Part shown: positions 1 to 64,000 of the stretch, piece after piece
Numbering within the stretch: the stretch's first letter is position 1
Layout: the number at the start of each line of letters is the position of its first letter
Assembly: GCA_038843675.1 (NCBI GenBank)
Contig: JAWBRV010000004.1
Coordinates: forward strand, 20,442-84,441
Source: Candidatus Bathyarchaeia archaeon
GTDB taxonomy: Archaea > Thermoproteota > Bathyarchaeia > 40CM-2-53-6 > CALIRQ01
Reading direction: 5' to 3'
Length of the DNA: 64,000 nucleotides
Notes under the pieces: generated by a model
Told to the model about the DNA's origin: nothing
The model's input: only the letters and a program-made list of their open reading frames with translations
Database searches by the model: none
Translations under genes and position numbers: made by a program

Positions 1-221
1 CTCTCGAGGGATCTCAGCTCCTTGAGGGCCGCCGTCAATACTTATCTCAGGCTGGCCTCGGCCTGCCAAGGGACCCTCGAGGCTTTGGAGGGGTTGGGGG
101 AGGAGCCCAAGTCATCTCGTGGTTCGCGGGCCTAAGCCAACCTTTCGCATGGGAGGAGCCCGACCATAACTTAAATAGAATCCGCCCAACCCCCCATACG
201 GGTTGATAAGGTGTTGGCGGG

Positions 222-578
222 TTGAGCCAAGAACGCGAGATCCCTCCCCAACTCAGGGAGCAATTGATCAGGTTCCAACAGCTTCAACAAACACTTCAAG
301 CGATAGTATCCCAAAGGCAGCAACTCGAGCTGGAGTCCATGGAGGTGGATAGGGCGATCTCGGAGCTGGAGAAGGTGGGCGATGACGCGCCAGTATATAA
401 GAACGTTGGCGCGATACTCATGAGGGCCGATAAGGGGGGCCTCCTCAACGAGCTCAAGGAGCGGAAGGAACTCATATCCACTAGGATAACCGTATTGAGC
501 AAGCAGGAGGCTAGGACTAGGGAGAGGTTGAAGGAGCTTCAGGATAAGCTCCAGGAGAGGTTGAAGCCGCAAGCCTGA
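222..578 (+). CDS. pfdB: Prefoldin beta subunit (TTG start)
   Basis: 118 aa coiled-coil protein, QQLQ…LE…KELQ pattern typical of archaeal prefoldin beta. Confidence 0.7.
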   Translation: MSQEREIPPQLREQLIRFQQLQQTLQAIVSQRQQLELESMEVDRAISELEKVGDDAPVYKNVGAILMRADKGGLLNELKERKELISTRITVLSKQEARTRERLKELQDKLQERLKPQA

Positions 579-612
579 GACGGGCCGGAGAGGCCCGGGA
601 TCCCCCGAGCGG

Positions 613-1647
613 ATGGCATTGCCGAGCCTCCAGAAGCTTAGGAGGGCCCTGAGGGCCCATAGGCGCTTCCTGATATTATGCCATCCCAACGCCGACCCCG
701 ATGCCGTTTGCTCGGCGATCGTGTTGAGAAACCTCATAAGGCGGATGAGGAGGGGAGCCGAGGTGGAGATGGCCGCCCCAGAGGGCATAAGCTCCATCTC
801 GAAGGGGATCGCCTCCAAATTCGGGCAGGAATTCTCGGAGGAGCCGAACCTCTCCGAGGCCGAATCCTTCTTCGCGCTCGATTTGAGCAACATATCGCAG
901 CTCGGGGCTTGGGGGGATGAGATCTTGGGCTCCGGGAAGCCCTTAATCCTTATGGATCATCACGCCCCGGATGGCCGGACAAAGGATGGCGCGTATTTGG
1001 CTATAGTGGATGAATCGGCCTCCTCTACCTGCGAGATCCTATATAGGGTCATGAGGAGATTGAGGGCGAAGCCCTCGAGGAGGGATCTGGAACTGCTCTT
1101 CGTGGGGATCGCCCATGAGACGAAGGCCTTCTCAATAGCCACTAGGGAGGCGTTCCTCATCGCCAGCGAGGCTATCAAGGCCGGCTCCAAGCCCCCAGAG
1201 CTCTTCTCTTTGATAAGGCCTCAGATGGATAGATCCGAGCGCATAGCTAGGCTGAAGGGATCCCAGAGGATGGAGGTGAGGACCCATGGGGATTGGATCA
1301 TCGCCCTATCCCATGTCGATTCCTTCCAAGCCTCGGTCGCTAGGGCCCTCATCAACTTGGGCGCCGACTTGGCTATCGTTGGAGGAGGGAAGGGGGAAGC
1401 GAAGGTGAGCCTCCGATCCACCGATGCCTTCTCCAATGGGACCGGGATCCACTTGGGGAGGGACGTAGCCCAGCCCATCGGGAGGGCCTTCAATGGGACC
1501 GGCGGCGGCCATAGCACGGCCGCGGGGATAAGCGGCCGAGGACAACCGGCGGAGCTGGTGAATGCATGCTATGAGGCCATCTCCGCCCTGCTCAAGCGAT
1601 CCGAGGGGGGAAGATGGGAGGCCCCGGAGGATAAGGGCTCCCAGTGA
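613..1647 (+). CDS. DHH/DHHA1 phosphoesterase (NrnA/RecJ-like)
   Basis: DHH motif (ILMDHHAPD) and DHHA1 GGGHxxAAG motif. Confidence 0.75.
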   Translation: MALPSLQKLRRALRAHRRFLILCHPNADPDAVCSAIVLRNLIRRMRRGAEVEMAAPEGISSISKGIASKFGQEFSEEPNLSEAESFFALDLSNISQLGAWGDEILGSGKPLILMDHHAPDGRTKDGAYLAIVDESASSTCEILYRVMRRLRAKPSRRDLELLFVGIAHETKAFSIATREAFLIASEAIKAGSKPPELFSLIRPQMDRSERIARLKGSQRMEVRTHGDWIIALSHVDSFQASVARALINLGADLAIVGGGKGEAKVSLRSTDAFSNGTGIHLGRDVAQPIGRAFNGTGGGHSTAAGISGRGQPAELVNACYEAISALLKRSEGGRWEAPEDKGSQ

Positions 1648-2517
1648 TTGGGCATAATCGATCCTCGGGGGCGAATCCCAATGCCGCAAATAAAGGCCAA
1701 GGATTTCTCGTTCACCTATTCCAGCTCCGGGAGACCCTCCATAAGGGATCTGGACTTGGAGATCGAAAAGGGCGAGTTCATACTCCTGACCGGTCCGAGC
1801 GGCTGCGGCAAGACGACCCTTTGCAGATGCCTCAACGGCCTCATCCCAAACTTCTACGCGGGCCATTGGGAGGGCGAGTTCCGTGTATGCGGCATCGATA
1901 TCACGAAGGCCAAAACTTATGAATTAGCCAAGCTCGTGGGCCACGTCTTCCAGAACCCCGAGAACCAGCTCTTCTCCCTTTCAGTCGAGAGGGAGATCGC
2001 GCTCGGTCCGGAGAACTTGGGCCTCCCGAGGGATGAGATACGCCAAAGGGTGGAATGGGCCATGGAGCTCGTGGGGATATCGGATTTGAGATATCTAGCG
2101 CCATACGAGCTCTCTGGGGGGCAACAACAAAAGGTCGCAATAGCCTCTGTGCTCGCCATGAGGCCCGAGATCTTGGTCCTCGATGAGCCCACATCCTTCC
2201 TAGACCCCAAGTCCGCCAAGGCGATATTGGAGACCATAGCGCGATTGAATGAGGAGCTCGATATGACGGTGATATTGGTCGAGCATAGGTTGGACCTAGC
2301 GGCGAGGCTAGTGGATAGGGTCCTCGTCATGAGCGAGGGAAGGCTGGCCCTCGACGGGAAACCAAAGGAGATATTCGGGAAGGCTGCGCACCTGATGGGC
2401 GTGGGGCTGCCGAAGGTAACGCTCCTTTTCCAGATGTTGCGCGAGGATGGGCTGGAGGTGGAGATACCAACGACGGTCGAAGAGGCCTCCGCGATCCTGA
2501 GGGGGTTGCTCGATTGA
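1648..2517 (+). CDS. ecfA1: ECF transporter ATPase EcfA1 (CbiO-like)
   Basis: Walker A GPSGCGKTT, ABC signature LSGGQQQK, Walker B ILVLDEP. Confidence 0.85.
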   Translation: MGIIDPRGRIPMPQIKAKDFSFTYSSSGRPSIRDLDLEIEKGEFILLTGPSGCGKTTLCRCLNGLIPNFYAGHWEGEFRVCGIDITKAKTYELAKLVGHVFQNPENQLFSLSVEREIALGPENLGLPRDEIRQRVEWAMELVGISDLRYLAPYELSGGQQQKVAIASVLAMRPEILVLDEPTSFLDPKSAKAILETIARLNEELDMTVILVEHRLDLAARLVDRVLVMSEGRLALDGKPKEIFGKAAHLMGVGLPKVTLLFQMLREDGLEVEIPTTVEEASAILRGLLD

Positions 2518-3344
2518 TAGAGGTCGAGGAGCTCATCTTCAGGTATCCGAACGGGTTCGAGGCGCTAAGGGGCGTGGATTTGAGGATAGGGGATGGGGAG
2601 TTCGTGGCCATAATGGGGGAGAACGGTGCAGGGAAGACGACCTTGGTCAAGCACTTCAATGGGCTCCTTAAGCCAACGAGGGGCCGGGTCCTGATCGATG
2701 GGCTCGATACCAAGGATGCCAGCGTCGCGGAGCTCTCCAGATCCGTTGGATTGGTCTTCCAGAACCCCGATCGCCAGCTCTTCAGCGAAACCGTCAGGGA
2801 TGAGGTGGCCTTCGCTCTGAGGAACTTCGGGTTCAGCGAGGAGATAATAGAGAAAAGGGTCGAAAGGATCCTAAGGTTGCTGGACCTGAGCGAGTACGCC
2901 GATACCTCCCCATTCCTCCTCAGCGGAGGGGAGAGGAAAAGGGTCGCCCTCGCTTCGGTCTTGGTATGGGATCCGAAGCACGTCGTCTTGGATGAACCGA
3001 CCATAGGCCAAGACTACCTCCAGAAGGAGCGCCTAAGGAACCTGATAATGCAGATCAACAATCAAGGCAAGACGGTCGTGATAGTTACCCACGACGTGGA
3101 GTTCGTGGCCGAGGCCAAGCCTAGGGTGGTCCTGATGTCCAAGGGCTCAATAATGGGGGATGGGAGGGCGGAGGAGATATTATCGGATCGGGAGCTGGTC
3201 GATAGGGCATCCTTGATAAGGCCCCAGATCTCGGAACTCGTCGATTCGCTATCGGATAGGGGGCTCCCGAGGGGCCTCATCGATGCCTATTCGGCCAGAT
3301 CGGCCATATTGAAGCTCCTGGGGGGTAGGGGAGGATGTCGCTGA
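2514..3344 (+). CDS. ecfA2: ECF transporter ATPase EcfA2
   Basis: GENGAGKTT and LSGGERKR motifs; 4-nt overlap with ecfA1. Confidence 0.85.
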   Translation: MIEVEELIFRYPNGFEALRGVDLRIGDGEFVAIMGENGAGKTTLVKHFNGLLKPTRGRVLIDGLDTKDASVAELSRSVGLVFQNPDRQLFSETVRDEVAFALRNFGFSEEIIEKRVERILRLLDLSEYADTSPFLLSGGERKRVALASVLVWDPKHVVLDEPTIGQDYLQKERLRNLIMQINNQGKTVVIVTHDVEFVAEAKPRVVLMSKGSIMGDGRAEEILSDRELVDRASLIRPQISELVDSLSDRGLPRGLIDAYSARSAILKLLGGRGGCR

Positions 3345-4123
3345 GCCTCCTCGAGGGCTTGAAGTTCGCTAGGATGGATACCCCGCTCCATAGGGCCGAC
3401 CCGAGGGCCAAATTCCTCATGGCCCTTTCGATCTTCGCCTCCTCCCTCCTCTTCACGAACCCCCTCGCGCTTTTAGCGCTCCTCGCGCTCCAGATCCCGC
3501 TCATCCTGATCGGGAGGATAACCCGCAGGTGGTCGAAATCCCTAAGGGGCGGCGCATTCTTGGCGATCCTGATCTTCTTGATGAATTTCCTAACGGGCCA
3601 AGGGGCCTCGTTCTCGATCGCCATGAGCATTAGGTTCCTTTGCCTCTTATCCTCCTTCTCAATCTTCTTCCTAACGACCTCGCCCGATGACCTTGGCTTG
3701 GCGCTTGAGCAATGCCATATCCCATACGCCCTAAGCTTCACCTTCACGACGGCCGTTAGGCTGGTCCCCACTATGGCCCTCGATGCGCAAGAGATCATCG
3801 ATGCCCAAAGGTCTAGGGGCTTGGAGCTTGAGAGGGGCGGACTCCTGAGGAGGGTGAGGAATTATATCCCAATCCTCGTACCGCTCATAGTTTGCGCCAT
3901 AAGGCGGAGCTTGGAGATGGCGGAGGCGCTGGAATCGAGGGCCTTCGGGGCCTCGGAGAGGAGGACCTCGCTGGTTACGCTGAGGATGGGGCCGCGGGAT
4001 TACATCCTCATGGCCCTTTCGATCGCCCTCTTGGCCTCGTCGATTTACATATCCAGATCCATCCAAATGCCCTCCTTGGATGCCCTCGATGGGATGTTGG
4101 GCCTCAGATGGAGGATCGCTTGA
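3335..4123 (+). CDS. ecfT: ECF transporter transmembrane component EcfT (CbiQ family)
   Basis: Multi-TM protein directly after two ECF ATPases and overlapping ecfA2. Confidence 0.75.
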   Translation: MSLSLLEGLKFARMDTPLHRADPRAKFLMALSIFASSLLFTNPLALLALLALQIPLILIGRITRRWSKSLRGGAFLAILIFLMNFLTGQGASFSIAMSIRFLCLLSSFSIFFLTTSPDDLGLALEQCHIPYALSFTFTTAVRLVPTMALDAQEIIDAQRSRGLELERGGLLRRVRNYIPILVPLIVCAIRRSLEMAEALESRAFGASERRTSLVTLRMGPRDYILMALSIALLASSIYISRSIQMPSLDALDGMLGLRWRIA

Positions 4124-4203
4124 AAGCCTCTCGGGAACGCCGCTCCCTTACCAAAAGCGTAAAATATGGAGTCCCCCGATCCTAAACCCGGGCGTGAGGG
4201 GGG

Positions 4204-4803
4204 TTGGCGATAACAAAGTTCAATCGCGCCGTCGAGGGCATAATAGGCGGCGTCCTCTCCTCCCTCTCTTCCATCGACGAGGCCCAAGTCGAGAAGATGA
4301 TCGATATCCTATTGGAGTCGAGGGATAAGAAGATATTGATCATAGGCGTGGGGAGGAGCGGGCTCGTTGGGAAGGCCTTTGCCATGCGCCTCATGCACTT
4401 GGGCTTCAACGTCTACGTCATGGGGGAGACGATAACGCCCGCCATAGGGAAGGGGGATCTGATAATAGCGATCTCCGGATCGGGCACGACGAAGCTAGCC
4501 GTCACGGCAGCGGAGATAGGCAAGGAGGTGAACGCGAGGATAATTGCCATAACCTCCTTCCCGGATTCGGACCTTGGGAAGCTCGCGGAGCATGTGGTTG
4601 TCGTCAGGGGCAGGACCAAGCTGGCGAAGGAGAAGGATTATTTCTTGAGGCAGATAATGGGAGTCCATGAACCGCTGGCCCCCCTCGGGACGATCTTCGA
4701 GATATCCGCGCTCGTCTTCTTGGATAGCCTCGTCGTCGAACTCATGCATAGGCTCGGGGAAACCGAGGAGGAAATGAAGAACAGGCACGCCACCATAGAG
4801 TGA
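4204..4803 (+). CDS. SIS-domain sugar-phosphate isomerase, likely 6-phospho-3-hexuloisomerase (PHI)
   Basis: About 199 aa; SIS motifs ILIIGVGRSG and AISGSGTT. Confidence 0.6.
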   Translation: MAITKFNRAVEGIIGGVLSSLSSIDEAQVEKMIDILLESRDKKILIIGVGRSGLVGKAFAMRLMHLGFNVYVMGETITPAIGKGDLIIAISGSGTTKLAVTAAEIGKEVNARIIAITSFPDSDLGKLAEHVVVVRGRTKLAKEKDYFLRQIMGVHEPLAPLGTIFEISALVFLDSLVVELMHRLGETEEEMKNRHATIE

Positions 4804-4819
4804 TTGCTCGCGATCCGAT

Positions 4820-6139
4820 ATGTCGGTCCTAATAAGGGATTGCGATTGGATAATCACCGAGGACGCCCATAGGAGCGTCCTGAGGGATAAATCCGTATAC
4901 ATCGAGGATGGCTTGATAATCGAGATCGGTGATAGGATCGGGTGCGAGGCCGATTACGTAATCGATGGATCCAAGAAGCTATTGATGCCCGGCCTCATAA
5001 ACGCGCATACCCATTTGGCCATGACGCTCTTCAGGGGATACGCCGACGACATGCCCGTCAAGGAATGGTTGGAGACGAAAATATGGCCTTTGGAGGCGTG
5101 GCTCGACGAAAGGGACGTCTTCGCCGGCTCAATGCTCGGTTGCCTCGAGATGATAGAGACCGGGACAACTTGCTTCTTGGATATGTACTTCTTCAACAAG
5201 GCCACGGCCGATGCCGTCGAGAAATCCGGGCTTAGGGCGGTCCTATCCTACGCGATCCTCGATGCATTCGACCCCGAATCGAAGGGCGCGCCGGATATCG
5301 CCCGGAAGCTCGCCTCCTTCAGGAAGGCCCCGGGGGGCGGAAGGGTGGAATATGCCATCGGGCCCCACGCCCCATACTCCTGCTCGGATGAAACCCTGCT
5401 CAAATGCAAGGAGAGGGCCATGGAGGAGGACGCGCTGATCCATACGCATATAGCCGAGGCGGAATGGGAGAGGAGGCTATTCGAGGAGAAGCATGGGAAG
5501 GGAGTGGTCGCGCATTTGGATGAGATCGGCTTCCTATGCGAGAACTTAGTGGCCGCGCATTGCGTTTGGCTGGATGAGGGGGAGATATCCCTGATGTCCA
5601 AGAGGGGTGCCAAGGTGGCCCTCTGCCCCATATCCAATATGAAGCTAGCGGTCGGCGGCCTCGCTCCAGCCCCCAAGATGTTGCGCGGGGGATTGGCCAT
5701 ATCTCTCGGGACCGACGGCGCGGCGAGCAATAACTCCCTCGATATGTTCGGCGCCATGAAGATCTGCGCTTTGGCCCATAAATTCGCGGAGCGCGATCCA
5801 ACGGCCCTCCCGGCGAGCGCGGTATTGGATTTCGCGACCATAGGGGGAGCCATGGCGCTGAGGAAGGAGAAGGAGATAGGGAGCGTGGAGGTCGGCAAGA
5901 GGGCCGACCTGATACTCTTGGATTTGAGGGCCCCGAACCTCCGCCCCATACATGGGAAGGATACGGTCGTTTCGGACGTGGTCTATTCGGCGAGCGGATT
6001 CAACGTGGACACGACCATCGTTGATGGGAGGCCCCTCATGCTCAACCGGGAGCTCCTCACATTGGATAGGGATGAGGTCCTCGAGGAGGCCGAGGAGGCG
6101 GCCCTGAGGCTCTTGGAGCGCGGCCGCGGATCGGCTTGA
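4820..6139 (+). CDS. mtaD: Amidohydrolase, MTA/SAH (5'-deoxyadenosine) deaminase-like
   Basis: PGLINAHTHLAMT metal-binding motif; 439 aa chlorohydrolase/deaminase architecture. Confidence 0.7.
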   Translation: MSVLIRDCDWIITEDAHRSVLRDKSVYIEDGLIIEIGDRIGCEADYVIDGSKKLLMPGLINAHTHLAMTLFRGYADDMPVKEWLETKIWPLEAWLDERDVFAGSMLGCLEMIETGTTCFLDMYFFNKATADAVEKSGLRAVLSYAILDAFDPESKGAPDIARKLASFRKAPGGGRVEYAIGPHAPYSCSDETLLKCKERAMEEDALIHTHIAEAEWERRLFEEKHGKGVVAHLDEIGFLCENLVAAHCVWLDEGEISLMSKRGAKVALCPISNMKLAVGGLAPAPKMLRGGLAISLGTDGAASNNSLDMFGAMKICALAHKFAERDPTALPASAVLDFATIGGAMALRKEKEIGSVEVGKRADLILLDLRAPNLRPIHGKDTVVSDVVYSASGFNVDTTIVDGRPLMLNRELLTLDRDEVLEEAEEAALRLLERGRGSA

Positions 6140-6202
6140 ACGGGATGGGCTTTTCAGAACGCTATTCGCCGGCGCGCCCCGAAGCGGCGGATGGGACCAA
6201 AA

Positions 6203-6222
6203 CATATAAAAAACCGATGCCT
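6203..6222 (+). promoter_or_regulatory. TATA-box (aaaacatataaaaaacc), putative EF-2 promoter
   Basis: AT-rich TATA-like element about 40 nt upstream of ATG 6261. Confidence 0.4.
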
Positions 6223-6260
6223 CTCCAGAGGGCCCAAAATTAGAAGATCAGGTGCGAAAA

Positions 6261-8486
6261 ATGCCGAGGTTCAAAACCGTCGCCGATATCCTGAGGATCG
6301 CCAAGGATAAGGACCAGATCCGAAAGGCGGATGGGCCCTGAGGGCCCACCGGCCCGGGAGATATAGGCATAATCGCCCACGTCGATCATGGAAAGACGAC
6401 GATGAGCGATTCCCTCTTGGCCTCCTCGGGATTGCTATCCCCGACGGTTGCCGGGACAGCGCTGGCGCTGGATTATATGGAGGAGGAGCAGAAGAGGCAG
6501 ATGACGATAAAGGCCGCCAACGTCAGCCTATATCACGAGATGGATGGGAAGCCCTACCTGATAAATCTGATAGATACGCCCGGCCACGTTGATTTCTCGG
6601 GCAGGGTGACGAGGTCCCTCAGGGCCATAGACGGCGCCGTGGTGGTGATCGATGCCGTCGAGGAGGTCATGGTGCAGACGGAAACTGTGACGAGGCAGGC
6701 CCTTGAGGAGAGGGTCAGGCCCGTCCTTTATATAAACAAAATAGATAGGCTGATAAAGGAGCTGAAGCTGACGCCGATCCAGATCCAGGAGAAGATAGGG
6801 AGGATAATAAGCGATTTCAACAACCTCATAAACCTCTACGCCGAGCCGGAGTTCAAGGAGAAATGGAAGGTCAGCTTCACGACGAACACTGTGGCCATGG
6901 GCGCCGCAAAGGATGGATGGGGCTTCACGTCCGAGACGGCCCAAAGGGCGGGCATAAAGTTCTCCGACGTCGTCGATGCCTATGAGAACAACAAGGTCGA
7001 TGAGCTGAAGAAGAAGGTCCCGCTCCATGAGGCGGTCCTGAACATGGTCGTCGATGCCATGCCGCCGCCTCATGTGGCGCAGAAATATAGGATCCAGAAG
7101 ATATGGCGCGGGGATATAAACAGCGAGGTTGGCCAAGCGATGATGAACTGCGACGACAACGGCCCGGCGGTCATGAGCGTTTCGAACATAGTGGTGGATC
7201 CGCATGCGGGCATAGTCGCCACTGGGAGGCTCTTCTCCGGGACCCTACACGAGGGCGATCAGGTATATTTGATAGGGGCCAAGACGCAGGCTAGGATCCA
7301 GCAAGTTTGCATTTATATGGGGCCGCATAGGGAGATCGTCGGATCCCTAACGGCCGGCAACATACCAGCCCTGTTGGGTTTGGAGGCGGCGAGGGCCGGG
7401 GAGACTATATCGACGATCAGGGATATTGTGCCCTTCGAGGCCGTCAAATATGTGACGGAGCCCGTGGTGACGATAGCGGTCGAGCCGAAGCACAGCCGGG
7501 ACCTCCCGAAGCTCGTCGACGTCCTCAAGAAGCTCTCGATAGAGGATCCCAACTTGGTGACGACGATAAACGAGGAAACGGGGGAGTATCTAATATCGGG
7601 CATGGGGACTCTGCATCTGGAGATAGCGACGACGCTCATCCAGAAGACGGGTCTAGAGATAGTGACCTCGAAGCCCATAGTGATCTATAGGGAGAGCGTC
7701 AGGGGCCGAGCCGGGCCATTCGAGGGCAAATCCCCCAACAAGCACAACAGGATCTACATAAGCGTTGAGCCCCTCGATGAGGAGATAATCGATATGATCA
7801 GGACGGGCAAGATAAACGAGTACATGGATCGCCACGAGATGGCCAAAGTACTCAGGGAAAAGGGCTGGCCGACGGAGGAGGCAAGGGGCGTTTGGAGCGT
7901 TGACGAGGGCGGCAACATGCTGATAGATTTGACGAAGGGGGCCCAATACCTTCACGAGGCGAAGGACATGATCATCTCCGGATATAGGTGGGGCATAAAG
8001 GAGGGCCCCATAGCCTATGAACGGGTCAGGGGCTTGAAGGTCATCATAAACGACGTCCAGCTCCACGAGGACCCAGTCCACAGGGGCCCGGCCCAAATAA
8101 TGCCCATGACGCGAAGGGCGCTCTTCGCCGCGATCCTATCGGCGGACCCATGCCTCATGGAGCCGATACAGAAGATAACGGTGAAAATACCGCCGGAGCT
8201 CATGGGCGAGGTGACGAGCATAATAAGCCAGAAGAGGGGGAAGGTCGTATCGGTCGAGCAGAAGGGCCATCTGGTCTACGTGATCGGGGAAATTCCAACG
8301 GCGGAGACGTTCGACCTATCCGAGGTCATGAGGAGCGCCACGGCCGGAAGGGCCTTCTGGGGCCTTGAGTTCCTGAGATGGGCTCCGGTCCCGGCATCGC
8401 TCTTCAACGGCATAGTCCAAGAGATAAGGAAGAGGAAGGGGTTGCCCCCGGAGCCGCCGACGCCGAAGGATTTCATGGAGATGTGA
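6261..8486 (+). CDS. fusA: Elongation factor 2 (aEF-2), interrupted by an in-frame TGA at 6339-6341
   Basis: ATG 6261 (MPRFKTVADILRIAKDKDQIRKADGP*) is in frame with the G1 motif IGIIAHVDHGKTT at 6363-6401. The ORF track only starts at 6402, which would delete the P-loop. Confidence 0.8.
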
Positions 8487-8638
8487 TCCGAAAAACGCCA
8501 TAATTTCCAAAAACAAGGGTATTGAACATTTGAAGTTCGCATGGGCCCCTTGGCCCCCCATTTGAGACCCTCTAAAAAGGCCTTTCAAACCCAATGAAGG
8601 CCGATGGAACGCGGTGGCATCGGGATCGGGTCCCCACA

Positions 8639-9466
8639 TCATTCCATCAATAGTTGCTTCGAGCGCTCCGTGGCCTTCAGGACCGCGTTTATCAGGGCTA
8701 TGCGGATCTTCCCCTCCTCCAACTGCAATATGCCCTCGATCGTGGCGCCGCCGGGCGTCGTGACCATATCCCTCAGCTTGGCCGGATGTTCCTTCGTCTC
8801 CAATACCATCTTGGCCGCGCCGAAGGCCGTTTGGGCCGCTAGCAATAGGGAGATCTCCCTCGGGAGCCCGACCTTGACCCCGCCCTCGGTCAACGCCTCT
8901 ATGACCATGTATATATAGGCCGGGCCGCTGCCGCTCAACCCCGTCACGGCGTTGAGGTGCTCCTCCTCCACTCTCACGACCTTCCCGAGCGCCCCGAATA
9001 TCTCCTCCGCCACCCTCATGCCCTCCTCGCCCACCGCATCGTTCCCCGCTATCGCCGTCATCCCCTCCCTGACCAATACGGCCGTGTTGGTCATGGCCCT
9101 AATTATCGGGACCCTCCTCCTCAGGTTCTTGGCAACGAAGGCTATCGGGACCCCGGCCGCTATGGTTATTATCAAATGGTTCGGGGTAACGGCCTCCCTT
9201 ATCTCCTCCAATAGTCCCTTGACCTGATTAGGCCTAACGGCTATTATTATGACGTCGCTATTCCTCACGAGCTCCGGATTGCTGGAATAGCATTTTATGC
9301 CATGCTTTTCGGAAACGAGCCTCCTCCTCTCCTCCTTCTCATCGCTAGCCGAGAGCATATCCCTCGATATCCTTCCGTCCGATAGGAGCCCGGCGATGAT
9401 CGCCTCCCCTATCTTCCCAGCCCCTATGATCCCTATGCGCTTATCTATCGCCATATAGGGTCCCAT
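8639..9466 (-). CDS. proC: Pyrroline-5-carboxylate reductase
   Basis: IGIIGAGKIG Rossmann motif and ProC C-terminal domain. The likely start is MGPYMAIDKR; the longer ORF to 9793 is probably spurious. Confidence 0.75.
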   Translation of the reverse strand: MGPYMAIDKRIGIIGAGKIGEAIIAGLLSDGRISRDMLSASDEKEERRRLVSEKHGIKCYSSNPELVRNSDVIIIAVRPNQVKGLLEEIREAVTPNHLIITIAAGVPIAFVAKNLRRRVPIIRAMTNTAVLVREGMTAIAGNDAVGEEGMRVAEEIFGALGKVVRVEEEHLNAVTGLSGSGPAYIYMVIEALTEGGVKVGLPREISLLLAAQTAFGAAKMVLETKEHPAKLRDMVTTPGGATIEGILQLEEGKIRIALINAVLKATERSKQLLME

Positions 9467-9563
9467 GGCCTTGGAGGGGCCATGGATAAAAAAGTGTCGA
9501 TCCATATGAGCCCCAATGCTTAAATCCCGAAAATAGCCCTGAAGGGGCATCCAAGGGGGCGTT

Positions 9564-10145
9564 TTGGCCTTGGATCCGAAATCGATCATCGAGCTGGCGA
9601 GGGCCGTTGGGAGGATGAAGCTATTGGGGAGGGCGGGATGGATTAGGAAGCTCGGGATGCGGGAGCCAGAATCGGTCGCGGAGCACGCCTTCAGGGCGGC
9701 TTTCTTGGCGATGGTCTTGAGCGATTTGAGGGGACTCGATTCCGGGAAGGCCATGAGGATGGCGCTTTTGGACGATTTGCCGGAGGCGATCACGGGCGAC
9801 CTGACCCCGGAGGAAAAAGCGGGGATGGGCGCCGAGGAGGCCTTGAGGATGGAGGAGGGGGCCCTGAGGGAGATCCTCTCGAAGCTTCCGCCGCGCTTGA
9901 GGGATTATTATTTGGAGCTATGGAGGGAGGGCCAACGCGGCGAATCCCCGGAGGCGAGGCTGGTCAGGGACGCGGATAAGCTCGAGATGGCGCTCCAAGC
10001 CTTCGAATATTGGGAGGAGGGATGGCCCCTCGAGGGGTTGAGGGAGTTCATGGAATCCGCCAAGGCCGGCATAAGGGATGGGTTGCTATTGGCCTTGGTC
10101 GAGGAACTCATCCATAAGGCGGGCCGGGATCCTGAGCGGTATTAA
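9564..10145 (+). CDS. HD-domain hydrolase (YfbR-like 5'-deoxynucleotidase family)
   Basis: HD motif (AEHAF…D) and DADKLE. Confidence 0.6.
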   Translation: MALDPKSIIELARAVGRMKLLGRAGWIRKLGMREPESVAEHAFRAAFLAMVLSDLRGLDSGKAMRMALLDDLPEAITGDLTPEEKAGMGAEEALRMEEGALREILSKLPPRLRDYYLELWREGQRGESPEARLVRDADKLEMALQAFEYWEEGWPLEGLREFMESAKAGIRDGLLLALVEELIHKAGRDPERY

Positions 10146-11054
10146 ATGGGATCCATCGCAGCTCCTAGCGCTCCCCAACTCCGGGAAGCCCTCTCTGCAG
10201 GTCGAGAAGGAGAGGCCGAGATCCTCCGAGATCCCCTTCACCGTCCGCAGGATATCCCTCCTGAGCGCCTTGGGCAGATACCTCTCCCCGCCCAAGGCCT
10301 CGCCCTCCTCGGCGTAAAGCCTCCTCAACTCCTTGACCATCTTGGGGAAGGCCTTGAGGACCCTTCGGAGGTTGTCCCATCTGGCCTTGTAGGTGGATGC
10401 GATCACATGCCTGCATCCCGCCCTTTCGGCGGCGGCCATCAGGCGCTTGAGCCCGCTCGGGTCGTCGTTGATGCCCGGTATTATCGGGTCCACCCTAATC
10501 GAGCAGGGGATCCCACTCGATGATAGCAGCCCCATGGCGCGGAGCCTTTTGGATGGGCTCGGGGCGAGGGGCTCGAGCCTCCGCGCGAGCCGGTCGTCGA
10601 TCGTGGATATGCTTATGCTGACGCTGCAATTGCCCTTGGCCAAAAGGTCGGAATCCCTAGCCACTAGGTCGGATTTGGTTATCAAAAGGACCCTATGGCC
10701 CAACGGCAATAGCCTCCCGAGGGCCGATCTGGTCAGCCCCCTCTCGGCCTCGATTGGCTGGTATGGGTCGGAGCTGTTGGCCATGGAGATCAACGAGCCC
10801 GGCCTCAGGCGGGCCAAATCCCTCCCAAGCCTGGCCATGAAATCGGCCTTCTCCCTACACCTGAACCCATCCGGGATGTATGAGGTTATATAGCAATAGG
10901 CGCAGGAATGGCTACAACCCACGTAGGGAGAAAGGCTGTACTTCCTAGGGCATGTGCAGAGCGGATCCCCCCAAGGGTCGAACTCGGTTATCAGCCTCAA
11001 GGGCCATCTCTCGGGCCGGGGGCGATGGCTTTGCCCAATAAGCGCCCGAGCCAA
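10086..11054 (-). CDS. Radical SAM protein, SplB/COG1533-like
   Basis: CxxxCxxC motif (GCSHSCAYCY) and COG1533-like N-terminus. Its 3' end overlaps the HD gene by 60 nt (convergent). Confidence 0.65.
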   Translation of the reverse strand: MARALIGQSHRPRPERWPLRLITEFDPWGDPLCTCPRKYSLSPYVGCSHSCAYCYITSYIPDGFRCREKADFMARLGRDLARLRPGSLISMANSSDPYQPIEAERGLTRSALGRLLPLGHRVLLITKSDLVARDSDLLAKGNCSVSISISTIDDRLARRLEPLAPSPSKRLRAMGLLSSSGIPCSIRVDPIIPGINDDPSGLKRLMAAAERAGCRHVIASTYKARWDNLRRVLKAFPKMVKELRRLYAEEGEALGGERYLPKALRRDILRTVKGISEDLGLSFSTCREGFPELGSARSCDGSHLIPLRIPARLMDEFLDQGQ

Positions 11055-11096
11055 AATTATATATCGAAAATCGATAATAAAATGTGGAGAATCGGT

Positions 11097-11188
11097 GCGG
11101 CCGTAGTCCAGCCTGGTCTAAGACGCTGGCCTCCCATCGCTAGGGGAGCCAGCCAGTAACCCGGGTTCGAATCCCGGCGGCCGCACCA
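11097..11188 (+). tRNA. tRNA-Gly(CCC) with about 14-nt intron after position 37
   Basis: Acceptor GCGGCCG…CGGCCGC-A-CCA, T-arm CCGGG-TTCGAAT-CCCGG, anticodon loop CUCCCA|intron|A. Confidence 0.75.
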
Positions 11189-11294
11189 ATTTATATTCTC
11201 CACAGAATATTCCTCCGGAAGAATATTCCTAAACTTCACCGGCTCGGACGCGCCATTAAGGGATGAATCCCCTCCCCATATGGCGTCCGGATTC

Positions 11295-11564
11295 TCAGCG
11301 ATCCCCGCTCCCAATCGCGAAGCTCACTAAGAAGGATCCATCGCTCGCCTCCTTCGCCCCCTCAATGGAGGCGGAGATCCCGCGCCCCCTCAATTCGATC
11401 GCTAGGTCCTCGAACCATTCGCTAACCCCACAGCTTTCGCAAAAAGGCCCGCGGAACCTGATCGTCAAACGGCCCTCCGATAGCCCCTCCAGCTCGGCGA
11501 TGGCCTCGGGGCTATGATACCTGTTGTACTCCTTTATCGCCTCGAGGATCGCCCCCTCATTCAT
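11295..11564 (-). CDS. Hypothetical small protein (CxxC)
   Basis: 89 aa ORF with a CESCG motif; no recognised family. Confidence 0.35.
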   Translation of the reverse strand: MNEGAILEAIKEYNRYHSPEAIAELEGLSEGRLTIRFRGPFCESCGVSEWFEDLAIELRGRGISASIEGAKEASDGSFLVSFAIGSGDR

Positions 11565-11665
11565 CCCTTAATCCCCTCAAGGCCTTGGCGATCCCTCCTT
11601 AAAACCGCGCTGGCTGGGCGATCGCTTATATTCACCCCTTCCCCAATGCGTTCGCCGGGCGTGCC

Positions 11666-12367
11666 TTGTTCCCAAACGTCGTGGAGGAGCGATCATATAG
11701 GGACAGGGTCCGAATATTCGAGGATAGGGCGCATGCGGGCGAGCTCTTGGCCCTGAAGCTGCAAAAATACTCGAGGTCCCCGGATGCGATCCTCTTCGCG
11801 ATACCATCCGGCGGCATCCCGGTCGCGTTGACAATCGCCCGGGCCCTTGGGATCCCGCTCGATGTGGCGGTTGTCAGGAAGGCGCAGATCCCTTGGAACC
11901 CGGAGGCGGGGTTCGGGGCGGTGGCTTGGGACGGGGAAACAGTCCTAAACGAGCCCCTGATGGAGCGCTTGGGCCTCGGCCGAGCCGCCATCGAGGGGGC
12001 GATCTCGATGGCCAAGGCGATCGTCGAGGATAGGCTCAGGAGGTTCAGGGGCGATAAACCCTTCCCGGATCTTAGGGGCAAGACGGCCATAATCGTGGAC
12101 GACGGATTGGCCTCGGGGTTCACGATGCTGGCGGCCGTTAGAGCGGTCCGGAGGATGGGCCCAAGGGCCGTGGTGGTGGCCGTGCCGACCGCCTCCTCCG
12201 AGGCGATCGCCCTATTGGCGCCGGAGGTGGATGGGCTCATTTGCCTCAACATCAGGGGCGGCCCGATATTCGCGGTCGCCGACGCGTATCGGCATTGGCG
12301 CGACGTTCCCGATGAGGAGGCGCTAGGGGCTTTGGAGCGCGCTCGGCGGGAGGGGATCGCCATATGA
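11666..12367 (+). CDS. Phosphoribosyltransferase-domain protein (COG1926-like)
   Basis: PRPP-binding loop IIVDDGLASGFTM. The TTG start is uncertain (GTG 11681 possible). Confidence 0.65.
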   Translation: MFPNVVEERSYRDRVRIFEDRAHAGELLALKLQKYSRSPDAILFAIPSGGIPVALTIARALGIPLDVAVVRKAQIPWNPEAGFGAVAWDGETVLNEPLMERLGLGRAAIEGAISMAKAIVEDRLRRFRGDKPFPDLRGKTAIIVDDGLASGFTMLAAVRAVRRMGPRAVVVAVPTASSEAIALLAPEVDGLICLNIRGGPIFAVADAYRHWRDVPDEEALGALERARREGIAI

Positions 12368-12894
12368 GGCAGATCGCCGTGATAGGGAGCGGGGGCCCGA
12401 TACCGGAGGGGGTCCGCGCGATGGCGGAGGAACTTGGGCGGGCCATAGCACGCGCCGGCGCCGTCCTGATAACAGGGGGGAGGGGAGGGGTTATGGAGGC
12501 GGCTTGCAAGGGGGCCAAGGAGGCCGGGGGCTTAACGGTCGGGATCCTGCCCGGGCCGGATGGTCGAGATGCCAACCCATACGTTGACATAGCGATCGTA
12601 ACGGGCATGGGGGACGCGAGGAACGTAATCAACGTCAGATCGGCCGATGCCGTGATCGTGGTCCACGGGGGCGCTGGGACCCTCTCCGAGGTCGGCTTGG
12701 CCCTCAAGGCTGGGAAGAGGGTCATAGCCATAAAGCCCTCCGGAGGAGTGGCGGAGCTCGTCGCCGGATTGGCCATGGGCGGAGGGAATGTGATCCCGGC
12801 GGGCTCCGTGGAGGAGGCGATCGAGCTGGCCTTGGGAGGGCCCGAGGGGCGCCATGGGGCGTTTGGGGAGCGGATCGGGGATGAAGATCGCTGA
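12364..12894 (+). CDS. LOG/SLOG-family Rossmann protein (TIGR00725-like)
   Basis: GGxGGVME…GGxGT pattern; ATGA overlap with the upstream PRTase gene. Confidence 0.65.
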   Translation: MRQIAVIGSGGPIPEGVRAMAEELGRAIARAGAVLITGGRGGVMEAACKGAKEAGGLTVGILPGPDGRDANPYVDIAIVTGMGDARNVINVRSADAVIVVHGGAGTLSEVGLALKAGKRVIAIKPSGGVAELVAGLAMGGGNVIPAGSVEEAIELALGGPEGRHGAFGERIGDEDR

Positions 12895-13624
12895 GGAGCT
12901 AGGCCTGAGGGTGAACCCAAGGCTTCGCGTCGTCGCCCTAACGGGCGCCGGCATATCCATCGAGAGCGGGGTCCCGATCTTCAGGGGCAAGGGTTCCATG
13001 TGGGAGATCCCCGAGGCCAGGAGGCTCGCGGAGAGGGCCGGGCCGCCTTGGAATACGAAGGAGACTTGGGAGTATTACGAATGGAGGAGGGGCCTCGTCA
13101 GCCGTTGCGAGCCGAATCGGGCCCATTATGCGCTGGCGGAGATGGAGAAATACTTCGAGGATTTCCTACTAATAACTCAGAACGTCGACGGCCTTCACGC
13201 TAGGGCGGGTAGCAGGAGGCTTTTGGAGCTTCATGGGAGCATGTGGAGGGGGAGATGCATCGAATGCGGCCAAGTCATCGATCTGCCCGAAACGCCCCTG
13301 AGGGCCTTGCCGCCCCTTTGTACCTGCGGCCAAGCCTTGCGCCCGGACGTCGTCCAATTCGGGGAGCCCATAGACCCCAAGATCCTGAGCGCAGCCTTCA
13401 AGGCCTGCAAACGGGCCGAGCTGTTCTTGGTTATAGGAACTTCGGCGGTCGTTTATCCGGCCGCCCAAATGCCCTTGGTGGCGATCGAAGGGGGCGCGAG
13501 GGCCGTGGAGATCAACCCGAACCCAACCCCCTTGACCCCCTTCATGAGCCTATCGATCCGCGGGAGGGCGGCGGAGGCCCTGCCTAGGCTTTGGGAGGAG
13601 CTTTTATCGAGCGCCTCTGGGTGA
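12881..13624 (+). CDS. cobB: NAD-dependent protein deacylase, Sir2 family (CobB-like)
   Basis: GAGISxESGxPxFRG, Zn ribbon CIECG…CTCG, QNVDGLH. ATG 12881 overlaps the LOG stop. Confidence 0.8.
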   Translation: MKIAEELGLRVNPRLRVVALTGAGISIESGVPIFRGKGSMWEIPEARRLAERAGPPWNTKETWEYYEWRRGLVSRCEPNRAHYALAEMEKYFEDFLLITQNVDGLHARAGSRRLLELHGSMWRGRCIECGQVIDLPETPLRALPPLCTCGQALRPDVVQFGEPIDPKILSAAFKACKRAELFLVIGTSAVVYPAAQMPLVAIEGGARAVEINPNPTPLTPFMSLSIRGRAAEALPRLWEELLSSASG

Positions 13625-13631
13625 GGGCGCA

Positions 13632-14342
13632 TTGGGCACTTATGGGATCCCGAGGATATTGCTCGGCACCTCGCCCTTCATCGGCGCCGGGCAATTCGGG
13701 CGCAAGGCCCCCTCCTATTACGCCAAGTTCTACCTGAACCCGGGGAATATATTGGGCATCATAAGGAGGGCCTATGGGCTGGGGATAGATGGAATCCAGC
13801 TCCTGCCCTATGGGCCCGTCGTGAAGGCGGTTGAGCGGGCCCTTGAGGAAGGGATGGAGCTGAGGATCGTTGGGAGCGTGAGGCTTCGGGAGGCGGAGGG
13901 GGACATAAGCCTATTGGAGCGGCTCGGGGCCGTCGCCATGATCGCCCATGCTGAGATCGCCGACTTGAGGGATCGGGAAACCCTCGAGGGGATCCTCAAT
14001 GCGATCCATGAAACCGGGAGGCCGGCCGGGCTCGCATCCCACAAGCCCTTCAGGACACTGAGCTGGCTCGAGGGGCTGGGCTTGAAGTATGAGATCCTTA
14101 TGGTCCCGGTGAACGCCGCCGGGGCCTTCATGGATTGTAGGCCCGAGGGGCTCGCGGCATTGCTCAAGCGCCTCGGGAAGTTCGTCATCGCGAAGAAGGC
14201 CTTGGCCGCGGGGTCGCTGCCGCCCGCGGAAGCCCTTACCTACGTGGCGAGCTTGGATTGCGTCAACAGCGTCGCCCTAGGGGTCGCCTCGGAAAAGGAG
14301 GTCGATGAAACAATGGCCTTGGCCAAGCGCCTCTTGGCTTGA
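13632..14342 (+). CDS. Hypothetical protein
   Basis: 236 aa ORF with coding-like composition; no family recognised. Confidence 0.4.
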   Translation: MGTYGIPRILLGTSPFIGAGQFGRKAPSYYAKFYLNPGNILGIIRRAYGLGIDGIQLLPYGPVVKAVERALEEGMELRIVGSVRLREAEGDISLLERLGAVAMIAHAEIADLRDRETLEGILNAIHETGRPAGLASHKPFRTLSWLEGLGLKYEILMVPVNAAGAFMDCRPEGLAALLKRLGKFVIAKKALAAGSLPPAEALTYVASLDCVNSVALGVASEKEVDETMALAKRLLA

Positions 14343-14386
14343 TCGCAGGTCGCGAGCCATAGCCTCGCTCCTGCGCGGCCCTTTGA

Positions 14387-15895
14387 TCAATGCCTAGGCC
14401 GAGAGGGCCCCGCCGCGGACAGCCTCCACATCTCCTCCTTCGTGAGCTCATATAGGTTCCTGTAGGATCGATAGAGCCTCAGGTATTCGGCATGGGCGCT
14501 CTTCGAAGGCCTCGTAACCTCCCCGGCCCTAATCCACCCCTTTATGGCCCTCCAGCTCCCGATCGCCCCGCATCCGATCCCAGCGAGGAAGGCATCCCCC
14601 AAAGGGGCCCCCGGGTTCCTAGGGTCATAGCGCTGCGTTATGCCCGTCGCATCCGTGACTATCTTCCGCCAAAGCCGGCTCTTGGCCCCTCCATCGACCG
14701 CCACCCAGCCCTTGATTCTAACGCCCAGCTCCGCGTATATCTCCAAATGGTGCAGGAGGCCGTAGCCGAACGCCTCCAAGATGGCCCTATAGACGTGCGC
14801 ATCCGTATGGTATAAGTTCAGGCCGAATATCATCCCCTTAGCCTTGGGATCCATTATGGGCGACCTCTCCCCCATGAAGTACGGCAATACGATTATGCCC
14901 TCGGAGCCCGGCGGGATCCTAGCGGCCCGCTCCTCCAGCTCCCTCAGGTCCCCTTCCCTCTTGCCCCTCAACCTCCTGAACCATTCCACTATGGCGCCGA
15001 CCGTTTGCATCGCTATGGCCGATACCCATTTCCCAGGCCTGACGTGATGGCCGAAGTATAGCCCCCTATGGATTATCGGCCTCGAAATGCATGTATAGGC
15101 TGCGCCGACCGAGCCATAGGAGAGCATCGACTCCCCATCCTCTATAACGCCCGCGCTCAATGCGGACACGTTCGCATCGCATGACCCGGCCACGACCGGC
15201 GTCCCCTTCGCCAAGCCGACCTCCCTCGCCGCCGCCCCACTCACCTCGCCGACCACTGAGCCCGCCTCCACGAGCTCGGGCAGCATGGCTGGGTCGATCC
15301 CTACGGCCTCGCAGAGCTCATCGCTCCATTCGCCCTTTCGGACGTCCGAAAGCCCAGTCATATCGGCGACGTAATAATCGGAGGCGAAGGAGCCCGTTAG
15401 CTTGTTCAGGACGTAGCAATGGGAGGAGGGGGCAATCCTCTCCGTCCTCTCGAAGAGCTTGGGCTCATGTCGCTTGAACCAGAGGATCTTGGGCGCCAGC
15501 ATCCTATGGCTTATTGGGTTCCCATTTATTTCGAGGAACCTTTCGTCCCCGAGCTCGGCCTTGAGGTGGTCTATCTCAGCCGCGGCCCTCGTATCCATAT
15601 ATAGGATCGATTTGCGGAGCGGCCTCCCCCTCCCATCCAAGGGCGTCAGGTTCGTCGAGAGCCCGCTAATGCCCACGCAGGCGATATCCCTCCCCTCCGC
15701 CCCCTTCAAGCATGCCCTAACGGCCCTCTTGAAGGCGATCCACCAATTCCTCTCCGGATCCTGCTCCGCCCATCCGGGCTTGGGGAAGGAGACCTCGTTG
15801 CTTACCCTCGAGCTTGATAGGATCCTCCCCAGCGGATCGACTAGGACGGCCTTGCAGGCCGACGTCCCTATGTCCACGCCCAGCAGATTGGACAA
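14387..15895 (-). CDS. FGGY-family carbohydrate kinase
   Basis: N-terminal LGVDIGTSACKAVL and two-domain FGGY architecture, 502 aa. Confidence 0.75.
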   Translation of the reverse strand: MSNLLGVDIGTSACKAVLVDPLGRILSSSRVSNEVSFPKPGWAEQDPERNWWIAFKRAVRACLKGAEGRDIACVGISGLSTNLTPLDGRGRPLRKSILYMDTRAAAEIDHLKAELGDERFLEINGNPISHRMLAPKILWFKRHEPKLFERTERIAPSSHCYVLNKLTGSFASDYYVADMTGLSDVRKGEWSDELCEAVGIDPAMLPELVEAGSVVGEVSGAAAREVGLAKGTPVVAGSCDANVSALSAGVIEDGESMLSYGSVGAAYTCISRPIIHRGLYFGHHVRPGKWVSAIAMQTVGAIVEWFRRLRGKREGDLRELEERAARIPPGSEGIIVLPYFMGERSPIMDPKAKGMIFGLNLYHTDAHVYRAILEAFGYGLLHHLEIYAELGVRIKGWVAVDGGAKSRLWRKIVTDATGITQRYDPRNPGAPLGDAFLAGIGCGAIGSWRAIKGWIRAGEVTRPSKSAHAEYLRLYRSYRNLYELTKEEMWRLSAAGPSRPRH

Positions 15896-15914
15896 CGGGA
15901 TCAGGGCCCGGCTT

Positions 15915-17228
15915 TCATTTGGGCTTGAAGACGACCTCCTTGGGCCGCTCGTAAACCCCCCACTTCTCTATGGCCGCCCTCAGCTCCTCGTGGTCCCTCG
16001 CGTACTCCTCCAGCCTTATGCCCTTGGCGGCCGCGATCGAGGCCTGCACCATGGCCCTCACGCCGGCCTTGGTCCCCATCGGATGGCCCAAGATCCCTCC
16101 CCCCGCGATCATCATGAAATCAATGCCTATGTCATTGACGTGCTGCATCGCCAAGCCCGGGTATACGGCCCCTCCCAAGGCCGGCATAGCGGCCTTGATC
16201 CCGTGGAGCGGGTCCCTCAAGGCGCGGACGGACCAGAAGTACTCGCTGATGGGCTGGTACATCTTCCCATAGGGAGTGGAGAGGACCGTGAGATCCGCCC
16301 CGCAGATCCTGACGAGCTTCTTAATGACCGAATAGTTCATCCCAAGCCTCTCGGGCCTCATGAAGGCCCTGGCCATCGCCGGGTGGGCCAGTATGGGGAC
16401 CTTTATGCTCGGATCCTCGGCTATCGCCCTGAGGATCGAATAGCCCGCCGTTACATAGTTTATTAGGAGGCAGTTGGCGCCCGCTTGAACGGCCCATTCG
16501 GCGATCTCGGGCATTTTGTCGACCTCATCCGTTATATTCAAGGCGTAGAGGCATTTCTTGCCGCTCTCCTGACAACCCCTATCGATGGCCTCCATCGCGG
16601 CCGAGAGCCTATCCTCCCTTTTGCAATACGACGGGTTGGATTGCATCTCATCGTCCTTTATCAGGTCCGCCCCTCCCGCGGCCGCCTCATAGCAGACCTT
16701 GGCGACCTCCCTTGGGGCCATCCCGAGCTTGGGCTTCATTATGGCTCCGACCAAGGGCCTATCGCCCACGCGGAGGAGATCCCTCAAGCCCCCTATCCCG
16801 AACTTCGGCCCCTTGAACTCCCTCAGGAAGGACTTTGGCATGAATAGGTCGACGAGCTTCACGGAGGCTAGGCCCATGGAGTATATATTGCCCGCTATGC
16901 CCGTCATGACCATCGTTATGGGCATGCCATCGCCGAAGTTCGCCAATGGGTGGGCGACCAAGGCGAGGAACTTCCTAGAATCGCCCTCGGCCGGGAACTC
17001 GTAGACCCCCAAGACCTTCCCTTGGCTCCTCTCCCTAATCTCATCCGTTTCGGTTGGGACCCTCAACCAAGTCCCGGTCGTGGCCTCGGCGGCCAAGGCC
17101 TCGGCCACCTTCGAGGGCTCCCTATCCCCGGAGGCCTCTATCCTATAGGCGGCTATAAGGAACGCCTCTTGGTCGATCCCCTCAAAGATCGAGAAGGCGT
17201 AGGGGTCATAGGTATATTCCCTCTCCAA
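15915..17228 (-). CDS. rbcL: Ribulose-bisphosphate carboxylase large subunit, type III
   Basis: Motifs GxDxxKDDE and GGGxxGHP. Likely TTG start (MEREYTYDPY); the ORF to 17306 extends into the promoter. Confidence 0.85.
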   Translation of the reverse strand: MEREYTYDPYAFSIFEGIDQEAFLIAAYRIEASGDREPSKVAEALAAEATTGTWLRVPTETDEIRERSQGKVLGVYEFPAEGDSRKFLALVAHPLANFGDGMPITMVMTGIAGNIYSMGLASVKLVDLFMPKSFLREFKGPKFGIGGLRDLLRVGDRPLVGAIMKPKLGMAPREVAKVCYEAAAGGADLIKDDEMQSNPSYCKREDRLSAAMEAIDRGCQESGKKCLYALNITDEVDKMPEIAEWAVQAGANCLLINYVTAGYSILRAIAEDPSIKVPILAHPAMARAFMRPERLGMNYSVIKKLVRICGADLTVLSTPYGKMYQPISEYFWSVRALRDPLHGIKAAMPALGGAVYPGLAMQHVNDIGIDFMMIAGGGILGHPMGTKAGVRAMVQASIAAAKGIRLEEYARDHEELRAAIEKWGVYERPKEVVFKPK

Positions 17229-17239
17229 CCGGCATCCCC

Positions 17240-17275
17240 TTCGATCCTGATCGCTTCGATAGTATAAAATATAAA
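17240..17275 (-). promoter_or_regulatory. TATA-box promoter for rbcL
   Basis: Minus-strand TTTTATATTTTATA about 40 nt upstream of the TTG start, with an AGGGGAT SD-like element. Confidence 0.45.
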
Positions 17276-17669
17276 AATATGGTATAATCCCCGCGCATCC
17301 ATTCACATCCCTTCGCTCTCAAGGGGCCCAGCCGGTCGAGGGCCACGGGGGATGGGTATGGATCCGCCAAAAAATGGCGAATGCTAATGCTTCCGCTCCA
17401 AGCGAAGCCAGCGGCCGGCGCGGCCTCTATGGCCCCGGCGAGCGACGCGATGGCATATTTCCGCTCCGGAGGAGGCCTTGGTTTGAATGGGCCGCGGTGG
17501 ATCCCCTCAGCCGATCGAATGCGCCTCAATGGTTTGAGATTTCGGGCGGCCGAGGTTCACCGAACCCATGGATGGAGATCTCTTAGCTATGGCGACGCTC
17601 CCGATCGGCCTTCGTCTAAGCGAGGCGGCCCGCAACTATTCGGACTTTCGTGAATCGGCGGGCCCCTCG

Positions 17670-17855
17670 CTATATCTTCTCCCCGCACTTTGGGCAGAAG
17701 GCCGAGCCCTCCGGGTATTCGGCGCCGCAGTTCGGGCATCGGGCCGCAGCGGAGGTCTCGGGAGGGGGCGCCACCTCGGATGCGGGCTTAGGCCCTCGCC
17801 CCTTCAGGGCCAAGGCCGCGACCGCGATCCCAAGGGCTATGAGGCCCATCGCCAT
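17670..17855 (-). CDS. Small membrane-anchored zinc-ribbon protein
   Basis: N-terminal TM helix then CPNCG…CPKCG. Confidence 0.45.
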   Translation of the reverse strand: MAMGLIALGIAVAALALKGRGPKPASEVAPPPETSAAARCPNCGAEYPEGSAFCPKCGEKI

Positions 17856-17995
17856 TAGGCCCGTCAGGCCGCCGGGGCTGGGCCTCGAGGACCGAGAAGT
17901 ATGCGGGCGAGCTCTCGCAGCCCCGATGCCTCGAATCGCCGGACCACGCGGCCCTCATGGTCCATGCGCCGGCCATGCTCATTCGAGAAGGGGCT

Positions 17996-18472
17996 TCATT
18001 CTTCGTATTGGAACCTCAACCGGCACGCGTCATCCCCTTTGCAGAGCTGGGAATCGAGCGAGAACCCGATCCCCTCGTCGAACTCATCCGCCCAAGCCCG
18101 GTATTCCGCTTTGCATATCCTCTCCCCGATCCTGCCGGCTAGGGCCCCCCTCCCCGCCCTTTTCATGATCTCGAACCATGGGCACTCGTGGATCAATATC
18201 AGGGCGCGATCCCCCTCGGCCTCGAAGCTGGCCCTATAGCCCTCCATCCCGAATTTCGCCTCCAGGGCCCTCAATAGATCCCGCAGGCCATTCCCCCAGA
18301 TGCCATAGAGCTCCCTTATCTTCTTGGATTGGATCTTGGGCATCGCCCTCCAGACCCTCTCGTCTATCTCCAATGCCTTATCGAAGGAGTCGGCTTCCTC
18401 GAGCATAACGAACCAAAGCCCATCGACCGCGAAGAAGGACCTCTTGAAATATTCGAGCGCCCTTTCGGCCAT
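17996..18472 (-). CDS. Hypothetical protein (possibly ATC-hydrolase-like)
   Basis: 158 aa ORF; no confident family. Confidence 0.4.
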   Translation of the reverse strand: MAERALEYFKRSFFAVDGLWFVMLEEADSFDKALEIDERVWRAMPKIQSKKIRELYGIWGNGLRDLLRALEAKFGMEGYRASFEAEGDRALILIHECPWFEIMKRAGRGALAGRIGERICKAEYRAWADEFDEGIGFSLDSQLCKGDDACRLRFQYEE

Positions 18473-18504
18473 TCCCGAACGCCCCGATCGGCGGAACCGG
18501 TTGG

Positions 18505-18921
18505 CTATACTACCCTCTCGTCCCTTCTATAAACGGTCCCTTGGCATGATGCTATCAGGGAGCCATCCTCCGATCTGACCACGATGCGGTATAGGGCTGT
18601 CCTCCCGCCGAGGCTTTCCTCGAACGCCTCCGCGATTAGCCTCATCCCCTCCCTCGCCGGCGAACGATAGCTTATGCTCATGCATAGGGCCAAGGCCATT
18701 TGGCCATGGGAATTACTGGCCGCCGCGAAGGCCGCATCGGCCAATGAGAATATAGCTCCGCCATGGGCTATGCCGTGGAAGTTGAGCATATCGCCCGTGA
18801 CGGTCATTTCCACCCTGCTATAGCCTTCCCTCAACTCCACCAACTTCATGCCCAAGGACTTCGAGAACGGATCCCCCTCGATCTTCTCCCGGATCCTATC
18901 CAGCGCGCCCATGTGGGCCAA
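18505..18921 (-). CDS. PaaI-family hotdog thioesterase
   Basis: HGGAIFSLAD motif. Confidence 0.7.
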   Translation of the reverse strand: MAHMGALDRIREKIEGDPFSKSLGMKLVELREGYSRVEMTVTGDMLNFHGIAHGGAIFSLADAAFAAASNSHGQMALALCMSISYRSPAREGMRLIAEAFEESLGGRTALYRIVVRSEDGSLIASCQGTVYRRDERVV

Positions 18922-18945
18922 TCCGACGCGGGCCTCGAATTAAAA

Positions 18946-20274
18946 CTAAGCCTTCGGGCCGCTCCCGCGCCCCTCCCCCGCCTTGCCCAAGGCCCTCCTC
19001 AGGACCTCCTCCGCCTCCCTCCCGAGGATCAAATGCCTCCTCGGGTACGGGATCTCTATCCCGTTGGCATCGAACTCCTTCTTGATTTGGTAAAGGAGGT
19101 CCCTGGCCATCTTGAAGGCCGTTGGCTGATCCTTGGCCCTGCTCAGGAGCCTGAGGTTGATCCCCGATTCCCCGTAATCCATTACGACCACGCTCGGCAG
19201 ATCATCGGTTGGCATGCAATCCGGATGCCTGAGGGCCACTTGGCGCATTATCTCCATCGCCTTATCCAGATCCGACTCGTAGCTGATCTGGACGTATATC
19301 GGGACGAGCATCGTCGGATCCTCCGCGCTATAATTGGTTACGACCTCGGAGAGGAATAGGGAATTTGGAACTATGAGGCGCCTGTTATCCCAAGTGCGCA
19401 GGGTTGTGTGGATGAGTTTTATGTCTTCAACGAAGCAGAACTCGTTCCTGAAGGAGATCGCTTCCCCTATTCTGAAGGGCTGGGACGTTGCTATCACCAT
19501 GCCGGCTATTATGTTCGAGAGGCTCGTTTGGGCGGCTAGGCCGATGACTATGGATGCGAACCCGGCGGCGAGGAATATGGACGCTATCAAGCCCCCCATG
19601 GCCGGGAAGGCTGTGAAGGTCGCCGCCGCTATCCCCAAGATGGCGATGATCGCGAGCGCCAAGCGCCTTATGAAGGCGTAGGTAGTTTCGAGCCGCGGCT
19701 CCTTGGCGATGCGGGGGCGGAGGTGGAGCTTCATTATTGCGTTCAATATATGTACGGCCAAATAGGTGAGGAAAATGCCAGTTAGGAAATTTATCGTCGC
19801 CCAGAGGCCTTGGGGGATCGGGGGGAATAGCGAGGAGGATAGGATCGTATGGATCAGGGCCACTGCGCCCACCGCATATATGCCATATATCGGCATTTTG
19901 CTAGATGGATGGCCCTCCCGATAGAATGGGAATAAGCCTCTGAGCAAGGAAGCGGCCGCCTGAACGATGGAGATGATGATCGCTATGCGAACCAATATGG
20001 CCAAGTTGGCCGCGTTGAGGAAGGCGGGGAGCAGACCCGGGGAAAGGGCCTCCATGCGCTCGGCCGCTAGGAGCGCCCCGTAGCCCACCACGGTCACCGC
20101 GACGGGCCCTTCCATGATCGAGGAGAGAGCATCCTTTGCAAACCTCGGCAGGGCCGAACGTAGGATCAGCTTCTTGGATACGGCCCATATAATGAACGAG
20201 GCTGCTATTGAGGCCAATATTATGGATGCCGATGTCGTAAGTTCCCCGATCAAGGCCTCGGGACCCGATCCCAT
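18946..20274 (-). CDS. Mechanosensitive ion channel, MscS family
   Basis: Multiple TM helices plus the MscS beta-domain signature. Confidence 0.75.
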   Translation of the reverse strand: MGSGPEALIGELTTSASIILASIAASFIIWAVSKKLILRSALPRFAKDALSSIMEGPVAVTVVGYGALLAAERMEALSPGLLPAFLNAANLAILVRIAIIISIVQAAASLLRGLFPFYREGHPSSKMPIYGIYAVGAVALIHTILSSSLFPPIPQGLWATINFLTGIFLTYLAVHILNAIMKLHLRPRIAKEPRLETTYAFIRRLALAIIAILGIAAATFTAFPAMGGLIASIFLAAGFASIVIGLAAQTSLSNIIAGMVIATSQPFRIGEAISFRNEFCFVEDIKLIHTTLRTWDNRRLIVPNSLFLSEVVTNYSAEDPTMLVPIYVQISYESDLDKAMEIMRQVALRHPDCMPTDDLPSVVVMDYGESGINLRLLSRAKDQPTAFKMARDLLYQIKKEFDANGIEIPYPRRHLILGREAEEVLRRALGKAGEGRGSGPKA

Positions 20275-20385
20275 AGGGCCCGCGGCGCCCTAATAAACCT
20301 GAACGCTCTAGAAATCACATACTCAGAAAGGTAAAAATAATGTGGCTTTGGCCCAAGCAATGTCGAATCGGGCGCGGGATGAAGC

Positions 20386-21810
20386 TTGGATTGGGACTTG
20401 GTGGAATATTGCCTCAATTACGCAATGAATAAGGGGGCCGATTACGCCGAGGTTAGGGCCTTGGATAGGCGGGAGGAGGAGATAATCCTCAAGAACGGGG
20501 AGCTCGATGCCTACGCCATCTCCTTCGATAGCGGCTTCTCCGTTAGGATCCTCGCGGGCGGAGGCCTCGGGTTCGCCTCCTCAAACCGTTGGACGAGGGA
20601 GGAGGCCAAGGAGGTCGTTGAGGAGGCGCATCGGCTCGCCAAGGCCTCAGGGCGGATGGGCCGCATCGAGTTCGCGGAGGAGGAAGCGGCCGAGGCGGAA
20701 TGGGGCGTCGGGCAAAGGAAGAGGATAGAGGATGTCCATCCGGAGGAGAAGATAGCCGCCCTCTTGGAGGTCGATAAGGAATTGACTTCCCAAGGGATCA
20801 AGGTGATCTCGAGGGCGCTCATTTGCGCAACCGAGCTCCTGGAGGGATATTTCGCGAACTCGGAGGGATCCAAAATTCGCTCCTTCGTCCCAAGGGTCAG
20901 CTTCGTGGCGAGCGGGATAACGGTCTTTGAATCGGGCAGGACGGAGCAGATACCATTCAAGGAATATGGCCAAAGCGGCGGTTGGGAGGTCCTAGAGAGC
21001 TGGGGCCTCGGGGCGGATCTGGCTAGGGAGATAAGGGCCCTTAAGCGCTTAATAGAGGAGGGGAGGGCGATGCGACCCGGGAGGATGGACGTGGTCTGCG
21101 GGCCGGAGGTGGTCGGGATCGCATGCCACGAATCCTGCGGCCATCCGATGGAGGCCGATAGGATCTTGGGGAGGGAGATGAGTCAAGCCGGGAGGTCATT
21201 CATCCATGACAGTAGCCCCTTCTGGATTGGCTCGAGGATCGGTAGCGAGCTCGTAACGATCGTCGACGATCCAACCATGGAGAACAGCTATGGGTATTAC
21301 CTTTACGATGATGAGGGGGTGAGGGCGAGGAGGCGATACCTATATAAAAACGGCGTCATAAACGAGTTCCTCCATAACCGAGAAACGGCCGCCAAGCTCG
21401 GCGCGAGGAGCAATGGCTCAGCCCGCTCGATGAACTACGATAGGGAGCCGATAGTGAGGATGGCTAATACCTATCTCCTGCCCGGCGATATGTCGGAGGA
21501 AGAGATCTTCGAGGACATTAAGCGCGGCGTATACATCCGCTCCTTCAGCGAATGGAACATCGACGACACTAGATTTAATCAGCGCTACGTCGGGAGGGAG
21601 GCCTATTTGATAGAGAGGGGGGAGCTCGGGACCCCGGTGGCGAGGCCGATCATAGAGGCTACGACCCAAAGCTTCTGGATGGCCGTCGACGCCGTCTCAA
21701 GGAATGTGGAATTCCAAGCGGCGACGTGCGGGAAGGGGGATCCTATGCAAGGGGCCCCGGTCTTCCACGGCGGCCCCATGATAAGGTTGAGGGGGATCCG
21801 CGTGGGATGA
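20386..21810 (+). CDS. tldD: TldD-family metalloprotease (TTG start)
   Basis: HExxxH (CHESCGHP) and GGG motifs. Confidence 0.75.
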   Translation: MDWDLVEYCLNYAMNKGADYAEVRALDRREEEIILKNGELDAYAISFDSGFSVRILAGGGLGFASSNRWTREEAKEVVEEAHRLAKASGRMGRIEFAEEEAAEAEWGVGQRKRIEDVHPEEKIAALLEVDKELTSQGIKVISRALICATELLEGYFANSEGSKIRSFVPRVSFVASGITVFESGRTEQIPFKEYGQSGGWEVLESWGLGADLAREIRALKRLIEEGRAMRPGRMDVVCGPEVVGIACHESCGHPMEADRILGREMSQAGRSFIHDSSPFWIGSRIGSELVTIVDDPTMENSYGYYLYDDEGVRARRRYLYKNGVINEFLHNRETAAKLGARSNGSARSMNYDREPIVRMANTYLLPGDMSEEEIFEDIKRGVYIRSFSEWNIDDTRFNQRYVGREAYLIERGELGTPVARPIIEATTQSFWMAVDAVSRNVEFQAATCGKGDPMQGAPVFHGGPMIRLRGIRVG

Positions 21811-23135
21811 TGGAGGAAATCGTCGCCAAGACCGAGGCGATAGTTAGGGAGGCCAAGGCCTTGGGCGCGGATGAGGCTATAGCCAATACGGTCGTCGGGA
21901 GCTATCGCCAAATCAGATTCAGCAACGATCGGATCGACATAGGCCTCTCCTGGAGGGATTATTCCACCAGCATCATGATCGCTTGGAGGAAGCGGGTGGT
22001 CCTCACGGAGATAAAGGACTTCCGGGATGCCTCCGGGGCCGTTAAGCGATTGATGAGCTTGGCGAGGATATCCAAGGAGAACGCGGCCTACGGCGGCGTG
22101 GCCCGAGGGAGGTTCGAGTACGCCAAGCCGATGGCCGATGGGGCGATAGAGCATCTAGAGGACCCATCTGGGTATATAGAGGAGGCGATATGCGCAGCGA
22201 AGAGGGAGGCGGGGGAGGGGGCCGAGACGGGCGGGATTTTGTTCACGAAATACGAGCGCGCCTTCCTTTCCTCCTCCGAGGGGCCAGAGGGATGGGATGA
22301 GAGATCCGCGATCGAGCTTTCGATAAGGGCGTTTTCGCAAAGGGACGCATCCGGCCACGGCGTGGAATGCAGCAATTCGCTCAAGGACTTCGAACCCGGG
22401 AGGGCTGGCGGGAAGGCGGGGGAGATCGCCAAGATGGCCGTTAACCCCAAGGCCGGCAAGGCTGGGAGATACGACGTGGTCCTCGATCCATTGTTCTTCG
22501 GATCCCTTATGGCCGTATATGGCTCGATGGGCTCGGCATTTTACGCGATGACCCGCATGTCCATCTTCGCCGATAAGCTCGGGGCAAGGGTCGCGCCGGA
22601 GATAGTCACCATAAGGGACGATCCTAGGACCTGTTCCGTGAATTGCAGGGCCTTCGACGACGAAGGCGCGCCCGTTAAGGAAACGATATTCATAGACCGG
22701 GGCATTCTCAGGACCTTCTTCCACAATACCTCCACCGCCCGCGCCTTCAGGACGGAGACGACGGGCCATGCGGGGATAATCGTCCCGATGCCGTGGAACC
22801 TATCGATGGATCCGGGGGATCTCGGGAGGGATGAGATGTTGAGCGAATTGAGGAGGGGCCTCTATTTGACCAATACTTGGTATACGAGGTTCCACAACTA
22901 CGCCACCGGGGATTTCTCAACGATCCCGAGGGATGGGATATTCCTCGTGGAGGATGGCGAGGTGAAGGAGTCTTGGAAGGGGATCAGGGTGAGCGATAAC
23001 GCGCTGAGGATCCTATCGAGCATATCGGCCATATCCAAGGAGAGGCAACGGGTCCATTGGTGGCTCGAGGCGGATCCCCCATCCCTCTCCCCTTTCGTCC
23101 TGATCGAGGGGGTCCGGATAACGAGGCCGGATTGA
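21807..23135 (+). CDS. pmbA: PmbA/TldE-family protein
   Basis: TldD/PmbA fold paralogue; ATGA overlap with the tldD stop. Confidence 0.7.
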   Translation: MMEEIVAKTEAIVREAKALGADEAIANTVVGSYRQIRFSNDRIDIGLSWRDYSTSIMIAWRKRVVLTEIKDFRDASGAVKRLMSLARISKENAAYGGVARGRFEYAKPMADGAIEHLEDPSGYIEEAICAAKREAGEGAETGGILFTKYERAFLSSSEGPEGWDERSAIELSIRAFSQRDASGHGVECSNSLKDFEPGRAGGKAGEIAKMAVNPKAGKAGRYDVVLDPLFFGSLMAVYGSMGSAFYAMTRMSIFADKLGARVAPEIVTIRDDPRTCSVNCRAFDDEGAPVKETIFIDRGILRTFFHNTSTARAFRTETTGHAGIIVPMPWNLSMDPGDLGRDEMLSELRRGLYLTNTWYTRFHNYATGDFSTIPRDGIFLVEDGEVKESWKGIRVSDNALRILSSISAISKERQRVHWWLEADPPSLSPFVLIEGVRITRPD

Positions 23136-23157
23136 TCGCTCTATAGTCCAAGCGCCC

Positions 23158-23493
23158 TCAGGCGTATTTCGCCGCGATGCCAATCACTCCTCCGAGGAGC
23201 GCCAAAAGGCCCCCAATTCCCCCGGCTATGGCCCCGATTATTATCAGGACGATGCCCCACGCCGGATCGGGCAACCTCTTGGCCCCGATCAGGGCCACCA
23301 CACCGCAGATCAGGGCGATTATGGCCCTATGGGATACTTGGATGCTCATCAATAGGGGGGCGGTCCACATGGGATGGCCGAAATACCAAATGGCCCCTCC
23401 GATCAGCTCCAAGGCGCCGAAGATCGCCAGCAGGATGCCCCCGATGATGGAGAGGACGCGCGATACCTCCTTAAGGCTTTCCTTTAATCCCAA
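23158..23493 (-). CDS. Small membrane protein
   Basis: 111 aa with 3-4 predicted TM helices rich in G, I, A and L. Confidence 0.45.
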   Translation of the reverse strand: MGLKESLKEVSRVLSIIGGILLAIFGALELIGGAIWYFGHPMWTAPLLMSIQVSHRAIIALICGVVALIGAKRLPDPAWGIVLIIIGAIAGGIGGLLALLGGVIGIAAKYA

Positions 23494-23542
23494 ATGCTTC
23501 CCCGAGTGGCAAGGGGCCTCGCGGAATTAAAATTTTTCCGAT

Positions 23543-23986
23543 TTAGAGCAACCTGAAGTCCTCTTTCACGGTTGTCAATATGACATGCGTATTGGTCCTT
23601 TCCACGAAGGGCAGCGCTAAGAGGCCCTTGGTGAACTTGCTCAAGTCCTCCCTCTTCTTGAACTTGGCGATGACTATTGCGTCGACGTCGCCCGTCACAT
23701 CATAAACGGCGCAGGCGTTCGGGAGCTTCGCCACCTCCCTTTCGACCTCGAGCAATTTGCCCCTTGAAACCGTTAGCTCCGTTATGGCCGTCAATTGATA
23801 GCCCAACTTCTCATGGTCCAAGATGGCCGTATAGCCCTTTATCACCCCCTCCTTCTCCATCCTCCTGACCCTCGATAGGACCGTCCCGACGGAGCTCCCG
23901 ACCCTCTTGGCTATTTGCCTAAAGGAGAGCCTGGAATCCCTCAGGAGCTCGGCCAATATCTTCAAATCCAGATCGTCAAATTCCAT
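23543..23986 (-). CDS. lrp: Lrp/AsnC-family transcriptional regulator
   Basis: HTH (LSFRQIAKRVGSSVGTV) plus a RAM domain. Confidence 0.8.
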   Translation of the reverse strand: MEFDDLDLKILAELLRDSRLSFRQIAKRVGSSVGTVLSRVRRMEKEGVIKGYTAILDHEKLGYQLTAITELTVSRGKLLEVEREVAKLPNACAVYDVTGDVDAIVIAKFKKREDLSKFTKGLLALPFVERTNTHVILTTVKEDFRLL

Positions 23987-24071
23987 ATGTCCAAGCTTCC
24001 CCCTATTCGTTTAACGAATGTATCGCGCATATTTAAATAATGGGCCAGATCGGAGGAGTGGGCGAACGGGA

Positions 24072-25049
24072 TCAGGGCAACGGGGGCGGCATCAGCCTCC
24101 TCTCCTCCGGACTCAGCCCCGCCCATTTGAGGAACTCCTCTGAGGGCCTCATGGTTCGATAGAGCTCCCGCCTCCTGCACTCCAATAGATTCCTCCCCTC
24201 CCCTATCAACTCGTTGGCCGTCATCACCACGTTCCCATTCGAGGCCGCGGCCTCGAGCGCGGGCCTCAAGCGCCCCTCCCAACCCCCATCCCTAAGGAGG
24301 TGGTGGTCGACCACAACCCTCGGCACCCTCCCGCAGATCGTCGCCAAGTTCCTCAGGCCCCTCTCGATCGAGGCCTCCCCCACGCCATACCCTGCCAAAT
24401 AAGTCGGCGGCCCCCCTATTATGAGGAGATCCGGGGCCTCCGATAGGATCGCCTCCATCGTGGAATCCGAAGATGGCCCTTGGACATCGGAGGCGAACAT
24501 GAGCTTCTGCGTATCGTATTCCACAGTGGCCATTAGGACCCATCCCAGCCGCCCCCCCTCCTCCCCATGCGGGACTGGCTTGGAGAACCTCAGGCGGGTG
24601 GAACCGAACTCGAAGGTCCTCCCATCAGCCACCTCCACCCTTTCGGCCACATCCTCTACGAACCCATGGAAGAGCCAGCCGCGCCTCCTCTGGCTGAAGT
24701 TTATCGAGTTCCTGAAGTCCTTGAGGTATACCTCCTTTCCCTCATATATCCGCTTGGATTCGTCCTCAGAGCTCCAAAGCCAAACGAAATCCGTGAAGTT
24801 GGGCGTGTAATGATCATGGTGATAATGGGATACGGTGATTATTTGGGCCCTCCTCGAAAATTCCCTTATCCTCTCCCTGCTGCGGCTGAGGGCCTCGTAC
24901 TCCAGCGGATGCGGCAACAGCGATTGCCTCGGCCCCAGCGCTGCCCCGGCGTCGATCAATATCCCCACATCCGGCGTTTCGACGAAGGTGCACATGGACC
25001 TGACCCCGAGGCTTTCGAAGGCTATGGGGAGCGCCCTTATCCCATCCAT
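24072..25049 (-). CDS. MBL-fold metallo-hydrolase
   Basis: HYHHDH motif. Likely start MDGIRALP with TATA TTTAAATTTTTATTT upstream (25066-25085). Confidence 0.65.
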   Translation of the reverse strand: MDGIRALPIAFESLGVRSMCTFVETPDVGILIDAGAALGPRQSLLPHPLEYEALSRSRERIREFSRRAQIITVSHYHHDHYTPNFTDFVWLWSSEDESKRIYEGKEVYLKDFRNSINFSQRRRGWLFHGFVEDVAERVEVADGRTFEFGSTRLRFSKPVPHGEEGGRLGWVLMATVEYDTQKLMFASDVQGPSSDSTMEAILSEAPDLLIIGGPPTYLAGYGVGEASIERGLRNLATICGRVPRVVVDHHLLRDGGWEGRLRPALEAAASNGNVVMTANELIGEGRNLLECRRRELYRTMRPSEEFLKWAGLSPEERRLMPPPLP

Positions 25050-25426
25050 CCCAAGGGATCTGGCCCAGGTTCGCTTTAAATTTTTATTTCGGCGCAACGA
25101 ACGATCATGAAGGTGGGCGATGACGAGTCTGGCCAGAATGAGCGCGGATGATTGGGATCTTGAGTGCGCAGGAGCTCACCCCAGATGAGGGCGGGCAAGG
25201 CGCCGCGTCCACGCCCCGCTCCTTAAAAATTCAGCCTCCCACCCGAAATGGGCCCATTTTAATCATTTTGGCCGAGATTTGATTCATTTGATTTCATTCA
25301 AGATTTCAAGATGGCCCTTTTCCGACCCTCCTCCATATGGGGGGCTACGGCGTTATAAAATTCAAGCGACGGGCAAGGGGACAATCCAAATTGCCGCCCA
25401 GCCCTCATTAACGCCCTTATTATTTA

Positions 25427-25500
25427 TTCCGAAAGGAATCATTAACACAGTATTATATTAATATTGGAATGAATGCCTTAACCAAGTTATTTGGGAGGTG
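25427..25500 (+). promoter_or_regulatory. Conserved leader element upstream of the thrC-like gene (box A and box B)
   Basis: Box A is near-identical at 28081-28104 and box B similar at 28103-28120, just upstream of the cysM-like gene. Confidence 0.45.
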
Positions 25501-25519
25501 ATGAGGGCTCATATCGGGT

Positions 25520-26743
25520 TTGAGGTGTAGGGAATGCGGATCGGAACATGAGCCGGCGAGGCTATCGGTCTGCCCGGATTGCCTCGGGCCCCTCGACGCT
25601 TTCTACGATTATGGGGGAGTGGATTGGAGCGAGACCTCATTATCGCGGAGGCCGAGGAGCCTTTGGAGATATCGCGAGCTATTGCCATTGCTGGACTACA
25701 GGAGGGCCGTGGACTTGGGCGCGGGCTTGACGCCTTTGCGGAGGGCCGATCGATTGGCGAGGGCCTTGGGCTTGAGGGAGGTATATCTAAAGGACGATAC
25801 GGTCAACCCGACTTATTCCTTCAAGGATCGGCCCGCATCGGTGGCCGTTTCCAAGGCCTTGGAGCTCGGGTACGGGGTCGTGGGCTGCGCCTCGACGGGC
25901 AATCTGGCGGCCGCCACGGCCGCCCACGCGGCCAAGGCGGGCCTCCCTTGCTACGTATTCATCCCCAAGGGCATAGAGGGGACCAAGATATCCCAGGCCA
26001 TAGCCTATGGCGCTAGAATCGTCCGCGTGAACGGGACCTACGACGAGGCGAACGCGGTGGCCTCGAGGGCCGCCGAGCGCTTCGGGTGGGCCCTCGTGAA
26101 CATAAACATAAGGCCTTACTATGTGGAGGGATCGAAGAGCTTGGCCTTCGAGGTATGCGAACAGCTCGGATGGGAGGCGCCGGATCACGTAATCGTCCCG
26201 ATCGGGAGCGGGGCCCTATTGAACGCCATAGCCAAGGGCTTCGGGGAGCTCAGGGATCTCGGCTTCATCGAGGGCCGCGGGCCCAAGATCTCGGGCGCCC
26301 AAGGCTTGGGCTGCTCACCGGTCGTCGATGCTTTCAAATCCGGGAGGGATTCCATCGAACCGGTTGAGGCCCCGAGCACCATAGCCAAGAGCCTCGCGAT
26401 AGGGGATCCGGGGGATGGCGTTTATGCCCTTCGCAGGATAAGGGAATCCGGGGGGTTCGCCGAAGCGCCATCCGATTCGGAGATAACCGAGGCCATAAGG
26501 CTTCTTGGGAGGACCGAGGGCCTCTTCACCGAGCCGGCCGGCGCGGTCACGGTGGCGGCTCTCAAGAGGCTTGTTTCCTCCGGGGCCATAGAAGGGGACG
26601 AGAGGGTCGTTTGCTATATCACCGGGAACGGGCTCAAGGCGCCGGAGGCGGTCGCGTCCTCGGAGGCCGACATCCTCGACATAAGCCCGGCCCTCGAGGG
26701 TCCTTGGGCCGAGGCCTTGGAGGTGGGAGCTTGGCGATCGTGA
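25520..26743 (+). CDS. Threonine-synthase-like PLP enzyme with N-terminal zinc ribbon (candidate O-phosphohomoserine-dependent homocysteine synthase, MetM-like)
   Basis: CRECG…CPDC ribbon and PLP-lysine motif SFKDR. TTG start. Confidence 0.7.
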   Translation: MRCRECGSEHEPARLSVCPDCLGPLDAFYDYGGVDWSETSLSRRPRSLWRYRELLPLLDYRRAVDLGAGLTPLRRADRLARALGLREVYLKDDTVNPTYSFKDRPASVAVSKALELGYGVVGCASTGNLAAATAAHAAKAGLPCYVFIPKGIEGTKISQAIAYGARIVRVNGTYDEANAVASRAAERFGWALVNINIRPYYVEGSKSLAFEVCEQLGWEAPDHVIVPIGSGALLNAIAKGFGELRDLGFIEGRGPKISGAQGLGCSPVVDAFKSGRDSIEPVEAPSTIAKSLAIGDPGDGVYALRRIRESGGFAEAPSDSEITEAIRLLGRTEGLFTEPAGAVTVAALKRLVSSGAIEGDERVVCYITGNGLKAPEAVASSEADILDISPALEGPWAEALEVGAWRS

Positions 26744-27012
26744 AGATCCTCTTTCCCCTGGCCCTTCAGAGGTTCACGGGCGGCAGGGGCGAGGTGCAGC
26801 TGGAGGCCTCAACCTTGCGGGAGGCCTTGGAGAAGCTGGCCGAGGAATTCGGAGATGACCTCGGGAAGAGGCTCTTCGATCCCAATGGCAACGCGAACCG
26901 CCTGCTGAACTTCTACATAAACGGCAGGAACGCCAAGTTCTCGGGCCTTTTGGAGGCAAGGCTTAGGGATGGCGATACGATCGCCATATTCCCAGCCGTG
27001 AGCGGGGGATGA
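26740..27012 (+). CDS. MoaD/ThiS-family sulfur-carrier protein (C-terminal Gly-Gly)
   Basis: 90 aa ending …AIFPAVSGG*. GTG start overlaps the thrC stop (GTGA). Confidence 0.7.
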   Translation: MKILFPLALQRFTGGRGEVQLEASTLREALEKLAEEFGDDLGKRLFDPNGNANRLLNFYINGRNAKFSGLLEARLRDGDTIAIFPAVSGG

Positions 27013-27016
27013 ACGG

Positions 27017-28099
27017 ATGGCGCCGTTCGATGCTGAGAGGTATTCGAGGCAGGTGGCCCTGAGGCTCATAGGCCCAAGAGGGCAGAGGAGGATAAGGGAG
27101 GGGAGGGTCGCGATCGCCGGCATCGGCGGCTTGGGCTCCATATCCGCCATCCAATTGGCCTCCATGGGGGTCGGTTACCTGCGCTTGGTCGATCACGACT
27201 TCGTGGAGCTCTCGAACCTCCAGAGGCAACCGCTCTATGATACCTACTCGCTTGGGGAGCCGAAGGTGGAGGTGGCCGAGAGGAGGCTGAGGGCCCTCAA
27301 CCCCGACGTCGAGATAGAGGCCCTGCCGCTGACGATATCCCGAGGCACGGCCGAGGAGGTGGTGAGGGATGTGGACGTAGTGGTCGATGGGCTCGATCGC
27401 CTCCTCCCAAGGTACGCCATAAACGAGGCGTGCAATGGGCTGGGCATCCCCTACGTATTCGGGAGCGCCATAGAGGCGCATGGCTCCGTGAGCACGATCG
27501 TGCCGGGCGAAACCGCTTGCTTGGGTTGCATCTTCGGCCCCGGCTCCGATGCCGATGAGGGATTGCCGACCTGCGATGCCGTTGGGGTCCTCCCGCCGAT
27601 ATTGAGCGCGGTGGCCAGCCTCCAAGTCAGGGAGGCCCTGTCCATCCTATTGGGCGAGAAGCCGAGCCTCGCTGGGAAGTTGCTCTTCTTGGACATCAGC
27701 GGCCCAGTGGATTTGAGGATCTTGGATGTGGAGCGATCCCCGAATTGTCCCCTATGCGGCAGCGCTCGCCGAACCGAGCCCAAAGGGCCTAGGCTGACGA
27801 GGCTCTGCGGCGGGGGCTTCATGATCGAGCCCGAGGGCAGGATCGAGCTGGATTTGGCGAGCGCGGCCCGTATCTTGGGGGATAGTTTTCGGATCAGGAT
27901 AGGTGCAAAATACGGCATTGTGCTCGAGGGCGATGGGGGAATCTCGATAAGCCTCACCAAGACCGGCAGCGCCCTCGTGAGGGGCGCGAGCGATGAGGCC
28001 GATGCCCTCAGGGCCTATGAGGAGCTGATGGTCTTGATCCGAGAGGGCGGCAAGAGGGCGGGACCCGGGGAATATCGATATTCCGAAAGGGATCATTAA
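27017..28099 (+). CDS. E1-like ThiF/MoeB/HesA-family adenylyltransferase with about 90-aa C-terminal extension
   Basis: GxGxxG (AGIGGLGS) and CxxC…CxxC zinc motif. Confidence 0.75.
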   Translation: MAPFDAERYSRQVALRLIGPRGQRRIREGRVAIAGIGGLGSISAIQLASMGVGYLRLVDHDFVELSNLQRQPLYDTYSLGEPKVEVAERRLRALNPDVEIEALPLTISRGTAEEVVRDVDVVVDGLDRLLPRYAINEACNGLGIPYVFGSAIEAHGSVSTIVPGETACLGCIFGPGSDADEGLPTCDAVGVLPPILSAVASLQVREALSILLGEKPSLAGKLLFLDISGPVDLRILDVERSPNCPLCGSARRTEPKGPRLTRLCGGGFMIEPEGRIELDLASAARILGDSFRIRIGAKYGIVLEGDGGISISLTKTGSALVRGASDEADALRAYEELMVLIREGGKRAGPGEYRYSERDH

Positions 28100-28120
28100 C
28101 AAAGTTATTTGGAGATGGTG
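28081..28120 (+). promoter_or_regulatory. Second copy of box A and box B with TATA-like AAGTTATTT
   Basis: ttccgaaagggatcattaacaaagttatttggagatggtg. Box A overlaps the last E1 codons (YSERDH*); ATG 28129 is about 20 nt downstream. Confidence 0.45.
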
Positions 28121-28128
28121 GATCGCGA

Positions 28129-29055
28129 ATGGGCGGGATCGTTGCCAAGGACATAACGGGACTGATAGGCAATACCCCAATGGTCCGCATCAACAAGCTG
28201 ACCGGCCGGGACGATGCGACGATATACGCCAAGCTGGAATGGTATAACATAGGTGGATCTGTGAAGGACAGGATGGCCCTATCCCTGATAGAGTATGCCG
28301 AGGCGGCCGGAAGGCTGGATAAGGGCAAGGCCATACTCGAGGCCACCTCTGGGAACACGGGCATAGCCTTGGCGATGATAGGGGCCGTCAAGGGATATAA
28401 GGTGATCATAGTCATGCCGGAGTCTGTTAGCGTCGAGAGGAGGTGCCTCATAAGCGCCTATGGGGCGGAGCTCATCCTATCGCCAGCCGAGAAGGGGACC
28501 GCCGGGGCCATAGAGCTCAAGCAGAGGCTCCTCAGGGAGGGGGGCGATCGTTACATCGACTTGGATCAGTTCAAGGACCCGGCCAATATACTGGCCCATT
28601 ACAAAACCACCGGCAAGGAGATATTGGAGCAAACGGGCGGGAGGCTCGACGCGATAGTGGTCGGGATCGGCACCGCTGGGACCGGCGTGGGCGTTTCCAT
28701 GCGGGTCAAGGGACATGACCCGGCCATCCGGATCATAGGGGTGACTCCCAAGCTCGGCGTCAGCATACAAGGGTTGAGGAACCCCGCCGAGCCCTATCCG
28801 ACACAGCTCTTCAGGAGGGAGCACTTCGATGAAATAGTGGAGATCTCCCAAGAGGAGGTCCCGAAGACCTTCGAGGTCGCTAGGGAGGTGGCTCGAAAGG
28901 AAGGGCTATTGATCGGGATGAGCTCCGCGGCGATAATGTACGTAGCTCTGAGGAAGGCGAGGGAGCTCGGCAAGGGGAAGGTCATAGTGGCGGTCCTCCC
29001 GGACGATGGGCTGAAATATCTGAGCACCCCGCTCTTCGGCTGGCCGCGATGTTGA
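28129..29055 (+). CDS. cysM: Cysteine synthase family PLP enzyme (CysM/CysK-like; candidate O-phosphoserine and thiocarboxylate dependent)
   Basis: PLP-lysine motif GGSVKDR plus TSGNTGIALA. Confidence 0.75.
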   Translation: MGGIVAKDITGLIGNTPMVRINKLTGRDDATIYAKLEWYNIGGSVKDRMALSLIEYAEAAGRLDKGKAILEATSGNTGIALAMIGAVKGYKVIIVMPESVSVERRCLISAYGAELILSPAEKGTAGAIELKQRLLREGGDRYIDLDQFKDPANILAHYKTTGKEILEQTGGRLDAIVVGIGTAGTGVGVSMRVKGHDPAIRIIGVTPKLGVSIQGLRNPAEPYPTQLFRREHFDEIVEISQEEVPKTFEVAREVARKEGLLIGMSSAAIMYVALRKARELGKGKVIVAVLPDDGLKYLSTPLFGWPRC

Positions 29056-29130
29056 CAGCCCCGCCCAAGCGACCATCACCGCTTCGATGAGGAATATTGA
29101 TATATCCATTCTCGTAATGGCCCCTTGTGA

Positions 29131-30192
29131 ATGTCGAATCAAGGGGCGGGAAGTGCGCTGATCCGCTTCGACCCGAATGAGTATTATAAGAGGCAGATCG
29201 CCCTTCGCGAGCTCGGCCGCGAGGGACAGGAGAGGCTGAGGCGATCTAAGGTCGCCGTCGTAGGGCTCGGGGGGTTGGGGAGCCCCGCCGCCACCTATTT
29301 GGCCTTGGCGGGAGTCGGCCATCTCCGCCTCATAGATCAGGATACGGTGGAGCTACACAACCTGCACAGGCAGACCCTGTATACGATCGATGAGCTAAGG
29401 TACCCGAAGGCCGAGGTGGCCGCGAAGAGAATAGCCAAGATGAACCCAGAAGTTAAGGTTGAGCCGATCTCAGAGAACCTGAGGAGGGGGAACGTGGATG
29501 CGATCCTAGAGGGCGTGGACTGCGTCGTAGATGGCTTGGATAATATGATGACCCGCTACATAGTCAACGAGGCATGCGTTAGGAAGGGCATCCCATACGT
29601 TTATGCCGCCGTGATAGGCTTCGAGGGTTGCCTCTCGGTCTTCAGGCCCCCGAGGACCCCCTGCCTAGCGTGCATATTCCCAAGCTTGGACGATCGAGGC
29701 CTCCCGAGCTGCGAAACGCGCGGGATCCTCGGCGCCACGGCCGGGATCGTGGGCGCGATGGAGGCGATGGAGGCCGTAAAGGTGCTCGCGGGGATCGATT
29801 CGATCGAGGGCCACCTCCTGATCTGCGATTTCATCGATATGTACATCTCCAAGGTCGACGTCTGGAGGAATCCGAAGTGCCCGGTCTGCGGGGAGGGTGG
29901 GCGAGGGGAGGGGATCGGCGCGCCGGAGAGGCTCGTTTGGCTATGCGGCCGGGATACGGTGAACGTGAACCCAAGGGAGCCCTTGGATTTGAGCATCGAG
30001 GAGATGCGCGATCGTTTGAGCGGGAAATTCAAGATCCTGCTCGGCTCGCCCTTCGTCATCGTCTTCGAGCGCGATGGGATCGAGGTCAGCTTGTTCAAGG
30101 GGGGGAGGATGCTCATGAGGAACGTGAAGGACGAGGAAGATGCGTTGAGGATCTACGAGGAGGTCATGGGATATCTAACGGGGAGGGGGTGA
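29131..30192 (+). CDS. Second E1-like ThiF/MoeB-family protein with homologous C-terminal extension
   Basis: VGLGGLGS, CLAC…CPVCG zinc motif, and a C-terminal 90 aa resembling that of the first E1. Confidence 0.75.
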   Translation: MSNQGAGSALIRFDPNEYYKRQIALRELGREGQERLRRSKVAVVGLGGLGSPAATYLALAGVGHLRLIDQDTVELHNLHRQTLYTIDELRYPKAEVAAKRIAKMNPEVKVEPISENLRRGNVDAILEGVDCVVDGLDNMMTRYIVNEACVRKGIPYVYAAVIGFEGCLSVFRPPRTPCLACIFPSLDDRGLPSCETRGILGATAGIVGAMEAMEAVKVLAGIDSIEGHLLICDFIDMYISKVDVWRNPKCPVCGEGGRGEGIGAPERLVWLCGRDTVNVNPREPLDLSIEEMRDRLSGKFKILLGSPFVIVFERDGIEVSLFKGGRMLMRNVKDEEDALRIYEEVMGYLTGRG

Positions 30193-30359
30193 GCCACGAT
30201 GGGCGAGCGGCGGCCCCTATGGATAACGCCTACGAATATTTTTTAACCTCCTATAACGCTAATCGAAGAGCGCCCCGCCGATCCAAACGGAACGGGCGGT
30301 GATGGGGATCGTCAAAGGGGTTCAGGATAAACCACCCCTCGATCTCGCTCGAGATTGCC

Positions 30360-31166
30360 TTGGAGGAGGTCGAGGGGCTTCGCCTCCATGAGGAGGTTAT
30401 ACCGAGCGTTGTGAGGGAACTGGCGGATAGGATAAGGGCCGATGGAGTTTTCATGCATCCAATAATCGTGGACGAGGGGAGCCTCGTCGTCCTTGATGGG
30501 ATGCATCGGGTTGCGGCCGCGAGGGAGATCGGATATAAATTCATCCCGGTATGCCTCGTCGATTATAACAACCCGAGCATACAGATAGGAGCTTGGTATA
30601 GGCTGTTGAGCGGCCCGGTGGATATGGAGAGGGTGCCGGCCATGCTCGAGGATTTGGGCCTTAGCGCGGAAAGGACCTCCTTGGATTCTGCCCATGGGCT
30701 CTTGGAGGGGAGGGGGGCGATCGCCGCCATATTCTCCAAGGACGAATGCTTCCTTGTGAAAGGGCCGAGGGGCGGGATCAAGGAAACCTATGATGTCATT
30801 AAGATGGTAGAAGAGAGGTTCCTTTCGGAGGGATGCTCGATAGGCTATGATGACGAGGATGGGGCGATGGAGAGGGTCCGCTCGGGCGAGGCGCCCGCCT
30901 CCATCATGACGCCTACAATCTCCAAGAGGGAGGTGATCGAAACGGCCTTGGCCGGGAAGGTCTTCATACAAAAATCCACGCGCCACATAATCCCGGCTAG
31001 GCCCATGTTCATAAATGTCCCCGCCGAATTGCTCACCGGGGCCTTAAGCCTATCCGAAGCGAACGATCGCCTCGTCGCCATGCTATCCTCGAAGGAGCTT
31101 AAGCGGCTCCCCCCGGGCCAAGTCCTCGATCGCCGCTATAGGGAGGAGCTTTACATCTTCCTATGA
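30360..31166 (+). CDS. ParB/Srx-fold protein, SerK-like (candidate ADP-dependent serine kinase)
   Basis: LVVLDGMHR, a DGHHR-like motif, and N-terminal LEEVEGLRLHEEVIP. The start is uncertain: TTG 30360 or a frameshifted ATG 30302. Confidence 0.55.
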   Translation: MEEVEGLRLHEEVIPSVVRELADRIRADGVFMHPIIVDEGSLVVLDGMHRVAAAREIGYKFIPVCLVDYNNPSIQIGAWYRLLSGPVDMERVPAMLEDLGLSAERTSLDSAHGLLEGRGAIAAIFSKDECFLVKGPRGGIKETYDVIKMVEERFLSEGCSIGYDDEDGAMERVRSGEAPASIMTPTISKREVIETALAGKVFIQKSTRHIIPARPMFINVPAELLTGALSLSEANDRLVAMLSSKELKRLPPGQVLDRRYREELYIFL

Positions 31167-31178
31167 GGCCTACGACCC

Positions 31179-31448
31179 CTATCCCAAGAGGTCTTCGAGG
31201 ACCCTCTCCGCCTCCTCCTTGTTCTTCGGGCCCTTCATAAGGACCTTCCCAGTCCTATATAACCGTAATGAGGTGCCCCTAAAGGAGATATCGAGGACCA
31301 GCCCTGAGATGGATCTATCGACTTGGCCCTTTTGGAGGATCCTCCTTATAGCCTCATCCCTCTTTCCATGCCTCAGCGTCGCCACGAAATGCCTCTCCTC
31401 CCCGCAGGTCTCCTCGAGCGTGGAAACGTATTCCTTGATGGCGGACAT
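31179..31448 (-). CDS. Hypothetical small protein
   Basis: 89 aa ORF abutting the sufS stop; no family recognised. Confidence 0.35.
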   Translation of the reverse strand: MSAIKEYVSTLEETCGEERHFVATLRHGKRDEAIRRILQKGQVDRSISGLVLDISFRGTSLRLYRTGKVLMKGPKNKEEAERVLEDLLG

Positions 31449-32689
31449 CAGCCCTGGCCCTTCCTTATCTCCTCTAGGGCCTCGATCAGCTTATCGACCT
31501 CCTCCTTGAGGTTGTAGATGTAAAAGCTGGCCCTCACGGATCCCTTCAACCCGAGCCTTTGGTGGAGCGGCTCCGCGCAATGGAAGCCGCTCCTGACCAT
31601 TATGCCGAATTGATCCAAGAGGAGCGCCAAGTCGTGCGGATCAAATCCATCCATATTAAACGACACTATTCCCCCCCTCTCCGAACTAGGGCCGGGGCCA
31701 TACCATTCGATCCCATCAACTCCCTCGAGCCTCTTTAGAGCGTAATTCGCCAACTCCGCCTCATGCCTTTCCACGTTCTCCATGCCCAACCCTCTCAAGT
31801 ACCTCACGGCCTCCATTAGGCCGACCGCTCCGCCCACGTTCGGGGTCCCCGCCTCGAACTTCCACGGGAGCTCGTTGTACGTGATCCTGCAGGTCCCATC
31901 CGATTTGTTATACCTTACCTCCCTTATCATCTCCCCGCCCCCCAAGAAGGGCTCCATATCCCTCAGTATATCCCGCCTCCCATAGAGCACGCCGATCCCG
32001 GTCGGGGCGAGCATCTTATGCCCCGAGAAGGCCAAGAAGTCTATCCCGAGCCTTTCGACATCGATGGGCATATGGGGAACGGATTGGGCCCCATCCACAA
32101 CGACCATGGCGCCATTATCGCGAGCGATCTTCGATATCCTCCTAAGATCGTTCTTGACCCCAGTGACGTTCGAGACGTGCGTTACGCAAACGAGCCTCGT
32201 CCTATTCGTTACGAGGTTCTCAAGGCCCTCGTAATCCAATACGCCCTCTTCGTTTATATCCGCGTATTTGACCTTGAACCCCCTCATCCTCGAGACGTTC
32301 TCCCAAGGCACTATGTTGCTATGGTGATCCATCAGCGTGACCACTACCTCGTCCCCCGGGCCCAAGCCCTTGAGGCAGAGGGAATAGGCCACGAGGTTTA
32401 TCGCCTCCGTGGCGTTCTTTGTGAATATTATCTCTTCGATCCCCCCGGCCCCTATGAACTCCGCGACCTCCTCGTGGGCCCTCTCGTAAAGCTCCGATGC
32501 CTCTTGAGAAAGCGTATGGACCCCCCTGTGCACGTTCGCGTTATGCTCCTCGTAAAACCTCTTCACCGCCTCTATGACTTGGATCGGCTTCTGGGAAGTC
32601 GCCGCGTTATCGAAGTAGATCAGGGGCTTCCCCTCGATTTCCCTCTTCAATATGGGGAAGTCCTCCCTGATCCTATACGGATCAAACAT
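31448..32689 (-). CDS. sufS: Cysteine desulfurase, SufS-type
   Basis: Class V aminotransferase with the RSGFHCA active-site cysteine loop; 413 aa. Confidence 0.8.
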   Translation of the reverse strand: MFDPYRIREDFPILKREIEGKPLIYFDNAATSQKPIQVIEAVKRFYEEHNANVHRGVHTLSQEASELYERAHEEVAEFIGAGGIEEIIFTKNATEAINLVAYSLCLKGLGPGDEVVVTLMDHHSNIVPWENVSRMRGFKVKYADINEEGVLDYEGLENLVTNRTRLVCVTHVSNVTGVKNDLRRISKIARDNGAMVVVDGAQSVPHMPIDVERLGIDFLAFSGHKMLAPTGIGVLYGRRDILRDMEPFLGGGEMIREVRYNKSDGTCRITYNELPWKFEAGTPNVGGAVGLMEAVRYLRGLGMENVERHEAELANYALKRLEGVDGIEWYGPGPSSERGGIVSFNMDGFDPHDLALLLDQFGIMVRSGFHCAEPLHQRLGLKGSVRASFYIYNLKEEVDKLIEALEEIRKGQG

Positions 32690-33176
32690 CGGATCCTCCT
32701 CCCCCGACCCTTCTGGATAGGACTTCCGCCAGCTCCTCCTCCTCGAGGGCTTGCTTCTCCTCGAACGTCAACCCCTCCGGCATCCAAGCCGGCGCAATGC
32801 CCTTGCGCTTATAATATGCCCTTATGGCGCGCCTCAGGGCCCCCACTGCCAATATGCCGCAGTGGAACTTTATCGATGGCAAGCCCCCTACCTCCTCCGC
32901 TATTCCCTTCCAGGATATCTTCCAAGCCTCCTCGAGGCTTTTCCCCTTTATCATCTCCGTCAATATGCTCGACGTAGCTATGTTCGCGGCGCAACCATAG
33001 CTCTCGAACGTCGCCCTCTCTATGACGTCCGCCTCATTGATCTTGAGGTAGAAGGTTATCATATCGCCGCATGCGGGATTCCCGGCCACCGCTTGAACCG
33101 TCGCGTCCTCCATCCTCCCGAGGTTCTTCGGGTTCCTGAACAGTTCGAGGACCTTTTTGCTATATGGGAGCGGCAT
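32682..33176 (-). CDS. sufU: SufU/IscU-family Fe-S scaffold or sulfur acceptor
   Basis: Conserved cysteines (NPACGD…CAA…HC) of the NifU N-terminal domain. Confidence 0.75.
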   Translation of the reverse strand: MPLPYSKKVLELFRNPKNLGRMEDATVQAVAGNPACGDMITFYLKINEADVIERATFESYGCAANIATSSILTEMIKGKSLEEAWKISWKGIAEEVGGLPSIKFHCGILAVGALRRAIRAYYKRKGIAPAWMPEGLTFEEKQALEEEELAEVLSRRVGGGGSDV

Positions 33177-33187
33177 CCTAGACGTCC

Positions 33188-34402
33188 TCAGCCACCCCCC
33201 ATGGAGCCGTATATGGCCCTGAGCCTTCCCACGGCCTTCGGGATTTCCCTCAATACATAATCTATATCTTCATCGGTATGCTGCCTCGTGACCTTCATCA
33301 GGATGCTGCCATGCGCCTCCTCGAACCTCCTTCCTATGGCCGTTAGGACGTGGCTCGGCTGGAGCATCCGCCTCGTGCAGGCGCTCCCGCTCGAAACGTA
33401 TATGCCCCTCAGGCTGAGCTCTATAGTCAGGGCCTCACCCTCGCACCTGAGGAAGCTTATATTAACGTTATCGGGGGCCCTTTTGTCGCCCCTTGGGCCG
33501 TTCAGCTTCGTATCCTCCACGCCCGAGAGTATCCCATCGATTAGCCTATCCCTGAGGCGCCTCATATAGGAAACGTTCGCCTCGAAGCCATCGAAGGCCC
33601 TCCTCGAGGCCGCGGCGAAGCCCACTATCAGCGGGGTATTCTCCACGCCTGGCCAAAGCCTCTGCGTCCCAATCTGGCCCTCCAAGATCCTCTCCACCTC
33701 AATGCCCTCCCTCACGTATAGGGCCCCAATCCCCCTCGGCCCGGAGATCTTATAGCTGCTCAAAGTCGCCATGTCCACCCCCAGCTCGCCCACATTGAAG
33801 GGGATCCTGCCATAGGCATCGGAGGCGTCCGTATGGAAGAGCGCCCCGGGGCCGCGATCCTTCACTATATCTATGGCCTCCCTTATCGGCTCTATCGTGC
33901 CTATCTCGTTACTGACGGACGTTAAGCTGACGAGGACAGTTTCCCCATCGGCCTCCTCCTTCAACCTCTCCAAGTCTATGAAGCCCTCGCCATCGACCGG
34001 GATCTTCACCAACTTGAAGCCGCGCCTCTCCAGCATTTGGCAAACGTGGAGCACGCTCAGGGGCTCGATCTCGGATACGATTATCTTTCCTCCCCCCTTC
34101 TTCGCGAGGGATCCCATGAGGGCCAAGTTATTGGCCTCCGTCTCCCCGGGCGTGAAGGTTATCTCTTCCGGGCTCGCGCCTATGGAGCGCGCTATCCCCT
34201 CGGCCGAGTCCATTATCGCCTCGTACGCCTCCCAGCCGGGCTTATGGGTTATCGTCGGATTGCCGTATGAGGATTCGTTGAAGTACGGGAGCATGGCCCG
34301 AACGATTTCGTCGGGGACCCGGCTTGAGTTCTCGGAATCCAGGTAGACTTCCCTCTCTATGCCTGCATGGGCCTTCAGGAGCTCCTCCACATCCGCCCTC
34401 AA
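33188..34402 (-). CDS. iscS: Cysteine desulfurase, IscS/NifS-type
   Basis: SSGSAC active-site loop and SYKISGPRGIG PLP-lysine region. Confidence 0.8.
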   Translation of the reverse strand: MRADVEELLKAHAGIEREVYLDSENSSRVPDEIVRAMLPYFNESSYGNPTITHKPGWEAYEAIMDSAEGIARSIGASPEEITFTPGETEANNLALMGSLAKKGGGKIIVSEIEPLSVLHVCQMLERRGFKLVKIPVDGEGFIDLERLKEEADGETVLVSLTSVSNEIGTIEPIREAIDIVKDRGPGALFHTDASDAYGRIPFNVGELGVDMATLSSYKISGPRGIGALYVREGIEVERILEGQIGTQRLWPGVENTPLIVGFAAASRRAFDGFEANVSYMRRLRDRLIDGILSGVEDTKLNGPRGDKRAPDNVNISFLRCEGEALTIELSLRGIYVSSGSACTRRMLQPSHVLTAIGRRFEEAHGSILMKVTRQHTDEDIDYVLREIPKAVGRLRAIYGSMGGG

Positions 34403-34554
34403 TCGCCATCCGGATTAGCATCGAATGCCCTCCCTATTATGTTTATCGATGTTCTAATAACTCCGTTAGCATCGAGGCCATCAGCTCGGTCGAGCGTTAA
34501 TAACGACATTATCGAGCTGAAGGTTTTTAAGGCCGAATGGCTTAAGCCATCGTC

Positions 34555-34980
34555 GTGTTAGCTTTGAAGAAGAAGGTATTGTTCATATGCACCCATAACT
34601 CGGCCAGATCACAGATGGCGGAGGGCTTCCTCAGGGCCCTTTATGGCGATGAATACGAGGCCTATAGCGGGGGCACGGAGCCCAAGGGCATCGATCCCCG
34701 CGCAGTAAAGGTCATGGCCGAGGTCGGGGTAGATATATCGAGGCAAAGGTCTAAGGGCCTCGAGGAGTTCGAGGGGATGGAATTTGATTATGTCGTAACG
34801 GTTTGCGATCGCGCTAAGGAGGCATGCCCATTCTTCCCGGGCGGGAAGATATTCCTCCATAAGGGCTTTGAAGATCCATCGCAACTGAAGGGGACGGAGG
34901 AGGAGATATTGGCGGGCTTCAGGAAGGTTAGGGATGAGATCAGGGATTGGATCGAGGAAACCTTCGGCGGGGCGGCATAA
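34555..34980 (+). CDS. arsC: Arsenate reductase, LMW-PTP family
   Basis: CTHNSARS (CX5R) P-loop plus downstream cysteines. Confidence 0.7.
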   Translation: MLALKKKVLFICTHNSARSQMAEGFLRALYGDEYEAYSGGTEPKGIDPRAVKVMAEVGVDISRQRSKGLEEFEGMEFDYVVTVCDRAKEACPFFPGGKIFLHKGFEDPSQLKGTEEEILAGFRKVRDEIRDWIEETFGGAA

Positions 34981-34988
34981 GGCGTATG

Positions 34989-35025
34989 GGAATTTAATCC
35001 ACCCAATGATATGTTTAAATTCCCA
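34989..35025. repeat. 10-bp inverted repeat GGGAATTTAA-N16-TTAAATTCCC
   Basis: Perfect reverse-complement arms between arsC and the nitroreductase gene. Confidence 0.5.
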
Positions 35026-35074
35026 AAATGTATTATCAAACCGTTATCGAACGGTCGCATTGGGGTGAAATGGA

Positions 35075-35638
35075 TTGAATGTGATCGATGCCATAAGGGA
35101 GAGGAGGGCTTATCGCTCCCTAGACCCCATCGAGGTGACGGGCGAATTGATAAGGGATTTGGCCGAGGCCGCCCGGCTCGCCCCCTCCTGTTTCAACAAT
35201 CAGCCTTGGAGGTTCGTATTCGTCCACGATCCCAAGGCCTTGGAGGGGGTGCGCCGAGCCCTCTCGAGTGGGAACGAGTGGGCCAAATCGGCCTCGATGA
35301 TAGTGGCGGTGGTGAGCAAGAGGGATTACGATTGTGTGATTAAGGGGAGGGAATATTACCTATTCGATACGGGCATGGCGACGGCGCTCCTCATCCTCAG
35401 GGCAACCGAGCTAGGGCTCGTGGCCCATCCTATAGCCGGATACGATGAGGAGGCGGTAAAGGGCGCGCTCGGGATCCCGGCCGATATGACCGTGATAACC
35501 TTGGTGATAATCGGGAAGCGCTCCGGAGCCTTGAGCCCCCTCCTCTCGGAGAAGCAGGCCGAGGCGGAGCTGAGGAGGCCCGAGAGGCTATCCTTGGAGA
35601 GGTTCGCATTCGAGGATCGCTTCCCCGTTGAAGGCTAG
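35075..35638 (+). CDS. Nitroreductase-family protein
   Basis: ERRAYRS and CFNNQPWRFV motifs. Confidence 0.7.
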   Translation: MNVIDAIRERRAYRSLDPIEVTGELIRDLAEAARLAPSCFNNQPWRFVFVHDPKALEGVRRALSSGNEWAKSASMIVAVVSKRDYDCVIKGREYYLFDTGMATALLILRATELGLVAHPIAGYDEEAVKGALGIPADMTVITLVIIGKRSGALSPLLSEKQAEAELRRPERLSLERFAFEDRFPVEG

Positions 35639-35744
35639 CCCTTTGGCGAGCCCCAGAGGCCCTTCTCGCCCCTCAATCGAGGATCGATTCATGGCGATTC
35701 CATGCCCGGCTAAGGAAAGTTTAAATCCGGCCCTTTAGTTAACA

Positions 35745-38000
35745 ATGATATATATTCGCCTCGGAACGGGGAACTCGATGCGCTCCAACGGAAAGGGACG
35801 AGGCCAAAGCCACCATGGTCGCCACACCCACCGTGGCCATCACAATCACGCCCACCATATTGAGGATTTCAAGAGGAGGTTCTTGGCATCAGCAGCGCTG
35901 ACGATACCGATCCTCCTCCTCTCCGAGATGATCCAGGAATGGCTCGGCCTGAGGTTCAGGATCCCGCTCCAAGGGGAGGCCCTCCTGCTCCTCTCCTCCA
36001 TCGTTTACCTCTACGGCGGATCGCCCTTCATTAGGGGCGCGCTTGAGGAGATCAAGGGCCGGCGGCCCGGCATGATGACCTTGATAGGGATGGCGATCTC
36101 GGTGGCCTTCTTCTACTCGGCCGGGGCCGCGCTGTTCTCATTGGGCAAGGACTTCTTCTGGGAGCTCGCTACCTTGATAGACGTAATGCTCCTCGGGCAT
36201 TGGGTCGAGGCCAAGAGCGTCTTGGGGGCCTCGAGAGCCTTGGAGGAGCTTGTTGGGCTATTGCCCGCGACCGCCCACCTCATCAGGGATGGCGGGGTGG
36301 AGGACGTCCCAGCCTCTAGCCTAAAGGCGGGCGACGTGGTCCTCGTCCGCCCCGGCGAGAGGATCCCCTCGGACGGCCTCGTGATCGAGGGCGAATCATC
36401 CGCCATCGAGGCCCTGCTGACGGGGGAATCAAAGCCCGTTCGGAAGGGGGTTGGGGACAACGTCATAGGGGGCTCGGTGAACGCCGAGGGGGCCCTGAAG
36501 GTGAGGATTGAGAGGACCGGGGAGGAAACGTACATAGCGCAAGTCATAAGGCTCGTGAGGCAGGCGCAGGAAAGCCGGTCCAGGACTCAGGATTTGGCCG
36601 ATAGGGCGGCGGCGCTGCTCTTCTACATAGCCCTCGCGGCCGGAGCCCTGACGTACGCCGCATGGGCGCCCAGCGGCCCGGCGGCGGCTTTGGAGAGGGC
36701 GGTCACCGTCCTCGTCATAGCCTGCCCCCACGCCCTGGGCCTAGCCATACCGCTCGTCGTCGCTTTATCCACCTCTATAACGGCGAAGGGAGGGATCCTG
36801 GTAAGGAATAGGGGGGCCTTCGAGAGGGCCAAGGATGTGGACGCGGTCATATTCGATAAAACGGGGACTTTGACCGAGGGGAGCTTCGGCGTTAGCGACG
36901 TGATCCCCTTCTCCTCCGAGGAGGAGCTCCTCGGATTGGCGGCGGGCCTCGAGCTCAACTCGGAGCACGTCATAGCCAAGGCCATAGTGGAATATGCGAA
37001 GGGGAAGGGCGTTAGGGTGCCTTCGGTGGAGGGTTTCGAATCGATGCCCGGCAAGGGGGCGCGCGGGAGGGTCGGGGGCAGGGAGATCTGCGTTGGGGGG
37101 CAAGCCCTTTTGGATGGAATGGGGGTGAGGATCGAGGACCCGAGGATAAGAGAGCTCCAAGCGCAGGGCAAGACCGTTGTGTTCGTTTTGGCCGATGGGA
37201 GGCCCCTCGGGGCAATAGCCCTCTCCGATAGGATAAGGGAGGAATCCCGGGAGGCGGTGGAGGAGCTGAGGGGCATGGGCATAAGCGTCTATATGCTGAC
37301 CGGGGACTCGGTGGAGGTCGCCCGCTGGGTGGCTAGGGAGCTGGGCATAAGGGATTACTTCGCCCAGGTCCTCCCTCATCAGAAGGTCGAGAAGGTTGAG
37401 CTCCTTAAGAGGAGGGGCCATAGGGTCGCCATGGTGGGCGATGGCATTAACGATGCGCCGGCCCTCGCCGCTGCCGATGTGGGCATAGCCATAGGCGCCG
37501 GGACCGATGTTGCCATTGAGAGCGCGGATATAATCCTCGTTAGGAACGATCCCAGGGACGTCCCCAAGGCCATAAGGATCTCGAGGAGGGCCTACTCCAA
37601 GATGGTCCAGAACCTTTGGTGGGCATCCGGCTATAACGCGATCGCGATACCGCTCGCGGCTGGGGCCCTATCGGGCCTCGGGATATCCGTGAGCCCGGCG
37701 GTGGGCGCCATCGTAATGTCCCTCAGCACGATCATAGTGGCCCTCAATAGCCAAGCCCTGAGGAAGCATGAGCCAAGGGGGCCGGAGATGGCGGAGAGGG
37801 AGCATTTGACAATCGATCCCATTTGCGGAATGATGGTCGAGCCCGAGGAGGCCGCCGGGAGGGCCGAGGTTGGGAAGTACGTGATCTATTTCTGCTCCAA
37901 GGGTTGTGAGGAGGAGTTCAAGAAGGATCCGAGCGGGTATTTGAAGAAGGCGCTGAGGGCTAGGGCCAAGTCCGAGCCGGAGCGCCATCATCGCCATTGA
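35745..38000 (+). CDS. copB: P1B-type copper ATPase, CopB-like, with His-rich N-terminus and C-terminal TRASH/YHS domain
   Basis: DKTGTLT, CPH, GDGINDAP, N-terminal HHGRHTHRGHHNHAHH, C-terminal CGMMV…CSKGC. Confidence 0.8.
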   Translation: MIYIRLGTGNSMRSNGKGRGQSHHGRHTHRGHHNHAHHIEDFKRRFLASAALTIPILLLSEMIQEWLGLRFRIPLQGEALLLLSSIVYLYGGSPFIRGALEEIKGRRPGMMTLIGMAISVAFFYSAGAALFSLGKDFFWELATLIDVMLLGHWVEAKSVLGASRALEELVGLLPATAHLIRDGGVEDVPASSLKAGDVVLVRPGERIPSDGLVIEGESSAIEALLTGESKPVRKGVGDNVIGGSVNAEGALKVRIERTGEETYIAQVIRLVRQAQESRSRTQDLADRAAALLFYIALAAGALTYAAWAPSGPAAALERAVTVLVIACPHALGLAIPLVVALSTSITAKGGILVRNRGAFERAKDVDAVIFDKTGTLTEGSFGVSDVIPFSSEEELLGLAAGLELNSEHVIAKAIVEYAKGKGVRVPSVEGFESMPGKGARGRVGGREICVGGQALLDGMGVRIEDPRIRELQAQGKTVVFVLADGRPLGAIALSDRIREESREAVEELRGMGISVYMLTGDSVEVARWVARELGIRDYFAQVLPHQKVEKVELLKRRGHRVAMVGDGINDAPALAAADVGIAIGAGTDVAIESADIILVRNDPRDVPKAIRISRRAYSKMVQNLWWASGYNAIAIPLAAGALSGLGISVSPAVGAIVMSLSTIIVALNSQALRKHEPRGPEMAEREHLTIDPICGMMVEPEEAAGRAEVGKYVIYFCSKGCEEEFKKDPSGYLKKALRARAKSEPERHHRH

Positions 38001-38018
38001 GGGGGATTTTCGCCGATA

Positions 38019-38423
38019 ATGGCTTTGAAGATAAGGAGGGGGGATCTGGAGGCGATCCTCCGCCACGCGAGGGAGAGCCATCCATTCGAGGCGTGCGGGC
38101 TCCTCCTCGGGAGGAGGGCGGGGAGCGATAGGATCGTAGAGGAGGCCCGCCCCGCCAGAAATTTGATGAAATCTCCCTTCGAGTATCGGATCGATCCGGA
38201 GGATCTGCTCAAGGCCTTTGAGGAGGCCGAGCGGAGGGGTTTGGAGATAATCGGCTCATACCACAGCCATCCCCTTTGCGAGCCCTCTTGGTCCCAAATC
38301 GATGAGGAGAGGGGCGAGTTCTGGGTGGGATATTCCTTTTTGATCATATCGCCAAGCGGCAGATTCATTTCATATGTCAAGGAGGAGAGGGGGGTGAGGG
38401 AGGAGAAGGTCGAAATATTCTGA
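38019..38423 (+). CDS. JAMM/MPN+ metallopeptidase (Mec/HcyD/CysO-peptidase-like)
   Basis: EACGLLLG and HSHP…S…D JAMM motif; 134 aa. Confidence 0.7.
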   Translation: MALKIRRGDLEAILRHARESHPFEACGLLLGRRAGSDRIVEEARPARNLMKSPFEYRIDPEDLLKAFEEAERRGLEIIGSYHSHPLCEPSWSQIDEERGEFWVGYSFLIISPSGRFISYVKEERGVREEKVEIF

Positions 38424-38597
38424 AATCGATCGCTGGAGGCCCCATCCTTCGGGAAGCTTTAGGCCAGCGTGCCATGATGCGGGACCATCGCTAAGGGCCC
38501 AAGGCCCTCTCGGCTCTGTTAACTATTAAGTTGACGATCTAAATTAACATCGAAAAATATATAAATACGTTATTCATAACGGTGAAATGATGAGAAA

Positions 38598-38990
38598 ATG
38601 GCTCGAAACGAATTGAGGGAATTGCTTAAAAAGGTGAGAACGACAGAGGATGTGGAAAGGATCAAGCCGGAGATAAAGGAAGCGCTAAGCAAGATAAATG
38701 TAGCGGATCTGGCCATAGCGGAGCAGGAACTGATGGCGGAGGGAATAACTCTGGAGGAACATCAGATCCAAAGGGGGCAAAGTTACGATGATTTCGTTTC
38801 AAGATTAAATGAGGTTGGCGGCTATATCGTCCAGAACTTGAATGGCCACATCTTCAAGGAAGACAACATTCTCTATCCAACGGCGTTACAGGTCATCCCG
38901 GAGCAGGGGTGGAGGGAGATTAAAAGGAAATTCGATGAAATAGGCTACTGTTGCCTCACTCCTAGCGTGAGGGCCGAATGCGATTGTTGA
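38598..38990 (+). CDS. DUF438 plus hemerythrin-like domain protein
   Basis: HIFKEDNILYP HHE-type motif and C-terminal FDEIGYCCLTP, shared with the 39942 gene. Confidence 0.55.
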   Translation: MARNELRELLKKVRTTEDVERIKPEIKEALSKINVADLAIAEQELMAEGITLEEHQIQRGQSYDDFVSRLNEVGGYIVQNLNGHIFKEDNILYPTALQVIPEQGWREIKRKFDEIGYCCLTPSVRAECDC

Positions 38991-38994
38991 GGGA

Positions 38995-39450
38995 GTGGGA
39001 TGGATGTTCGCAGAAAAACAATGGCCAGTAAAAATCTTGTTGATACATCCCCAAGCGCCTTTCATACAAAAGGCCTCGCTGGTAATCGCCGCCGATTGCG
39101 CCTTGCTTACAAACCCAGACTTATCGAGGAGGTTTAAAGATGGTGAGACGGTGGTCATTGGCTGTCCGCTGCTCGAAGACCCTGATAGGCTTGCGAAAAA
39201 GATAGATTTGATAATCGAGGAAACCGGGGCCAAAAATGTCGAGGTTTACACGATGGAGGTTCCATGCTGCCACGCGATTCACATGATGGTCGACCAAAGC
39301 ATGCGGAGAAAGCGAAAAGAAGGCGCGAAAGTGGAAAACTACATTGTCCGAGTCATGAGCGGGAAGGTAGAGCCATACGTACTGGGAAAGATTGATGAAT
39401 CCATGGTTGAGATGGAGAGGAAGGCCCACGGAGGGCATCACCATCATTAG
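38995..39450 (+). CDS. Hypothetical protein with His-rich C-terminus
   Basis: 151 aa ending HGGHHHH, with cysteines CPLL…VPCCH. Confidence 0.4.
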   Translation: MGWMFAEKQWPVKILLIHPQAPFIQKASLVIAADCALLTNPDLSRRFKDGETVVIGCPLLEDPDRLAKKIDLIIEETGAKNVEVYTMEVPCCHAIHMMVDQSMRRKRKEGAKVENYIVRVMSGKVEPYVLGKIDESMVEMERKAHGGHHHH

Positions 39451-39461
39451 GTTGATCGTTT

Positions 39462-39749
39462 GTGATAAGGCGCTTCGTGGTATCCGTAGACGAAGGTAGA
39501 TGCATAGGATGCGGTAGATGCGTCAAGGCGTGTCTGACGGGTGCCCTCCAGATAGTCAACGGAAAAGCGAAGCTGGTCAGCGAGCGTTTATGCGATGGTT
39601 TCGGTTCCTGCATTGCCGCATGCCCCTACAATGTATTGGGCTTGGAGCTAAGAGAGGCCGAGGAGTTCGATTGGGGCATCGTTAATAAAATAGCTTATGA
39701 GGACTTAATGAATAAGCTTAGGCTCACGTCCAGCCAGCTGGGGGAATAG
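39462..39749 (+). CDS. 4Fe-4S ferredoxin-domain protein
   Basis: Cluster motifs CIGCGRCVKAC and CDGFGSCIAACP. Confidence 0.7.
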   Translation: MIRRFVVSVDEGRCIGCGRCVKACLTGALQIVNGKAKLVSERLCDGFGSCIAACPYNVLGLELREAEEFDWGIVNKIAYEDLMNKLRLTSSQLGE

Positions 39750-39941
39750 CCAAAATTGCGAAATCTAGGCAACGGCTCCCTTGCCTTTAGGGGCCCATTC
39801 CTAAGCAACTCGCGGAGGGGCGCCCATTGAGAGCGTGTGCGGAGCCGGCCCGAAGCCCTCGTTCCCCATGAGCAACCGGGTATCTTGGCCCGATGAAGTC
39901 CATCAAAGGGGGTAATGGGTTTAAAATAAGGGAGGCGGAGC

Positions 39942-41192
39942 TTGAGGGGGATTGAGATGGGCGGATTTTCCGAGGGGGAAAGGAAAAAGCTCCTGAAGGA
40001 GCTCATTAGGCAATTGCACGCCGGCGCATCCCCTCAGGAGGTCAAGGAGAGGTTCAAGCAAGTGCTAGAGGAGATAAGCCCCTTGGAGATCGCGAGGATC
40101 GAGCAGGAGCTCATAGGGGAGGGAATCTCGAGGGAGGAGATCCAGCGGCTATGCGATGTCCATTTGGAGGTATTCGGGGAGCAGTTGCAGGGGCAGCGGG
40201 CGGAGGCAGCCCCGGGGAATCCGATAGGCATCCTCCGCGAGGAGCATGAGATCCTTCAAAATCTCTCCAAAAGGCTCTCCGATTTGGTCGGCGAGATTCA
40301 AAGGGCCGGGGATTTTGGCCCCATCAAGGATAAGATCGAGCATTTGAGGGAACTCGCCGCGGGCCTCTTGGATGCGGAGAAGCATTACCTGAGGGAGGAG
40401 AACGTCCTATTCCCGCTTTTGGAGAGGCACGGCATCACGGAGCCCCCGGCCATAATGTGGATGGAGCATAACCAGCTCAGGGAGAAGAAGAAACAGCTCA
40501 AAGGCCTGATCGAGGATTCCGAGAGGATGGGGTTCGAGGATTTCAAGGAGAGGCTTGGCGAATTGGCCAGTTCCTTGAACAACCTAATCTCGAGCCATAT
40601 CTTAAAGGAGAACAATATACTCTTCCCCGCGGCGTTGCGCGTCGTCACGGATCGGGAATGGATCGATGCGAGGAGGGAATTTGACGAAATAGGATATTGT
40701 TGCTTCACGCCAAGGCATTTAATAAAGGAAACAATTGAAACGACCGAAAAGACAGAGGCCATGGGAGGGCCGATGGCCGAGGGGGTTTTGGAGTTCGAAA
40801 CTGGATCCCTATCCAAGGAGGAGCTCGAGGCGATCCTGAATACGCTCCCGGTGGATATAACCTTCGTGGACAAGGATGATATGGTGAAATATTTCAACAA
40901 GGCCGAGAAGCGGGTATTCGTTAGGACAAGGGCCGTCATTGGGAGGAAGGTACAGCTTTGCCACCCTCAAAAGAGCATACATGTGGTGAACAAAATCCTA
41001 GATGCCTTCAAAAGGGGCGAGAGGGACATAGCGGAATTTTGGATCCAAAAGGAGGGGCGGCTGATCCATATAAGGTATTTCGCCGTTAGGGGCGAAGGCG
41101 GCAAATATTTGGGGACGATGGAGGTGACTCAGGATATAACGGATTTGAAGAAGATCGAGGGGGAGAGGAGGCTCCTCGATTGGGAGGGTTGA
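39942..41192 (+). CDS. DUF438, hemerythrin (x2) and PAS sensor protein
   Basis: Repeated H…E(E/N)NxLFP motifs, FDEIGYCCFTP, then a PAS-like C-terminal domain. Confidence 0.6.
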   Translation: MRGIEMGGFSEGERKKLLKELIRQLHAGASPQEVKERFKQVLEEISPLEIARIEQELIGEGISREEIQRLCDVHLEVFGEQLQGQRAEAAPGNPIGILREEHEILQNLSKRLSDLVGEIQRAGDFGPIKDKIEHLRELAAGLLDAEKHYLREENVLFPLLERHGITEPPAIMWMEHNQLREKKKQLKGLIEDSERMGFEDFKERLGELASSLNNLISSHILKENNILFPAALRVVTDREWIDARREFDEIGYCCFTPRHLIKETIETTEKTEAMGGPMAEGVLEFETGSLSKEELEAILNTLPVDITFVDKDDMVKYFNKAEKRVFVRTRAVIGRKVQLCHPQKSIHVVNKILDAFKRGERDIAEFWIQKEGRLIHIRYFAVRGEGGKYLGTMEVTQDITDLKKIEGERRLLDWEG

Positions 41193-41396
41193 AATCCCCA
41201 CGCCCCCTCTTAATCCATTTATTATTTTTCAACGCCCCCAAGCGATCGAAGGAAGGGGCGATGTTTCCCATTTCCGAAACAATCCTTATAGGGGCGTTAT
41301 TTAAGGGATAAGCCGAAGCCCCGATGGAGGCCCTCCCGGGATAAATTTAAATATCCGAATATATCCACCTCGGGTTTTCCGAGGTGGATCGGCTCG

Positions 41397-42458
41397 ATGA
41401 AGAATCGCAGATCCCTTGGGAATTGGGAGAAATACCTGAGCTTGAACGTCGCGGCCTGCATATTGGCTGGGACGGCCTTGGGCAGGATAGCGCCGTGGAT
41501 CCCCGATGCCCTATCCAAGCTGGAGGTCCACAACGTTTCCATCCCGATCGCCATCTGCCTCTTCGCCATGATCTACCCGATCATGGTCCAGATAAGCTTC
41601 TCCGAGGTCAAGAGCGCCGCGAGATCCCTGAGGCCGATAGGCCTGACACTCCTCATGAATTGGGCCATAAAGCCGTTCACGATGGCCCTCTTCGCTTGGA
41701 TCTTCCTAAGGATCATCTTCCTGCCATACCTGGGGGCCCAGCAGGCGCAACAGTACACGGCCGGGCTCATCCTTTTGGGCGTGGCGCCGTGCACGGCGAT
41801 GGTCCTCGTGTGGAGCTACTTGGCCGGGGGCAATATGGCCCATACGCTTGTGATGACCGCCATCAACTCGCTCTCCATGGTGATCCTCTACGCGCCCTTG
41901 GCGACGATCCTGTTGGGGGTTTCGGGCATACCGGTGCCTTGGGAGACCATAGCCCTGGCCGTCGTCGCTTATATATGCACGCCCTTGGCCGCGGGCTGGA
42001 TCACGAGGGACCGGGCCATAAAGATGAAGGGCGCGGAATGGTTCGAGCGGAACTTGGTGCCCCGCTTGGGGAAGATGGCGATCGCCGCCCTGCTCGCGAC
42101 CCTCGTCATACTCTTCTCCTATCAAGGTGATAAGATCCTCGAGCTCCCAGCCACCATAGGCATGATAACGACGGGCATATTGGCGAACATATTGCTCGTA
42201 TTCGGGCTGTCGTACCTATTGGCAAAGGCCCTAGGCCTAGGCTATGAGGACGCCGCCCCCACGGCCATAATCGCCGGGAGCAACCACTTCGAGGTATCGA
42301 TCGCCGTCGCCACGACCCTCTTCGGCCTCAACTCGGGGGCCTCCCTCGCGACGGTGGTCGGCGTTTTGACGGAGGTCCCGATAATGCTCTCCTTGGTTTG
42401 GCTTTGCAAGAGGACGGCGGGCTTCTTCGGCCCTAGGCCCCAGTCCATCCGCCCCTGA
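41397..42458 (+). CDS. arsB: Arsenite efflux transporter, ACR3 family
   Basis: 10-TM protein with the ACR3 signature LLGVAPCTAMV. Confidence 0.75.
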   Translation: MKNRRSLGNWEKYLSLNVAACILAGTALGRIAPWIPDALSKLEVHNVSIPIAICLFAMIYPIMVQISFSEVKSAARSLRPIGLTLLMNWAIKPFTMALFAWIFLRIIFLPYLGAQQAQQYTAGLILLGVAPCTAMVLVWSYLAGGNMAHTLVMTAINSLSMVILYAPLATILLGVSGIPVPWETIALAVVAYICTPLAAGWITRDRAIKMKGAEWFERNLVPRLGKMAIAALLATLVILFSYQGDKILELPATIGMITTGILANILLVFGLSYLLAKALGLGYEDAAPTAIIAGSNHFEVSIAVATTLFGLNSGASLATVVGVLTEVPIMLSLVWLCKRTAGFFGPRPQSIRP

Positions 42459-42488
42459 CAGAGCCGGATCGGCCTTCCGATAGGCCCC

Positions 42489-43532
42489 TTACCTGCCCAG
42501 CTCCGTCCTTATCCTTATCGTCCGCATCAGGTCGCTCCTAGTTATTATGCCCTTGAGCTCCCCATCCTCTATGACCGGGAGCCTCCCGATCCCATGGGCG
42601 GACATCTTGACCATCGCCTCCACGATCGGGTCCTCCGGGGATGCGGAGATTATCTCCCCCCTCGGCTTCATTATATCGCTGGCCCTTACCCTACCCCAAT
42701 CCTCCCTCGGGACCCTTTTCACGTCCGAGATGGTCACCAAGCCCAAGAACTCCCCATCCCTCATCACCGGGAAGCCCCCGTGCTTGTACTTCATGAAGGA
42801 TTCAACGATCTCGCTGACCGGGGCATCGGGACCTATGGAATCTATGCTCGTCGTCATTATGTCCCTCACCTTGAGCTCCGCCAAGGCGTTGCTTATGATC
42901 GTTTGCTTGAGGCTGCTCTCGGCGCCGCTCTTGAGGAACCACCCTATTATCACAAGCCATATGCCGTTTAGGAATGATGCGGTGAACATCAGGATAAAGC
43001 CGAGGAACATGAAGAAATATGCGAAGGCGCTCCCCACCCGCGTGGCGATGCCCGTCGCCTCCAAAAGGCTCCCCCTCCATCTCCAAAGCGCTGCCCTCAG
43101 GATCCTGCCCCCATCCATCGGGAAGGCGGGCATGAGATTGAAGGCGCCGAGGAGGACGTTTATCAAGGAGCCATAATGGAGTGGGGCGAGGATCAGGACC
43201 CCGGCGCCTAGGTATGAGGCGATCAGCCAAGCCGCCCTGAGGAGTATCGCCAACCCGAAGCTCGATAGGGGCCCGGCCGCGGCCATCTTCAACTCGATCC
43301 CCGGGTCGCTCGGCTCCTCCAATATCCTAGATACGCCCCCGAATAGGAAGAGGGTTATGTCCGGGACCGCGATCCCCCTCCTCTTCGCCATATAGGAATG
43401 GCAAAGCTCGTGGAAGAGGACCGAGAATAGGAGCAGGAGCGCGGCAACGATCCCCACGGCCCAATAGACCCAATCCGGTTGGGCTGGGTAATGGCTCGGC
43501 ATGTAGAAGGCGGCGAGGGAGTAGACGATCAA
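42489..43532 (-). CDS. Site-2 protease (M50) with tandem CBS domains
   Basis: HELCH zinc motif in a TM segment, followed by CBS pairs. Confidence 0.75.
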   Translation of the reverse strand: MIVYSLAAFYMPSHYPAQPDWVYWAVGIVAALLLLFSVLFHELCHSYMAKRRGIAVPDITLFLFGGVSRILEEPSDPGIELKMAAAGPLSSFGLAILLRAAWLIASYLGAGVLILAPLHYGSLINVLLGAFNLMPAFPMDGGRILRAALWRWRGSLLEATGIATRVGSAFAYFFMFLGFILMFTASFLNGIWLVIIGWFLKSGAESSLKQTIISNALAELKVRDIMTTSIDSIGPDAPVSEIVESFMKYKHGGFPVMRDGEFLGLVTISDVKRVPREDWGRVRASDIMKPRGEIISASPEDPIVEAMVKMSAHGIGRLPVIEDGELKGIITRSDLMRTIRIRTELGR

Positions 43533-43676
43533 GGCGAAGGCTATGAACCAAGTGAAGTGGAGATATATATTGACGCCGATGACCCTCCCGATCCTGAAGG
43601 ACGAGATCGCCCACCCACGCCTTTTTCATGTGGGATGAAAAATAAAGTTAACGCCTTCGCCTCCCTTGGATCCTGC

Positions 43677-44771
43677 TCATCGAAGATAGGAGTTCAAATC
43701 CCTTATATCCAGCTCATCGGTTGAGAGGATGTTCCTGATGAAGTTGAAGATCTTTCGCCTGATCTCCGCCGTTAGGGTCGGATACCAGATCGGGCTCGCC
43801 ACCACTAGGGCCCTCCAAGCGTAGAAGGGCTGTATGACGCGGAGGAGCTCCTCATCGCCCGTCAGGTCCAGATATTCGCGCATGAACCGATCGTAGAGCC
43901 GAAGGAAGGGCCCATCGAGGCGCCCATGGGCTTGGAGCGAGAAGAATAGGTAGTTTATGCTCATGGCAGCCACGTCATCGGCGGCCTCCCCCCATTCGCC
44001 CCGGCTCCGATCTAGGACCGAGAAATCGGTCCCCTCGCGGAAGAGCACGTTCCAAGGGTGGAAATCTCCGTGGACTTGGCAGAGCCTATGGCCCTTCCCC
44101 TTGAGCCTCCACCTCCATCCAACGCACATTCGCTCGATCTCCTCGAGCTCCTTCGCGCTCGTGAAGCCGATCTCAGCGGGGTAACTGTCCAATAGGCCCA
44201 TTATGCATTCCCCATGCCCGACGAGCTCCCTGATCCGCCTCGCGTATAAGCTCGGCGAATGTCCCCTCACCGAATGGATCTCGGCCAAGTAGCTCGATAG
44301 GGCATCGCACCTAGCCAAGTCCAATGGCCCTAGCGCCCCCTCCGCCCTTATCCTCTCCAGATCCCTATAATACCCCGAGCCCTCCACCCTCTCGAGGAGG
44401 ATGAAGGGCTCCTCGATATCGCCGATCGACCTCATGGCCCCGCCCTTCGAGAAATAGCCCAGATCTATCGCCTTGGCATGCCTTGGGAGCTTGTTGTACG
44501 TGGAATGGGCCAATGAGAGGGATTGGAGGCGATCGGATAAATGCTCATGGCCGAATCCATCGGCGCGCATCGTCTCCAAGACCGCGCTCCTCCTTTCGCC
44601 CCCAACCGAGAACTCTATCAGATAGGGCCTGCCATATCCGAAGCCCTTCAACTCCCCCCGGGCTCCCACTGCCCCCTCGGCCCCTCCCAATTCCCTCACA
44701 GAAGTTATCGAAACCTCGGTCCCGTGGATCGAGGCCAAATACCTCCTCAATTCCTCCAAGTTTAACGACAT
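43677..44771 (-). CDS. Phosphotransferase-family kinase (APH/ChoK fold)
   Basis: HGDFHPWN catalytic motif. Confidence 0.6.
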   Translation of the reverse strand: MSLNLEELRRYLASIHGTEVSITSVRELGGAEGAVGARGELKGFGYGRPYLIEFSVGGERRSAVLETMRADGFGHEHLSDRLQSLSLAHSTYNKLPRHAKAIDLGYFSKGGAMRSIGDIEEPFILLERVEGSGYYRDLERIRAEGALGPLDLARCDALSSYLAEIHSVRGHSPSLYARRIRELVGHGECIMGLLDSYPAEIGFTSAKELEEIERMCVGWRWRLKGKGHRLCQVHGDFHPWNVLFREGTDFSVLDRSRGEWGEAADDVAAMSINYLFFSLQAHGRLDGPFLRLYDRFMREYLDLTGDEELLRVIQPFYAWRALVVASPIWYPTLTAEIRRKIFNFIRNILSTDELDIRDLNSYLR

Positions 44772-45316
44772 CCCGTCCCACCCGTCCCTTTCGGGGCCAA
44801 ATCGAATTTCGCGATCATTGCCTCAAGGATCGCGCTGGCGCAGGCCCCCGGATCCATCTTATCGGATTCGACAACCACATCCGGCTCGATCGGCTCCTCG
44901 TAATCCGCTTGAAGGCCGGGCACGTTGGAGGCGGAGCCCTCGATCCCCATCCTATAGATGCCCTTGGCATCCCTTTCCATGCAGACCCTCAGGGGGCATT
45001 TCACGTAGACCTCCATGAATTTGCTTATCTCCCGCCTCGCCCGGTCCCTATAGGCCCTCTTATTCGCGGTGGCATCGAAGATTACGTTGACGCCGTTATC
45101 CGTTAATAGCTTCCCGATGTAGACCATTATTCCATAAAATAGGTCCCTCTCCCCTTGGCTATAGGTCGGGTTCGGCGTTATCACCCGCCTGAGCTCGTCC
45201 GATTCCAAGATCTGGCAGCGGATCCCGAGCCCCGCCAGCCTCTCGGCCAAGGCCCTCGCTATCGTGGATTTGCCGCTCGATGGGAGGCCCGTTATCCATA
45301 CGGCCCATCCCTTCAA
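44762..45316 (-). CDS. cysC: Adenylyl-sulfate (APS) kinase
   Basis: P-loop WITGLPSSGKST, …FxEVYVKCPLxVCxxRDxKGxY…, YEEPxxPD. Confidence 0.65.
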   Translation of the reverse strand: MKGWAVWITGLPSSGKSTIARALAERLAGLGIRCQILESDELRRVITPNPTYSQGERDLFYGIMVYIGKLLTDNGVNVIFDATANKRAYRDRARREISKFMEVYVKCPLRVCMERDAKGIYRMGIEGSASNVPGLQADYEEPIEPDVVVESDKMDPGACASAILEAMIAKFDLAPKGTGGTGCR

Positions 45317-45426
45317 TACTGCCCGCCCAAGGGCGCTGACGGATTCCCTCCTTTAAGCCTTAGCGGGCTTGGGCGATCGGTTCGCTTCCGGGTCCTTCTC
45401 CATCGCCGCCGAGCCGGATCCTCGGC

Positions 45427-46761
45427 CTATAGCTTCCCGATGTATCTCTCCACCTCCCAAGGGCTAACCTGCATCCGATACAGGTCCCACTCCTTCCGCT
45501 TCTCATCCAAGAAGTTCTTGAAAAGCGCCTCGCCTAGGACCTCCCTAACGAGGGTCCCGTTCTCCATCTCCATCAGGCTTTGGCCGAACGACTCCGGCAG
45601 GGTATCTATGCCCCTCCTCCTCCGCTCCTCGCGACTCATCTGATAGAGGTTTAGGTCCGTCGGCTCCGGGGGCTCTATCCGCCTCTTTATCCCCTCGAGC
45701 CCGGCCATGCAGAGGACGGCAAACTGGAGGTATGGGTTCCCGGCCGGGTCCGGGCTCCTTATCTCCACCCTCGCCGCCTCCGGCCGCCCCCTGAAGTCCG
45801 GGACCCTTATCAAGGGCGATCGATTCCTATACCCCCAAGCCAAGTAAACGGGCGCCTCGTAGCCCGGGACGAGCCTCTTGTAGGAATTTGGCCAAGAGGA
45901 GAGGACGGCGCTCATCTCCTTCCCATACCTTATCTGGCCCCCTATGAAGTAAAGGGCCTCCTTGGAGAGGAAGCCCGTGTCGGGGTTATCGTCGAAGAAG
46001 ACATTCCTCCCGTCGAGGCTCCAGAAACTTTGATGGACGTGCATCCCGGAGCCGTTCACGCCGTAGAAGGGCTTGGGCATGAACGTGGCGATGAACCCGT
46101 TCTTGGCGGCGACGGATTTTATGAGCATCTTGACCGTTATTGTATTATCGGCCGCCCTAAGGGCCTCGTCGTACTTGAAGTCTATCTCGTGCTGCCCCCG
46201 CGCGACTTCATGGTGGCTCAGCTCGACCTCTATGCCGAAGCCCTGCGCTAGGTTCGCGATCTCGTTTCTCAAATCCTCCGTCAGATCGCTTGGGTGGAGG
46301 TCGAAGTACCCAGCCATATCGATCGGCGTCGGGATCGGGCCATTCGCGTCCTTCAAAAGGAAGAACTCCATCTCCGGGGCACATTTAAATACATAGCCAG
46401 CCTCGCGACATTTCTCAAGAGCCCTTTGGAGCGCATATCTTGGATCGCATTCGAACCTCTTCCCATCCGGCGAGTATATATCGCATATGAATCGGCACTC
46501 ATCGGGCTTCCCCGGGACCTTCGCGTACGTCGATGGATCGGGGAAAAGCACCAAGTCCGACTCCTCGATCGGCCTATAGCCGGTGACTGATGAGCCATCG
46601 AACGTCTGCCCATTGTGGAAGATCCTCTCGAGGTTTTTTGCATTGACCGATACGCTCTTCAAGATGCCGTTTATGTCGACGAATTGAAGCCTAGCGAATT
46701 TTATCCCAGCCGCCTTGACATCCCTCAGGATCTCCCCCACTACCTCCTCCCTTTTCGACAT
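45427..46761 (-). CDS. glnA: Glutamine synthetase type I
   Basis: GS N- and C-domain motifs. Likely start MSKREEV (ATG 46761); the ORF to 47001 runs through the AT-rich promoter. Confidence 0.85.
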   Translation of the reverse strand: MSKREEVVGEILRDVKAAGIKFARLQFVDINGILKSVSVNAKNLERIFHNGQTFDGSSVTGYRPIEESDLVLFPDPSTYAKVPGKPDECRFICDIYSPDGKRFECDPRYALQRALEKCREAGYVFKCAPEMEFFLLKDANGPIPTPIDMAGYFDLHPSDLTEDLRNEIANLAQGFGIEVELSHHEVARGQHEIDFKYDEALRAADNTITVKMLIKSVAAKNGFIATFMPKPFYGVNGSGMHVHQSFWSLDGRNVFFDDNPDTGFLSKEALYFIGGQIRYGKEMSAVLSSWPNSYKRLVPGYEAPVYLAWGYRNRSPLIRVPDFRGRPEAARVEIRSPDPAGNPYLQFAVLCMAGLEGIKRRIEPPEPTDLNLYQMSREERRRRGIDTLPESFGQSLMEMENGTLVREVLGEALFKNFLDEKRKEWDLYRMQVSPWEVERYIGKL

Positions 46762-46779
46762 TTTTATCCCATTTGTCCC

Positions 46780-46856
46780 CCATGAGAATAGTATATAAAA
46801 TTTTTGCAAAATAAAATGGATATTTTTCAAATTTATTTTTAAAAATTGATCAATTG
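46780..46856 (-). promoter_or_regulatory. AT-rich glnA promoter with TATA (TTTATATAC) and palindrome AATTGATCAATT
   Basis: TATA about 30 nt upstream of the ATG; perfect 12-nt palindrome at 46843-46854. Confidence 0.45.
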
Positions 46857-47275
46857 TAAAGCCATCGCGCTCCCTTGAATCTGGATCGCGAGCCTCAGCC
46901 GGAGGGGATCCGAGAGAGGGGCTTCCCATCCGAAGCCCATGCCACAAAATCGGATCAGATGCCCGCCAACCGCCCTTTTCACAATCTCGAGGTCCCCTCA
47001 AGAGCTTTGGGCCGCCTCGAGCCCTTGCCCTCCCGGCTAGAGGCCAGGTTTCCCACCCTCCTTAGCATAGTAAGGATGAATGGTCCGCGGCTCGGCATGG
47101 TCCTTAAGTTACCCGCTCAAAAATCCTTCGTGATTCGATGGAGCTACGTGGCGTCTCATAGAAAACTCTTCTAAATGGCAAGCGCATTGGCCCATCCGCT
47201 TTGAACGGGCATGGCTTGACCTCGGGCAACAGGTTAATTTACTAGGGCGGCAAAAGCCCTTAACCGGCTGGTCGA

Positions 47276-48880
47276 ATGGAGCTCGCATCGATCGCTTTCA
47301 ACGTCGCGGGCGGCTTGGCCCTGTTCCTCTACGGCATGGCTTTGATAAGCGGCGGCCTCCAGAAGGCGGCGGGGGATAAGACCAAGAGGATCCTCGAGAG
47401 GATGACCGATAGGCCCATAAAGGGCGTCCTAACGGGCGCTGTTATAACGGCCATCATTCAGAGCAGCAGCGTTACGACAGTCCTCCTCGTGAGCATGACT
47501 AACGCGGGGCTCATGAGCCTGAGGCAGGCCGTAGGGGTCGTCTTCGGGGCCAATATAGGGACGACTGTGACGGCGCAGATAGTGGCCTTCCACATAGGCC
47601 TATACGCCCTCCCGATGATAGCCTTGGGCTTCCCGATCAATTTCCTATCTGGGGAGCCCCTCCGAAAGTACCTCGGCCAAGTGCTTCTAGGATTGGGCTT
47701 CATCTTCTTGGGGATGACGTTCATGGGCTTGGGGGTCAAGCCTCTTCAGAGCCTCTCCTCCTTCATGGGTCTCGTGAGGCTCTTCGGCGATGAGCCCCTC
47801 TGGGGGGTGGCCTCCGGGGCGATCTTCACCGCCGCAATCCAATCCAGCAGCGCGACCGTCGCATTGATAATCGCGATGGCCATGGAAGGGGTCATCGACC
47901 TTCGCGCGGCCGTCCCATTCGTCCTAGGGGCCAACATAGGGACCTGCGCCACGGCGCTGATCGCCTCGATCGGGACGTCCAAGGACGCGAAGAGGGTGGC
48001 CATCATACACCTGCTGTTCAACGTCATCGGCACCGCGATCATGCTCCCCCTCTTGGAGCATTTCGTACGCCTCGCGGCCTTGACGGCCTCGGATCTCCCG
48101 AGGCAGATCGCGAACGCCCATACGCTATTCAACGTGCTCACGACCGCCCTCCTCCTCCCCCTCGCCCCGGCCCTCATATCAATCTCTAAGAAGGCGATCC
48201 CCGGGGAGGATTACGGGATCGAGAGGATCGGGCGCCTCGATAGGAAGATGTTCAAGGTACCCTCCATCGCCCTGGAGCAGGCTAGCAGGGAGGTCGAGCG
48301 AATGGCGAAGATAACGCTCGAGATGTTCTCCCATTCTAGGGAGATCCTTTTCAACGACGACGGGAGTCTTTTCAAGCTCGTTGAGAAGAAGGAGGCTTCG
48401 CTGGACGAGGCGCATCATACGTTGGATCGATACCTGACCGAGCTCTCGGAGAGCTCCATGAGCAAGGGGGAATCGGAGAAGCTCTCCGGCCTGTTGCATA
48501 CGATCACGGATATAGAGAGGATAGGTGATCACGTGAACAACATCTCGGAGATCGGGGTGGCCAAGATAAGGGAGGGGTTGAGGTTCTCGCCCCTAGCGAT
48601 CGAGGAGCTGGCGCATATGTTCGACGAGGTCGAGAGGATGTACGTCGAGGCCATGGAGGCGTTCCTCAAGGGGGATAAGGGACGCGCCTTGAGGGTGACG
48701 AGGATGGGCCCGCGGATAGAGGCCATGAAGGAGAGGTGCATGGAGAACCACCTCGAAAGGCTCAGGAAGAATATATGCTCCCCGAAGGCCGGGATATTGT
48801 TCGTCGACCTCCTGAGGAACTTGGAGAGGATAGCCGATCACTCGGACAACATAGCCCATGCAGCGATATTCGGATTTTAA
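47276..48880 (+). CDS. Na+/phosphate symporter family protein with C-terminal PhoU-like domains
   Basis: Repeated NaPi-II segments (QSSSxT, GANIGTT) and PhoU-like helical repeats. Confidence 0.75.
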   Translation: MELASIAFNVAGGLALFLYGMALISGGLQKAAGDKTKRILERMTDRPIKGVLTGAVITAIIQSSSVTTVLLVSMTNAGLMSLRQAVGVVFGANIGTTVTAQIVAFHIGLYALPMIALGFPINFLSGEPLRKYLGQVLLGLGFIFLGMTFMGLGVKPLQSLSSFMGLVRLFGDEPLWGVASGAIFTAAIQSSSATVALIIAMAMEGVIDLRAAVPFVLGANIGTCATALIASIGTSKDAKRVAIIHLLFNVIGTAIMLPLLEHFVRLAALTASDLPRQIANAHTLFNVLTTALLLPLAPALISISKKAIPGEDYGIERIGRLDRKMFKVPSIALEQASREVERMAKITLEMFSHSREILFNDDGSLFKLVEKKEASLDEAHHTLDRYLTELSESSMSKGESEKLSGLLHTITDIERIGDHVNNISEIGVAKIREGLRFSPLAIEELAHMFDEVERMYVEAMEAFLKGDKGRALRVTRMGPRIEAMKERCMENHLERLRKNICSPKAGILFVDLLRNLERIADHSDNIAHAAIFGF

Positions 48881-49395
48881 GGGGGTCTGAAGCGCGCCAC
48901 ATCGCCTCGGGGCCCACCGATCCCATCGAATATTTGATCGGAGGATAATCATCTGATCCGGACGGACATTTGGGACCGTTTCCGCGTGGTATGCATTAGG
49001 GATCGATTTGAGGTTGAATTATTCAATGATCATGGCCGCGATGAGATCGATCTCAACAGTAGCCTTCGAGCACTTGAGGATGAAAGCCCATTTATAGCGC
49101 CGTTGACCCCCATATGGGGTTCTCCTGAAGGTCTTCTTAAATAAATTCAAATTAAATCAAATAAATCAAACCCGGCCAAAAGGGGCCTTTTCCGTCTCCT
49201 TTCGGCGAAAGGTGCTCAAGAAATCAAAGATCCGGGCGAAATAAGCCGGATGGGATCGAATTGGGGCCCGATGGCCGCGCCGACAATCCCCATGAGCCCG
49301 GTTAAGACTTGGCTGAGCTCAAGGAAATGGGATTGGGCGAGAGGCCCTCGATGCCATAGCCGTTGAATGAAATGGTATATTCCACAGAGCTGAAG

Positions 49396-49548
49396 TGGTA
49401 GCCCGGGGGAGATTCGAACTCCCGTCGGCGGGTTTCCTCGGCGGGCACCGTCCCCATTCCGCCTCCAAAGCCCGCAACTCAAGGGGCTCGCTCAGCCCTT
49501 GCTTGTCCGCTACACTCGGCGCAGGCTAACCTCCTGCTCCACCGGGCT
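49396..49548 (-). tRNA. tRNA-Gln(UUG)-like gene with multiple or long introns
   Basis: 5' AGCCCGG…CCGGGCU-A-CCA 3', T-arm GGGAG-UUCGAAU-CUCCC, anticodon stem-loop GCGGG-CUUUGGA then a 31-nt insert before CCCGC. Confidence 0.6.
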
Positions 49549-49665
49549 GTCCATCCCCGGGCCGATCTGGGTTTTCGGGGGCCCAATTAAAACCTTATCC
49601 AAGGGGCGGCCAGCCATTGAAAGCCGTTTTTATTCCACCGCCCCCGAACCAGCGATCGATGGGCT

Positions 49666-50631
49666 ATGGAAAGGGATGCGGAGGAGATAAGGGATCACGA
49701 GCTCTTCGAGGGGATTACGGCTAGGGATTTGGTTAAGCAGATGAAGGCCGCTTGGGGCTTCACGGCCGGGAAGCTGGCGCTTGGGGTCGAGATATTGGGG
49801 GAGATGGTCCGAGATGGGGATTGCGTCCGCCTCCTCTCCTTCCCGGCCTGCATAGTGGCGACGGGGACGCGGGGGGTCCTGAGGGATCTATTGAGGAGGC
49901 GATTGTTCGACGCCGTCGTTACGACCTGCGGGACCCTAGATCATGACATCGCTAGGAGCTGGGGCGCTTATTACAGGGGATCCTTCGATATGGACGATGA
50001 GTCCCTATATGATAGGGGCATCAACCGCCTCGGCAACGTCCTGATCCCCAACGAGAGCTATGGGGCCTTGATAGAGAAAAAGATGCGCGAGCTGCTAACG
50101 GATCTTTGGGATAAGGGCATTAGGTCCATATCCACGCGCGAGCTCTGCTGGGAGATGGGCCGGAGGATCTGCTCCAAGGATTCCCTGCTATATTGGGCGG
50201 CGGAGAACCGGATCCCGTTCTTCATACCGGGCATCACGGACGGGGCGGTCGGCCATCAGATATGGATCTTCTCCCAAACCCATCCGCTGGCGATCGATCT
50301 CTGGAGGGATGAGCGCGAGCTCGGGGATTTGATCTTCTCCAAGCGGAGGGCGGGGGCCTTGGTGATAGGCGGGGGGATATCGAAACATCATACGATCTGG
50401 TGGAGCCAATTCAGGGGGGGCTTGGACTACGCCGTATATTTGACCAGCGCGGTCGAATGGGATGGGAGCCTCTCCGGGGCTAGGGTAAAGGAGGCCGTTT
50501 CTTGGGGGAAGGTGAAGAAGGGGGCCAAGAGGGTCACCGTGGAGGGGGAGGCGACCGTCCTATTGGCCTTGATGATCGCCTCCCTGCTTACGGAGCTTGG
50601 GGAGGGGGCCCCAAAGGCGAAAAGGGTATAA
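49666..50631 (+). CDS. dys: Deoxyhypusine synthase
   Basis: GGGISKHH motif and DHS-family Rossmann architecture. Confidence 0.75.
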   Translation: MERDAEEIRDHELFEGITARDLVKQMKAAWGFTAGKLALGVEILGEMVRDGDCVRLLSFPACIVATGTRGVLRDLLRRRLFDAVVTTCGTLDHDIARSWGAYYRGSFDMDDESLYDRGINRLGNVLIPNESYGALIEKKMRELLTDLWDKGIRSISTRELCWEMGRRICSKDSLLYWAAENRIPFFIPGITDGAVGHQIWIFSQTHPLAIDLWRDERELGDLIFSKRRAGALVIGGGISKHHTIWWSQFRGGLDYAVYLTSAVEWDGSLSGARVKEAVSWGKVKKGAKRVTVEGEATVLLALMIASLLTELGEGAPKAKRV

Positions 50632-50663
50632 ATCCCGATCCGGGGATCTTGCCCCGAGGGGAG

Positions 50664-50918
50664 ATGGCGGATCGAGCGCTGTTCGACTTGGGCCTCCTCT
50701 TGGTGATCTCCGGGTTCGCGCTCGCCTTCATCGCCTTCCTATCGCTCCTCGCCTCCTCCATCCGGGGCGGGGTCAGGGGGGGAGGGGCGATCCTCATAGG
50801 GCCGATACCGATAATCTTCGGGACAGAGGGGTTCCCCAAGGCCCTCCTGCTGTTCGCGTTGGCGATTGCGGCGATCTTCGCGCTTACGGCGATCCTGCCG
50901 TTCCTCTGGAGGGGATAG
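50664..50918 (+). CDS. Small membrane protein (IGPIPIIFGT motif)
   Basis: 84 aa, 2-3 TM helices; paralogous to the C-terminal part of the next gene. Confidence 0.45.
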   Translation: MADRALFDLGLLLVISGFALAFIAFLSLLASSIRGGVRGGGAILIGPIPIIFGTEGFPKALLLFALAIAAIFALTAILPFLWRG

Positions 50919-50920
50919 CT

Positions 50921-51337
50921 ATGGGGAGCCCAATCGCCTGCGAGGTCTGCGGAGCCGGCGAGGCGAGGTACGTCTGCCGCCTTTGCAATAGGAGGGTTTG
51001 CGAAAGATGCCTCAACCCGAGGGATTGGACCTGCTTGGAGTGCAAGGCTGCGGGCGCGCTGGCGGAGGGGCCCGGCGGATTTGGCCCTTGGACGCTGAAC
51101 CTCCCCTTTATCGCCTTCCTCCTGAGCTTCGCGCTGATATTCATAGGCATGTTGTTGATCGCCCTCTCATCGGCGGGGGGCCAAGGGTTCGGCTTGATAA
51201 TGATAGGGCCGATACCCATAATCCTCGGGACCGGCTCGGGGATCCCTTGGAGGGCCCTTTCGGCGATCGCCCTAATCCTATCGCTCGCGTTCCTGATCTA
51301 TGCCTTGATTAGGGGCCGAAGGGGCATTGGGGCCTAA
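50921..51337 (+). CDS. Zinc-ribbon plus membrane protein (IGPIPIILGT motif)
   Basis: N-terminal CEVCG…CRLC…C…CLEC ribbon then TM helices resembling the upstream small protein. Confidence 0.5.
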   Translation: MGSPIACEVCGAGEARYVCRLCNRRVCERCLNPRDWTCLECKAAGALAEGPGGFGPWTLNLPFIAFLLSFALIFIGMLLIALSSAGGQGFGLIMIGPIPIILGTGSGIPWRALSAIALILSLAFLIYALIRGRRGIGA

Positions 51338-51346
51338 GGGGCCCCT

Positions 51347-52102
51347 TCACTTATACGCCCTCACCTTGATGCTCGCGATCCTCCCCGCCGGGGCATCGCC
51401 CAACAACAGCTCGTAGAACGGATCTTGGGAAAGGACCTCTATATCCCTGAACCCCGCCCTCCCAATCGCCTCCAAGTACTCCCCTCTCCCCATGGCCCCG
51501 GCGATGCATCCAGCCCAAGCCTCCGGATCCTCCCTGATCCGATCCGGCAATCTCCCCTCCGCCACAACATCGGAAATCGAGATCCTCCCGCCGGGCCTCA
51601 GGACCCTATGCGCCTCCCGATATACCCGAAGCTTATCCGTGGATAGGTTGATGGCGCAATTGCTGATGACCGCGTCGATGGAATTGTCCCTCACCGGCAG
51701 GTTCTCCATATCCCCGACCAAAAACTCCACATTCCAATATCCATGCCTTCTAGCCAACTCATTTGCCCTCTGGGCCATGTCGCCCGCTATATCGAGCCCG
51801 ATGACGTAGCCCCTCGGCCCCACCTTGATCGCGGCCAAGAAGGCATCGAGTCCCGAGCCCGCCCCCAAGTCCAAAATCCTTTCCCCTTCCTTCAAATCCG
51901 CCAATGCCGTTGGATTCCCGCAGCCCAAACCCATAATGGCTCCTTTGGGCATCCCCCTCAGCTCTTCCTCGGAGTAGCCCATCCCCTTCGCCCGATCGGT
52001 TGAATCGGGGCCACAAGGGCCGCAGGTCGGGCAACAACTATCGCCCTTTTTGGCGATCTCGGAATACCTCCCCCTCACGATTTCCTTTATCTCCTCCCCC
52101 AT
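51347..52102 (-). CDS. arsM: Arsenite S-adenosylmethionine methyltransferase-like (ArsM/Cyt19 family)
   Basis: N-terminal Cys pair (CCPTCGPC), GLGCGNPTALA…LDLGAGSG SAM motif, later conserved Cys. Confidence 0.65.
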   Translation of the reverse strand: MGEEIKEIVRGRYSEIAKKGDSCCPTCGPCGPDSTDRAKGMGYSEEELRGMPKGAIMGLGCGNPTALADLKEGERILDLGAGSGLDAFLAAIKVGPRGYVIGLDIAGDMAQRANELARRHGYWNVEFLVGDMENLPVRDNSIDAVISNCAINLSTDKLRVYREAHRVLRPGGRISISDVVAEGRLPDRIREDPEAWAGCIAGAMGRGEYLEAIGRAGFRDIEVLSQDPFYELLLGDAPAGRIASIKVRAYK

Positions 52103-52117
52103 TTCCCACTCCTCGCC

Positions 52118-52393
52118 TCAGGCCCGCCCCAAGTTGAAGGGCTTGCCGGATTCCGCTACGCCCTCTGGGAGCCTATCCTTCCACTTCTTGAGGAAGCTCA
52201 AATCCTCTTCCTCCTTCCTGAGCTCGTCCGGGAGCATATGCGGTATGCCCTCGATTATGGGATAATACCTCATGCAGGCCCTGCAGGTTATCAGGCCCTC
52301 CTCGATCTCCTCCCCCTCCTCGAATACGGATAATTCGAGATCCGGGTTCTTGCAAATGGGGCATGCGAGATAATCCATTAGCCTCCTCTTCAA
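52118..52393 (-). CDS. trm112: Trm112-family zinc-ribbon protein
   Basis: LACPICK…CRAC ribbon; 91 aa. Confidence 0.65.
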   Translation of the reverse strand: MKRRLMDYLACPICKNPDLELSVFEEGEEIEEGLITCRACMRYYPIIEGIPHMLPDELRKEEEDLSFLKKWKDRLPEGVAESGKPFNLGRA

Positions 52394-52459
52394 CTCCCGA
52401 TCCCCGATTCCCTTCCTCGCCCTAGCCGGGTATTAAAATTATGAAGCGGCCCGCGGCGC

Positions 52460-53842
52460 TCACTTGGACCAGATCCCCCTCCCCACGCCCCTATAGACGA
52501 ACCCGGCCCTCTCGGCCTCCGCTGGATCGATTATATGGGCGCAATCCACCAAGCAGGGGGATTTCGCCATGCTCGATGCCAAGCCCCTGAGATCGAGGGC
52601 CTTGAACTCGTCATGCGGCACCGTTATGATCGCGCAATGAGCCCCCGAAACAGTTTGGAGCAGGGTCGGCTCGGAGTTGAGGCCCATCTTCGAGAGCTCC
52701 GCCCTAGAGAAGTAGGGATCATAGGCCTTGACGATAGCCCCCCTCCTCGATAGGATCTTAGCCAGCTCCAAGGAGGGCGAGAGCCTCGCCTCCTTTACGT
52801 TCGCCCTGAACGACACTCCGAGTATGCAAATCTTGGCCCTCCTGAGGGGCCTCCCGCCGACCTTGAGAGCATCAGCGCAAAGCCTAACGACGTGCCTTGG
52901 CATATCCTCATTCAAATGCCTCGACTCCATTATCAGCCTCAAGGTGACGCCGTGCTCGCTCGCGGAGGATGCCAATAGGTAGGGATAAACGGGGAGGCAA
53001 TGCCCCCCGACGCCCGCGCCGGGGACGTGGAGATGTGAATAGGGCTGGGTATTCGCCGCCTTCATCGCCTCCATATAATCGATCCCGAGCCTCTCGCTCA
53101 GGATCGCCAGCTCGTTCGCGAGGGCTATGTTCACGTCCCTATAAACGGCCTCGAAGAGCTTCGTGGCCTCCGCGGTCCTTATATCCCTCACCTTGATGAC
53201 GCCTCCCTTCGTCATGACCTCCTTTATCGCGGCGGCTGCCTCGAGGCTTTTGATATCTATGCCGCCGACAACCCTTGGATATGTTTGGAGATCCTGTAGC
53301 GCCCTTCCCGCCATGGCCCTTATGGGGCTATGGGCCAGACCGTAATCTCGCCCCGCCTTGAGGCCCGACGCCTTCTCGATGGTCCCGCCGACGACGCTCT
53401 CGGTCACCCCCGGGCCGCAGGTGCTCTCCAATATCACCAATGACCCCGCTTCCATCCCCTCGGCTATGCCCTTGGATGCCCTCTCTATGGCCCTATAATC
53501 CGCCCCCCCATCCCTTCCAACGCCCGTTGGCACTATTATGATGAATGCATCGCTTTCGGCCGCGGCCGCGGTTATATCCGATGTAGCCTCGAACCTCCCG
53601 CTCTTGATCAACTTCTCCAATAGCTGCTCGAGCCCCGGCTCGTGGATTACGGGCTCGCCATTCGAGATAGCCCGAACAACCTCCTCATCAGAATCGATCC
53701 CTATGACCTTGGCGCCTCTATCGGCGAGTATGCAAGCCGTTGGAAGGCCCATCCACCCTAGGCCCACGACGGCTATGCGCAAGCTCCCGGAGGCTATGGC
53801 GCTTTTTATCTCCTCCGGGACCATCCCCATCAGGTTGCTCAA
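52460..53842 (-). CDS. Nucleotide-sugar 6-dehydrogenase (UDP-glucose/UDP-ManNAc dehydrogenase family)
   Basis: N-terminal Rossmann VVGLGWMGLP and catalytic GGHCLP. Confidence 0.8.
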   Translation of the reverse strand: MSNLMGMVPEEIKSAIASGSLRIAVVGLGWMGLPTACILADRGAKVIGIDSDEEVVRAISNGEPVIHEPGLEQLLEKLIKSGRFEATSDITAAAAESDAFIIIVPTGVGRDGGADYRAIERASKGIAEGMEAGSLVILESTCGPGVTESVVGGTIEKASGLKAGRDYGLAHSPIRAMAGRALQDLQTYPRVVGGIDIKSLEAAAAIKEVMTKGGVIKVRDIRTAEATKLFEAVYRDVNIALANELAILSERLGIDYMEAMKAANTQPYSHLHVPGAGVGGHCLPVYPYLLASSASEHGVTLRLIMESRHLNEDMPRHVVRLCADALKVGGRPLRRAKICILGVSFRANVKEARLSPSLELAKILSRRGAIVKAYDPYFSRAELSKMGLNSEPTLLQTVSGAHCAIITVPHDEFKALDLRGLASSMAKSPCLVDCAHIIDPAEAERAGFVYRGVGRGIWSK

Positions 53843-54057
53843 GCCCCTCCCAGCCCGCCCGGATCGGCCGGGCGTTTGGAAGCTCCGCGATATCCATTAA
53901 AGGCTTTCCGAGGGCGCGGAATTCGGATGGAGCCCATCGGGAATCGATGCACCTTCCTCATTGCTCGGCGTTTTGGCCGTTGCCGGATGGCCCAACCGGA
54001 AACGGGCGATTTTAAATAAAAAGGGGTCGCAGATCCCGCGGTCATTGGTGGGCTGAG

Positions 54058-55095
54058 TTGCGGGTGTGGCTCGATGTATTAACACCAAAGCAGGCGAACA
54101 TGCTCGGCATCCTCGCCGATAGGCTCTCCAGCGCGGGCGCCGAAGTCAAGATCACGGCGAGGCGTTATCGGGAGCTGACCCAATTGCTGAGGATCAGGGG
54201 GATCAAGGCCAAGATCCTCGGGGAGCATGGAGGCGGCGATCTATATTCGAAGCTAACGGCGAGCGCCGAGAGGGTCCTTTTGCTCACGAAGTTCGCCAAA
54301 CGCTTCGCGCCCGATTTAGCCGTTTCGTTCTCATCTCCCGAATGCGCAAGGGTCGCATTCGGCTTGGGGGTAGGGCATTATTGTATTAGTGATTCTCCGC
54401 ATGCAGTCGCCGTTTCGAAGCTCACGATACCGATCTCTGAGAAACTCTTCTCGCCTAAGGTCATCCCAAAGGCGGCTTGGGAGCGATACGGCATGCCCCG
54501 GGATTCAATAATCCAATATGATGCGCTCGACCCCGCGGCTTGGATAAAGGCCCGTTCGCCTAAGTTGGCTCCGGAGGACGGCCTTGTGGTCTTCAGGCCG
54601 GAGGAGGCGAGGGCCGCGTATTTGCTGAGGGAGGGTAGCGATCTCGCCTTCATTAAGGAGTTCCTGAAGCGCCTCCTCGAGCTCGATGCGAGGGCCAAGG
54701 TACTAATCGCCCCTAGGTACGATCCGGCGGAGTTCTTGGTTTTGGAAAGGGCCTTCCGGAACGTCTCCATCCTCAGATCCGTTGTGGATGGCGTGGAGCT
54801 CCTTCGTCGGGCCTCGGCATTCGTTGGAAGGGGCGGCACGATGACCGCCGAGGCGGCCTTGATGGGGGTCCCAACGATTTCTTGTTATCCATCGGCCCCG
54901 ACGTTCGTCGAAAGGTACTTAATCAGAGTAGGGCTCGTGAGGAGGATCATGGATCCTAAAAGGGCGGCCGAGGCTGCGGCGAAGGTCTTGAGGGACCCAT
55001 CTCATAGGGCCAAGATGGGCGAGCTCGCCTCCGAGCTCCTTTCGAAAATGGAGGATCCGATAGAGGTTATAGCGAGGGGGATCTTAAGCCGCTGA
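54058..55095 (+). CDS. DUF354-family protein (GT-B-like)
   Basis: Archaeal DUF354-like architecture; 345 aa. Confidence 0.5.
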   Translation: MRVWLDVLTPKQANMLGILADRLSSAGAEVKITARRYRELTQLLRIRGIKAKILGEHGGGDLYSKLTASAERVLLLTKFAKRFAPDLAVSFSSPECARVAFGLGVGHYCISDSPHAVAVSKLTIPISEKLFSPKVIPKAAWERYGMPRDSIIQYDALDPAAWIKARSPKLAPEDGLVVFRPEEARAAYLLREGSDLAFIKEFLKRLLELDARAKVLIAPRYDPAEFLVLERAFRNVSILRSVVDGVELLRRASAFVGRGGTMTAEAALMGVPTISCYPSAPTFVERYLIRVGLVRRIMDPKRAAEAAAKVLRDPSHRAKMGELASELLSKMEDPIEVIARGILSR

Positions 55096-55335
55096 GCCTC
55101 GCCGTCGGACCCTCCTCCAAAAATATAGCTCCGTCGCCCTCTTCCAAAAGTAAAGCCAAGCTAAGATGGAGATTATCCCGATCGCGATCTTCGCCGCATT
55201 AGCGGCGGCGAGCCAGATGAGCCCCTCCTTGGGGCTCGGGATGGGGATCACCACTATCAACAATAGGTACAGCTCGGCCATGAGGAGGCCCCATACGGAC
55301 GCCATTATCAAGGCGATTTCCAAAACCCTCTTCAA
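55084..55335 (-). CDS. Small membrane protein
   Basis: 83 aa, two hydrophobic helices; 7 nt downstream of the GT4 gene on the same strand. Confidence 0.35.
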   Translation of the reverse strand: MKRVLEIALIMASVWGLLMAELYLLLIVVIPIPSPKEGLIWLAAANAAKIAIGIISILAWLYFWKRATELYFWRRVRRRGSAA

Positions 55336-55341
55336 CGCCTT

Positions 55342-56358
55342 TCACCTGGGGATCAGGGCCGCGAAGGTCAGGATTGCCAAAGCGGAGGATATGGTCGTTA
55401 GGGCCGCCATGGCCTTGACTACCTCCCACTCCCTAAGGGGCCCATCGGCGAGTATGATCCTCGCGAGCGTGATCGGGGCAGCCTTCTCCGAGGTGGCGGC
55501 TAATCTCCCATCGGCCTCCAACCTCACGGGCCTCCGCTTTGCTTGCCTGCGCTCGTAAAGGCCCCCCATCGAGGATAGCCCATAAAAGGCGTTCATTATA
55601 TGGGGCATCATGGCGACGGCCGTCGGGACCTCTATACCGCCGATTATGGCCAAGGCCCCGATCGATGCGCCGACGCAGAGATCCCCCACGTCGCCGATGA
55701 ATACCTTGGCTGGATATCGGTTGAGGCGATGGAGGGCCAAGAGGGAGCCCAAGAGGGCGAGCGGGAGAGGGACGAGATCCCATTTGCCCGAGAGCGATAG
55801 GAGCAGGGCCATGGTGGCGAGGATTATGCTGCAGGTCCCTGTCATGCTCCCGTTGAATACGTCCATCATGTTCACGGCGTTGGCCGTGACGGATATGCCC
55901 AGCGGTATGGCCAATGGATAAACCAGCGTCAACCTCACCCTCCCTATGAAGGGGAGGGATGGGAATGGGGAATAGGCCCTCAGGGCCAATATCGGAATCG
56001 CAGCCGAGGTCAACAGCAAGGGCTTCAGCCTCGGCCCCATGGGCTTCAGATCATCCCTCGCCCCAATTATGGCCGAGATCAGGGCTGCCCCGAGGAGGGC
56101 CAAGGCCGGGCTCGCCGCTTGTGGGCCCGAGAAGGGGATTAGGGCGAGGGTGCAGATTGTCATCGATATCGGAACGGCCAACCCGCACATCTCCGGAAGC
56201 AATGGCCTCCCAGGCTTATGCACATCCTCTCCAACGATCCCCTTTTTGCGGAGGGCCTTTGAGAGGAGCGGCAATAGGGCTTGGGTGGATAGGAAGCCCA
56301 GCGCGAATAGGGCCGATGCCGCTGGCGCCGCCGAGGTTGGATCCAATGCCCTCGCCAA
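55342..56358 (-). CDS. Glycosyltransferase family 4 polyprenyl-phosphate hexose-1-P transferase (AglH/WecA/MraY-like)
   Basis: Multi-TM with VNMMDVFNG motif. Confidence 0.7.
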   Translation of the reverse strand: MARALDPTSAAPAASALFALGFLSTQALLPLLSKALRKKGIVGEDVHKPGRPLLPEMCGLAVPISMTICTLALIPFSGPQAASPALALLGAALISAIIGARDDLKPMGPRLKPLLLTSAAIPILALRAYSPFPSLPFIGRVRLTLVYPLAIPLGISVTANAVNMMDVFNGSMTGTCSIILATMALLLSLSGKWDLVPLPLALLGSLLALHRLNRYPAKVFIGDVGDLCVGASIGALAIIGGIEVPTAVAMMPHIMNAFYGLSSMGGLYERRQAKRRPVRLEADGRLAATSEKAAPITLARIILADGPLREWEVVKAMAALTTISSALAILTFAALIPR

Positions 56359-56382
56359 TCCAAGCCTAACCGATCGAGGCCC

Positions 56383-57483
56383 CTAGAACACGGTGGTTGG
56401 GCCCGAGATATCGGCATCTATCTCCTTGAAATGGCATACCACGGCCCCGTTCGATACGGCGACGCGGTCGTTGACTTGGACCATATCGCCCAAGACGCAC
56501 CCCGGCCCTACCCTGACGCCCTTTCCGATCCTACAACCCTCCCCTATGATCGATGCCTCGATGATGGATCCCTCCCCGACTTCGACCCCCTCGAACAATA
56601 TCGATTCCCTGACTTGGGCGTGCCTCGCCAAGATGGATCCCTCTCCTATCGAGGCGTAGGGGCCCACCCGCGCCCCTTCGCCGATCTTGGCCTCATCGCT
56701 CACGAAGGAGGGGGGCTCGATCGCGGCGTTCGGTGGGGGCGCGAGGGCGTGGAGGCGATATCTCTTGGGGTTGAGGAAGACCCTCTCTAAATAGACCTTG
56801 TTCGCCCTGATATAATCCTCGAATTTCCCTATGTCCAACCAAAGGCCCTCGTAGCGATACCCGAAGAGCCTTCCCTCCTCAGCCAGCTTGGGGAATATCT
56901 CGCGCTCCAAGCTGACCCTCCTCCCATCCGGTATCAGATCGAATACCTCCGGCTCGAGGATGTACATGCCCGCGTTTATCATCTTGCTCGGCTCCTGCCC
57001 GGGCTTGGGTTTCTCAACGAACCTCTTGATCCTCATCCCTTCCCCGAGCTCCACCGCCCCGAATCGGCTGGCGTCCTCGACCTCGTGGAGGGCTATGGTG
57101 GCCGCGGCCCTTTTTCCCATGTGGAACTCTAGCATATCGGCCACCGAGAGCTCGTTCATTATATCTCCGTTTAGGACTAGGAATGGGCCATGCCCCTCCA
57201 AGAGGCTCTTGGCGTATTTTATCGGCCCCGCCGTCCCCAAGGGATGGGGCTCCTTGGAATACTTGATCCTCATGTCCCCATGCCTAGACCCGAACCTAAG
57301 CTTTATTTTATCCTCCAAGTAATTGACCGCCAAAACGGCAGCCTCGATCCCTTGCGCCGATAGCCCATCGAGGAGCCATTCCAGCATCGGCTTCCCGGCG
57401 ACCGGGAATAGGGCCTTCGGCCTAGTGCAGCTCAGCGGCCTGAGCCTAGTGGCGTAGCCCCCGGCCAATATCAAAGCCCTCAA
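56383..57483 (-). CDS. Sugar-1-phosphate nucleotidyltransferase with C-terminal left-handed beta-helix
   Basis: ILAGGYATRLRPLS N-terminal motif and C-terminal hexapeptide repeats. Confidence 0.8.
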   Translation of the reverse strand: MRALILAGGYATRLRPLSCTRPKALFPVAGKPMLEWLLDGLSAQGIEAAVLAVNYLEDKIKLRFGSRHGDMRIKYSKEPHPLGTAGPIKYAKSLLEGHGPFLVLNGDIMNELSVADMLEFHMGKRAAATIALHEVEDASRFGAVELGEGMRIKRFVEKPKPGQEPSKMINAGMYILEPEVFDLIPDGRRVSLEREIFPKLAEEGRLFGYRYEGLWLDIGKFEDYIRANKVYLERVFLNPKRYRLHALAPPPNAAIEPPSFVSDEAKIGEGARVGPYASIGEGSILARHAQVRESILFEGVEVGEGSIIEASIIGEGCRIGKGVRVGPGCVLGDMVQVNDRVAVSNGAVVCHFKEIDADISGPTTVF

Positions 57484-57570
57484 GCCATTATCCCCAATGG
57501 TGCGCCCCTTAAGGACCTATTTGAGGGCGCCAAGGATTTTAAACCCTTTCACCATTCCTTCCTCGGGCCT

Positions 57571-58071
57571 TTGAAGGGCGTTTATACGCTGTTGATAGGG
57601 GTCCGAAGGAGGATCGATGTGGATGTTGGAAAGCTCGGCCGATTCGAGTTCGAGCCGGGCGAATATGCTTATACGGGATCCGCCATGGGGACCGGCGCGG
57701 CCTCGCTCGAGGGGAGGATCCGGAGGCACTTGGGCGATAGGGCGAGGAAGTTCTGGCATATAGACCACCTCTTGGGCTCTGGCGGGGCGAAGGTGATCGG
57801 CATAGTTTACGCGGAAACGGACTCCAAGGCTGAGTGCGCAGTGAACGGGGCCATAAGAAGATCTATGGGGGGATGGGCGCCCGTGCCCAAGTTCGGCTCT
57901 TCGGATTGTCTATGCGAGAGCCACCTGCTTAGGGTGGATGGGTTGGGGCCCGAGGACTTTGAGGAGGGCGTTAGGGGGGCCTATTCGCTATTGGGGCTTA
58001 GGCCTCTATGCCTCAAAGGGGCTCGGCTTCGCCCCACCTTTTTTCGAATGCATCGGAGAATATCCTTATGA
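57571..58071 (+). CDS. DUF123 / GIY-YIG-like domain protein
   Basis: YTLLIGV…GxYxYxGSA pattern. Confidence 0.5.
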   Translation: MKGVYTLLIGVRRRIDVDVGKLGRFEFEPGEYAYTGSAMGTGAASLEGRIRRHLGDRARKFWHIDHLLGSGGAKVIGIVYAETDSKAECAVNGAIRRSMGGWAPVPKFGSSDCLCESHLLRVDGLGPEDFEEGVRGAYSLLGLRPLCLKGARLRPTFFRMHRRISL

Positions 58072-58861
58072 GGCCCGCGTTCCTTGTATAATGGGGCCTG
58101 TAATATATGGGTCTCTCCACTTCCTTCTTGCTCGCCCATATTAGAAATACCAGCTCCGAATTATCGACGAGGGTCCCCCTTATGGGATATCCGGATTCCC
58201 TCAGGAGCCTGACCTCGGCCCCGAAGCTCTTCAGCTCATCGGCCCTCCTCTTGGACCCGTGATCAGAAGCTAGCATAAGGATCCTAACCCTGACCTTCCT
58301 CTCCAAGGCTTCGAGGAGCCCCTCCCTCACCTTATCGTACCAGCCGAAGGTTTCGGCGAAGATTAATATGCGCTCCTTGGAGCCCGCTATAATCCTCGTG
58401 GTTTGAAGCTCCATCTCCGTGAGGTTCTCAAGAGGGACCACTATCTCCTCCGCCCTGATCCCCATCCTGATCTCCCAGAAAAGGGGATCGAGCCTTTGAT
58501 GGAGCTCCCTAGCTCTTTTGCTATAATCGGCGAAGATCGCCTCGCACTCGGATCGCTTCCCCTCTATTAGCTTGGATATGAATTGACTGGGATTCTCGAT
58601 CTGGAGCCTATTGCTCATGATCCTCACGGCCCCCTTGTCCACGAGCCCCTTGATGGCCCCTTGAATGTTCTCCGAATGGGAGTTGAGGATCTTTTCCAAT
58701 GGTATCCCCTCAGGCCTCATGAAGGCGTTCATATAGAGCTCGGCCTCCGCCTCTGTGAGGCCCAAGGCCATGAGGAGGCCTATTTCCTCCCTGCTGTGGC
58801 CTTCGCTCGCCAATTCCATCCGCCGAGATGTTCCTCTTGGCCGATCGATTATAAAAGCCAT
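58013..58861 (-). CDS. TrmB-family transcriptional regulator
   Basis: N-terminal HTH (LGLTEAEAELYMNAF) plus C-terminal TrmB domain. Start may be internal (MELASEG); 3' end overlaps DUF123 by 59 nt. Confidence 0.55.
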   Translation of the reverse strand: MAFIIDRPRGTSRRMELASEGHSREEIGLLMALGLTEAEAELYMNAFMRPEGIPLEKILNSHSENIQGAIKGLVDKGAVRIMSNRLQIENPSQFISKLIEGKRSECEAIFADYSKRARELHQRLDPLFWEIRMGIRAEEIVVPLENLTEMELQTTRIIAGSKERILIFAETFGWYDKVREGLLEALERKVRVRILMLASDHGSKRRADELKSFGAEVRLLRESGYPIRGTLVDNSELVFLIWASKKEVERPIYYRPHYTRNAGLIRIFSDAFEKRWGEAEPL

Positions 58862-58954
58862 TTATGGATGGCTCGATCGCAGAGTTAAGATAGGACGGTG
58901 GAATCGGGGCTTATCCTTGCGGAGCTGCGGGGGGAATTGCGGGCGATTCGATGA

Positions 58955-59566
58955 TTATATCTCAATGCCAAGCTCCCTCAAATCCCTCTTCAGTTGCTCC
59001 AAGCCCTTGAACTGGATCGTCTTTATGCCGAAGGATTTCGCGATCTCCAAAAATTCTCGCTTATCATCGATGAACACGCATTCCTCGGGATCGCATCCAA
59101 TCCTCCCCAAGAGGGCCTCGTAGAACTCCTTTTCGTCCTTGTGGAATCCCACTTCGAAGGATAGCACGAAGTCGTCGAACTCTCCTCGTAGCCCATATTT
59201 CTCGTCCAAGTATTCGAACCTCTCCTTGATGTTACCGGAGAAGGCTATGACCCTATATCTCTTCCTCAGTTCTCGAACGAGCTCCCTCATGCCCTCTATG
59301 GGCTCGTAGGAGGAGTGCCAGATCCTCTTCAATTCTGGCACCAGCTTCGGATCTATGCCCAGCTTCTCAACGGCCCTCCTCCAAAACTCCTCCTCAGAGA
59401 GCTTCCCCTTTCCATAAAGCCACCCCTCCTTCCTCGGATACGCTTGGAAGACCTCGTCCACCTTCTCCCTCGGGGCATTCACGAGCCCATATATCCTTTG
59501 AACGGCTATGGCGGTCCCGGCCTTGAAGTAAACGCCTCCTAGATCGAAGACTATCGTCCTTATCAT
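58955..59566 (-). CDS. HAD-superfamily hydrolase (subfamily IA)
   Basis: N-terminal FDLGGV motif. Confidence 0.7.
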   Translation of the reverse strand: MIRTIVFDLGGVYFKAGTAIAVQRIYGLVNAPREKVDEVFQAYPRKEGWLYGKGKLSEEEFWRRAVEKLGIDPKLVPELKRIWHSSYEPIEGMRELVRELRKRYRVIAFSGNIKERFEYLDEKYGLRGEFDDFVLSFEVGFHKDEKEFYEALLGRIGCDPEECVFIDDKREFLEIAKSFGIKTIQFKGLEQLKRDLRELGIEI

Positions 59567-61182
59567 TCAACGCCACCTAAGGGTTCGCCCTCGCCTCTGG
59601 AGCCCGCTAAGGCCCCCTCCAACGCCTCCGCCACGTTCTCTTTGCCCATCGCTACCAAATACGGCCCCAGCCTAGGGCCGTATGGGACGCCCAAAAGGAT
59701 CCTATAGAGGATCTTGAAGAAATCCTTCGGGTCCAGCCCATTCCGCCTAGCGATATCGAATATGGCGCCTTGGATCTTTGCCTCATCCCGCTCGGACCTG
59801 ATGAGGGCTATGAGCTCGCCGATGGCCCTCCTCTCCCCATCGCCCAGCTCGATCCTTTCGGGCGATATTGCCCCAAAATCCCTCGCCCAATTGATCGCAT
59901 AATCTATCTTGGCCCCCAAGGCCGCGGCATCGATCCCGTAGCGCCTCAGCTTCTCCTCCACGAAGGCCCTCTCCGAGCCCCTCGGCGCCACCCTCGCCAA
60001 ATAAACCAGAAGGTTATAGGGGGCGCGCGGGGCTGGCCCGCTGGGCGGCTTGAGGAGCCAACAATATTCGTAAAGTCCCCTCAGCTTCGCCCCCTCCCTC
60101 TCATCGCCAACGCGCTTGAGGCCGAAGTAGATGCGGCTCAATTCATCCAATTCATCCATGTAGGCCGGTATGTCCAAGATCGAAACCTCCCTGGCCCCGA
60201 TCGAGCGCTTGTACATGAGCAATAGCAACGACTGAGGCGAGCCATACGTCAGCCAAACTTGGGGGGTGAGGACATTGCCAACGGACTTCGAGATCTTCCT
60301 CCCGCCCTTATCGAGGAACATCTCATACCTCACGTGATAGGGCGGCTCGTACCCCAAGACCTCCCTCGCGATTGCATCGTTGGCCCTGACCGAGTCGGCT
60401 ATGTCCTTCCCATACGCCTCGAAATGTATCCCCAAGGCCGCCCACCTAGCGGCGAACTCCACCTTCCAGCTCAGCTTCCCCTCCCCTCGCCTATAATCGG
60501 CCTCCCCCTCGTAGCCGCAACCCTCTACCCTCCTGCCGCCTATCTCGGCCCCCTCGCATCGATAGAGAACCTTTCCTTCGTCGGGGAGAAACCGATAGGC
60601 TTGAGTCGTATAGATCCGGCCGCATCGGCCGCAGATGGCGAAGAAGGGGAGGACCTCCTCATATTTCTCCTGCCCCAGCTCCCGCTTTATAATCTCGCCC
60701 GCCCTTTTGGCTTGGGCTAATATGGCCTCTATCTGCTGGGCCAAAAGGCCCGATCGATAGGCCTCCCGGGCCGAGTAATGCTTGTAGTCGAAGCCGCATC
60801 GATCCATCGCATCCAATAGGAGGGAAACCATGTGCTCCCCATAGCTCTCATGACAATTGAACGGATCCGGTATATATGTGACCGGCTTTCCTAAATGATC
60901 CCATAGCCATTCCGGGAAGCCCGCGGGCACCTTCCTGAGCCCGTCCATGTCGTCGGAGAAGGCTATATATTCGCATGGGACGCCCGCATCCTCTATGGCC
61001 AGCTTAACGGCGAAGGCCCGAGCGGAGTCGCTGAAGCTTCCTATGTGGGGGATCCCGGAAGCCCCGAGCCCGCTCTCGGTCCTCAGAGGGCCTCCCTTGA
61101 CCCTTCCGAGCTTCGCCTCCCTTTCTATCACGGCCCTCGCAACCTTATCGATCCAAGTCCCCCTGCCTATTAATTCGGGCAT
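59563..61182 (-). CDS. lysK: Lysine--tRNA ligase, class I
   Basis: HIGH-like PHIGS and KMSKS-like KISKSVGN; 539 aa. Confidence 0.85.
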   Translation of the reverse strand: MPELIGRGTWIDKVARAVIEREAKLGRVKGGPLRTESGLGASGIPHIGSFSDSARAFAVKLAIEDAGVPCEYIAFSDDMDGLRKVPAGFPEWLWDHLGKPVTYIPDPFNCHESYGEHMVSLLLDAMDRCGFDYKHYSAREAYRSGLLAQQIEAILAQAKRAGEIIKRELGQEKYEEVLPFFAICGRCGRIYTTQAYRFLPDEGKVLYRCEGAEIGGRRVEGCGYEGEADYRRGEGKLSWKVEFAARWAALGIHFEAYGKDIADSVRANDAIAREVLGYEPPYHVRYEMFLDKGGRKISKSVGNVLTPQVWLTYGSPQSLLLLMYKRSIGAREVSILDIPAYMDELDELSRIYFGLKRVGDEREGAKLRGLYEYCWLLKPPSGPAPRAPYNLLVYLARVAPRGSERAFVEEKLRRYGIDAAALGAKIDYAINWARDFGAISPERIELGDGERRAIGELIALIRSERDEAKIQGAIFDIARRNGLDPKDFFKILYRILLGVPYGPRLGPYLVAMGKENVAEALEGALAGSRGEGEPLGGVE

Positions 61183-61294
61183 TCAATCCACCGCGTTGGC
61201 GCGATCGCGCCCCTCGGGCCGAGCAAGTCGCTCCTTCTAATTCCTTATAAAGATCGCCCTAGTCGATCCCGGAACTCCAGCGGATCCACCCTCT

Positions 61295-61677
61295 CTATGA
61301 TCTCACCCTATCGAGTTCCTTATCCGCCGAAATGATCTCAGGGGCCGATGCGCTGAGCGCCGCCACCGCATGAATCTTCTCGTAGGGAGATATCCCATAC
61401 TCCTCAGAATATCTCGTAGCCTGTAATCCCAGATCCGCGCTCAGGTCGATCATTCTCAGCGGATAGGATAGAATCGCTGCCACATACTTTCCCACGTCCC
61501 TCACCCTGCATTGGGAGCATAGTACTCCTGCAACCTCGCTGAGGACTTGGGTCGAGATCGCGGCCTCCACCCCGCTCAGCTCTATGCCCTTTAGTATACC
61601 CTTTGCATCCTTCGCCGTAAATCGGGTGGGCGATGATCGCATATAGCCAAACGTTTGTATCGACGCATATCAATTGC
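61295..61677 (-). pseudogene. vapC: PIN-domain VapC toxin, apparently frameshifted
   Basis: N-terminal LICVDTNVWLYAIIAHP is in one frame and the PIN C-terminal region (…YEKIHAVAAL…IISADKEL) in another; the junction is near a cccaccc run. Confidence 0.5.
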
Positions 61678-61869
61678 CCTGCCGCCCGACTCCCTAAGCG
61701 ATCGCACCGCGGCGACGGCGTCGAGCTCGCCCTTGATGCTCCCATAAAGGGCATCAGTCTGGTTCTTCATTCTCCGGAGCGCGTAGATAATGAGCCTGTC
61801 CCCGTCCTTGGATATATGCGGCTCGTCCCCAGGCTTGATTCCGAGGGGCTCCCTCAGCTCCTTGGGCAA
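61591..61869 (-). CDS. vapB: AbrB/MazE-family antitoxin (VapB-like)
   Basis: MPKELREPLGIKPGDE swapped-hairpin motif. Confidence 0.65.
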   Translation of the reverse strand: MPKELREPLGIKPGDEPHISKDGDRLIIYALRRMKNQTDALYGSIKGELDAVAAVRSLRESGGRAIDMRRYKRLAICDHRPPDLRRRMQRVY

Positions 61870-61929
61870 AAATATTTGATATTTGGAACTTTTTCCCAGT
61901 TTTAACCGTTTGCATTGGTTTACTTTGTT

Positions 61930-62349
61930 TTACTTGTTTTCAACTTCCACCAAGCCCCTGTCGCCGTCCACAGCGACCCTATCGCCGCTTTTAATCGCCT
62001 CGATAGGGTTTACATCCAAACGATCCACCAGCGGTATCCCGGCCAAGGCGCAGCCCGTGGCTATTATGGGCTCCGTTTCGATGTTCACCATGGCCGCGGG
62101 CGCCTTCCCATAACGCTTGAGGCCGTATATTATGTAGGAGCCCACGGTGCTGCCCTTCCCCCTAGGAAAGATGAGAACCTTCCCGGCCACGGAGAGGCCC
62201 TTAAGCGGGTGGCCCCTCTCGATCACGAGGCCCGTCCTCGGGTCGACGCCCCCAAGGAATGATATGGGCTCGGGGCTCACGAGGGCCTCGCCCTCCCCAA
62301 AGCCCGGGACAGCCCCCCTGCCCCTTAGAACTCTCTTAAAGGGCGGCAT
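61930..62349 (-). CDS. Aconitase X swivel-domain protein (DUF126), candidate phosphomevalonate dehydratase small subunit
   Basis: 139 aa DUF126-like protein immediately downstream of a DUF521 gene. Confidence 0.6.
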   Translation of the reverse strand: MPPFKRVLRGRGAVPGFGEGEALVSPEPISFLGGVDPRTGLVIERGHPLKGLSVAGKVLIFPRGKGSTVGSYIIYGLKRYGKAPAAMVNIETEPIIATGCALAGIPLVDRLDVNPIEAIKSGDRVAVDGDRGLVEVENK

Positions 62350-63526
62350 GGATGCAATCCCTCAGGCTCCTAAGGGTGGCCTCGGCCCCGGATAGGGATG
62401 GCATGTAATGGGCGGCCTTGCAGGAGTTCGTATACGCGCCGTCTATGCCCATGGCCTCCAAGGGCGATACGACCATGCAGGTATCGCAGGCCACTAGGCC
62501 GCCGGCGCGCTCTATGGCCCCGACGTAGCCCCTCCTCGAGGCCTTGGCCCTGACGGCTCTCGAAGTGAAGCATATGAGGCGCTTCCTCAGCCTCCTGCCT
62601 CGGACCGCCTCCGCTATCGTCCTCAGCTCCGCCAAGCTCAGATGCGGGCACCCGAGCAGGATCCAATCGAAATCCCGGCTGGAGGAGATCGAATCCCTGA
62701 TGGCATCGAGCTCCCCCTCCTCTATCTCCAACGCCTCCAAACCCATCCCATCGAACCGCCTCCTCTTGGCCTCTGGGGTCACGCCATCCACGTGGAACAG
62801 CGCTATCCCGCCTGAAGCGGCCGCGCTAGCGCCCATGTATTTGAGATCATCCAAGCTTGGTTCCCCCAATCCGGAGAGGAGCGGAATCCCGCTCCCGAGC
62901 GATTTTCCCAAAAGATAGCCCAACAGGTTATATTGGAGGTCGTTGGAGGGCCTGAAGCGCACCTTCACCAAATGCGTTGGCTCGCGCTCTGATTCCAAAT
63001 GCAGCCCGTAGAGGGGGGTCCTCCCCACCACGGCGCTCGCCAGCGCCGCCGGCCCCCCCTCCCTGTTCGTCCTCGCCCCGAGCACGGAGTTCGCAAAGGC
63101 GACCGCCGAAGATTCCGCCCAAGCCAAGCTTTGGCCGAACCTAGGCTTGTTCGAAGCGTAATAGGGAGTGCAGGTCCAAGTTAGCTCCACGCCCATCCGC
63201 GCGAACGCCCGGGCTATTCTGAGCTGCTTCTCCGCGAACTCAGATGGTATGCCCATCTTTCTCCACCTCCTAAGGTCCATTCCGCATGGATTCAGGGTCG
63301 CCTTGATCGAGGCTTTGGCCCCGGCCTCGGCGAAATCCTCCAAGAACTCGAGGCCCGCATCCCCTATGGTCCTATAGGATACGCCGGATATTTGGGCGCT
63401 GCGAACCCTTATCATCCTCTCAGCCCCAAAGATCTTCCCCAGAGCTACCAAGAGCCTCATGGCCCTCTGGCGCGCTTCCCCCTCCTCGCCCGCTAGGATC
63501 CTCTCCTCCTCCCCAGTCAGCTCCAT
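62336..63526 (-). CDS. Aconitase X catalytic-domain protein (DUF521), candidate phosphomevalonate dehydratase large subunit
   Basis: 396 aa with conserved Cys (CDTCM…) typical of AcnX; 14-nt overlap with the small subunit. Confidence 0.6.
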   Translation of the reverse strand: MELTGEEERILAGEEGEARQRAMRLLVALGKIFGAERMIRVRSAQISGVSYRTIGDAGLEFLEDFAEAGAKASIKATLNPCGMDLRRWRKMGIPSEFAEKQLRIARAFARMGVELTWTCTPYYASNKPRFGQSLAWAESSAVAFANSVLGARTNREGGPAALASAVVGRTPLYGLHLESEREPTHLVKVRFRPSNDLQYNLLGYLLGKSLGSGIPLLSGLGEPSLDDLKYMGASAAASGGIALFHVDGVTPEAKRRRFDGMGLEALEIEEGELDAIRDSISSSRDFDWILLGCPHLSLAELRTIAEAVRGRRLRKRLICFTSRAVRAKASRRGYVGAIERAGGLVACDTCMVVSPLEAMGIDGAYTNSCKAAHYMPSLSGAEATLRSLRDCIHAAL

Positions 63527-63547
63527 CGCGCTTCACCGCCTCAATCC

Positions 63548-64000
63548 TCACCCTTCCGGCTCCGCCCTGAGGAATTTATCCTTGGGCTTTGATAGGGGCC
63601 TAGTGGCATCGAAGCCGAGCTTGGTGGTGGTGAGGCCCTCCTGATCAGCCGATGGATCGAGGCTTGAGCCCCTAGCCCCCCTTATGATCACCAAGTCCTT
63701 ATCCCCTTGGAACCTAGTTGCGATGGCCCATTCCACCGCGGTTGGGTCCGATATGTCTATATCGGAATCAACGACAACTGCGTGTTTTAGGGATGGATGG
63801 GCCGCGAAGGCAGCTAGGAGGGCGTTCTTACCATCCCCCTCCGCCTGTTTCTCTATTGATATCACGGCGTGTAGCCAGCCGCAACCGCCCTTCGTCAGCC
63901 TAACATCCTTAACAGTTGGGACGGTTGATGCGACCCATTCGCGTATCTTGGCCTCGTATGGCAAGCCCATGAGGATCGCGTGCTCCGGGCCACCGGGAAG
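63548..64000 (-). CDS. UbiD-family decarboxylase, C-terminal part (gene continues past the window end)
   Basis: UbiD-like C-terminal domain (…FDATRP…). Confidence 0.55.

Follow-up and report, generated by a model that had tools for sequence, protein, structure and literature searches.

What does a Rubisco-family protein do in an archaeon when its gene is followed directly by that of an FGGY-family sugar kinase? The question is raised by a locus on a 64-kb stretch of Bathyarchaeia DNA (the window), for which the initial annotation had proposed a type III Rubisco supplied with RuBP by a variant pentose route. Both genes are real and lie, as reported there, on one strand, which is the minus strand: Pfam recognises RuBisCO_large_N (PF02788, 1.1e-15) and RuBisCO_large (PF00016, 3.5e-55) in the first product and FGGY_N (PF00370, 2e-55) and FGGY_C (PF02782, 7.2e-23) in the second. 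The features of the locus are:

15915..17228, minus strand: gene for a predicted Rubisco-like protein (RLP, form IV), 437 aa from a TTG start
14387..15895, minus strand: gene for a predicted XylB-like FGGY-family carbohydrate kinase, 502 aa
15896..15914, minus strand: spacer from the RLP stop codon to the kinase start codon, 19 nt
17259..17281, minus strand: AT-rich, TATA-like element upstream of the RLP gene, 23 nt

The maximal RLP reading frame would begin at a GTG at 17306 and run to 15915 (463 aa); the true start is probably the TTG at 17228, since this gives 437 aa, as in the 97%-identical database protein P0001 and in the other homologues. The short co-oriented spacing noted initially stands, with an exact length of 19 nt and not 20, and the same 19 nt are found in the called gene coordinates of the 97% relative L084 (4505 to 4525) and of L123 (9981 to 10001). 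As had been proposed, nothing in the spacer resembles a separate promoter or terminator: it holds neither an AT-rich element nor a T-run, and a hairpin-terminator scan returned no terminator-like site in 14200-17500 (the accompanying sigma-70 promoter scan is not meaningful for an archaeon, and we relied on the tool solely to show that hairpin terminators are missing). An AT-rich island does lie ~30-50 nt 5' of the TTG, reading CATATTTTTATATTTTATACTAT on the minus strand. It is one of 39 islands with at least 11/12 A/T in the 64 kb and the only such stretch between 11.2 and 18.9 kb, in agreement with the earlier claim of a strong TATA element only upstream of the Rubisco-family gene, and it is the putative promoter of the locus. 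With the sole strong AT-rich element upstream of the RLP gene and no terminator between the genes, the pair is probably co-transcribed from a single promoter. On the far side of the kinase and convergent with it is ORF236 (13632-14342), which has no Pfam, NCBIfam or PDB relative; by spacing it groups with a SIR2 operon and we do not count it in the RLP-kinase unit.

The type III label did not hold up against profile models. The protein scores 292.6 with rubisco_III (TIGR03326, type III) where the cut-off is 497.45, 285.8 with the Rubisco large subunit model NF003252 (cut-off 438), 287.6 and 231.7 with the MtnW models NF007095 (409) and TIGR03332 (513.6), and 237.2 with the OiaX model NF042437 (700), remaining under every NCBIfam equivalog cut-off for Rubiscos and RLPs; rubisco_III is the best single model, but only marginally. 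The active site (spinach numbering, site table indexed on the form I reference) is split in character. E60, T65, W66, N123, K175, K177, K201, D203, E204, H294, K334, G380, G403 and G404 are kept, and the K201/D203/E204 metal site (KDDE motif) is thus intact, while the alignment shows the substitutions R295P, H298A, H327V, S379G and G381A. The references of forms I and III and the neighbouring form-III-like clade retain all five of the latter residues, and three of them, R295, H298 and H327, are changed in every tabulated member of the window clade (L081-L084, L086, L087). R295, H298 and H327 are the ligands of the distal (C5) phosphate of RuBP, and their places are taken by P283, A286 and V316 of the window protein when numbered from its TTG start; E60, N123, K177 and K334, which MtnW lacks, serve true Rubiscos in the carboxylation steps.

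The top PDB match is the form III enzyme of H. butylicus (6hun, 237 bits), and identity to the form III structures (T. kodakarensis 1geh, P. horikoshii 2cwx and 6hun) is ~30-35% as estimated from alignments, with similar length and with E60, T65, W66, N123, K177 and K334 in common. The absence of an insertion of ~15 aa behind loop 6 was considered as an RLP hallmark and dropped, as 2cwx and the form-III-like clade lack this insertion just as the window RLP does. A neighbour-joining tree, moderately strong with its 416 columns, 200 bootstraps and few references, separates form I, the four PDB form III and five form-III-like sequences from all others with 90% bootstrap and places the window clade, itself supported at 100%, on the RLP side. 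Residue losses, unreached model cut-offs and tree position together mark the protein, by sequence, as an RLP of form IV and not a form III Rubisco.

What then remains of the proposal that a working form III Rubisco receives RuBP from the FGGY kinase by a novel pentose route? In its favour, besides the marginally best model and the four retained residues that MtnW lacks, AMP phosphorylase, R15P isomerase and PRK, the known partners of archaeal Rubiscos, were not found among the ORFs scanned in the 64-kb window (a Pfam scan of the larger ORFs), and the residue-complete form-III-like Rubisco clade next to the window clade is FGGY-linked too (L035, L070 and L080 adjoin their own FGGY kinase). However, beyond the score and the position in the tree, the C5-phosphate ligands have become P, A and V with S379 and G381 changed as well, and RuBP requires two phosphates where an FGGY kinase adds one. 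For an RLP lacking the distal-phosphate site such a feeding route is very unlikely; the idea could apply to the form-III-like Rubisco and FGGY pairs mentioned above.

Public annotation points elsewhere, to MtnW, the 2,3-diketo-5-methylthiopentyl-1-phosphate enolase of methionine salvage, with the kinase as an unrelated neighbour, and many relatives are so named by JGI. The features in common with MtnW/YkrW-type RLPs (PDB 2oek, 2zvi) are the Rubisco large-subunit fold, the K175, K201, D203, E204 and H294 core, the replacement of R295 by proline in an 'HP' motif (H294-P295), the PYG ('PYGK') motif before loop 6, small or hydrophobic residues in place of the distal phosphate site, and action downstream of a sugar kinase; a larger related group even scores near the MtnW model cut-off (L061, 397 vs 409). 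Yet the window RLP itself, with ~213-218 bits to the solved MtnWs, stays far below both MtnW cut-offs, and has E60/N123/K177/K334 where the solved MtnWs have G60/K123/M or V177/S334. Its conserved partner is an FGGY kinase and not the APH-fold MtnK, and no mtnK/mtnA/mtnB/mtnX/mtnD-type Pfam family occurs among the scanned window ORFs save for a weak match to the APH family, the fold family of MtnK, at 43677-44771, ~27 kb from the pair and matched by no NCBIfam model. An MtnW function for this protein appears decidedly improbable.

The kinase is, as judged from its sequence, a XylB-like FGGY carbohydrate kinase that is not assignable as a xylulokinase by cut-off. Its best model is XylB TIGR01312 (351.8 vs a cut-off of 380.25, 28 bits short); the E. 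coli-type xylulokinase model NF011601 is not reached (247.9 vs 912) and the remaining FGGY equivalogs score far lower than TIGR01312. The ten other RLP-linked FGGYs that we tested are likewise all under the XylB cut-off (237-356), and D8, G10, D240 and G402 are invariant across an alignment of 24 RLP-linked FGGYs. The best structural relatives are an uncharacterised R. rubrum FGGY (3ifr, 260 bits) and E. coli XylB (2itm, 234 bits); unlike XylB, the window kinase is found outside any xylose-use context, as neither the window nor the related loci that we inspected contain xylA or a xylose transporter.

Is the adjacency of the two genes then meaningful? The same kinase orthologue is found directly 3' of the RLP gene in most relatives with 61-97% RLP identity: the gene next after the RLP codes for an orthologue of 54-95% identity in L084 and L085 (RLP identity 97%), L091 and L123 (66%), L083 (63%) and L087 (62%). 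A reciprocal test that starts from the kinase agrees: each of its closest homologues, at 54-57% identity, is preceded by an RLP. The partner within the window clade is not always the same orthologue, since the FGGY kinase after the RLP of L086 (RLP 62%) is a different one with 31% identity, and in L082 (RLP 61%) an FGGY kinase of 35% identity lies 5.5 kb downstream. Among 88 related loci no other neighbour is nearly as common as FGGY, which is concentrated within 1.5 kb; 24 loci have it adjacent and co-oriented, 45 have it no more than 10 kb away, and the linkage occurs in both gene orders and in archaea as well as bacteria. The FGGY subclusters mirror the RLP clades, and distances between the kinases correlate with those between the RLPs (Mantel r=0.87, a value reached in 0/2000 permutations), as would in part be expected from the phylogeny that the host organisms have in common. 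Other neighbours in the relatives are Zn- and Fe-dependent alcohol dehydrogenases (ADH), SDR proteins, cupins, an ABC transporter, SorC regulators and GlpA-like dehydrogenases, which suggests a sugar or polyol context.

The opposite reading, an ordinary xylulokinase that happens to stand beside an unrelated RLP, draws on the closeness of the kinase to the XylB cut-off and on several observations of synteny. In a lineage with 78%-identical RLPs (L081, L097, L098) the surrounding synteny is kept with no FGGY within 10 kb, showing that the RLP can exist without an adjacent kinase; a kinase homologue of 45% identity belongs to a gene cluster for sugar catabolism that has no RLP; and we saw no dehydrogenase, isomerase or transporter accompanying the pair in the window, nor any other genes of a pathway. 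The SIS-domain protein at 4204-4803, initially described as PHI-like, does pass the 6-phospho-3-hexuloisomerase cut-off (TIGR03127, 186.8 vs 160). Against mere coincidence, gene order and short spacers are kept at 61-66% RLP and 54-57% kinase identity in differing surroundings, FGGY is the top neighbour family-wide, the kinase clusters track the RLP clades, and neither xylA nor xylose genes are nearby. By this comparative evidence the pairing is not a matter of chance, and we regard an accidental neighbourhood as unlikely. The initial annotation would have given up the partnership for a kinase clustering firmly with glycerol or xylulose kinases and no conserved linkage to Rubisco; the kinase does lean towards XylB, though below the cut-off, while its linkage to Rubisco-family genes holds both in the relatives and across the superfamily, making the kinase a real partner.

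In every characterised RLP the first step is the enolisation of a phosphate ester resembling RuBP, and pairs of an RLP with a kinase are known, as in MtnK-MtnW and in DUF1537 kinase-OiaX (PMC10176493 and established knowledge). We consider it probable, with reasonable but by no means high confidence, that the two genes form a bicistronic Bathyarchaeia operon in which the RLP, not acting as a RuBP carboxylase, transforms by enolisation a sugar monophosphate made by the kinase. The gene pair, its residue pattern, its family placement and the conserved linkage are observed; co-transcription, which step comes first, what chemistry takes place and on what kind of substrate are what we infer here. 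In the first step the FGGY kinase would phosphorylate an otherwise unphosphorylated ketose or polyol. The RLP would then bind the monophosphate and remove the proton next to the carbonyl to give an enediolate, using the Mg2+ site (carbamylated K201, D203, E204) and the K175/H294 machinery. Reprotonation of the enediolate would most likely result in isomerisation or epimerisation, an alternative outcome being a tautomerisation of the MtnW 'enolase' type, and central metabolism would be able to use the resulting sugar phosphate.

There is a precedent for such isomerisation of a ketose monophosphate in the Rhodospirillum rubrum RLP, a 5-methylthio-D-ribulose-1-P 1,3-isomerase of MTA salvage which works through enediolates and yields a xylulose-5-phosphate-type product. 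Such a product is of the type made by a XylB-like kinase; the MTA salvage context differs from that of the window pair. XylB-type kinases usually phosphorylate a hydroxyl far from the keto group, whereas the phosphate site retained in the RLP adjoins the carbonyl, and so the match of the kinase product to the RLP site is not obvious.

Could the RLP instead make or break C-C bonds? Carboxylation, decarboxylation or transcarboxylation of the kinase's monophosphate, after the manner of the apiose-pathway RLPs, would fit with E60, N123, K177 and K334 being kept, unlike in MtnW, and decarboxylating and transcarboxylating RLPs do exist (OiaX NCBIfam model; PMC10176493). The operon logic is also alike, a kinase and an RLP acting on a phosphorylated sugar derivative, and a DUF1537 kinase is paired with an OiaX-type RLP in L089 and L090. 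However, that partner is a DUF1537 'four-carbon acid sugar kinase' and not an FGGY, the OiaX score of the window RLP is only 237 vs 700, and OiaX_Rleg has W66 replaced by F and H298 by W with R295 kept. E60, N123 and K334 are moreover retained in the greater part of the wider family, which has many members resembling MtnW by score, and these residues are not by themselves a sign of carboxylation. We consider such chemistry quite unlikely. A bolder version, in which the window clade performs Rubisco-type C-C chemistry (carboxylation with cleavage, or the reverse) on an FGGY-supplied ketose monophosphate, builds on the retention of E60, N123, K175, K177, carbamyl-K201 and K334 together with the discarded C5-phosphate site, and we give it only a slim chance. 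If true, this would be a Rubisco reaction that needs no RuBP, and the clade would stand as a present-day intermediate between Rubisco and the RLPs.

Returning to the enolising RLP fed by its kinase, only a handful of RLPs have, to our knowledge, a known reaction, and each one solved gave new chemistry. The chemistries solved comprise enolase, 1,3-isomerase, decarboxylase/transcarboxylase and oxygenase. The pairing of an FGGY kinase with an RLP represents a recurrent and testable two-gene unit, present in Bathyarchaeia, Asgard archaea, Chloroflexota, Clostridia and others, in which the kinase provides an experimental handle on the RLP substrate. We found no paper joining an RLP or a prokaryotic Rubisco with FGGY, xylulokinase or carbohydrate kinase, although a mention in Tabita, 2007, Carter, 2018 or Erb and Zarzycki, 2018 is possible. 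The window clade is rare in the metagenome collection that we scanned, the search for more members having added only L096-L099, and it is unusual in that the carboxylation residues are kept while the distal phosphate site is lost, which bears on the divergence of Rubisco and RLPs. Surveys scoring such genes as 'form III Rubisco' would mis-assign carbon-fixation capacity to Bathyarchaeia, and those scoring them as 'methionine-salvage enolase' would likewise mis-assign sulfur-salvage capacity.

As the initial annotation had it, a Rubisco-family gene and an FGGY-family carbohydrate kinase gene lie on one strand, and Pfam agrees on both. They are as close as described, although the gap is 19 nt and not 20 nt:

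15915–17306, minus strand: Rubisco-family ORF, 463 aa from a GTG start, PF02788/PF00016 family according to Pfam
14387–15895, minus strand: FGGY kinase ORF, 502 aa, identity confirmed by Pfam
15896–15914, minus strand: spacer between the two genes, 19 nt
17259–17281: AT-rich island, 23 nt, ~30–50 nt upstream of an in-frame TTG at 17228 in the Rubisco-family ORF

From this TTG the protein is 437 aa long, the same length as database protein P0001 (97% identical) and other homologues. Since the island is the sole stretch with at least 11/12 A/T between 11.2 and 18.9 kb, and a sequence scan of both genes and the spacer found neither an AT-rich element nor a T-run or hairpin terminator, a single putative promoter serving both, placed as annotated only upstream of the Rubisco-family gene, is the simplest reading, and the pair would then be co-transcribed.

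The Rubisco-family protein had been labelled type III, which is ruled out by profile cut-offs, five residue changes and tree placement. Compared with five models, it falls below all curated equivalog cut-offs (type III Rubisco, 292.6 against 497.45; Rubisco large-subunit subfamily, 285.8 against 438; the DK-MTP-1-P enolase MtnW, 287.6 against 409 for NF007095 and 231.7 against 513.6 for TIGR03332; the apiose-pathway OiaX, 237.2 against 700). Scores against solved structures (6hun 237, 8dht 234 and 1geh 220 bits; 1tel 232, 4nas 222 and 2zvi 218 bits) place it about as far from form III as from Rubisco-like proteins (RLPs, form IV). In an alignment indexed on a form I sequence (spinach numbering) and including four solved form III enzymes, the true Rubiscos all keep E60, T65, W66, N123, K175, K177, K201, D203, E204, H294, R295, H298, H327, K334, S379, G380, G381, G403 and G404. 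The window protein retains the metal/carbamate triad, K175, K177, H294, K334, the N-terminal residues and the proximal-phosphate-site glycines, and carries the substitutions R295P, H298A, H327V, S379G and G381A. R295, H298 and H327, the ligands of the C5 (distal) phosphate of RuBP as known from Rubisco–CABP complexes, are altered in all tabulated members of the window clade, the RLPs that group with the window protein (L081–L084, L086 and L087). H-P and P-Y-G-K motifs are shared with MtnW-type RLPs, but MtnW differs at E60, N123, K177 and K334, all retained here. A neighbour-joining tree (98 sequences, 416 columns, 200 bootstraps; references form I, four form III, OiaX, a haloarchaeal and the C. 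tepidum RLP, two MtnW and 4nas) separates form I, form III and a form-III-like clade from all else with 90% support. The window clade (100%) lies on the RLP side, sister (78%) to L026/L051/L057 and next (68%) to a large MtnW-like assemblage, which argues for a distinct form IV lineage. The window protein is very probably an RLP that does not carboxylate RuBP.

The nearest sequences beyond this clade (44–49% identity; L094 at 9561–10805, L095 at 8133–9377, L006 and P0009–P0012) keep R295, H327, K334 and S379, carry K177C and H298F, and appear to be an intermediate Rubisco/RLP type. In L094 and L095 the gene sits inside a gluconeogenic cluster (GAPDH, FBP aldolase/phosphatase, TIM, CCG/Fe-S protein), with an amino-acid-kinase-family gene after it.

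The window kinase, 100% identical to P0121, which like P0001 comes from a Bathyarchaeia MAG, carries the Asp and Gly residues that are invariant in the FGGY family. Its top model is XylB TIGR01312 (351.8 against a cut-off of 380.25); it reaches 248 against 912 on the E. coli-type xylulokinase model and scores far lower on the gluconate, glycerol, AI-2, fuculose, ribulose and rhamnulose kinase models. Among solved structures, the window kinase comes nearest to 3ifr, an uncharacterised R. rubrum FGGY kinase, and to E. coli XylB. Ten further RLP-linked FGGY kinases are also XylB-like (237–356 bits), 10/10 under the cut-off.

Kinases linked to window-clade RLPs (identities to the window proteins; RLP range covered, 61–97%)
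L084/L085: RLP 97%; kinase immediately 3′ of RLP, 95%
L091/L099/L123: RLP 66%; kinase immediately 3′ of RLP, 54–57%
L083: RLP 63%; kinase immediately 3′ of RLP, 56–57%
L087: RLP 62%; kinase immediately 3′ of RLP, 56%
L124: kinase immediately 3′ of RLP, 57%
L086: RLP 62%; another FGGY after RLP, 31%
L082: RLP 61%; FGGY 5.5 kb downstream, past a UPF0261 protein and a Zn-ADH, 35%

What flanks the pair varies from locus to locus, so the two genes are conserved as a unit. A reciprocal search of a 5.8-billion-protein collection returned few close kinase homologues (P0122–P0125), and those looked up follow an RLP; the 45%-identity kinase tier (L125–L127) belongs to an RLP-free sugar cluster with ABC transporter, DeoC, FBA, Fae-HPS, TIM, Zn-ADH and class II aldolase. 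In the lineage at 78% identity (L081, L097, L098) there is no FGGY within 10 kb of the RLP: the order MscS–thioesterase–DUF6125–RLP–ORF236–SIR2–SLOG–PRTase is as in the window, with the FGGY gene absent between RLP and ORF236 homologue, and the L081 RLP carries N123E and G404A. The pattern points to the kinase having been lost or moved in that lineage, which is more parsimonious than gain in the window because the kinase tree parallels the RLP tree.

Of 88 loci (80 GTDB representatives at 37–47% identity plus closer relatives), 24 have an FGGY gene next to the RLP, on the same strand and less than 300 nt away, and 45 have one somewhere in the flank that was fetched. By clustering, FGGY is the top neighbour family (36 loci; runner-up 11). 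Both gene orders are found, and the linkage extends over Bathyarchaeia, Asgard archaea, Thermoplasmata, Chloroflexota, Clostridia, Actinomycetota and further groups. FGGY subclusters track RLP clades, and pairwise identities of RLPs and their nearest FGGY correlate at r=0.87 (0/2000 permutations as high), as is partly expected from shared host-genome ancestry. It is likely that RLP and kinase work together, and the initial view of the kinase as a meaningful and unusual partner holds up. A literature search found no paper linking RLP or prokaryotic Rubisco to an FGGY kinase, xylulokinase, ribulokinase or carbohydrate kinase, an earlier mention in key RLP papers being possible; RLP–kinase modules are already known, and the FGGY-coupled version appears to be new. 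RLPs also have a second neighbour that recurs, a UPF0261 (Tm-1-like ATP-binding) protein (L003–L005, L034, L053, L057, L082), often accompanied by a PEP-hydrolase-like TIM-barrel protein; it could be a further partner of kinase type.

Within the window, no metabolic genes flank the pair. On its upstream side lie a small zinc-ribbon ORF, a DUF6125 protein, a thioesterase and MscS; downstream, the unit at 11666–14342 converges on the kinase gene. Other features of the window are also listed:

11666–14342, plus strand: tightly packed four-gene unit encoding a phosphoribosyltransferase-domain protein, SLOG/TIGR00725 protein, SIR2-family protein and ORF236
4204–4803, plus strand: SIS protein
4820–6139, plus strand: amidohydrolase, next after the SIS gene; TRZ/ATZ and 5'-deoxyadenosine/MTA deaminase group, under all cut-offs
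11097–11188, plus strand: tRNA gene, ~90 nt, Rfam 53.5 bits
43677–44771, minus strand: APH-family protein, 364 aa, weak phosphotransferase-family match (2.5e-8)

ORF236 (236 aa) has no family or structure match. At least ORF236–SIR2–SLOG is kept in L081 and L084, with the PRTase also in L081, and taken together these genes resemble a nucleotide/NAD-processing module. With 186.8 against 160, the SIS protein clears the 6-phospho-3-hexuloisomerase cut-off, so the side remark calling it PHI-like was right; it and the amidohydrolase lie ~10 kb from the pair, with no link seen in relatives. ARAGORN gives a four-base 'ccca' loop and assigns no anticodon to the tRNA, likely owing to an archaeal intron. 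APH is the fold family of MtnK; the APH-family gene adjoins an APS-kinase-like gene, its product matches no NCBIfam model, and nothing ties it to the RLP. In keeping with a Bathyarchaeia source, the window also encodes class I LysRS, deoxyhypusine synthase and aEF-2, which are archaeal markers.

In relatives, the neighbours of the pair are Zn- or Fe-alcohol dehydrogenases, SDR epimerase/dehydratase, small cupins, aldehyde:ferredoxin oxidoreductase, Liv-type ABC transporter and PTE-family hydrolase; the wider family adds SorC regulators, GlpA-like FAD dehydrogenases, 2-hydroxyacid dehydrogenases, class II aldolases, class-III aminotransferases and saccharopine-dehydrogenase-like proteins. Such a repertoire is typical of sugar/polyol catabolism. 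Six loci from Clostridia and Desulfovibrionaceae (L007, L008, L017, L020, L047, L048) combine RLP, FGGY kinase and SorC regulator with a GlpA-like FAD dehydrogenase with BFD domain and a pyridine-nucleotide-disulphide oxidoreductase. This set resembles erythritol-type polyol catabolism, in which a kinase is followed by a polyol-phosphate dehydrogenase and then by ketose-phosphate isomerases; the RLP stands where an isomerase would.

Characterised RLPs all start by enolising a RuBP-like phosphate ester, followed by reprotonation, oxygenation or carboxyl transfer (PMC10176493). RLPs typically follow a kinase step, as in the MtnK–MtnW and DUF1537 kinase–OiaX pairs, the latter seen in L089 and L090. 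Given these precedents and the neighbour repertoire, the most likely mechanism is that the kinase would phosphorylate a ketose or polyol and the RLP would isomerise or epimerise the resulting monophosphate, using the retained proximal phosphate site and enolisation machinery, with a small apolar pocket predicted where Rubisco has its distal phosphate site. The assignment to isomerase or epimerase chemistry in particular is tentative, somewhat short of an even chance. Such chemistry has precedents: Rubisco itself can mis-protonate its enediol to xylulose bisphosphate, and the R. rubrum RLP converts compounds of ribulose-1-phosphate type and xylulose-5-phosphate type into one another. There is a tension: the retained phosphate site of the RLP is the one that adjoins the carbonyl, whereas XylB-type kinases as a rule phosphorylate the distant end.

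The RuBP-feeding route first proposed for the pair is not supported, the window protein being an RLP without the distal-phosphate residues R295, H298 and H327. Outside the window, form-III-like Rubiscos do occur beside FGGY kinases:

L035:9917–12710, L070:7850–14938 and L080:510–5666: form-III-like Rubisco with FGGY kinase

These Rubiscos, from Promethearchaeota, Bathyarchaeia and Nitrososphaeria MAGs, are residue-complete and score 442–464 against 497 (type III) and 427–436 against 438 (Rubisco subfamily). Each adjoins an orthologous FGGY kinase (41–55% mutual identity, 26–28% to the window kinase); L070 and L080 have a second, unrelated FGGY, and nearby genes encode HAD phosphatase (L063, L070), class II aldolase (L080) and 2-hydroxyacid dehydrogenase (L035). 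It is at these three loci that the kinase-fed, PRK-independent route to RuBP is worth considering.

Follow-up and report, generated by a model that had tools for sequence, protein, structure and literature searches.

A 14-bp inverted repeat, ATTCC-N4-GGAAT (box A), upstream of a threonine synthase-like (ThrC-like) gene is most probably, in our assessment, the putative DNA operator of a dimeric, probably helix-turn-helix, transcription factor. We identified it in a window comprising the whole 64-kb stretch of DNA analysed, which belongs to a Bathyarchaeia metagenome-assembled genome, and then compared it with related loci, where its half-sites, spacing, and promoter position recur. A second copy lies ahead of the cysM-like gene of the same operon and is a decaying paralogue of the first. 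To our knowledge, the regulation of archaeal sulfur amino-acid synthesis is essentially uncharacterised, particularly in uncultured Bathyarchaeia, and a literature search found no paper on it.

The operon reads ThrC-like, ThiS/MoaD-like, E1, CysM, E1. Its first gene (25520-26743, plus strand; Pfam PALP), whose ThrC-like, PLP-dependent product carries a zinc ribbon at the N-terminus, has a dN/dS of 0.09-0.13 and scores above cut-offs with the NCBIfam threonine synthase models. It is followed by a ThiS/MoaD-like sulfur-carrier protein (26740-27012, plus strand; Pfam ThiS; NCBIfam moaD_arch and SAMP1), which occupies the same place directly after the ThrC-like gene in 13/13 box-A-positive loci, by a first E1 of the ThiF/MoeB type (27017-28099, plus strand; Pfam ThiF), and by a CysM/CysK-family cysteine synthase (28129-29055, plus strand; Pfam PALP) that matches NCBIfam cysKM and cysM, both below cut-offs. 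The ThrC-like/ThiS pair resembles MetM/MetO, a thiocarboxylate route to homocysteine described recently (10.1101/2024.10.14.618325), and the gene neighbourhood makes the ThrC-like protein a candidate MetM-type homocysteine synthase.

A conserved palindrome at the ThrC-like promoter

Box A site 1, TATTCCGAAAGGAATC (25425-25440), contains the core inverted repeat ATTCC-GAAA-GGAAT (25426-25439), the sole perfect ATTCC-N4-GGAAT of the window, and we propose it as a high-affinity operator whose centre would lie ~52 nt 5' of the likely transcription start. Downstream, a TATA-like box, TATTATATTAATATT, overlaps a weaker second site, ATTAATATTGGAAT (together 25451-25470, plus strand); the second site itself spans 25457-25470 and begins 31 nt past site 1. 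A 19-nt stretch at the TATA-like box, ATTATATTAATATTGGAAT, is unchanged across three lineages of the genus, and a near-identical stretch, ATATTAATTTTGGAAT, is found at a distant locus (L039); promoter geometry suggests that TATTATATTAATATT serves as the TATA box. Box B, AAGTTATTTGGGAGGTG (25484-25500, plus strand), would then be the transcription-start and 5'UTR segment, lying ~25 nt past the TATA-like box as in archaeal promoter geometry and carrying a Shine-Dalgarno sequence, GGGAGGTG, at 25493-25500. The arrangement GTTAT(A/T)..GGAGGTG also precedes the ThrC-like genes of L039, L040, L042, L043, L044, and the sister species. Within the genus, sequences become alignable exactly from TATTCC, and the core promoter is invariant although the adjacent gene has reached a dS of ~0.5-0.6. 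Another TATA-like sequence, TTATAAAA, occurs at 25352 and is kept in lineages A and B; it could mark the start of a longer leader that would contain box A.

Box A recurs at orthologous loci. Among 81 non-identical ThrC-like upstream regions of relatives, ATTC-N6-GAAT occurs in 15, against 0.41 expected from dinucleotide shuffles (maximum 3), and the stricter ATTCC-N4-GGAAT in six, against 0.017 in shuffles. The distance to the ThrC-like start is 68-132 nt in 14 of these 15 regions (L096, at -161, is the exception), and in the loci fetched (~596 kb) all perfect ATTCC-N4-GGAAT matches outside coding sequence precede a ThrC-like gene. The remaining 66/81 relatives lack the motif at this position, three of them having an alternative palindrome, ATTAC-N5-GTAAT. 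Where box A is present, the operons come from lineages whose proteins are no more than 55-64% identical. Both half-sites, ATTC and GAAT, are unchanged in 15/17 aligned sites, the other two being lineage-A cysM copies that are each off by one position, and the spacer between them is always 6 nt and of variable sequence (by lineage, box A spacers read GAAA, AAGA, TAAA, AAAG, TTAC, ATTT, TAAC, GTTT, and AATA). An AT-rich, TATA-like box stands at +31 from site 1 in 11 of the 14 loci read (none at +31 in L049, L057, and L096), and a second site lies 31 ± 1 bp from site 1 in 9/14 loci, being missing in some lineages, e.g., L037, L053, and L067. The GAAT right half-site is likewise enriched at +31 (6 loci), with others at 30-33 or at -30/-31. 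Dyad symmetry, conserved half-sites, a spacer constant in length but not in sequence, and a place in orthologous promoters are what characterise an operator, and the fixed promoter position together with invariant half-sites around a variable spacer fits a DNA site for a dimeric factor, not an RNA element.

What the earlier note had described as an AT-rich leader of ~430 nt (25086-25520) is the intergenic space of divergent genes; its GC content is 0.49 overall and 0.60 over 25086-25250, falling to 0.387 only across the final ~125 nt (window, 0.586). Imperfect short tandem repeats, also reported there, do exist (units ATTTGATTTC and TTCAAGAT, 25277-25312) and are weak: TRF finds 2.3 copies of a 9-10-nt unit (score 37) and 2.0 copies of an 8-nt unit (score 32). 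A close relative, L036, has one unit more; in lineage B (L122) the repeats have diverged, and the sister species (lineage D) has none. Neither the long "leader" nor the repeats are conserved, and neither is supported as a functional unit.

In the ThrC-like gene the ancestral ATG now stands one base off the reading frame. Most homologues begin M-[GS]-[YF]-[VI]-K-G-L-R-C, with the ATG eight codons ahead of the first Cys, whereas the window has TGA at the expected position and an ATG one base earlier (ATG-A-GGG). A 9-codon ORF, MRAHIGFEV* (25501-25530, plus strand), begins at this out-of-frame ATG and overlaps the annotated TTG start at 25520. Genus lineages A, B, and D all keep the one-base offset (GGAGGTG-ATG-A-GGG), and the canonical in-frame start is also missing in several other lineages. 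Synthesis of the protein might proceed by +1 frameshifting, by near-cognate initiation at AUA, AUC, or AUU, or by re-initiation coupled to the upstream ORF.

A decaying second copy ahead of cysM

That the two boxes are repeated within the operon, as the earlier note had reported, is borne out. The box A copies at 25425-25451 and 28079-28105 are identical at 25/27 positions, and after a 36-nt gap box B follows at 11/11 bases, AAGTTATTTGG, beyond which the copies are only loosely alike. A 21-nt core pattern occurs at just two places in the 64 kb, and none of 100 shuffles gave two matches. In copy 2 (28079-28112, plus strand), box A', ATTCC-GAAA-GGGAT (28080-28093), is fused to the box B core; copy 1 has direct repeats at 25442 (TTAACACAGT) and 25478 (TTAACCAAGT), and without the 36 nt that separate them it agrees with copy 2 at 33/34 contiguous bases, the common stretch being TATTCCGAAAGG[A/G]ATCATTAACAAAGTTATTTGG. 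Copy 2 has no TATA segment, and its GGGAT disrupts the otherwise invariant GAAT half-site. It also overlaps the end of the first E1 gene, again as first described, with the stop codon TAA (28097-28099) inside ATCATTAAC and the last ~10 codons (..EYRYSERDH*) within copy-2 sequence; this E1 has 360 aa in the window, its counterparts in lineages C and D have 347-350 aa, and E1 C-terminal tails vary from lineage to lineage. A perfect 16-nt palindrome, GGAATATCGATATTCC (28069-28084, plus strand), read from the sequence and predicted to form a hairpin, has its right arm in common with box A copy 2.

Six assemblies of the species show no difference in copy 2, which carries the variants of the window lineage (spacer GAAAG, ATCATTAAC, AAGTTATTTGG), not those of lineages B or D. 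Copy 2 is a decaying paralogue of the thrC promoter; the near-identity of the two copies reflects recent paralogy or gene conversion and is not independent conservation. We had read it as a single recent duplication followed by one 36-nt deletion and revised this, since L121, L122, and L123 show intermediate and independent states. The close relative L121 has a longer copy 2 that retains a TATA-like ATTATTAATATTTAAG and has both palindrome arms altered together, to GGGATATCGATATCCC; in L123 (lineage C), ATTCCAAAAAGAAT is intact ahead of cysM and a TATA-like box accompanies it. At the E1-cysM junction, L009-14 have a gap of just 3 nt, L016 a spacer with only a TATA, and L122 a remnant. Copy 2 belongs to an internal cysM promoter that is labile and occurs in several lineages of the genus. 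The states of this promoter form a natural decay series, from intact through mutated and TATA-deleted to fully deleted.

The suggestion that two PLP-enzyme genes share one element holds in part: box A does precede cysM in L123, while the likeness of the two copies in the window reflects recent paralogy or gene conversion. Within the genus loci, sites occur at thrC and, for lineages A and C, also in front of cysM, and nowhere else; ahead of cysM, box A is absent from the fetched distant loci and from the one locus of another Bathyarchaeia genus. The window holds no further targets (ATTCCNNNNGGAAT with at most two mismatches gives 32 matches vs 54 expected), and in its AT-rich islands GGAAT/ATTCC half-sites are no more than modestly enriched at the operon junctions. 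With no further targets in the window and no box A at the distant cysM locus, the evidence is confined to this operon. A scan of the genome collection with ATTCCRARARGRATMATTAAC, a pattern too specific for diverged sites or for a regulon test, returned 19 matches vs a rough estimate of ~17 for random sequence, and the only relevant ones were the thrC promoters of two genus representatives. An inverted repeat at 34988-35024 is unrelated to box A.

Operator, RNA element, or relic

We envisage a factor that would bind (T)ATTCC-N4-GGAAT(A), with its centre ~52 nt ahead of where transcription of the ThrC-like/ThiS/E1/CysM/E1 operon would begin, and, in most lineages, a weaker second site 31 bp (three helical turns) downstream, whose left half is the TATA-like box and whose right half is GGAAT. 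Cooperative occupancy of both sites could control the access of TBP and TFB, with repression by a sulfur amino-acid end product slightly favoured over activation from the upstream site. The genus would have carried a box-A-containing internal promoter in the E1-cysM spacer ancestrally, or acquired it repeatedly; in the window lineage the thrC promoter may have overwritten this spacer or given rise to it by duplication, with a later loss, in the window strain, of the TATA-containing segment and of one invariant half-site base. Copy 2 would now mainly provide a spacer and a ribosome-binding region, and its losses make it most likely that cysM is expressed via read-through from the thrC promoter.

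The earlier note had left the choice among operator, promoter, and leader RNA; the conserved palindrome and its presence before cysM in L123 favour the first two, and we consider an RNA element improbable. Under that explanation, box A would form a hairpin, AUUCC-GAAA-GGAAU with a GNRA loop, in a regulatory leader of thrC or in the RNA of copy 2, where two mutually exclusive hairpins, GGAAUAUCGAUAUUCC and AUUCC-GAAA-GGGAU, in the E1-cysM intercistronic RNA would govern processing, stability, or cysM translation. The leader 25395-25525 does fold better than shuffles (z = -2.75), lineage A has the GAAA loop, and copy 2 is transcribed because it is located within the operon. Yet other lineages have a non-GNRA loop, and the AU-rich stem of 4-5 bp is weak in a host that may also live at high temperature. 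Covariation analysis, one of the checks proposed at the outset, gave for the hairpin across 17 sites a score that 55/500 shuffles reached, i.e., not above shuffles, with three pairs invariant and the fifth and sixth unpaired in 7-8 sequences. Rfam at gathering thresholds found only a tRNA in the whole window, and with E up to 10 over 25000-25600 only chance-level matches (best E = 0.42). A 9-bp long-range helix, 25400-08 with 25501-09, is significant here and was rejected as a conserved structure, its upstream arm being missing in lineages B and D. Box A moreover stands at fixed spacing upstream of the conserved TATA-like box, which argues, if indirectly, against a position in the transcribed leader. 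A bacterial promoter and terminator scan was uninformative, the host being an archaeon. A point for RNA pairing comes from L121, in which, relative to the window, three arms change together (GGAAT/ATTCC/GGGAT to GGGAT/ATCCC/GGGAT) by way of a U.G intermediate and with both hairpins preserved, pointing for that copy to base pairing rather than protein recognition. Compensatory arm changes can also come from template-switch mutation in quasi-palindromes; the change in L121 is one event, and the left arm is missing in L123. Post-transcriptional control of the operon at the RNA level, to which the out-of-frame ThrC-like ATG and the two exclusive spacer hairpins might point, seems to us just as improbable.

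It is similarly hard to credit that dedicated regulation is absent altogether and that box A is a generic upstream promoter element or a neutral relic, its copies alike only through recent duplication or gene conversion at a recombination-prone junction. Much about copy 2 agrees with this: it is lineage-specific in detail, has no TATA box and a mutated half-site, and sits at a junction whose state differs in every lineage, while neither the 64-kb window nor the ATTCCRARARGRATMATTAAC scan revealed other targets. Such a reading leaves unexplained why lineages of 55-64% protein identity keep this palindrome, with unchanging half-sites and a variable spacer, equally far from the TATA-like box of their ThrC-like operons, and why L123 has an intact copy ahead of cysM.

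As for the factor itself, we doubt that box A is bound by the Lrp/AsnC protein encoded nearby (23543-23986, minus strand), which is a weak candidate for the regulator. Its family commonly regulates archaeal amino-acid biosynthesis and binds phased 13-17-bp imperfect inverted repeats (PMC2995911), and throughout lineages A, B, and D its gene stays two genes ahead of thrC (the L123 contig, in lineage C, stops short). Its own promoter in the window carries ATTCGTTAAACGAAT, i.e., ATTC-N7-GAAT, the spacing of which differs from that of box A; as an autoregulatory palindrome this was rejected, being conserved not even in the close relative L036 or the sister species. Outside the genus, box-A-positive loci have no Lrp/AsnC homologue within ~4 kb of the ThrC-like gene, and no neighbouring regulator gene is conserved among box-A-positive loci. 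The proposed box A operator, sharply defined and set in a fixed promoter layout, provides a handle for DNA-affinity capture or EMSA of its regulator, and the motif is usable for regulon mapping in metagenome-assembled genomes.

Comparison with known systems

Bacterial S-box (SAM-I) and T-box leaders of methionine and cysteine genes, with which an analogy had been drawn, share the would-be purpose of end-product control of sulfur amino-acid genes. They are structured, transcribed RNAs with strong covariation, whereas box A lacks an Rfam match and covariation and lies upstream of the TATA-like box, and the analogy is not upheld.

NrpR operators of methanogen nitrogen genes, GGAA-N6-TTCC, act cooperatively in pairs under a metabolite-responsive repressor. 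Box A resembles them in its GGAA/TTCC inverted repeat and in the pairing of sites at a promoter, but its half-sites are oppositely oriented and differently spaced (TTCC-N4-GGAA), its strong site precedes the TATA-like box where that of NrpR follows it, and the pathway and phylum also differ.

Characterised Lrp proteins bind 13-bp 5-3-5 or 15-bp 5-5-5 sites with an AT-rich centre, to which the ATTCC half-site and 5-4-5 geometry of box A are unlike, and an Lrp gene adjoins the box A operon in this genus only. The likeness is in layout: in archaea, Lrp-type regulators and others recognise imperfect inverted repeats of 13-17 bp that are clustered and phased by helical turns (PMC2995911), and a 14-bp site with a second at 31 ± 1 bp in 9/14 loci has that geometry. 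Lrp/FFRP operators such as those of LysM at the lysW promoter, Ss-LrpB, and FL11 are, like box A, perfect or imperfect 13-17-bp inverted repeats, several of them phased by whole helical turns, sited at or upstream of BRE/TATA, and these systems control amino-acid biosynthesis (PMC2995911; see also PMC3597687).

Finally, the MetM/MetO system of Streptomyces and the CysO/CysM system resemble the regulated genes rather than box A, and NCBIfam calls the ThrC-like protein a threonine synthase; the gene content is nonetheless the same, comprising a threonine-synthase homologue, a ThiS/MoaD-like carrier, a MoeZ-like E1, and CysM.

The repeated box and its surroundings in the window

The box proposed in the earlier note does occur twice in the window, as an inverted repeat (box A; ATTCC-N4-GGAAT) at 25425-25451 before a ThrC-like gene and again at 28079-28105 before cysM, with 25/27 identity, and the second copy overlaps the 3' end of the first E1 gene as described (E1 stop codon at 28097-28099). 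The 21-nt box A core had no further match in the window, and two matches were obtained in 0/100 shuffles. Copy 1 contains 36 additional bases between box A and a second shared segment, box B, with direct-repeat flanks TTAACACAGT (25442) and TTAACCAAGT (25478); minus these bases, the two copies agree at 33 of 34 contiguous positions. Among the assemblies of the species compared, the copy-2 region was identical in 6/6 and the copy-1 region in 4/4. Other parts of that description did not hold, as the "430-nt AT-rich leader" (25086-25520) is 49% GC, with 60% in its first 165 nt and AT-rich sequence (38.7% GC) only in the last ~125 nt, and the tandem repeats amount to 2.0-2.3 copies of 8-10-nt units, with an extra unit in a close relative (L036), divergence in L122, and absence from the sister species. 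On present evidence, neither the tandem repeats nor the "leader" are functional units.

Copy 1 lies in a 470-nt intergenic region (25050-25519), preceded on the minus strand by genes for an Lrp/AsnC regulator (23543-23986) and a conserved uncharacterised protein (24072-25049; weak, sub-threshold MBL-fold match). On the plus strand follow the ThrC-like PLP enzyme with an N-terminal zinc ribbon (25520-26743), a ThiS/MoaD-like carrier (26740-27012), the first E1, of ThiF/MoeB type (27017-28099), a CysM-type cysteine synthase (28129-29055), and a second E1 (29131-30192).

Conservation of the thrC promoter

Loci of the genus were split by E1 and CysM identities into four lineages: A (window, L121, and L036), B (L122), C (L123), and D (L009-L017 and L034). 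Synonymous divergence of the ThrC-like gene between lineages is 0.48-0.62 (dN/dS 0.09-0.13), so unconstrained intergenic DNA is expected to be poorly alignable across them. The distal intergenic DNA could not be aligned between lineages A and D, and good alignment began at TATTCC, where box A has its 5' edge, and extended to the start codon. Within this stretch, the box A half-sites are invariant around a changing spacer (CGAAAG in A, CTAAAA in B, CAAGAA in D), as are a 19-nt block, ATTATATTAATATTGGAAT, and GGAGGTGATGAGG. Separately, lineages A and B share a TATA-like GTTATAAAAT at 25350-25359 (L122: GCTATAAAAC) that D lacks; transcription could begin there on either strand, and a plus-strand transcript would take in box A. 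Farther upstream, a 69-nt block (25113-25181) is ~90% identical in lineages A, B, and D between flanks that cannot be aligned. Its features are a 7-bp terminal stem (GGTGGGC...GCTCACC) in which a G.U pair changes to A-U, GAUGA/UGAG motifs, and only weak C/D-box sRNA-like matches in Rfam (sR38, E = 0.42; non-canonical box spacing); the block could encode a small RNA missing from the annotation or be bound by a protein.

The comparison was extended to 80 metagenome loci with ThrC-like genes of 48-64% identity, plus three from an exact-protein look-up. Of 81 non-identical upstream regions, 15 had an exact ATTC-N6-GAAT before the ThrC-like start, against a mean of 0.41 (maximum 3) in dinucleotide shuffles; the repeat lay 68-132 nt ahead of the start in 14 of the 15 (161 nt in L096). 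The stricter ATTCC-N4-GGAAT occurred in 6/81 (0.017 expected), and across ~596 kb of loci every perfect non-coding match was upstream of a ThrC-like gene, the remaining perfect matches falling at codon ~147 inside the ThrC-like gene. The spacer sequence is free (GAAA, AAGA, AAAG, TTAC, ATTT, TAAC, GTTT, AATA, TTTT). An AT-rich TATA-like box begins 31 nt past the start of box A at the thrC promoter (site 1) in 11 of 14 loci read (not in L049, L057, and L096), often directly followed by GGAAT, and a GAAT half-site is offset from site 1 by +31 in six loci and by 30, 32, 33, -30, or -31 in others. Box B, GTTAT(A/T)GGAGGTG, lies ~15-17 nt further downstream and is a transcription-start and ribosome-binding segment, with the start site inferred. 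This fixed placement before ThrC-like operons supports the operator or promoter option of the earlier note, with box A predicted to be an operator-type palindrome that is conserved in Bathyarchaeia at the ThrC-like/ThiS operon. At the same position, L040, L042, and L045 carry a different palindrome, ATTAC-N5-GTAAT (3/81 versus 0.03 expected), which suggests a regulator variant with altered specificity in these three lineages.

The start of the ThrC-like gene was itself unusual. Most homologues begin M-[GS]-[YF]-[VI]-K-G-L-R-C, with the ATG eight codons ahead of the first Cys. Lineages A, B, and D, to which this comparison within the genus applies since no lineage-C sequence spans the start, have an ATG right behind the SD and one base out of frame (window 25493-25530; GGAGGTG-ATG-A-GGG-CTC-ATA...); only one canonical in-frame start remains, a TTG located two codons ahead of the Cys, and the in-frame codons upstream of this TTG still read G-L-I-S-G, resembling the ancestral N-terminus. 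A canonical in-frame start is also missing in several other lineages: L043 has GTG-TAA, L040 has ATG-TAA then ATC, the ATG of L042 is out of frame, and L050, L066, and L067 have none at all; L034 and L122 are also among the loci with an odd start. A dN/dS of about 0.1 shows purifying selection on the gene, and +1 frameshifting, AUA/AUC/AUU initiation, or re-initiation are possible.

The copy ahead of cysM

The E1-cysM junction is highly variable across the genus. In L123 box A is intact (catATTCCAAAAAGAATtattaacaca), with a TATA-like box after it, ~25 nt ahead of the cysM ATG; in lineage D, L016 is similar with box A missing, while L009-14 and L034 have no spacer, E1 and cysM being 3 nt apart. 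L122 retains a remnant (CCCGAAAG) and a TATA-like box, L121 has a longer copy 2 with a TATA-like ATTATTAATATTTAAG and the box B core, and the window is like L121 minus the ~23-nt TATA-like segment. Given these states, including the intact box A of L123, a box-A-bearing internal promoter ahead of cysM is a recurring feature and probably ancestral, which supports the earlier idea of a control element shared by two PLP-enzyme genes. The box A and box B variants of copy 2 are lineage A's own, not those of B or D, which suggests that the near-identity in the window stems from the thrC promoter, by a recent duplication or gene conversion. Because window copy 2 is without a TATA-like box and its right half-site, GGGAT, alters a base invariant in the other 15 sites, we regard it as a decaying operator, a degenerating paralogue of the internal cysM promoter; cysM would then be expressed mainly through read-through from the thrC promoter. 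As a by-product, the E1 gene ends in ~10 extra codons (EYRYSERDH).

A minority alternative is base pairing in the E1-cysM intercistronic RNA. In lineage A, GGAAT ahead of copy 2 creates a perfect 16-nt palindrome, GGAATATCGATATTCC (28069-28084), whose right arm is common to ATTCC-GAAA-GGGAT; the arms in L121 read GGGAT, ATCCC, and GGGAT, compensatory changes that retain both palindromes, with the window as a U.G intermediate. Such changes are the outcome expected from RNA pairing, but they represent a single event, and the left palindrome arm is absent in L123. Template-switch mutation in quasi-palindromes can also yield compensatory-looking changes and is another possible source here. Downstream, the AT-rich cysM-E1b spacer (29089-29110) holds GGAATATTGATATATCCATTC, similar to GGAATATCGATATTCC and conserved in L121 and L123, which may be another internal promoter or a structured spacer.

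Predicted regulation and comparison with known systems

The leader-RNA option fared poorly at box A itself. Over 17 sites, three pairs of the putative hairpin never vary, its inner and outer pairs depart from canonical pairing in 7-8 of the 17 sequences, and its covariation score was equalled in 55/500 shuffles; an Rfam search returned no relevant family for the box region. A long helix predicted in the window was rejected as a conserved structure, lineages B and D having no counterpart of it. The half-sites are invariant and one helical turn apart, the spacer between them is fixed in length and free in sequence, and the distance from the TATA-like box is also fixed; this combination argues for the site of a dimeric DNA-binding protein. 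The box A element is, as a prediction from comparative genomics, a transcription-factor operator and not an RNA control system.

For the binding protein, the Lrp/AsnC regulator is kept as a candidate on family membership, not evidence. Its gene holds a constant place, two genes upstream of thrC, in lineages A, B, and D (the L123 contig ends short of the region), no homologue lies within ~4 kb of the ThrC-like gene in the other box-A-positive loci, and ATTCGTTAAACGAAT, a palindrome in the promoter of the Lrp/AsnC gene itself, lacks conservation. No further box A was found in the window, the genus loci, or one cysM locus of another Bathyarchaeia genus, and a genome-collection scan with an overly specific pattern gave relevant matches only at thrC promoters of two genus representatives, those in unrelated genomes being taken to be chance. 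Elsewhere in the window, ATATTCTCCACAGAATATTCCTCCGGAAGAATATTCC (11189-11232), directly 3' of a tRNA gene (11097-11188) and near putative short minus-strand ORFs, holds an exact ATTC-N6-GAAT and two GAATATTCC repeats and could form a terminator or be an unrelated site, and an inverted repeat unrelated to box A, GGGAATTTAA-N17-TTAAATTCCC, occupies an AT-rich spacer between ORFs (34988-35024).

In the mechanism we prefer, a factor would bind cooperatively at site 1 (about -52) and at a weaker site 2 (about -21; both positions inferred), and their occupation would control TBP/TFB access. Repression is slightly favoured over activation by a factor at the upstream site, given a strong-looking TATA-like box that site 2 overlaps.

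The ThrC-like/ThiS pair, mostly with an E1, was present in 13/13 related loci examined in detail. It resembles the MetM/MetO thiocarboxylate route, which leads from O-phosphohomoserine to homocysteine and in which MetM is frequently annotated as "threonine synthase" (10.1101/2024.10.14.618325); NCBIfam scores the window protein as threonine synthase, and its putative assignment as MetM is drawn from gene neighbourhood alone. At the level of regulation, the weaker second site, phased by 31 bp and overlapping the TATA-like box, shows the same pattern of phased sites as reviewed for archaeal Lrp-type and other regulators (PMC2995911).
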